From a virus (Duplodnaviria > Caudoviricetes), in IMG/VR virus record IMGVR_UViG_3300032365_000087, positions 1-25,851 of that record: 25,851 nt of DNA, one strand, 5' to 3'. Shown here piece by piece: positions 1 through 25,851 of this stretch. The notes beneath the pieces were generated by a model. It saw nothing but the letters and a program-made list of their open reading frames with translations, ran no database searches and was not told the origin of the DNA. The stretch's first letter is position 1. The number at the start of each line of letters is the position of its first letter. Position numbers and translations under genes: made by a program.

Positions 1-420
1 TTAAGCCGGCAGTCGGTAACTTAGCACGTCTGAGACCGGGAAGCGGCTGCGGCGCACCATACGGCCCTGATTGCCGCCCAGGCAGATAATGGTGTCATCA
101 TCCACCGCACCCACATAAAAACAGACATGATGGCCGCCGGCGTCCGGGCCGGAAGACCACTGAAAGACCACGAGGCAGCCCAGCTCCGGGGAGTCGCCGA
201 TATCCTTACCCCAATCGAGAAAGGAAGCGGCGGCCGGGGATTTAGTGCCGGCATACCCGGTGGTTTCCATGCAATGGTTGGCGAAATCGGCGCACCAGGC
301 CTCCCGGTGCGGGTTGCCGTCGGTCTCCAATATCCACTTCTGGATATCCGACATATCGCCATGCTCCGAAACCCCTTCATAAGATTCGGCCTTGATGAGC
401 CAGGGGGGTTTCTCCGGCAT
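1..420 (-). CDS. TIGR02594-family CHAP/NlpC-like cell-wall peptidase (probable endolysin)
   Basis: PPWL..A N-terminus, AWCADF (Cys), HHVCFY (His) and LGGNQ motifs. Start placed at ATG 420 behind AGGAGG rather than at the ORF-track start 471. Confidence 0.8.
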   Translation of the reverse strand: MPEKPPWLIKAESYEGVSEHGDMSDIQKWILETDGNPHREAWCADFANHCMETTGYAGTKSPAAASFLDWGKDIGDSPELGCLVVFQWSSGPDAGGHHVCFYVGAVDDDTIICLGGNQGRMVRRSRFPVSDVLSYRLPA

Positions 421-435
421 TTTCCGAGCCTCCTG
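413..435. repeat. Direct repeat copy 1 (RBS + start codon context) flanking the glycosyltransferase gene
   Basis: tccggcattttccgagcctcctg matches 1197-1218 (tccggcatttccgagcctcctg) except for one T. Confidence 0.85.
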
Positions 436-439
436 TCCT

Positions 440-1204
440 TTAGAATCTGAATGGTTTAGATACCCGGCCATTCCAGTTGCGCCCCATTGTCTCTGATTTT
501 TCGCTTTCCAGGTGGATTCCCACTATCTCTGGAATATGCTGGCGCTTAAGCCTGGGCCATTGCATGGCGAAAAGCATATCGCTTCGCGCCGCATTGGTCT
601 GGCTTTCGGGATAATGAGTGACCCGGCTAATTACTGGATTCCATAATTGAAAACAGCCCAGAGGCACATAGCCATCAGCATTTAAGAGCACCAGCCTGGC
701 GCCGAGCGGGAAGGCCCGGGGTTTAACAAAAATATTGAGCTCGTGCTGGATGGAGGGGTTGCATTTAAAATCTATCCAGTCTCCGAATGATTGGCACTCC
801 ATGCGGTCAATGCCATAAATACAGGTGGGATCAAGATTCAGATTATGTAAGATTTCGCCGGTGCGCGGGGGGAGCCAGAGATCGGCATCCAGATGCAAAA
901 CCCAATCTCGCTCAGTTAAGGCAAGCTGGGAAATTCCCAGATTGATTCCCCGGGCTTTATTAAAGATATCGCCATTATGCCACCAGCCACTGGTGGGGAG
1001 GCATCTGACATGGTAATGCGCACAAATTGATTGGGTCAGTTTATCGTGGGGAGCGGTTAAAATAAGCAAGTTATCAAAATGATGTTTATTTTCAGGCAAG
1101 GTCCAGGCCAGAAAATCCCCGTAATCAACACTGACTTGGATGGCGTTGATTTTTATATTTTTCACGCCCGATGGATTTGGGGGGTCGATCCCATAATCCG
1201 GCAT
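440..1204 (-). CDS. GT-A fold glycosyltransferase-like protein
   Basis: N-terminal VSVDYGDFL..TLP, FNKARGINLG and HLDAD (DxD) motifs; visibly AT-richer than neighbours; AGGAGG RBS. Confidence 0.7.
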   Translation of the reverse strand: MPDYGIDPPNPSGVKNIKINAIQVSVDYGDFLAWTLPENKHHFDNLLILTAPHDKLTQSICAHYHVRCLPTSGWWHNGDIFNKARGINLGISQLALTERDWVLHLDADLWLPPRTGEILHNLNLDPTCIYGIDRMECQSFGDWIDFKCNPSIQHELNIFVKPRAFPLGARLVLLNADGYVPLGCFQLWNPVISRVTHYPESQTNAARSDMLFAMQWPRLKRQHIPEIVGIHLESEKSETMGRNWNGRVSKPFRF

Positions 1205-1218
1205 TTCCGAGCCTCCTG
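1197..1218. repeat. Direct repeat copy 2 flanking the glycosyltransferase gene
   Basis: Near-identical to 413-435. Confidence 0.85.
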
Positions 1219-1265
1219 GCGGCCAATGGCCGCCCTATTTCCGCCGCCGAGGGCGGCGGCGCTAC
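1218..1265 (-). repeat. Two tandem REP-like hairpins (GTAG-CGCCGCCGCCCTCGGCGGCGG and ATAG-GGCGGCCattGGCCGCC)
   Basis: Tetranucleotide foot plus GC-rich palindrome; the first recurs identically at 13283-13307 and 13994-14018. Confidence 0.85.
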
Positions 1266-2167
1266 TAATATTTGATGATATAATTGACCACCTGGAAAGG
1301 CGGGTTATTAGGCCCGGTGGGGCCGCTGGTAATGGGATCACCGGGATTGCCAATATTCCATCCTGGCAGGGTCCCCGAATTATCAGTAGTCAACAGAATT
1401 CCCTGGCCGTGTAACAGCTCCGAACCATAAATTAATCCCCCGGAGGACGTATGGGTATGGTCAATCTGGCCGCCCGTTGCTCCCAGGGTGGACCCGGTGC
1501 CGCTGGCCGCCTTGCCCAGGGGGAAGCGCTGTTGCAGGTTGGGCAGGTTAAAGGTGGTGGTGCCGTCGCCGGACCCGTAAGCGGTGCCCAGGACGGCGAA
1601 CAGGGCGGAATAGGTGGTGCGGCTCACCGCCTGCCCCTGACAGAGAATCCAGCCCAGGGGGGCGGTGGCGCCGCCATAGGGCGTTATGGCCCCCACCGGA
1701 ATCCCGCCGCCGCCGCCGGCCATGAGAAAGATGCCATCGGTAGCATCATAGAGCAGCATTACCGGCTGGTTGGCCTGGAGGGTCGCCTGGTTGATGGAGA
1801 TGGCCCCCAGGCCGTTGATGTTCAGGGTGCAGGCCCCGGTGCTGCTGACATTGGGGATGAATTTGTAAACCACCCCGGCAACATAAGTGGATATGGCCGG
1901 AGTCAGGGTGATGCTGTAATTATTCCCGGAGTTGGTGCTCACCGGGGCGCTCGGGTCCAGAGGCCGGATCGCCACCCAGGTGCTGTTGGTGGAGTCCCGC
2001 TGCTTCAGGTAGCCGGTGCCGGTGTCGGCCCAGAGCATATAGGCCTCGGGATTGGCCGGGGCGCTGCTCCCCGAATTGAGGGTGTTCAGGGTGTCCAGGG
2101 CCAGGTTGATATTGGCCCGCACCTGGGCTCCTGTGCCGTCAGGGACATTCAGAGAGTTTTGGCTCAT
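1265..2167 (-). CDS. Tail fibre / tail-collar domain protein
   Basis: Collar motif PVGAITPYGGATAPLGWILCQGQAVSRTTYSALFAVLGTAYGSGDGTTTFNLPNL and C-terminal NNPPFQVVNYIIKY. Confidence 0.9.
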   Translation of the reverse strand: MSQNSLNVPDGTGAQVRANINLALDTLNTLNSGSSAPANPEAYMLWADTGTGYLKQRDSTNSTWVAIRPLDPSAPVSTNSGNNYSITLTPAISTYVAGVVYKFIPNVSSTGACTLNINGLGAISINQATLQANQPVMLLYDATDGIFLMAGGGGGIPVGAITPYGGATAPLGWILCQGQAVSRTTYSALFAVLGTAYGSGDGTTTFNLPNLQQRFPLGKAASGTGSTLGATGGQIDHTHTSSGGLIYGSELLHGQGILLTTDNSGTLPGWNIGNPGDPITSGPTGPNNPPFQVVNYIIKY

Positions 2168-2178
2168 TTTAAAAACCT

Positions 2179-2304
2179 CTGTTTTCTGTTTTCGGTTTTC
2201 TGTTTTCTGTTTAAAAACAGTTTTCGGTTTTCTGTTTTCTGTTTACTGTTTTTCCCGCCTTGAATCCTTAACAGAAGACAGAAAACCCCTAACAGAAAAC
2301 CGCC
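2179..2304 (-). repeat. Heptamer inverted-repeat element A: GGCGG-(TTTTCTG)n-spacer-(AACAGAA)n
   Basis: 7-nt periodic arms that are reverse complements; spans from the upstream stop codon to the downstream RBS. Confidence 0.9.
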
Positions 2305-5292
2305 TCACTGTCCCACCACCCATTTGAATTCTGAAACTATTGGCGTAGTTCCGGCCTCATAAACGGTAAAGAGCAGCCAGAGGTTGATCTTCCAGGCGTA
2401 ATACTGCCCGGGCCGCAAATCCTGCCAGGCGCCCCAGGTGCTGCCGTCGGTGGAGAGCTGAATCTGCACCTTCACGTCGGAAGCACCGGCCAGATAGCCA
2501 TCCACGTCGGGGATGGAATCCCAATCGGTCCAGGAATCCACGTCGTTGGTAGGCAAAAGGCTCTCAAACTGGTAGGTGGCGGCGATAACCACCAGTTGGC
2601 AGCTCCCTAAGTGCACCAGCTTGGCGGCGGGGATGGTGTAATGCCCGGGGCCGATGCCACTGATCTCCAGGTCGCCGCCGGCGTCTTTAAAGACCCCGCC
2701 ATCCATCGTCCCCGGCCAGCCAGCGGCATATTCATCACCGGAGGCCAGAATGGTGGAAAGAACGACGGTGTTGGTCACAGAAATGGAGGCGGCGGTGCCG
2801 TAGCGGCCGTCATAATGGCTGGCCACCCAGTAAGTGCCATCGCCGTAGCAGGGGATGCCCGGGGTGAGGGTGCGGCCCACCACCTCGGCGGTGCCCCAGG
2901 CGCTGCCCTTGCGCACCTCGTAATCCATCTGGCGGTAGCTGGCCAGGGGGTCGGCGGCGTTATTCCAGGCTAAATTCATCAGGCCGCCCTGGTAGTAGGT
3001 ATAAAGCCCGGTGACCGCCGGCAGGCCGGCGTCCATCTGGAAGCCGTTCAAGGTGTAGGTGTATGGTTCTACGTCGGAGAGCTCCTGGGTGGCACCCCGC
3101 CAGAAATTGTAAGAGAGAAATTTTATATAGAGGGTCTGGCCGATTAATGCCGGGTCATACGGAATTTTAAAGATAGCCTGGTCCAGGCGGCAGACCCGGC
3201 TGTTCTCGGCATGGGCGGTGATGGTGGTCAGGTAAGCGCCCCGGCGCAGGTAGCCGCTCAGGGTGTACTGGCTGGGGCCGGTGAGGGTGGCGGTGGTGTA
3301 ACTGATGATTTCCCCGTCCACCCAGAGGGCGGTGGCCATGTTGTCGGCGTCCTGCTGGGTGCCGGAATAGAGGATGCCGTTGCTCTCCCGCAGGTCCACC
3401 AGGCAGGAATCGGTGGTGTCGGGGTCGGACCCCGCCGGGAGCTGGGCCGCCAGGACGCCCATGCGGGCCGGGTTGCCCAGCAGCCCCAGGCGCTTGTAAT
3501 TAGTGCCATCCAGGCTGGTCCAGACCTCGGCGCCCCCCCAGTTGGGGCCGCCGCAGCCGGCCACCCAGACCTCGTAACCACTGGCGGTAAGGAGCACCGG
3601 GGCCTCGAAGATAATGGGCGGGTAAATATTGCCGGGGTCCTCATTATAGTTCTTTTGCAGGCCGGCCCCGGGCTGCATGGTGTAGAGGGCCGGGGTGGCG
3701 ATGGCGTCCGGCCACTCCTCCGCCACGAAATCTATACTGCCGTCGTCGTTCTCCTGGAGGGAGACGATGCGGCACATGACCTGGTTAAGGCTCATTTTCG
3801 GGACGGTGAGGGATACCCAGTCCATCGGGTCCAGGATGATATAGCGGCCATCCAGCTTGAATTTATAGGTGTTGCGGACGTAGAGGGATTTCTGGAGCAT
3901 GGTCTGGCCGATGAACTGGGCCACCACCTGGTTGGTGATGGCGTGGCATTCCTTGTTGTCCTCAATGCGGGGACCGTAAAGGTCGATGGCGTTCTGGTCC
4001 TTCACGTCAACGAGGGCGGTGTCGTAATTGGAGGCCCGGTCAAAGATCTCCAGGCGCATCCAGTTTTTGGCGTCGGATATCGCGGTTCTGGAGGCGGTGA
4101 CCGGATCCTGGCTCTTGTCGGCGATAAAATCATCAACCCCCAGGTTGAATTTCGGGGTGAGGTCAGGGGTGAAGGTCACCGGGGAGCTGGCGGGGTTGGG
4201 CTTCCCATAGGAAATGGTGATATAGGTGCCGGCGTCCAGGGCATTGAAGGTATAGACTCCATTATTCACGGAATATTGCCCCTGGGCCGGGTTATTGGGC
4301 ACCTGAGTAAACTCGCCGCCGGGGATATACTGCTGGTTCTGCCAGTACCAGGCCAGGACGCCGTAATCCGCCGCCCAGGGGGAGATGGTGACGGTATAGG
4401 GCGCCGCCGAGGGGACATAGGTGTTATAGGCAATGTCCTCCAGGGGGAAGCCGGTGGCGGCGGTGTCGCCGTAGGGCACCACCTGGAGCTTGCCGCCGGA
4501 CCAGACCACCTCGTTATTAGTCATCTCCATGAGATACTTGATAATATCGGCCCCGGTCGTCTGGGTGGTGAACTGGGGGCTTAGCAGGATGCCATTGGCC
4601 AGGCAATAGTTACTGTATTGGGTCAAATCGCCCACCAGGCTCGCCGGCCAGGCGCAGCCGTAATTCTCATTGGTGAGGAAATCCAGGAGAATAGCGGCGG
4701 GGTTGGCGTCCACGATATTGGCGGACGGGTTGAAGGATTTAAGGCCGCACACCTCGAAGTTGAAATTGGGGATCTGGTCGCCTTCCCCCAGGTATAGGTA
4801 TTGATTCCAGACCAGGGCGAGGCCGGAATAGGCCAGGGCCTGGCCGGGATGGTTGGTGGTCAGGTAACTCCACACCGAGGCCGGCCGCCCGCCCAGGGAA
4901 TATCCTTCAAACCATTGGGAAACCGTATAGGCAGTAGAATTTACATAGATAGCGACGATGGCGTGAATCGGCCCGAGGCAGATGCCGATGATGGCCGCCA
5001 TATAATAGGTGTAGGAGGTGATTTCCATCGTGTTGCCGCCGCCCCCGCCGCCCATCAAGCCGGTCATTATCCCGCCCTTGCCGCCTGCCGCGCCGCGTTC
5101 GGAGGTGCTGTAGTTGGGATAGGAGCCGTAATCCGCGGCCCAGAGGATGTTTCCGGGAATCCGGGTCTGGCCGTAAACTAATGGGATGACCGCGCCCTGG
5201 CAGGAGCTCTGCACCGTGTAGGCCAGGATGGGCACCTTTTGCTGGGCGGGGGAGCTGGCCCGATTTTTGACCGTGCTGCCGAAGAGGCTCAT
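2305..5292 (-). CDS. Tail-tip / host-specificity protein (GTA baseplate-like, Phage-tail_3 type)
   Basis: IPLVYGQTRIPGNILW, PNFNFEV, DANPAAILLDFLTN..YG and LRRGAYLT motifs; position after DUF2163 and NlpC/P60. Start placed at ATG 5292 (MSLFG) just after the NlpC stop. Confidence 0.85.
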   Translation of the reverse strand: MSLFGSTVKNRASSPAQQKVPILAYTVQSSCQGAVIPLVYGQTRIPGNILWAADYGSYPNYSTSERGAAGGKGGIMTGLMGGGGGGNTMEITSYTYYMAAIIGICLGPIHAIVAIYVNSTAYTVSQWFEGYSLGGRPASVWSYLTTNHPGQALAYSGLALVWNQYLYLGEGDQIPNFNFEVCGLKSFNPSANIVDANPAAILLDFLTNENYGCAWPASLVGDLTQYSNYCLANGILLSPQFTTQTTGADIIKYLMEMTNNEVVWSGGKLQVVPYGDTAATGFPLEDIAYNTYVPSAAPYTVTISPWAADYGVLAWYWQNQQYIPGGEFTQVPNNPAQGQYSVNNGVYTFNALDAGTYITISYGKPNPASSPVTFTPDLTPKFNLGVDDFIADKSQDPVTASRTAISDAKNWMRLEIFDRASNYDTALVDVKDQNAIDLYGPRIEDNKECHAITNQVVAQFIGQTMLQKSLYVRNTYKFKLDGRYIILDPMDWVSLTVPKMSLNQVMCRIVSLQENDDGSIDFVAEEWPDAIATPALYTMQPGAGLQKNYNEDPGNIYPPIIFEAPVLLTASGYEVWVAGCGGPNWGGAEVWTSLDGTNYKRLGLLGNPARMGVLAAQLPAGSDPDTTDSCLVDLRESNGILYSGTQQDADNMATALWVDGEIISYTTATLTGPSQYTLSGYLRRGAYLTTITAHAENSRVCRLDQAIFKIPYDPALIGQTLYIKFLSYNFWRGATQELSDVEPYTYTLNGFQMDAGLPAVTGLYTYYQGGLMNLAWNNAADPLASYRQMDYEVRKGSAWGTAEVVGRTLTPGIPCYGDGTYWVASHYDGRYGTAASISVTNTVVLSTILASGDEYAAGWPGTMDGGVFKDAGGDLEISGIGPGHYTIPAAKLVHLGSCQLVVIAATYQFESLLPTNDVDSWTDWDSIPDVDGYLAGASDVKVQIQLSTDGSTWGAWQDLRPGQYYAWKINLWLLFTVYEAGTTPIVSEFKWVVGQ

Positions 5293-5293
5293 T

Positions 5294-5788
5294 TTAAATA
5301 CCTTCGCCGCCGGGGGCGGCGGCGCTACCCCAGGCACTAAAAAACTTGCGCTCCCGGCCGGCCAGGCGGGCGCTGCACTCCACGTTATCAATGACCACCC
5401 CCTGGCCGTTCACCGCATGGATGACTTCGGGCCAGGACAGGATGATGGCGGCGTGGCTGAAGACCCGGCCCAGTTTCCAGATAACCACGTCCCCGGGGCA
5501 GACCTGGGCTTCCGGGATCTCCCGGCCAAACGAGCTGAGATATTCCAGATACCATTCCCGGGTGCGGTGCAGGTGCCACTGATAGGAATAGTGCTCCACG
5601 GGGAATTCCGGGAGCAGGCCAGCCTCCCGGAAGACCGCGATGAGGAACATGCCGCAATCCACCCCGGCGCCTTTGACCATCGCCTCATGGTGAAAAGGGG
5701 TGCCTAGCCACTCCATCGCGGCGGCGAGCACCGCCTGGCGCTGGGCAGTGGCGGGATCGGCGGGCATAGCCCGCCCTATATGACTCAC
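5294..5788 (-). CDS. Tail-associated NlpC/P60 peptidase
   Basis: A..WLGTPFHH, GVDCG (Cys), PGDVV, SHAAI (His), IHA. Start is either GTG 5788 (overlapping the upstream TGA) or ATG 5767. Confidence 0.9.
   Translation of the reverse strand: MSHIGRAMPADPATAQRQAVLAAAMEWLGTPFHHEAMVKGAGVDCGMFLIAVFREAGLLPEFPVEHYSYQWHLHRTREWYLEYLSSFGREIPEAQVCPGDVVIWKLGRVFSHAAIILSWPEVIHAVNGQGVVIDNVECSARLAGRERKFFSAWGSAAAPGGEGI
5305..5328 (-). repeat. GTAG REP-like hairpin inside the NlpC/P60 C-terminus
   Basis: GTAGCGCCGCCGCCCCCGGCGGCG, read as GSAAAPGG. Confidence 0.8.
5759..5779 (-). repeat. ATAG REP-like hairpin at the NlpC/P60 start
   Basis: ATAG-GGCGGGC-tat-GCCCGCC; sister of 15475-15495. Confidence 0.75.
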
Positions 5789-6750
5789 GAGATCACCGTG
5801 GAGGGGGCGGGGATGAAGGGCTGGCCCCCGAAATTGCCCAGGTTGTTGAATTTGGTGGCGCAGGTCCCCAGTTGCCGGTCGCAGCCGGCCCAGGCCTGGA
5901 ACTGGTCGCCGGCGGCCGGCGGGCCGCCCACAAAGGGCACCATAGGGGTTACAATCCCCCCCTGGTAATTTTTGATGGAGCGGAGCTGCGGGGCGCAGAC
6001 CCCGGAGGTCATCTGGATGCGGCCCAGGGTAAACCAGCCGTCCGTTTGTATAAGGTTGGTGAGAAAGGCCAGGGCGGTGTTGCCGGCGCTGGCAACCACC
6101 ACGCCGCCCTGGACGAAATTATCCGGGTTCACCTGGCAGTTGGCGTCGTATAAGGCCCAGGAGCAGGCGGCCTGGTAGAGCTGCCAGGGATAATACATGT
6201 CCAGGAGCTCCAGGAAGGATTTCACGGTGATCTGGATCTTGCTGTAGCCCACCGAGGAGATATCCGCTACCCGGCCGTAAAACAGGATGACCGGGGCGAA
6301 TTGGGTGGGGTTGTCCCAGGAGGCGAAGATCAGGCGGCTCATGGTGAGGTAGGCCCCGTCCAGGGCGCCTTGAAGGAGGGCCTGGGGCAGCCCGGCGCCC
6401 CCGAAGAGGGGGGTGGTGGTATCTTCGCCCATTAGAAAGCCCGGGTCCTGGTAGGCCGGGGTGACCAGCCAGCCGCCGGCGCTGACCGCCGCGGCGGTCA
6501 TGGCCTGGCTAACGTGGCAGGTAAGGACCAGGGAGTCCACCGAGGTGCCCCGGCTCTGGCGCAGCTTGGAGCGCTCCATGTAGGGGCCGGTGGCCAGGTA
6601 CAGGTTCCCCTCGTACTCGATGGAGACATTGGCCGAGGTGAGGTAGAGATGGCTGCCGTCCACCATTGCGAAATCGAACAGGTCCGCCTGGAAGAACTGG
6701 CGGTTGGCGGTGAGAAAGGCCAGGAGGCTGGGGTCGGTGGTCTTCATCAC
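5785..6750 (-). CDS. DUF2163 / BR0599-family tail hub protein
   Basis: C.W.LYD..C and GCDR...TC..KFNNL.NFGG.PFIP Cys motifs; G.LDGA motif; synteny. Confidence 0.9.
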   Translation of the reverse strand: MMKTTDPSLLAFLTANRQFFQADLFDFAMVDGSHLYLTSANVSIEYEGNLYLATGPYMERSKLRQSRGTSVDSLVLTCHVSQAMTAAAVSAGGWLVTPAYQDPGFLMGEDTTTPLFGGAGLPQALLQGALDGAYLTMSRLIFASWDNPTQFAPVILFYGRVADISSVGYSKIQITVKSFLELLDMYYPWQLYQAACSWALYDANCQVNPDNFVQGGVVVASAGNTALAFLTNLIQTDGWFTLGRIQMTSGVCAPQLRSIKNYQGGIVTPMVPFVGGPPAAGDQFQAWAGCDRQLGTCATKFNNLGNFGGQPFIPAPSTVIS

Positions 6751-6753
6751 ACA

Positions 6754-8490
6754 TTACCCAACATTCTGGGTTATCGCGATAGCCAACCAATAGCCGGTAT
6801 ATTGGTCATACTCAAAAGTTATGCAATCGCTCTTCCCGACAGTTGGCGTTACGGTAAAGCTACCACCCGGGAACCTCACATTTGAAGGCCAACCGGATAC
6901 TGTGTATGGACCGCCTGCTCCCTGGAAGAAGCGGACTTTTATCGGCGTTACGTCTGCTGGAGACGCTGGGAAGGTGATGCTCGTCACATTTGCGTTTAGA
7001 TTTATTTTATAAAAGCTGTATCCACCAGGAAGCGTTACTGCACCGGAAGATATTGTGGGGGTGAATGGCAAATCAATTATTAGTGGCTTCACCCCCCAGT
7101 TTGTGTTCAAATACTGGCAAGCAGAGATAGTTGCCGCGTCTGGTTGAGTTGACAATGTGCCAGTAAATGAGAAGCTATTATCGGAGCATAGGATGCTCAT
7201 CTGTTGTCCATTACTATTATTGGCTTCCAACCAACCACCATAGAAGCCATCAGTTTTGGCAGCGGACTCGATAATTAATCCGTATGAAGTACAATCTTCT
7301 ATTTCAAAGCCGTAGAAATTATTCCCTTGGCCCGCCTGGATATCTACGCCTACCTGACAGAACTTAATTCTCCCACCCCAGAAATTCAGATTATTCGCAT
7401 TCAGATTGCCCCCATAGCAATAGATATAGATTCCAGCGGAAGTAGCACCAGTTATATGTCCAGGCCAGAAATCATCATAATAAGTTCCGGTGGACCCCCC
7501 CGCTATATAGCCTTGGACGTAAATACCATAAGAAGAATAATTTGTAGTTGGGGTATCCCAAGAATTGCCGCATTGAAACCCCTCAAAGGTAAATTGTGAG
7601 TGCCAAAAACGAGCACAAAATAATAAAGCGTGGGTAGGATTAGTGGCACTCTGTTTGGCTACCAACAGGCCGCCATCCCAACGGAAGTTATCCATAGAAC
7701 CGGAAGTTAAAGGATTAGTCGGACAGGCCACAATCAAGTCATTGAATCCACTCACGCTATTGGCCGTGCTGCCGTTGTGCAGGATTTTTGCCCCACGGGC
7801 ATTTACCGCCCAGTTTCCGGCGGCTATCTGGAGCCAAGAGATTGCATAGGTCTTCCCAGGCAGGAAGCGTAAGGTGAAGCCATTGCCTTCACTGGCATAT
7901 TTTGCCGCCCATACTGGAGTGGTATCATCGGCGGTTCCGTTTCCTATTGCACCCCACCACTCAGAAAAAACCTCTGTTACTGCTCCGGGACCAAAGCTTA
8001 CCGCCCCCGTGCCAGTATAGGAGAAAACCTTATACGGACCTGCCCTAAACGGGCCATTAATATACAAGTTATAGTTTCCGAGAATGAACAGTGCTCCTCG
8101 CTCGGGAACTATCTCAATATTGGCGGGGATGGTGACAGAAGCATTAAAAGTATTGGTGCCGGTGGGGATATGAAGAGTACACGGAGTCGAGCCGATGGCG
8201 GTGATGGCCGATTCCAGGGCAGTGATATATTCAACTACTGGGGCACCTATGGCTGCCGCAATAGCCGGATCACCCGTCCAGATCTGTTTGGCCAGGCGGG
8301 CGTCCACTTGGGTTAGCCCGGTATCAACCGAGGTTTTGAGGGCGGGGCCCTTGTCACCCACCGCTGACTTGAAAAGCCAGCCGTAGGGGGTCCAGGTGCC
8401 AGTCACCGGCTGGAGGAAGGCCGGTGTGGCCAGGGCCAGAAGGAAAAATGCGATAAACAGGGGGATGAGATATTTGCGAGCCCGATTCAT
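6754..8490 (-). CDS. Right-handed beta-helix (pectin-lyase-like) tailspike/depolymerase-like protein with signal-peptide-like N-terminus
   Basis: EWWGAIGNGTADDT cap motif, LRFLPGKTY, repeated N.F.G..IE strands; AT-richer; start placed at ATG 8490 behind GGAG. Confidence 0.75.
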   Translation of the reverse strand: MNRARKYLIPLFIAFFLLALATPAFLQPVTGTWTPYGWLFKSAVGDKGPALKTSVDTGLTQVDARLAKQIWTGDPAIAAAIGAPVVEYITALESAITAIGSTPCTLHIPTGTNTFNASVTIPANIEIVPERGALFILGNYNLYINGPFRAGPYKVFSYTGTGAVSFGPGAVTEVFSEWWGAIGNGTADDTTPVWAAKYASEGNGFTLRFLPGKTYAISWLQIAAGNWAVNARGAKILHNGSTANSVSGFNDLIVACPTNPLTSGSMDNFRWDGGLLVAKQSATNPTHALLFCARFWHSQFTFEGFQCGNSWDTPTTNYSSYGIYVQGYIAGGSTGTYYDDFWPGHITGATSAGIYIYCYGGNLNANNLNFWGGRIKFCQVGVDIQAGQGNNFYGFEIEDCTSYGLIIESAAKTDGFYGGWLEANNSNGQQMSILCSDNSFSFTGTLSTQPDAATISACQYLNTNWGVKPLIIDLPFTPTISSGAVTLPGGYSFYKINLNANVTSITFPASPADVTPIKVRFFQGAGGPYTVSGWPSNVRFPGGSFTVTPTVGKSDCITFEYDQYTGYWLAIAITQNVG

Positions 8491-8494
8491 GGGA

Positions 8495-8526
8495 CGCTCC
8501 CTTTCGGCGGCCATAGGCCGCCCGAC
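8495..8526 (-). repeat. REP-like hairpin plus RBS, copy 1
   Basis: GTCG-GGCGGCCtatGGCCGCC followed by GAAAGGGAGCG; 8495-8523 matches 8676-8704 at 27 of 29 positions. Confidence 0.8.
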
Positions 8527-8533
8527 GTGAACT

Positions 8534-8671
8534 TCATTTCCAAATTGTCCGCTTTCCAGTTATATCCACGAACCAGACCGCCTTGCAGCGGGAGCAACGG
8601 TACCAAGTGCTTTCGCCTATCGGCGACACCCAATGATGGCCGAGAAAATAGTAGAGGATTCGCCTTAGCAT
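8534..8671 (-). CDS. 45-aa small protein with GHHW...CSRC motif (DUF1660-like, possibly metal-binding); not in the ORF track
   Basis: Hand translation MLRRILYYFLGHHWVSPIGESTWYRCSRCKAVWFVDITGKRTIWK; AGGAG RBS; same strand as the operon. Confidence 0.65.
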   Translation of the reverse strand: MLRRILYYFLGHHWVSPIGESTWYRCSRCKAVWFVDITGKRTIWK

Positions 8672-8675
8672 CTGC

Positions 8676-8707
8676 CGCTCCTTTTCGGCGGCCACAGGCC
8701 GCCCTAT
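8676..8707 (-). repeat. REP-like hairpin plus RBS, copy 2; its ATAG foot supplies the DUF2460 stop
   Basis: ATAG-GGCGGCCtgtGGCCGCC followed by GAAAAGGAGCG. Confidence 0.8.
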
Positions 8708-9303
8708 ATAAAGACCTGGGCTAGGGTGACCTTCTTCAGGTTCGCCAGCCCCTGGTAGATCAGGTCAATGGCCAACTGGTCCTCTTTGAAGCGCACCCGC
8801 CAGTAAAAATAGAAATCCGCCGTGATCACCACGCCGTTGGACGGGGCGGCGGTGAAGGTGATTGTGCCGGAATTGAAGTAAGTGATGGAATACCCGGAGG
8901 TTTGGTGGACTCCGTTCAGATAGATTTTTGGGGCTGTGGGCGTCTGCTGGATATCGGTGCGGGGCTCCACGAACAGGCCGCCGTAGGAGCGCACGAACTG
9001 GAACTGGGTGGTGGCGCCATCCCCTACCCCGAGCTGCTGGCCCGGGGCGAAGTCGTCCGATTTATCGTCAAACAGGAAGGTGTCATAACCGCCGTAGCAT
9101 TCATTATAAAAGCCCCAGAACTCGGCCTGGTCGGCGGGCCGCAGGATGCCGTAGGGCAGGTCCCACTCGAACAGGGGATACGAGCGCAGGGCGACCCGCA
9201 CCTCCCGGCCGCTCTCCGCCTGGCTCACCAGGGTCTTCCAGTTGGCCCGCTTGGGGATGGGCCAGGTGATGCCGTTGAGGCTGGGGAAGATGTTGTTGCT
9301 CAT
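8704..9303 (-). CDS. DUF2460 (TIGR02217) distal tail protein
   Basis: SGRE.R, F.F.D..D, G.GDG.TT.FQ..R.YG, G.ITF..AP..G..ITA.F.F..RVRF motifs; immediately after the tape measure gene. Confidence 0.9.
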   Translation of the reverse strand: MSNNIFPSLNGITWPIPKRANWKTLVSQAESGREVRVALRSYPLFEWDLPYGILRPADQAEFWGFYNECYGGYDTFLFDDKSDDFAPGQQLGVGDGATTQFQFVRSYGGLFVEPRTDIQQTPTAPKIYLNGVHQTSGYSITYFNSGTITFTAAPSNGVVITADFYFYWRVRFKEDQLAIDLIYQGLANLKKVTLAQVFI

Positions 9304-9305
9304 AT

Positions 9306-9337
9306 TTAGCTTTCAGCGTTCAGCGTTCAGCTAACCG
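9306..9337 (-). repeat. Short heptamer array (GCTGAAC)n
   Basis: tcggttagctgaacgctgaacgctgaaagctaa just upstream of the DUF2460 start. Confidence 0.7.
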
Positions 9338-9354
9338 ATTTAAGAATCTCTTTG

Positions 9355-9378
9355 CGCCACCGGGGGCGGCGGCGCTAC
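9355..9378 (-). repeat. GTAG REP-like hairpin supplying the tape-measure stop codon
   Basis: GTAGCGCCGCCGCCCCCGGTGGCG; the TAG is 9375-9377. Confidence 0.85.
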
Positions 9379-11576
9379 CTCCCCACCGGCACGAAATTGT
9401 GGCCCAGGCTGCGGAGGGCCGCGGCCACCGCATCGGGGTTGTTCAGCAGCACCCGCTGCACATCCGCCCCGTCCAGAGCGCTGATATGGAAATGAAATGA
9501 TTGGGGCGGGGCGGCGCCCGGCCCTCCAGATGGCACAGGCTGGAAGCCTGCGCTACCACCGACGGCGGCGGACCGGAAGGCGGCGGCGGCCGGGGCCGGC
9601 AGCACCATTTCCCCGGGATGCAGGACCGCCGGCATGGTATGGGGGATATTCCAGGCGCCAGCCTGGAAGCCGAAGATGGCGCCGATCCCGCCGAAAGCCC
9701 ACTTGGTGGCGTCCATCATGGACTGAAACCCCATCCATTCCATGATCATCTGCTCCACCGCATCCATGAAGGTCTTCACCATCGAATCGCAGAAGCTCTT
9801 GAAGGCGGAGAGCATCTGTTTGTTGCCGCTGGCGAGCTGGCCGATCAAATTGTTAAAGCTGCTGCCGATTTTGTTCAGGGTATCCTGCCAGTTGCTCTTC
9901 TCCTGCTCCTGTTCCTTTTGCTGGAGATTGAGCATGGTGGCCTGGTGCTTCTTCTGTAGCTCCTCCTCCTGGGCCGCCTCCTTGGCGACGATCTCCCGTT
10001 TCTTGTCCTCCAGCTTCTGGAGCTCCAGAGCGCTCTTAGTGCCCGCCTCGATCTCGGCCTTAATTTTGTCCAGCTCGATCTTTTCCTTGTCCTTCAGGGC
10101 CGTCAGTTCGATGGCGTATTTCTTGGTTTCCAGCTCCTGCTGGCGCCGGTACTCCTCGGCCTTGTCGATTTCGTCCATTGCCCGGAGGTGGGCGTTGGTG
10201 TCTTTGGCGATTTCCAGGTCGATGAGGGCCAAGGCCTTCTTCTTGTCCACGGTGATTTCCGCCAGCTTGGCCTTGCTCTCTTCGGTCTCTTTGGCCTGGG
10301 CCAGCTCCTCGGCGGCGATGGCCTTGTCCGCCTCATACATCAAGCGGCGCACCCCCAGCCATTCGGCGGAGCCTTCCTGGCAGAGGCTCAGCTTGGCCTC
10401 CCAGAAGGCCTTTTCCCGCTCCTTGGAGAAATCGAAGAAAGAGCCCTCCGCCGCCTTGATCTGCTCCAGCTCGTCCCGCCACTGCGCCAGCAGGCCGGGG
10501 CCCCCGGCGCCGGCGCCGCCTTTGCCCTCCAGCAGTTCCTCCGGGGGTTTGCCGCCGCCGGGGCGGCGTTCTTCTTCGATTTCCCCTCCCATAAAAACCA
10601 TGCCTTTCGGCATTCTAGTTTTAGTAGCCCCCGTCCGCCAATCACCTAAAGAAGCGCGCACGCCCGACTCGAAATCCTTCATCTCATGGGCAGCTTTAAT
10701 ATCTTTATTTATCCATTCAAACAATGTTGAGAGGGCGTCAACCAAGGGGCCACCGACGAAGTTCTTGAAACCCTCCCATTGCAGATGGAGCTCGTGGCAG
10801 GATTTCTGGAAGGCCCTGGCGTGCATCACCCCATCCTGGCCCAGAGTCAGGCCGAGGTCGTCCGCCTTTTTCCGGGCCTCCTCCATTTTTGCCGGGGTTA
10901 AACCCAGGAGCACAATCACATCCTGCCATGACCTATGGAAAATTTTTTGCGAAGCGACATTGCGCGCCGTGGCCCCATCCAGGGAATTGAGATATTTGAG
11001 GACATCCAGCATGATATCCAGCATGTTGCGGTAATCTTTATTGGGGCCTTCCCTGGTGGCGATGCCCACCTTGTTGAGCATTTCCTCGTTTTGCCCCAGC
11101 GACCGGGTGAACATTTGGATCAGGTGGTAGAGGCTCTCTACTGATACGTCAGAGCGCAGGGCCTCGGCGGCCAGCTCGCCTAAGGCCACGTCCAGGGCGC
11201 TGGCCTCCTGGGTGCTGATTCCCAGCATCGTAGAGAGGCGCAGCACCTCCCCGGCCCATTCCTGCGTGAAGGAGACGCTGCATTTCAGCAGGGCCGCGGC
11301 GGCGATAATGGGGCCGAACTCCGCCGCAATTTTTCCCAGTTCCGGGACCACGGCGGCGGCCGCACCACCCACCGAATTAAGGGATTCCCTGACCGACCCG
11401 AGGCTGCCGGTCATTTCCCTGGCCGCCCCTTTGGTTCCAGAGGACATGGAATTCAGGCTGCCCTTCATCTTTTCCATGCCTTCCTGGAGCTGGGCAGTGA
11501 TCTGGTTCAGGCCGGCCTGGAATTCGGCGGTGTCAACTCCGAATACTACTTCGGTCTTGAAATCTCCGTTGGACAT
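9375..11576 (-). CDS. Tail tape measure protein
   Basis: 733 aa, helical and Ala/Glu/Lys-rich; N-terminal V.FGVDTAEF..GL; C-terminal F.AGAW.IP...A.LHPGEMVLPA and ISALDG.DV motifs; follows the chaperone pair. Confidence 0.9.
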   Translation of the reverse strand: MSNGDFKTEVVFGVDTAEFQAGLNQITAQLQEGMEKMKGSLNSMSSGTKGAAREMTGSLGSVRESLNSVGGAAAAVVPELGKIAAEFGPIIAAAALLKCSVSFTQEWAGEVLRLSTMLGISTQEASALDVALGELAAEALRSDVSVESLYHLIQMFTRSLGQNEEMLNKVGIATREGPNKDYRNMLDIMLDVLKYLNSLDGATARNVASQKIFHRSWQDVIVLLGLTPAKMEEARKKADDLGLTLGQDGVMHARAFQKSCHELHLQWEGFKNFVGGPLVDALSTLFEWINKDIKAAHEMKDFESGVRASLGDWRTGATKTRMPKGMVFMGGEIEEERRPGGGKPPEELLEGKGGAGAGGPGLLAQWRDELEQIKAAEGSFFDFSKEREKAFWEAKLSLCQEGSAEWLGVRRLMYEADKAIAAEELAQAKETEESKAKLAEITVDKKKALALIDLEIAKDTNAHLRAMDEIDKAEEYRRQQELETKKYAIELTALKDKEKIELDKIKAEIEAGTKSALELQKLEDKKREIVAKEAAQEEELQKKHQATMLNLQQKEQEQEKSNWQDTLNKIGSSFNNLIGQLASGNKQMLSAFKSFCDSMVKTFMDAVEQMIMEWMGFQSMMDATKWAFGGIGAIFGFQAGAWNIPHTMPAVLHPGEMVLPAPAAAAFRSAAVGGSAGFQPVPSGGPGAAPPQSFHFHISALDGADVQRVLLNNPDAVAAALRSLGHNFVPVGR
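9534..9556 (-). repeat. GTAG REP-like hairpin in frame within the tape measure gene
   Basis: GTAGCGCAGGCTTCCAGCCTGTG; its first 21 nt are identical to the intergenic copy at 12262-12283; encodes GSAGFQPV. Confidence 0.85.
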
Positions 11577-11587
11577 GCGGTCATCTC

Positions 11588-11641
11588 GTAGGGGCGAACT
11601 TTATGTTCGCCCTCCTGGGCGAATACAAGATTCGCCCCTAC
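11588..11641. repeat. Inverted REP doublet (REPIN-like)
   Basis: GTAGGGGCGAACTTTATGTTCGCCC ... GGGCGAATACAAGATTCGCCCCTAC: two GTAG-footed hairpins in opposite orientation. Confidence 0.9.
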
Positions 11642-11921
11642 CTTCAATGGAAATGCCCATCGCGGACAATTGGCTCATGGCCTCCTCAAAGCTCACCGCT
11701 CCCGGCGCCGCCGGGGCGGCGGCCGCCGCCGGGGCATAGCCCAGGAAGGCGCTCAAAAGCAGATGGGCCGGGGGGTGCTGGTGCCAGTAGCGCTGCAGGG
11801 CGTAAAGCCGCGGGAGAGTCAGCCATTCTTCCAGGTATTCCCAGGTCCAGCCGGTGAGGCTGATGACCTCCGCCGCCAGCAGCTCCCAGTCCGGCGGGGC
11901 CGGCTCTCCCTCTACGCTTCC
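11601..11921 (-). CDS. -1 frameshift extension of the tail assembly chaperone (gpGT-like); not in the ORF track
   Basis: Open -1 frame of 106 codons plus TAA with no upstream ATG: GSVEGEPAPPDWELLAAEVISLTGWTWEYLEEWLTLPRLYALQRYWHQHPP...; GC-rich third codon positions. Confidence 0.85.
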   Translation of the reverse strand, partial: GSVEGEPAPPDWELLAAEVISLTGWTWEYLEEWLTLPRLYALQRYWHQHPPAHLLLSAFLGYAPAAAAAPAAPGAVSFEEAMSQLSAMGISIEGRGESCIRPGGRT

Positions 11922-12178
11922 CCCGGCACGAAGCCGCTGATCTTCACCAGGAGGGGGAAGGCCGCCAGAACCTCGCCCGGGATCATGGCCTCTTCCAGGG
12001 CCTCCAGGGTCAGGTCCGGGTAATTCCGCACCAGGGCGGCGTGCAGCACCCGGGAGATGGTTTCGCCCTCCGGGTTGCCGGCCACCAGCTCCCGCCAGTA
12101 GGTCTTGACCGCCTTCCAGTTCAGGGGCGGCATTATTTTATCTTCGCCGCCCACCTTGATGGTGGGACCATCGATCAT
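11912..12178 (-). CDS. Tail assembly chaperone (gpG-like)
   Basis: Lies between tail tube and tape measure; AL.RNYPDLT.E motif; GGGGGAA near the 3' end; AGGAGG RBS. Confidence 0.85.
   Translation of the reverse strand: MIDGPTIKVGGEDKIMPPLNWKAVKTYWRELVAGNPEGETISRVLHAALVRNYPDLTLEALEEAMIPGEVLAAFPLLVKISGFVPGEA
11918..11924 (-). other. Putative -1 slippery site G GGG GAA
   Basis: CCG GGG GAA GCG TAG; a -1 slip enters the 11921-11601 frame. Confidence 0.75.
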
Positions 12179-12187
12179 CTAAACCTC

Positions 12188-12260
12188 CTGTTTTCTGTTT
12201 TCTGTTGTTAATTCAGGTTGGTACTTAACAGAAAACAGAAAACCGCCTTTACAGAAAACC
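12188..12260 (-). repeat. Heptamer inverted-repeat element D
   Basis: AGGCGGTTTTCTGTTTTCTGTTAAG...AACAGAAAACAGAAAACAG directly abutting the RBS. Confidence 0.9.
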
Positions 12261-12261
12261 A

Positions 12262-12283
12262 GCAGGCTGGAAGCCTGCGCTAC
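12262..12283 (-). repeat. GTAG REP-like hairpin supplying the tail-tube stop codon
   Basis: GTAGCGCAGGCTTCCAGCCTGC; the TAG is 12280-12282. Confidence 0.85.
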
Positions 12284-13047
12284 AGGCTGGCGTAGCTGGC
12301 GCTGCCGATGAGGTTGCTGTCGTCCGCCATTGCCGAAAAATCCATCTCCGGGATGGTCCAGTCGTTCAGCTTGGTGCCCAGGGCCAGTTTGCTGGAGATG
12401 CAGCGGTTCAGGGTCAGGTAGAGGAAGTTGGGGGCGAAATAACCCCGCAGCGCCACCTGGAATTTCGGCCGCACCCCCATCGGGTAGTTGTGCAGGGTGA
12501 CGCTCTGCCCCGGGCCGCCGCTGACGCTGTAGGTGTAGGAGATCCACACCGCCTTGCCGGCGTCGCCGGAATAGAAGGTATAGACCCCGGCGGCCACGGA
12601 ATACTGCCCCGCGGCCGAGGGGGTGGCCACCCGCTGCAGCATCCCCCCGGTGCCCTGGTAGAGCACCCCCAGGTCGAAGACCCAGGAGGCCGACTGGGCC
12701 ACGGTGACGGTATAGGGGGCGCCGCTCGGCACGCTGTCCGGCTCATTGACAATGGTGCGGGTCTCCCCGGCGCTCAAGGTTTCGCCGAAGAGCAGGTTGA
12801 ACAGCAGGCCGCTGATCCGGGCGAACTTGGCCTTGCCGGTGAGCTTCCCCTCCGCCCCGGCGATTTCCAGGGGGAAGTTATACATCCCGTAAAGGGCCTT
12901 TTCGGTGAGGGAAAAGTCCAGGGTCACATCCTGGAGCACCCCGAAGGCCACCGGCGTCGGGGTGGTGATGGCCGCGCCGGTGAGGTCAAAGGTGGGGATG
13001 CCCCAGAGGGCGCCGCTCCCGAAGGCTAATGGGTTTCCCATATACAT
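12280..13047 (-). CDS. Major tail (tube) protein with an inserted beta domain
   Basis: FGSG.L.G, FG.LQDV..DF....K.LYG, GKAK.A.I, K..D..IPE.DF.A.AD; synteny. The insert motif (AGQYSV.AGVYTF..GDAG..V.ISY) recurs in the tail-tip protein. Confidence 0.8.
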   Translation of the reverse strand: MYMGNPLAFGSGALWGIPTFDLTGAAITTPTPVAFGVLQDVTLDFSLTEKALYGMYNFPLEIAGAEGKLTGKAKFARISGLLFNLLFGETLSAGETRTIVNEPDSVPSGAPYTVTVAQSASWVFDLGVLYQGTGGMLQRVATPSAAGQYSVAAGVYTFYSGDAGKAVWISYTYSVSGGPGQSVTLHNYPMGVRPKFQVALRGYFAPNFLYLTLNRCISSKLALGTKLNDWTIPEMDFSAMADDSNLIGSASYASL

Positions 13048-13059
13048 GATCCTCCTCCC

Positions 13060-13269
13060 TTACTTCTTACTTTTGGCCGCCGCCGCCGAGGCCGGCTCCG
13101 GGGTCGCCTCCGGGGCGGCCTCCACCGTCTCAGTCAAGGCGGCCTCCAGGCGTTTCAGCAGATCCTCCTTGGCCCCCCGGGCATGGGCGAAAATTTCTTC
13201 CCGCTGGTAATAGGTGTTGTTGTGAAAATGCGCCTGAAACCATTGCTCCACGACGTCTGCGATCTTCAT
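13060..13269 (-). CDS. Small hypothetical phage protein
   Basis: AGAGG RBS, operon strand, fills the gap between neighbours. Confidence 0.7.
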   Translation of the reverse strand: MKIADVVEQWFQAHFHNNTYYQREEIFAHARGAKEDLLKRLEAALTETVEAAPEATPEPASAAAAKSKK

Positions 13270-13282
13270 AAGCGCCTCTTTT

Positions 13283-13307
13283 CCGCCGCCGAGGGCGGCG
13301 GCGCTAC
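13283..13307 (-). repeat. GTAG REP-like hairpin
   Basis: Identical to 1241-1265. Confidence 0.85.
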
Positions 13308-13312
13308 CTCCG

Positions 13313-13750
13313 TTACGGAACCATAATGTGAATGGGGATCACGCAAACCCCCTGGGGGCCCAGCAGCCCCTCGTCCGTTTCGATGTTGCCCACGATCCAG
13401 CAGTGGTATGCCAGGCCCCCCAGGGTCTGCACCATCCCCAGGCCGTCCGGGGACGGCTCCGTGGGGGCCAGGGCCGCCTCGATGGCGTCCAGCAGCTCAT
13501 TGATCTGGGTGGAGGGCGCCGTGTCCAGGTCCGGGCTGCTGTAGGCATAGAGCCAGACCCGGGCATAGAGGGTGCGCTTGGGCGGCAGCCCGTGAATCTG
13601 CTCAAATCCTTCCCCCACCGTGGTGAGATACAGGGCCGGCTGGGCCCCCGGGGCCACGTCGCTCCAGTGCAGGAGGTGGCGGGAGCAGGTTTGCACCCCG
13701 GCCACCTGCTGGAGCAGGGAAAACAGGGCCGCATAAATTTCTTCTCTCAC
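13313..13750 (-). CDS. Probable tail terminator / completion protein
   Basis: RE.IY.ALF, SR.L.HW.DV...QPAL, LLDAIE.AL, QTLGGL..HC.I.G; located just before the tail tube gene. Confidence 0.7.
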   Translation of the reverse strand: MREEIYAALFSLLQQVAGVQTCSRHLLHWSDVAPGAQPALYLTTVGEGFEQIHGLPPKRTLYARVWLYAYSSPDLDTAPSTQINELLDAIEAALAPTEPSPDGLGMVQTLGGLAYHCWIVGNIETDEGLLGPQGVCVIPIHIMVP

Positions 13751-13759
13751 TGTTAATTC

Positions 13760-13844
13760 CTGTTATCTGTTTTCTGTTTGCTGTTTTCTGTTGTTAATTC
13801 AGTTCCTTAACAGAAAACAGAAAACCCCTAACAGAAAACCGCCT
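13760..13844 (-). repeat. Heptamer inverted-repeat element C
   Basis: AGGCGGTTTTCTGTTAGGGGTTTTCTGTTTTCTGTTAAGG...(AACAGAA)n starting right after TAA. Confidence 0.9.
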
Positions 13845-14051
13845 TTAAAGCTCCCAGCCGTCCATAAACATCTCAATTGCCTCGGGCGAGGGCGGGTCGG
13901 GATGCACAAACCCGCCGGTGATCCGGTAAAGATAGCGGGCCGCCGCCTCCTCCCGCTTGCGCCGGATTCGCTCGGTCAGCCGGAAGGGGATTACCGCCGC
14001 CGAGGGCGGCGGCGCTACATTCGCCGGGCGCGGCGGCGCTACCTTAGGCAT
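13845..14051 (-). CDS. 68-aa hypothetical protein whose N-terminus is encoded by two REP copies
   Basis: ATG overlaps the end of the upstream gene; the stop abuts heptamer element C as for neighbouring genes. Confidence 0.5.
   Translation of the reverse strand: MPKVAPPRPANVAPPPSAAVIPFRLTERIRRKREEAAARYLYRITGGFVHPDPPSPEAIEMFMDGWEL
13994..14042 (-). repeat. Two tandem GTAG REP-like hairpins
   Basis: GTAGCGCCGCCGCGCCCGGCG (14022-14042) and GTAGCGCCGCCGCCCTCGGCGGCGG (13994-14018). Confidence 0.85.
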
Positions 14052-14529
14052 TTTTCATTCCCTCCGCCAGGGCCGCCTCGATTTCCGTTTTGATCTGGGG
14101 GGCCATATCCCGCAGGGCCGAGCGCAGGAAGGAGCGCTCCGGCATTACCGAGCCCGGGTGGTGCACCCGGCGGCGGATGATGGTCTCGCCCCCGATCTCG
14201 AAGGCCAGGGCCTTCTTGTATTTGGGCTCGATCACATGCGGCGGGGTGCGGCCTCCGTATTCATGGATGGCGGCATATACCACGTTGGTGCCCACCGAGC
14301 CCCAAAAACTTTTGCCGTCGCTTTTCGGTCCGGCAATATTGATGCTGGCCCGCAGGCGGTCGTGGCGCACCCGAATCACCTGGCCGCTGAGCTTGTCCTG
14401 CTTCACGTGGGTTTGCAGGTCAACCAGCAGGCGCTTCATGGCAGTTTCGATGCGGGCCAGGATAGCCGGCCGCATTTGCTCCAGCCGGCCCAGCACCCGG
14501 TCGTCTCCCACCAGCCAGCCTTGAATCAT
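14044..14529 (-). CDS. Neck / virion morphogenesis protein (HK97 gp10 / Mu gpG-like)
   Basis: LRASI, VGTNVVYAAIHEYGG, HPG...PERSFLRSAL motifs. Confidence 0.8.
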   Translation of the reverse strand: MIQGWLVGDDRVLGRLEQMRPAILARIETAMKRLLVDLQTHVKQDKLSGQVIRVRHDRLRASINIAGPKSDGKSFWGSVGTNVVYAAIHEYGGRTPPHVIEPKYKKALAFEIGGETIIRRRVHHPGSVMPERSFLRSALRDMAPQIKTEIEAALAEGMKNA

Positions 14530-14538
14530 TTTAAATAC

Positions 14539-14629
14539 CTGTTTTCTGTTTTCTGTTATCTGTTTTCTGTTGGTATTCGGGCTGTTGGCCTTTAACAGAA
14601 AACAGAAAACCCCTAACAGAAAACCGCCT
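14539..14629 (-). repeat. Heptamer inverted-repeat element B
   Basis: Same 5' arm as elements A and C, different spacer. Confidence 0.9.
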
Positions 14630-14630
14630 T

Positions 14631-15194
14631 TTAAAGCGGCGGACTCACCCTCCGGTAGCGGTCCAAAATGGCCTGCACCCGGGCGGGCATGGCCTCGGTG
14701 ATGAAGGTCACCACCTCCCGCTCAACCCCCTTGCTCTTGTGGCCGATGCGGGTGCGCTCCAGGTAGTCCAGGGCCACCAGCTCCGCGCAGGCCTGTGACA
14801 GGTCCGCCGGGATGGCGGCGTAGCCGGCGGTGTAGCTTACCGCGATATTGCCCCGGCCCCGCTGGAAGATATAGCCGATGAGGTCAATGCCGTACTGGTC
14901 CCAGACATAGCCGGGCTGCACCCCGTCCCCCGATGCTGGAATGCTCATCCCTGAAATGCTGAGCGAAATAACCGCGGTCACCGGGAACTGCCGCAGGGTC
15001 AGGCGCCGGGTGTGCTGGCCGGAATAGGTTTCCTGGTAGCTGGCGCTCTGGAACACCCGGGAGCAGTAGGTGGCCATAAAGGTACTGATGGCGGTGATCA
15101 GGCCGCTCAGCAGGGCATCGTCCGTGGTGACGGTCTGCATCGCCGGCAGATAGGCCTTCACCTGGGCCATGGTGCAGAGATCGCCGACGGCCAT
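14631..15194 (-). CDS. Head-tail connector (adaptor) protein
   Basis: L.T.A.VKAYL, DD.LL..LI.A.S, L.Q.PV..V.S, V.Y.AGY..IP.DL..AC.ELVA, IL..YRR. Confidence 0.85.
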   Translation of the reverse strand: MAVGDLCTMAQVKAYLPAMQTVTTDDALLSGLITAISTFMATYCSRVFQSASYQETYSGQHTRRLTLRQFPVTAVISLSISGMSIPASGDGVQPGYVWDQYGIDLIGYIFQRGRGNIAVSYTAGYAAIPADLSQACAELVALDYLERTRIGHKSKGVEREVVTFITEAMPARVQAILDRYRRVSPPL

Positions 15195-15461
15195 TTATTT
15201 TTTCCTTTTGGCGGCCCGGGGAGCCGGGGCCGGGGCTTCCGTTTCGGTTGCCTCCGCCCCGGTTGCCTCCGCCCCGAGGGCCGCGTCCTCGAAGACCGGT
15301 CCCGGCGGCGGCGGCGCTTCCGCCACCGGCTGATAGCCCAGGCGCTCCAGCTCCTGGGCCAGCAGGCCCGCCGGGACCTCCACCACCCCGTCCCGGACGG
15401 GGTAATGAACCCCGTCCAGGCAGACATGGGTGATATTCTTTCCAGGCACTTCCAGCTTCAT
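15195..15461 (-). CDS. Small hypothetical protein after the major capsid gene
   Basis: AGAGG RBS; short folded-looking N-terminus and Ala/Pro/Glu tail ending KRKK; stop abuts the next ATG. Confidence 0.7.
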   Translation of the reverse strand: MKLEVPGKNITHVCLDGVHYPVRDGVVEVPAGLLAQELERLGYQPVAEAPPPPGPVFEDAALGAEATGAEATETEAPAPAPRAAKRKK

Positions 15462-15474
15462 GGCTTCCTCTGTT

Positions 15475-15495
15475 GGCGGGCAATGCCCGCCCTAC
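15475..15495 (-). repeat. GTAG REP-like hairpin after the capsid stop
   Basis: GTAG-GGCGGGC-att-GCCCGCC. Confidence 0.8.
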
Positions 15496-15497
15496 AT

Positions 15498-17027
15498 TTA
15501 GCCGTCCGCAATGTTGTAAAGCATCCCGTAGGCCGGCGGGAAATAGACCTCCAGGCAGCCGTCCATGTAAACCCCGTATTCATATTTCAGGGTGATGAAG
15601 GGCCACTCGAACTGCCAGTAATCCCGGCGGCACTTGACATTGATGGGGTTGGCCACGTTGCTCAGCTTGTAGGGGATCTTCTGGGAGTAGAACAGCATGG
15701 TCCCCGGCGGCATGTAGGGGTGCACCATGATCTTCGCCAGGTGGCCGCCCTCCATGCTGTATTTGTTCAGATAGTTGCCCACCACCGTGCCGGCGGTGAG
15801 GGTGAGCTCCGGCACCCCTTTCTGGGCCTCGGTGTCCACCACGAACCGGAAGAGGGGGCTGCCGCCGCCAGCGATGACCTTGGCGTTGATGTTCTTGACC
15901 TCCTGACTGGAGGCGATGATCAGCTCCGGCCGCAGCCGGTACTGGTCAAAGAGGGCCTTGAACATGGCGTCGATTTCCTTGATGCCCCCGGCGCCATCCG
16001 AGGTCAGAGGGGTGCCGGCCCCCGGGTTCCCGGTGGCCTGGGCGGTGACGAGGGAGCCGGAGCCGCTCTGATTGATGAGGCTCACCAGCCCGTCGTAATT
16101 CAGGCTGGAATAGGAGTAGTCGGTGCTGGGCAGGGCGCTGGCCGCCTGGTTGGTGGCGATTGGGGTGGCGGTGAGGAGCACCGAGTTGATGGTGGTGATG
16201 GCGGCGATCTTCTCGCTGCCTGCGGCGCCCAGATACCAGGCATAGGCCACCGCACCCGGCACCGGGGTCACGCTGGCGCCGATGGCGTTGGCGCTCCCGG
16301 AGGTGAAGGTAGTGGTGGCATTGGCGCTCTGGATGGCGGCGCCCCCGGCCACGGTGTCCGTGTTGCTGTAAGGCCCGGCCGAGGACCGGGAGATGGAGGC
16401 CACCACCCCGGCGGCGCTCACCGAGGCCCGCATGTAGCCGAAATAGGTCAGGGCCACGCAGATCACCGAGAAGGTGCCGGCGCCCAGGCTGCCCCCCGAG
16501 GAATACTGGGTGAGCGCCGGGGTGGGGGTGGTGCCCAGCTGCAGGCTGCCGTTGCCCCAGAGGATGGCCCTTTCCTCCATCATCATCAGGGAGTTGAGCA
16601 GGCCCAGGACCGCCAGGGCCTTGACGTCGTCGAAGTTCTTGGCGGCCAGGTCCGCCTGGATGGTGACGTAGTCTTCCAGGCCCAGGGTCTTGTAAGACGC
16701 CAGATAGTCTTTTTCCTGGGTGGAGATCACCCCGCCCCGGTTGCCTTCCGAGACGAAGGGGTCCACCAGGCCGATGTTGACCCCGGTGATGGCCTTCCAG
16801 TGGGTGGCGGTGCCGCCGTCCGCTGGCACCCGGGGGATCATGTTGCGCAGGGGGGTGTCCACCGGGTAGAGCAGCTTGGCGGCGGGTTGCAGGTCATACC
16901 AGACCAGGCCGGTGGCCTGGGTGAAGGCCTTGCGCAGGGCGGCGGGGAATTCCTCCGCCCCGCCCACCCCGGAAAGCAGGGCCTTCATCTGTTCCAACGC
17001 CTGGGCGGCGATTTCGGCGCGATTCAT
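15498..17027 (-). CDS. Major capsid protein with an inserted beta-rich domain
   Basis: Lies between protease and adaptor; YDL...AK.L.PV.TPLRN.IPRV, EER.IL.GN, I.VHP.MPPGT, G...NI..G ending; GGAGG RBS. Confidence 0.85.
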   Translation of the reverse strand: MNRAEIAAQALEQMKALLSGVGGAEEFPAALRKAFTQATGLVWYDLQPAAKLLYPVDTPLRNMIPRVPADGGTATHWKAITGVNIGLVDPFVSEGNRGGVISTQEKDYLASYKTLGLEDYVTIQADLAAKNFDDVKALAVLGLLNSLMMMEERAILWGNGSLQLGTTPTPALTQYSSGGSLGAGTFSVICVALTYFGYMRASVSAAGVVASISRSSAGPYSNTDTVAGGAAIQSANATTTFTSGSANAIGASVTPVPGAVAYAWYLGAAGSEKIAAITTINSVLLTATPIATNQAASALPSTDYSYSSLNYDGLVSLINQSGSGSLVTAQATGNPGAGTPLTSDGAGGIKEIDAMFKALFDQYRLRPELIIASSQEVKNINAKVIAGGGSPLFRFVVDTEAQKGVPELTLTAGTVVGNYLNKYSMEGGHLAKIMVHPYMPPGTMLFYSQKIPYKLSNVANPINVKCRRDYWQFEWPFITLKYEYGVYMDGCLEVYFPPAYGMLYNIADG

Positions 17028-17050
17028 TTTTATTTCCTCCGCAAAGAATT

Positions 17051-17083
17051 AAAAAAGCCCAGTCGCCCTGACGGGCACCGGGC
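17051..17083 (-). terminator. Intrinsic-terminator-like hairpin plus U6 just upstream of the capsid RBS
   Basis: GCCCGGT-GCCC-gtca-GGGC-g-ACTGGGC-TTTTTT. Confidence 0.55.
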
Positions 17084-17160
17084 CTTGCCTTGCCTCCCGG
17101 CAATCCGGGGGGCGCTGCGTTGCCGCTTTTAATCGGGGCGGTGCGAGGCGGGGCGGTGCC

Positions 17161-17319
17161 TTACGGCGTTGCCCGGCCTTCGCTTTGCCGGATATCTTTT
17201 AACAGGGCGGCCGCCTCCTCCAGGTCGATCAGCTTTAGAAGCAGGCCCACCCTGAGTAATTCCCGCTTGTCCTTCCTGATTTTCTCCTCAATGAGGCGGC
17301 GCAGGCGGACCAAATCCAT
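17161..17319 (-). CDS. 52-aa helical hypothetical protein; not in the ORF track
   Basis: Hand translation MDLVRLRRLIEEKIRKDKRELLRVGLLLKLIDLEEAAALLKDIRQSEGRATP; GAGG upstream. Confidence 0.6.
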   Translation of the reverse strand: MDLVRLRRLIEEKIRKDKRELLRVGLLLKLIDLEEAAALLKDIRQSEGRATP

Positions 17320-17348
17320 GCCGGCCTCAGATCACGAAACGGGGGCCT

Positions 17349-18686
17349 TCATCGTGCCTTCTTGACCGCCCCGAGGGGGTCTTTGGGGTCCTCCGGCGCC
17401 GCTCTGGTAGCACCCGGCGGCAAATCGCCTTCCTTGCTCACCGCCCGGGGCTTGCCGGCATCCGCCGGCTGGTCCTCCACCTTTTTCAGGCGGTCCCTGA
17501 GCTCCTGGTTTTCCTTTTCCAGGGCCTCCAGGCGCTTCAAAATCTCCTCCTGCCCCTGCAAAACTTCCTCCAGTTTTTCCATGTCCTCCTCCTCCTCATC
17601 CTCTACGGTTTTGGCCATTTTCCCGGCCCCGGCGCAGTCGGCGCCCAGGTGCACGCTGCGGTCGTGGATGTGCTGGATGTGCTCCTGGTCCTGCTTGCTG
17701 TGCCGAGCCCCGGCCTTGGCCACCCCCGCCTTTTCTTCCTCCGCCTCCATCACCTCGGCGGCAATGAAGGCCTGCAGATTCTTGAGGGCCCCGCACAAAA
17801 GGGGCAGCTGCTCCTGGGCCGCCGGGCCGAAGTCGTTCCATTTCTCCCGCTCGAACAGAGCGGCAATCAAGGCCAGGGCCTGCAGGGCGTCCTGGAGGTC
17901 CCAGATCTCCTGGGCCGCGATGACCTGCAGGTCCGCCTTGGCCAGCTTCTCCGCCGCCTCCGCCGCCGAGGGCGGCCCGGCCGGGTCGATCTTGTCCTTC
18001 CAGGCCGAAATGATCCGGCCCTTGATGGTCTTCATGTCCTCGGGGGAATACTTGGCGGCGTTCTTCGCCTTGTTGATGTAGTTCCAGGCCGCCCGGATGT
18101 GGGCCTCGGTGTCGATGGGGTATTTCTTGTTCTTTTCGTCGGCGAACTTCACGTCCCCGTATTTCTCTTCCCCTTCCTCGGGCTTCACATCCTGGCGGGC
18201 GGCAATTTTTTTCAGGCGCTCGATCTCAGACAGCATCGCCGCCTTTTCCCGCTCCAAGTCCTCCGGGCTGCTCTCGTCCAGCTTGAACAGGGTGATGAGG
18301 GCCTCGGGATTGGCGGGCCGGTCCACCAGGGAGATCTCGGTGAGGCGCATCCGGGTCACGGTGTCCCCCACCTTGGCCACCTTCTTGCCGCCCAGGGAGA
18401 AACCCTTGTAAACCCCCTCCTCCACCTTTTTCCAGGCCTGATCATCAACCACCTTGGCGCAGAGGAACAGCCCCTTTTCATCCAGGTTGGCCTCCTTGGC
18501 CACCCCCACTGCCGAGGGCTGGTGCATCTCCCGGATGTTGGCGAACTTCATGTAATCCGCCAGGGCCCCTTCCACCGCCTCCTTGCTGACCCGCTCCCCC
18601 TGGCTGTCCAGGGCCTCGGTGGTGGCGTAGCCGTAAACCAGGCGCTGCACCGGGTCGCGCTTGACGATATCCATGTAGAATTTCAT
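17349..18686 (-). CDS. Prohead protease (XkdF/HK97-type serine protease) fused to a DUF6582-like domain and a coiled-coil scaffold tail
   Basis: R.VYGYA.TE..D.QGE, NIREMH, GVYKGFSLGG, EISLVDRPANPEA; KYPIDT..HIRAAW.YI; acidic coiled-coil C-terminus. Confidence 0.85.
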   Translation of the reverse strand: MKFYMDIVKRDPVQRLVYGYATTEALDSQGERVSKEAVEGALADYMKFANIREMHQPSAVGVAKEANLDEKGLFLCAKVVDDQAWKKVEEGVYKGFSLGGKKVAKVGDTVTRMRLTEISLVDRPANPEALITLFKLDESSPEDLEREKAAMLSEIERLKKIAARQDVKPEEGEEKYGDVKFADEKNKKYPIDTEAHIRAAWNYINKAKNAAKYSPEDMKTIKGRIISAWKDKIDPAGPPSAAEAAEKLAKADLQVIAAQEIWDLQDALQALALIAALFEREKWNDFGPAAQEQLPLLCGALKNLQAFIAAEVMEAEEEKAGVAKAGARHSKQDQEHIQHIHDRSVHLGADCAGAGKMAKTVEDEEEEDMEKLEEVLQGQEEILKRLEALEKENQELRDRLKKVEDQPADAGKPRAVSKEGDLPPGATRAAPEDPKDPLGAVKKAR

Positions 18687-18715
18687 AGTCTTCTCCCTTG
18701 CTTGCTCTCCTTCGG

Positions 18716-18792
18716 GCAGTTAGCGGTCAGCGGTTAGTTAAACTAACCCCTAACCCCTAACCCCTAAACCCTAACCCCTGGTCCCTGCTCCC
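18716..18792 (-). repeat. Heptamer inverted-repeat element G: (GGGGTTA)n ... (CTRACCG)n
   Basis: Telomere-like GGGGTTA run followed by a complementary-phase arm; begins right after TAA 18793-18795. Confidence 0.85.
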
Positions 18793-19875
18793 TTACTCCT
18801 TCCCCCCCACGAGGGGAACCACGTCGCAATTTCAATGGGGGTGCGGGGCGGGCGGATCTCCCTGGGGAAATTCCTCGTCAATCCCCGCCTCCATGCCCTC
18901 GTAGCCTTCGCATTCCTCACAGACATTGCCGCCGGAAGAGAGAATCCACTTGCGCTTCTCCACCACCCCGCTCTGCCGCCAGGCCAGCAGGTTCCCCTGG
19001 ATGTCGGCCCGGACCGTCTCGGTGCGGGCGATCATCTGGGCCCGGGCCTCGGAGAAGGCGTACGAGTCCCGGATGGCGTCGGCCAGGCGGGCGCTGCTCC
19101 AGCCCTCCTCCAGGGCCTGGGCCACGTCATTCCTAAGCATCTCCCGGGTGGACTCCAGGAGGCTGTTTTTCTCGTCCGGGTTGTCCACCAGGACTCCGTC
19201 CTGCCAGATTTTCCCCACCAGTTCGGCGGTCCAGGACCGGGCCCAGTTCACCGCCAGGTCATTGGCTGCGGCGGCCATCTCCGCCTCGGGGGAGAAGCCG
19301 ATCTGCAGGAAGGCCTGGGCCACCCCTTCCCTGGTGACGGCCGTAAGCAACGGCGCCAGGTCGTCCCAGATGACCGCCCAGGCCCGGGTCTCGATGGCCT
19401 TTAAAATTTTCTGAACCTCATCCTCATCGTCTTCGGCCCTGGCGAGCTTCTCATAGGCATTTATCGCATTTCTGGCCGCGGACCGGGCCCAGCGGCGAAA
19501 GGTCCCGCGCAAAAGTTCGGCCACCTTCTGGCGCAGGGCCTTTACCTTCGGCCGGTCCCGGTTGATGGGCCGCGCCATAGCCCTGGCCAGTTGCAGCAGG
19601 GCCTGCCGCTCCAGCTTCAGCAGGTCGTCCAGGCCCGCCTTGTGGAGGGCTTCCTTGATTTCCTGCCACTCTTCCGGGGTTTTTTCTTCGCCGGCGCCCT
19701 CGCCGTTGCCTGCCGCGCTGGCGGCGGCCTGGGTCTCGCCCTGGGTCTGGCTCTGGGCCAGGATGTCCTTCAGGAGGATGGCGCCCTGGGCGGTAAATAT
19801 CGCATTCGGCATGCCGATGGGGTCCAGGCCCCGCTCCTCCCGCACCTCGTCCACCGAGCGGATGCCGCATTTCAC
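18793..19875 (-). CDS. Portal C-terminal segment plus Mu gpF / SPP1 gp7-like minor head (morphogenesis) domain; in-frame TGA at 18832-18834, probable true stop TAA at 18793-18795
   Basis: GIRSVDEVREERGLDP portal motif; RA..IARTE, K.W, CEEC and PHPH*NC.VVP matching the HPxCxC motif. Confidence 0.8.
18800..18818 (-). promoter_or_regulatory. Candidate bacterial SECIS hairpin
   Basis: UUCCCCUC-GUG-GGGGGGAA starts after a 13-nt spacer downstream of the UGA; loop GU at +22/+23. Confidence 0.5.
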
Positions 19876-21068
19876 GTCGCGCTCCTCGATCTGGAGGCGG
19901 TGTCCGCGTCGATATCATCCTCCAGCTTCCACTCGAAGCGCAGCTCCGGCTCCTGGAGGTACTTGGCGATGAGCAGGTTCATCAATCCCGTGACCCAGTT
20001 CAGCATGGGGGCCAGGCCCTCCTCCAGGGCGGCCCGCTTCAGGGTCTCGGAGGTGGCCCGGTTCATCACCCGGACAAAGGGGGCCGGGGAGATGGAAAAC
20101 ACGAAACAGATCACCCGGGCCAGCCACTCGTCAAACTCGTCCTTCAGGGGCGCCAGCTTGGTCTCGTGGATCTGGGCGGTCTCCGAAGGCACGAACTTCA
20201 CCTTGCGGCGCTGGGCCAGGTTGCCTTCCAGCAGGGCGTCCCAGTATTTCTGGAATTCGGCGATCTGCTGCGGGGTCCATTCCTTGGGGACCCCGGCGAA
20301 GGCGTCCGGGATGGTGCCTTCCCGGTAGTAATTGAATTGAAAAACGGTGCGGTTCAGGGCGATGGAGGTGATCATGATCACCTGCTCCACCGGGGAAAAC
20401 CCGTAATTCCGCCAGGACCGGACATTCCGGGGCTTGTAGACCAGCTGGTCCCGGGTGTAGTCCGCCGCCGGCACCCCGTGCAGGATCTGCTGGTAGGCCG
20501 GCGAGGGCGGCAGGGGGGTGCGGCCGTGCTCGTCAATGAGCCGGTTGATGGTGGCCCCGTCCAGGACCTCCAGGCCATAGAGCTTGCCGCCCCGACTGTA
20601 GCGGGGCAGCACCGCGGGGGCGTCAATCACCAGCAGGTCTTCCAGCAGGGCCTTCACCCAGGTTCCCCAGTCATGGGCCTTGTCGGGCCAGGCCAGGAAT
20701 TCCTCCACCTGGGCGCAGCGGCGCTTAGTGGCGGCGCTAATGTCCCTGGGGTCCTTGGGCAGGATATTGAACTCCATCTTGGCCATCTGGTCCTTGCGGG
20801 TCTCGATCACCGCCCGCAGCAGGTCGCAGGAATCCGCCAGGGCCCGGAGCTGCCACATGGCCACCCCTTTTTCCCCCTGCTGGGGGACGATGCGGATGTT
20901 CAACCCCACCGGGTAATCCCACAGCCGGCCGGCCGCCTCCTGGGCCACCGGCAGGATGGGCTGCATCGGCCCGAACCAGGTGCTGGGGGTCACCCCGGTG
21001 ATGATGTATTTCAGGCCCTGGACCACCCGGGTGAAGGCGCCCGGACCGTTTTTCGTTTCTTCAGCCAT
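19872..21068 (-). CDS. Portal protein (HK97-type), N-terminal part; reading frame shifts near 19893
   Basis: LRALAD..D.LR.VIETRKDQ, EDLLVIDA, YG.SPVEQ, KDEFDEWLAR.IC..F.ISP..F, NRAT.E motifs. Confidence 0.9.
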   Translation of the reverse strand: MAEETKNGPGAFTRVVQGLKYIITGVTPSTWFGPMQPILPVAQEAAGRLWDYPVGLNIRIVPQQGEKGVAMWQLRALADSCDLLRAVIETRKDQMAKMEFNILPKDPRDISAATKRRCAQVEEFLAWPDKAHDWGTWVKALLEDLLVIDAPAVLPRYSRGGKLYGLEVLDGATINRLIDEHGRTPLPPSPAYQQILHGVPAADYTRDQLVYKPRNVRSWRNYGFSPVEQVIMITSIALNRTVFQFNYYREGTIPDAFAGVPKEWTPQQIAEFQKYWDALLEGNLAQRRKVKFVPSETAQIHETKLAPLKDEFDEWLARVICFVFSISPAPFVRVMNRATSETLKRAALEEGLAPMLNWVTGLMNLLIAKYLQEPELRFEWKLEDDIDADTASRSRSAT

Positions 21069-21084
21069 TTCCCGTCCTAGTCAC

Positions 21085-21207
21085 CTGCTCACAGCTTGCT
21101 GCTCACTGCTCTCTGATCCATTTAGTGAGCGGTAAGCAGTGAGCGGTGAGCAGTAGCTGCTAACTGCTTACAAACTGCTTACTGCTCCCTGCTTACTGCT
21201 CACTGCT
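21085..21207 (-). repeat. Heptamer inverted-repeat element F: (GCAGTRA)n / (CYGCTYA)n, three arms
   Basis: 7-nt periodic gcagtaa/gcagtga arms flank a reverse-complement arm; overlaps the upstream stop codon. Confidence 0.85.
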
Positions 21208-21460
21208 TTATTACTCCTGGGGGCAGATGAATCCGGCCGCCCTCCCCCGCCGCCAGGCGCTGGCCGATGATGATATTGGCCGCATCCAGAAGCACCTTGA
21301 CATACTGGGCCAAGAGGTTGCGGTCCTGGGTGTCCGGGAAGTTGACGGCGATGGTATTGTTGTCCAGGTATTGCACCTTGATCTCAAGCAGCACCTTGGG
21401 CTGGGCTGCGGCCGCCGCCGCCTGCAACCTCCGCATCTCCTTCGCCGTGGATTCGCTCAT
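21200..21460 (-). CDS. Hypothetical protein (86 aa)
   Basis: AGGTG RBS, operon strand, bounded by heptamer elements E and F. Confidence 0.7.
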   Translation of the reverse strand: MSESTAKEMRRLQAAAAAAQPKVLLEIKVQYLDNNTIAVNFPDTQDRNLLAQYVKVLLDAANIIIGQRLAAGEGGRIHLPPGVIKQ

Positions 21461-21485
21461 GTTTAGTTCACCTAATGATTGCCAT

Positions 21486-21556
21486 CAGTTTTCTGTTTTC
21501 TGTTGTTAATACAGATAGATAATCCTTAACAGAAAACAGATAACAGAAAACCGCCT
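21486..21556 (-). repeat. Heptamer inverted-repeat element E
   Basis: AGGCGGTTTTCTGTTATCTGTTTTCTGTTAAGG...AACAGAAAACAGAAAACTG right after TAA. Confidence 0.9.
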
Positions 21557-22789
21557 TTAGTTCCCCGGAACCCCTAGAATCTTCCCTACCCCAGCCGCCG
21601 TGGTATTCATAATTGCCCCAATGTTTGCAGGTGCTACACCCAAAGTTTGTGGGGGTGTGTAGGTCGATAATGGCAAGATGTCCCACCAGATATTAGGCCC
21701 ATCATCATAGACGAAATCTATCCCGGTGGAATAACCGGGATTGTTCCCATACTGCCAGGCCGCTTTGGGGTGTTTGGCGGTAGGGGCCTCAAGCTGGTTC
21801 CGGCTTCCCCAACCAGTATAATTAGGGTCGGTGATATAATCGACGGCGTTGGTGTTAGTATAGCACTCGAAAGCGTAGCGGGCCGTTCCATTGATTGCCA
21901 AAGAGCACCCTGTGTCGTTGTAGTTATCCCCCTCTATTGTTTCTAACGTCCATGCAGTTGCGGTAGTCCAAGTGCCGCTCGCACTGAGATAGACATTATT
22001 AAGATAGCCGGAACTGTTAACAAATGAGATGTTAGTCGCCCCATTGGAATCCACTGCAATCGAAGTGGGTCGTCCCTTAAATGGTTGATTTTGCGGGGAG
22101 GAAGAAGAAAAAGAGGTGGCATTGTTTTGGTTGCCCAGATATGCGGTTACATGGTTAGTTGTAGAATTCAAAGCGCTGATTTGTGGTACATTATAACGAG
22201 ATGCGGGGTCGTTCGAATTTGTATCAATCGTCAAAGATGGGTAGTAACTCGCTCCCGAAAGTTGTACCGCTGAGTTCCATGAGCCTGTCACGTAGTTGCC
22301 GTAATAGACCGCCGACCCACTGGTGAAGACGATATGCGGAACATTGGAAGCGTCCAAGGCAATACACAGCCAGGGATAACTACCTACGCTCACGGTATAG
22401 CCCGTATTGCTTCCCACCGCATAAGTCCAGCCAGTGCCAGGGGTTATCTCGGCATAATAGAGGGCTGTGGAACTATAATACCAGATAACATATATGTTGG
22501 TCCCATCTGTCGCTAAGCAGGGGCTTTGAGTTGTCTTATAAGCAACTGGGGGGGTCCCACTAAACTCAGAAAAGGAAACACCACCATTAGTCGAATAGAA
22601 CAGGCGCATTTCTGAATGGGTGTAGTCAACGCAACCCACGATTATCTGCCCGTTCGACAAGTGTACTACCGGTCGGTCACAGTAATAAATGTAGGCAGTG
22701 TAGCCCGAAGTTATCTTCGTAGCAGACCAGGCCCAGCCAGGAAAGAGCAGGACCACCAACACGCAGAAGATTAGCAGTATTTTTCTCAT
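21557..22789 (-). CDS. Secreted-looking beta-propeller (BNR/sialidase-like) protein
   Basis: Signal-peptide-like MRKILLIFCVLVVLLFPGWAWSA; Asp-box-like YSTNGGVSFS; repeated P.IA.DS.G..HI.F blades. Confidence 0.65.
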   Translation of the reverse strand: MRKILLIFCVLVVLLFPGWAWSATKITSGYTAYIYYCDRPVVHLSNGQIIVGCVDYTHSEMRLFYSTNGGVSFSEFSGTPPVAYKTTQSPCLATDGTNIYVIWYYSSTALYYAEITPGTGWTYAVGSNTGYTVSVGSYPWLCIALDASNVPHIVFTSGSAVYYGNYVTGSWNSAVQLSGASYYPSLTIDTNSNDPASRYNVPQISALNSTTNHVTAYLGNQNNATSFSSSSPQNQPFKGRPTSIAVDSNGATNISFVNSSGYLNNVYLSASGTWTTATAWTLETIEGDNYNDTGCSLAINGTARYAFECYTNTNAVDYITDPNYTGWGSRNQLEAPTAKHPKAAWQYGNNPGYSTGIDFVYDDGPNIWWDILPLSTYTPPQTLGVAPANIGAIMNTTAAGVGKILGVPGN

Positions 22790-24024
22790 TTGTGCTGTAC
22801 CATCGCATGGGGGAGATCAAGCCACGCATTGTTGGCTGTGGTGGCTATGCCACACTCCTGGATATACTGCCCGCTGCCCGTGGGTTCAGTAGTCGTCATG
22901 TTCCCTGCATTGGCAGGGTCAACATAGAGAAACTGGTTAGCTGTCCAACTTGCTGAGGCGTTATAGATTGGACCAGACTTCTGGATTATCCCTGTGGAAC
23001 CTGCGGAAATGGCTGCCGGCACATAGCCAAAGGCAGGCATGGTGGAGGATGCATTGGCTTCTGCCGGCAGATAGGTATTGTTCCCGGAGAGGTAGACCAC
23101 TTGTCCGGCGGACAGCCCCCCAGTCCCGGCAGTCCCAATAACGTAGGTTGCCTTGTTCTTATTAATGGTGTGTCCGATAGAGGCATAAGCCCCTGCGAGA
23201 GTGGGGTGAAGCCTATACATGACATTGGCATACCACAGATGGCCGTTGGCTGTTCCGAACCCGCCGCCAGTTTTAATCGCCTTGATAGTGAAGTAGGATG
23301 AGCCAGAAACGGATGAGGGCAGCCCCGTCAGTACCATGCACTGCCATCCAGCGCTTGAATTGGTTAAAACCGTCGCGGCAGTGGCGGAGGCGTCACCACC
23401 CACCTGAATGTCAAATGAGCCAGTGAAATCTGCACAGTAGAAAAGGGTGAGCTGCTTAACATAAGTGCCAGATGCAGTCTCTAAAAACCCGACATTAGTT
23501 GCATACTCATTGGTATCCGAAGTAAAGGTTATCTCATGGGCGCAACCAAACCAAGGTCCACCTGGGTAGGTATAATAACCAGCGGCGGCGGAACATGTAG
23601 GGTCTACGGCAAAGCTGGTACCAGTATTGTGACCGCCGTACTGTGTCAGGGATTGCGTGCAATCCCCATACATGGTACAGTAATCATTGGCATAGGGTTG
23701 GGCATCAAACTTCACCATGCTGATGGGCATTGTAATAACCATCTTCGCACTGTTGTCCACACAATTATCCCATTGAGCTATGGAGATGCCATTGGTATTG
23801 CCGCACCATCCAGTAGGGAGAGCGTCAAAACTACAGTTACGGAACACCAAGCCAGCTGCACTGCAAGTGGCGGCATAATTGTGGATATAAGCAGCCTGAC
23901 CGGAGTAATTTGCCATGTATATATCGCACGCTTCAAAGACCATGTTAGGGGTTTGAGTAAAAGTGGTCACACCATTATCGTCAACATAAACTAAATCCGT
24001 GAAGAGAGAGTTTGTATTGCCCAT
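22786..24024 (-). CDS. C-terminal part of a large beta-helix fibre protein ending in a capsid-cement/head-fibre-base-like domain
   Basis: In frame with the upstream ORF across one TGA; continues the x-C-x-I/F strand repeats; C-terminal GQVVY...A.A...PA.G...I..G..G...G...Y.....G..T.T.P...Q..G.A pattern. Confidence 0.6.
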   Translation of the reverse strand: MGNTNSLFTDLVYVDDNGVTTFTQTPNMVFEACDIYMANYSGQAAYIHNYAATCSAAGLVFRNCSFDALPTGWCGNTNGISIAQWDNCVDNSAKMVITMPISMVKFDAQPYANDYCTMYGDCTQSLTQYGGHNTGTSFAVDPTCSAAAGYYTYPGGPWFGCAHEITFTSDTNEYATNVGFLETASGTYVKQLTLFYCADFTGSFDIQVGGDASATAATVLTNSSAGWQCMVLTGLPSSVSGSSYFTIKAIKTGGGFGTANGHLWYANVMYRLHPTLAGAYASIGHTINKNKATYVIGTAGTGGLSAGQVVYLSGNNTYLPAEANASSTMPAFGYVPAAISAGSTGIIQKSGPIYNASASWTANQFLYVDPANAGNMTTTEPTGSGQYIQECGIATTANNAWLDLPHAMVQHK

Positions 24025-24036
24025 CTCAATATAGCA

Positions 24037-25851
24037 TCACTTCACCGAAACTTCCCCGCAACCCTTAAAATAGAAGCCATGTGGATAAGAAGCATTATAG
24101 TAATTGGTTCCACCAATATTAACGGCGCCCACCCCTTCAGTATAAACATTGAGCATCGTAACGTCGTGGCAGGAAGTCAGGTTAAGGATACCACCCCCAA
24201 TCATTTCAAGACCACCACCCTCCATGAGTAACTCATGTACATTGCTGCCGGCGATTGCACAGTTCCACGCAGTAACAAGCCATGTATTTCTGAGGGTGAG
24301 GCAGTTGGGTGACAATGGAGATGCGCCGGTCTGTAGGGGAACGATATTAATCGGATTGTTGGTGAATGAAATCTTACAGTTATTAAAATCACAGGCTATC
24401 CCGTAGGAATCGAGCACCCCATTATTGAAGGTACTAATAACACAGCGATCAAAGATAATATTGCAGTATGGGAGATAAATCCCATTCCCTGCCCAAGTTG
24501 ACTGCGAGGATTTGGAACCACTTCCAAATATGAACAAATTATTGATAACTCCATAGGAAGTGGTTCTCGGCTCCAACACATCATTAGTGCTGTTCTGCAA
24601 CAGTTGTGCCCCGTTTGCGTTCCACACCCAGTTAGCACTTGGACTATGATAAGTGCCGCCAATATTGATTTTCTCGACCTTATAGATGTCACTCGGTGGG
24701 GAAACGTAAGTAACATTAGGGACCGGCCACAATGAGCAACCGGAACCGGCAAGAAAACAAGCAACAATCTGCCCAGTACTAGTAGTGGCTCCAGTGTAAT
24801 CCGGTCCCCACCAGTGAGTATTAATGGGGGTGGGAAAGGGTGAGCCAAAAATCACAGTCCCTTGTGCCACCCAACTGCTTGAACCAGAAACATACTGATA
24901 GCACCTCTGCTCGGAGGCCACGGGAATGACCATGCCATTTGTTGGAGCGGTGTAGGTCCAAGTAGGAGTAGCATAATTGGAGCAGTAGGCAATATTATTG
25001 GTGTAGGTCCCTGAAGTGACGATATAGGCATCATTGTTGGTCGGGGAGCCGGGGAGCGAGGAAACTCTGCTGGTCACTTGGGCTATGGTGATGCCATTGA
25101 CCGAACTGGTGATTGCCACATTCGGGGTAGGCGGCGTGGCAAATATCTGGTAATCTCCCGCATCAATCCCGCCGCTGATGGTCAGCAACACATTGTTGGT
25201 GTATGGGTCAATCATTGCCCCATTCAATATCTGTAATCGGATATTTGAGTTGACCGTCAGGTTGGAAGCGAGCGTGATGGTGCCTGCAGAAGACGGAATT
25301 GCAAGCACACAAGGAGTTCCGGCAGCATTTAAAGCGGACACTGCGGCAGGCAAGGTAGCATAACCAGACTCGCCCACGGTGATATAGGGAACGCCGCCAT
25401 TGGCCGCAGGTACAATGCTAGTCCCGCCGAAAACCCCGTTATTGTTATACTGAATTTGTCCGTTGGAGCCGCCGGGGGTGCCGCCGCCTCCAGCTCCATA
25501 TTGAAAGCCGCTCTCGTCAGATTTAACTTGCAAATACTTAGAGGCGTTCCCGGTCAAGGATGGAAGAGCCAGAGAGCCAGCAAGATTGGAAGCCGTGCCT
25601 GAACAATTGCCGGTCACAGCCCCAGTCAATGGCCCAACAAAGCCACTGGAGTCAGTCAGGGCTCCAGTAAGGCTGCCGCCGGATAGGGGAAGATAACTGG
25701 TATCGCTCAGATTGCTACATGCAGACATCGTTCCCGACCCGTTGGCCTTTAATACGCCGTTAGCGGAGCCAGCGCCGCCATTGGCCGCGGGCACTATTCC
25801 AGAGAGGTTTCCAGCGTTCAAGGTCGAGGAGGAGGTAAGATTCCCAGAGGC
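24037..25851 (-). CDS. Large fibre/tailspike-like protein, 5'-truncated by the window edge
   Basis: Frame is open to position 25851; YLPLSGG.LTG, VPAANGG and PGGSNGQIQYNNNGVFGG fibre motifs, then a DUF2793-like insert and beta-helix strands. Confidence 0.75.
   Translation of the reverse strand, partial: ASGNLTSSSTLNAGNLSGIVPAANGGAGSANGVLKANGSGTMSACSNLSDTSYLPLSGGSLTGALTDSSGFVGPLTGAVTGNCSGTASNLAGSLALPSLTGNASKYLQVKSDESGFQYGAGGGGTPGGSNGQIQYNNNGVFGGTSIVPAANGGVPYITVGESGYATLPAAVSALNAAGTPCVLAIPSSAGTITLASNLTVNSNIRLQILNGAMIDPYTNNVLLTISGGIDAGDYQIFATPPTPNVAITSSVNGITIAQVTSRVSSLPGSPTNNDAYIVTSGTYTNNIAYCSNYATPTWTYTAPTNGMVIPVASEQRCYQYVSGSSSWVAQGTVIFGSPFPTPINTHWWGPDYTGATTSTGQIVACFLAGSGCSLWPVPNVTYVSPPSDIYKVEKINIGGTYHSPSANWVWNANGAQLLQNSTNDVLEPRTTSYGVINNLFIFGSGSKSSQSTWAGNGIYLPYCNIIFDRCVISTFNNGVLDSYGIACDFNNCKISFTNNPINIVPLQTGASPLSPNCLTLRNTWLVTAWNCAIAGSNVHELLMEGGGLEMIGGGILNLTSCHDVTMLNVYTEGVGAVNIGGTNYYNASYPHGFYFKGCGEVSVK

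Follow-up and report, generated by a model that had tools for sequence, protein, structure and literature searches.

An in-frame UGA, probably read as selenocysteine, at a conserved cysteine codon of phage MuF proteins

The portal–MuF locus and its terminal motif

The window, by which we mean the whole 25.9-kb virus record (25,851 nucleotides), contains no host DNA; genes for the head, the tail and lysis lie on its minus strand. On this strand, the frame from 19875 to 18793 ends as ...CEEC...PPAPHPH-TGA-NCDVVPLVGGKE-TAA, with the TGA at 18834–18832 and the TAA at 18795–18793. When the UGA was read as Cys, two profiles of the MuF domain (18820..19137, minus strand) extended across it, PF04233 (residues 247–352, E = 5e-14, 53.3 bits against a cut-off of 29.6) and TIGR01641 (E = 1e-10, 41.6 bits against a cut-off of 39.65). 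The predicted structure of the domain (pLDDT 78.5) resembled head-morphogenesis models (best E = 2e-8), and sequence and fold searches of the PDB with MuF gave no meaningful match and no solved relative.

The adjoining portal part (PF04860; 19872..21068, minus strand) stops early in the window copy. In two related sequences, L001 and L096, portal and MuF form a single frame of 741 and 740 codons, respectively, up to the TGA. MuF is fused to PF04860 in L001, L096 and L031, which places it in the head module beside the portal. From its sequence, the protein is a portal–MuF (Mu gpF/SPP1 gp7) fusion that is broken in the window copy by a 1-nt deletion (19890..19894, near 19892, minus strand; comparison with L001). 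The extra base at ∼19892 is present in one contig each of two peat runs. Even with the deletion, a GTGA stop/start overlap remains at 19872–19875, so that the two halves may be expressed as coupled genes and MuF may still be translated.

The prohead protease gene downstream (17349..18686, minus strand) is missing 2 nt close to its 3′ end (near 17355, within 17349–17360), which costs the protease about 8 residues relative to L001. The two further lesions mentioned in the earlier note were thereby both located. With two frameshifts, the window copy may be decaying or misassembled, and the TGA therefore had to be examined in other sequences. Between the MuF and protease genes, L001 (3417–4349) and L031 (1546–2150) carry unrelated extra genes, and in the window nothing but a short repeat spacer separates the two. 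Tandem 7-mer repeats were also observed at gene junctions of the window at 2178–2252, 13760–13792, 14539–14571, 21124–21208 and 21528–21551.

The in-frame UGA (18832..18834, minus strand) is, by alignment, the predicted selenocysteine (Sec) codon, and the same codon is found in eight relatives. It had been proposed to fall on the first Cys of the terminal HxxCxC motif of MuF, which reads H-P-H-[UGA]-N-C in the window. This placement was borne out, as all 28 other homologues from the protein homologue search have Cys in this column and both profiles span the UGA. The 12 codons that follow (NCDVVPLVGGKE; 18796..18831, minus strand) include the second conserved Cys (18826–18828) and lead to the TAA (18793..18795, minus strand), which would end the gene if the UGA is decoded. 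The earlier note had taken this TAA as the real end because a junction repeat was thought to start right after it. The 7-mer tandem repeat in fact starts 13 nt beyond the TAA, but the end region itself stands, since the frames of the relatives end 11 to 20 codons past the UGA.

We compared the conservation of the motif residues. The Cys, His, Cys and Cys columns are invariant in alignment A2 (24 of the 28 homologues); they include the motif His (18841..18843, minus strand), a predicted metal ligand, and the second Cys of the upstream CEEC (18910..18921, minus strand). This CEEC, earlier described as a CxxC element of the family, is indeed present, but its first Cys is not conserved. Among 150 representatives, 140 have HxxCxC, seven have what look like inteins interrupting the motif, and three end just before the Cys; the upstream Cys occurs in 140/140, the first Cys of CxxC in only 42/140. 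Two proteins, P0055 and P0132, end exactly before the first Cys and are candidates for further Sec cases.

Intein-like insertions were observed at the MuF motif of P0034, P0044, P0046, P0050, P0062, P0082, P0129 and P0162, where each insertion ends immediately before the UGA-column Cys; of these proteins, P0034 alone is labelled as an intein carrier by Pfam. In P0034, the intein lies directly before the Cys that is UGA in the window. Inteins generally insert at important residues, and this placement suggests that the residue matters.

Recurrence of the UGA across MuF lineages

UGA occupies this codon in nine loci of five lineages: the window together with L001 and L094–L096, and the separate lineages L031, L013, L038 and L259. 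The earlier note had made its reading depend on homologues with TGA at the Cys column, and such homologues are thus present. Within the window clade, the related peat phage sequences L001, L094, L095 and L096 all have UGA, and the residues flanking it vary (HPH, HHN, HLQ). DNA identity between L001 and the window is 80–96%. In the locus set that contains L094–L097, four of five loci have TGA (one of them, L097, repeating L001) and one distant locus has Cys. The closest sister, P0033, has Cys in the UGA column, is 77% identical to the L001 domain and ends HPNCDCTVVAVVGGKE; its terminal VGGKE is the same as that of the window. The window clade and P0033 would therefore constitute a Sec/Cys pair.

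The other lineages came from wider searches. Pattern scans of viral contigs yielded L013 (∼29% identical), L031 (another portal–MuF fusion) and L038. In one such scan, 1 of 10 hits was MuF (L001 again), and in another 2 of 22 (L031, L013). A search of 401 genomes from the phylum whose record is titled Thermodesulfobacteriota yielded 28 MuF matches, of which only L259, in genome G289, is a UGA form (H-T-F-TGA-R-C). The best MuF match among these 401 genomes is in G017. UGA forms are rare: with one pattern, a single match was obtained against an estimated ∼3400 Cys stretches. A pattern scan of the genome collection gave 37 matches, none in MuF; no UGA form was seen among 21 MuF matches in the order of G017 or among 45 matches in 401 genomes of a second phylum, where 30 loci and four extra stretches were inspected. 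Apart from L259, the other internal stops among the phylum and G017-order matches were ordinary terminal stops. The order of G017 also has a MuF subfamily (L244, L250, L266, L275–L291) that is without the motif His and ends IxxCRC after CxYPCDP.

In the trees, the window clade is nested within Cys forms (P0033, 100/99; P0140, 100/99), and L031 lies beside a Cys-coding prophage of G017. These placements come from a FastTree tree and a 28-row tree whose rows were picked after the FastTree result. L013 and L259 are long branches of unsure placement, and L038 is absent from both trees. A single clade of the window lineage and L031 was rejected (p-AU = 3.65e-7, in a test set without L013, L038 and L259). 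This pattern suggests that Cys has been changed to Sec more than once in phages whose hosts use Sec.

A downstream hairpin with SECIS-like geometry

Next, we analyzed the hairpin that had been claimed to follow the UGA. It has the claimed form: 8 bp at +14 to +32 from the UGA, a GUG loop at +22..+24 and GGUU at +12. This SECIS-like element lies within the coding frame (18800..18818, minus strand), with a spacing of 21 nt after the UGA and an energy of −11.7 kcal/mol. In the accessible text of PMC13188914, the bacterial SECIS model has a loop of 3–9 nt, a stem of 4–16 bp, G in the first two loop positions, a spacing of 16–37 nt and an energy of ≤−7.5 kcal/mol. We relied on these published constraints, in our own implementation and not in bSECISearch, because our first hairpin rule had been set after the UGA loci were seen.

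The constraints were passed by 8/9 UGA loci, compared with 8/112 Cys MuF loci, which are phylogenetically non-independent, and 0/6 true TGA stops of the window. Cys-coding relatives, whose retention of the hairpin the earlier note had named as evidence against Sec, are thus mostly without it. Among the Cys loci with a GC content of at least 50%, 6/64 passed. With one value per lineage, the five lineages differed from 111 Cys loci (Mann–Whitney p = 1.8e-4), and the spacing was 18–21 nt in 9/9 UGA loci. The constraints were also passed by the selD gene of G017, whose own frame contains a TGA.

In the window alone, the hairpin is no better than chance against dinucleotide shuffles (z = −0.16 to −1.09 in five folds) and gives P = 0.14 against synonymous recoding. 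When the peptide was kept and the codons were resampled, using window codon usage for all loci, P was 0.03–0.19 per locus and 0.004 combined over the five lineages; the single-locus values are of this size because the peptide itself forms much of the stem. The hairpin is therefore significant only across loci and not in the window alone. L038 misses the energy limit (−6.1), and for both L038 and L259 a fold other than the SECIS-like one has the lowest energy. Column-wise covariation was left uncounted because the lineages differ in stem register; in the register of L094–L096, the window retains three U-A pairs as U-G.

Decoding of the UGA, its host and its possible role

Taken as a whole, these sequence comparisons make it likely that the UGA is decoded as selenocysteine via the SelB of the host. 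We weighed this reading against matched-codon controls and the genetic code of the phages. With a matched pattern, TGA at the first Cys gave two MuF genes in 21 hits, TGG at the first Cys none in 18, and TGA at the second Cys eight in 22, all eight with more in-frame TGAs; the numbers in these controls are small. The eight genes look globally recoded. They belong to AT-rich phages (L099, L102, L105, L116–L120) with several in-frame TGAs at Gly-like positions, the second motif Cys position included, so that their proteins would be without that Cys. In the window, TGA ends 6/24 main ORFs. The 741-codon frame of L001 has 22 TGG and 47 GGN codons and no further TGA. The signs of genome-wide TGA recoding, namely many in-frame TGAs at Trp or Gly and TGA no longer a stop, were thus absent.

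The UGA might instead be decoded as Cys or Trp, either by a UGA-reading Cys-tRNA with SelB-type factors or by leaky near-cognate read-through. Cys-tRNA variants of this kind that work with SelB-type factors occur in some anaerobes, Cys is the usual residue of the family, and the downstream peptide would be conserved under any read-through. The window and L001 moreover have UGA-A, which is a leaky stop context, but the base after the UGA differs among the loci (A, C, G). Trp was not seen in the column, there being no MuF genes among the 18 TGG hits, the hairpin geometry fits the Sec consensus, and the tested genomes have canonical tRNA-Sec and selA. We therefore regard decoding as Cys or Trp as unlikely.

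It is also unlikely that the UGA is a true stop and that one-step TGY-to-TGA changes have repeatedly removed a dispensable MuF tail. Such a change takes one substitution, P0055 and P0132 do end at the UGA column, the window has other lesions, and SPP1 gp7 is dispensable for assembly (PMC6316719, accessible text). However, in 9/9 DNA-level cases the TGA falls at one codon and is followed by an open, conserved C-x-hydrophobic tail. No case was found of changes that are equally easy, namely TGG at the first Cys and, in phages with the standard code, TGA at the second Cys, and hairpins are enriched relative to both the Cys forms and the real stops.

A sequencing or assembly error, or a mutation private to the window contig, might be imagined from the two indel lesions of the window, but it is barely conceivable, since four other assemblies of related phages (L001, L094–L096) share the TGA and thereby reject it at the clade level. 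In four peat runs, which held contigs of relatives only, the codon was covered, and no change at 18832–18834 occurred among the 40 of 453 differences listed. An alternative code that reads every TGA as Trp or Gly does occur in the MuF family, in the eight recoded genes, but for this phage it is scarcely tenable and was rejected, as the UGA column is Cys and not Trp or Gly, TGA ends ORFs of the window and the L001 frame is without a second TGA.

Sec decoding requires a suitable host, and the earlier note had called for Sec machinery there. G289, in which L259 sits among terminase, portal and head genes of a prophage, has selA, selB and tRNA-Sec above the cut-off; selD was searched for in this incomplete genome and not found. 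The machinery is thus largely present in the host of one UGA prophage. For the window, we infer a host that uses Sec and belongs to the phylum whose record is titled Thermodesulfobacteriota. In the order of G017, which is the probable host order of this phage, 76/83 genomes have selA and 7/83 have capsid homologues at 46–52%. The phage heptamer repeat occurs in 3/5 genomes tested, all three from this phylum. One type of junction repeat is common to genomes of the likely host group. The runs that hold related sequence are peat metagenomes. A search for tRNA-Sec in four phage records, all incomplete, found none.

For Sec decoding, we propose the following sequence of events. The hairpin 14–32 nt downstream of the UGA would act as a bacterial SECIS, whose loop G would be bound by the host SelB, delivering Sec-tRNA at the UGA. 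The product would end in a C...H-x-x-U-x-C site. The invariant set comprises one upstream Cys, the His and both motif Cys residues and therefore suggests a Cys3His-type site rather than two CxxC halves. In this site, which would probably bind zinc, Sec may replace one thiolate; given Sec, a metal-ligand role seems slightly more likely than not. If Sec insertion failed, the subunit would be 13 residues shorter at its C-terminal end and would retain only two of the four ligands.

The consequences for the virion can be considered by analogy with SPP1 gp7, which, according to the accessible text of PMC6316719, binds the portal and is dispensable for assembly, its loss leaving ∼25% of virions infectious. 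By this analogy, and from its fusion to the portal, the MuF domain would be located at the portal vertex; it would increase the proportion of infectious particles without being required for assembly, so that infectivity is the likely target of Sec or of truncation. More tentatively, and with rather less confidence than in the decoding itself, we suggest that tailed phages infecting anaerobic Sec users may repeatedly have made a conserved metal-ligand Cys of MuF into Sec, which would be the first selenoprotein family of phages and the first viral selenoprotein with a structural role. If decoding were partial, it might then produce portal rings with a selenium-dependent mixture of full-length and truncated MuF, which could tie infectivity to host selenium and limit productive hosts to Sec users.

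By sequence criteria, the gene would work both as a bacterial selenoprotein gene and as a MuF1 member. It is like the bacterial selenoprotein genes described in the accessible text of PMC13188914 in having UGA at a conserved Cys column with Cys homologues, a UxC-type motif, a hairpin in the 16–37 nt range whose first two loop positions include G, and a link to Sec-using anaerobes. Unlike them, it is phage-encoded and specifies a virion protein with no detected oxidoreductase fold; the main text of PMC13188914 makes no mention of phage, virus, capsid, PF04233 or gp7. As in the MuF1 family of Mu gpF and SPP1 gp7 (accessible texts of PMC5576092 and PMC6316719), the domain scores above the cut-off, directly follows the portal and has an HxxCxC end. 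It differs in being portal-fused in the intact relatives, in having UGA for the first motif Cys and in lacking a C-terminal toxin domain.

The viral selenoproteins named in the accessible text of PMC8310308 are the poxvirus glutathione peroxidases (molluscum contagiosum, fowlpox), which are likewise virus-encoded; they rely on the Sec machinery of the host, as would the window protein. Those are captured host enzymes of animal viruses with a eukaryotic SECIS, whereas the window gene is a native phage structural gene in which Sec was apparently gained repeatedly. The gene also shares in-frame TGA in structural genes, MuF included, with phages in which TGA is reassigned genome-wide (codes 4 and 25), but it has a single TGA, which falls at Cys and is accompanied by a hairpin, and the phage otherwise uses TGA as an ordinary stop. 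The earlier view that no phage case had been described agrees with our search of the openly accessible literature, selenoproteome papers among it; it found no phage selenoprotein, and none appears in the accessible text of PMC13188914, PMC12013277, PMC9312934, PMC13745706, PMC9402790, PMC8310308 and bioRxiv 2022.07.06.499078.

If correct, the presence of Sec in a native protein of the phage virion would extend selenoproteins to a new family that lies beyond redox metabolism and would imply that phages evolve SECIS elements tuned to the host SelB. Gene callers cut MuF proteins short at the UGA (P0002, P0031, P0032), which hides the UGA class in databases; a UGA-plus-SECIS gene could in turn mark Sec-using hosts. 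The MuF domain occurs in about one-third of tailed phages, and its function is largely unknown (PMC5576092, accessible text). The predicted Sec codon flags its conserved Cys/His site as a probable chemically active site, which is now open to testing. The L038 locus (1378–1545) encodes a MuF tail of 54 residues that stands alone and contains the UGA; it lies two genes past a major capsid gene and offers a minimal form for biochemistry.
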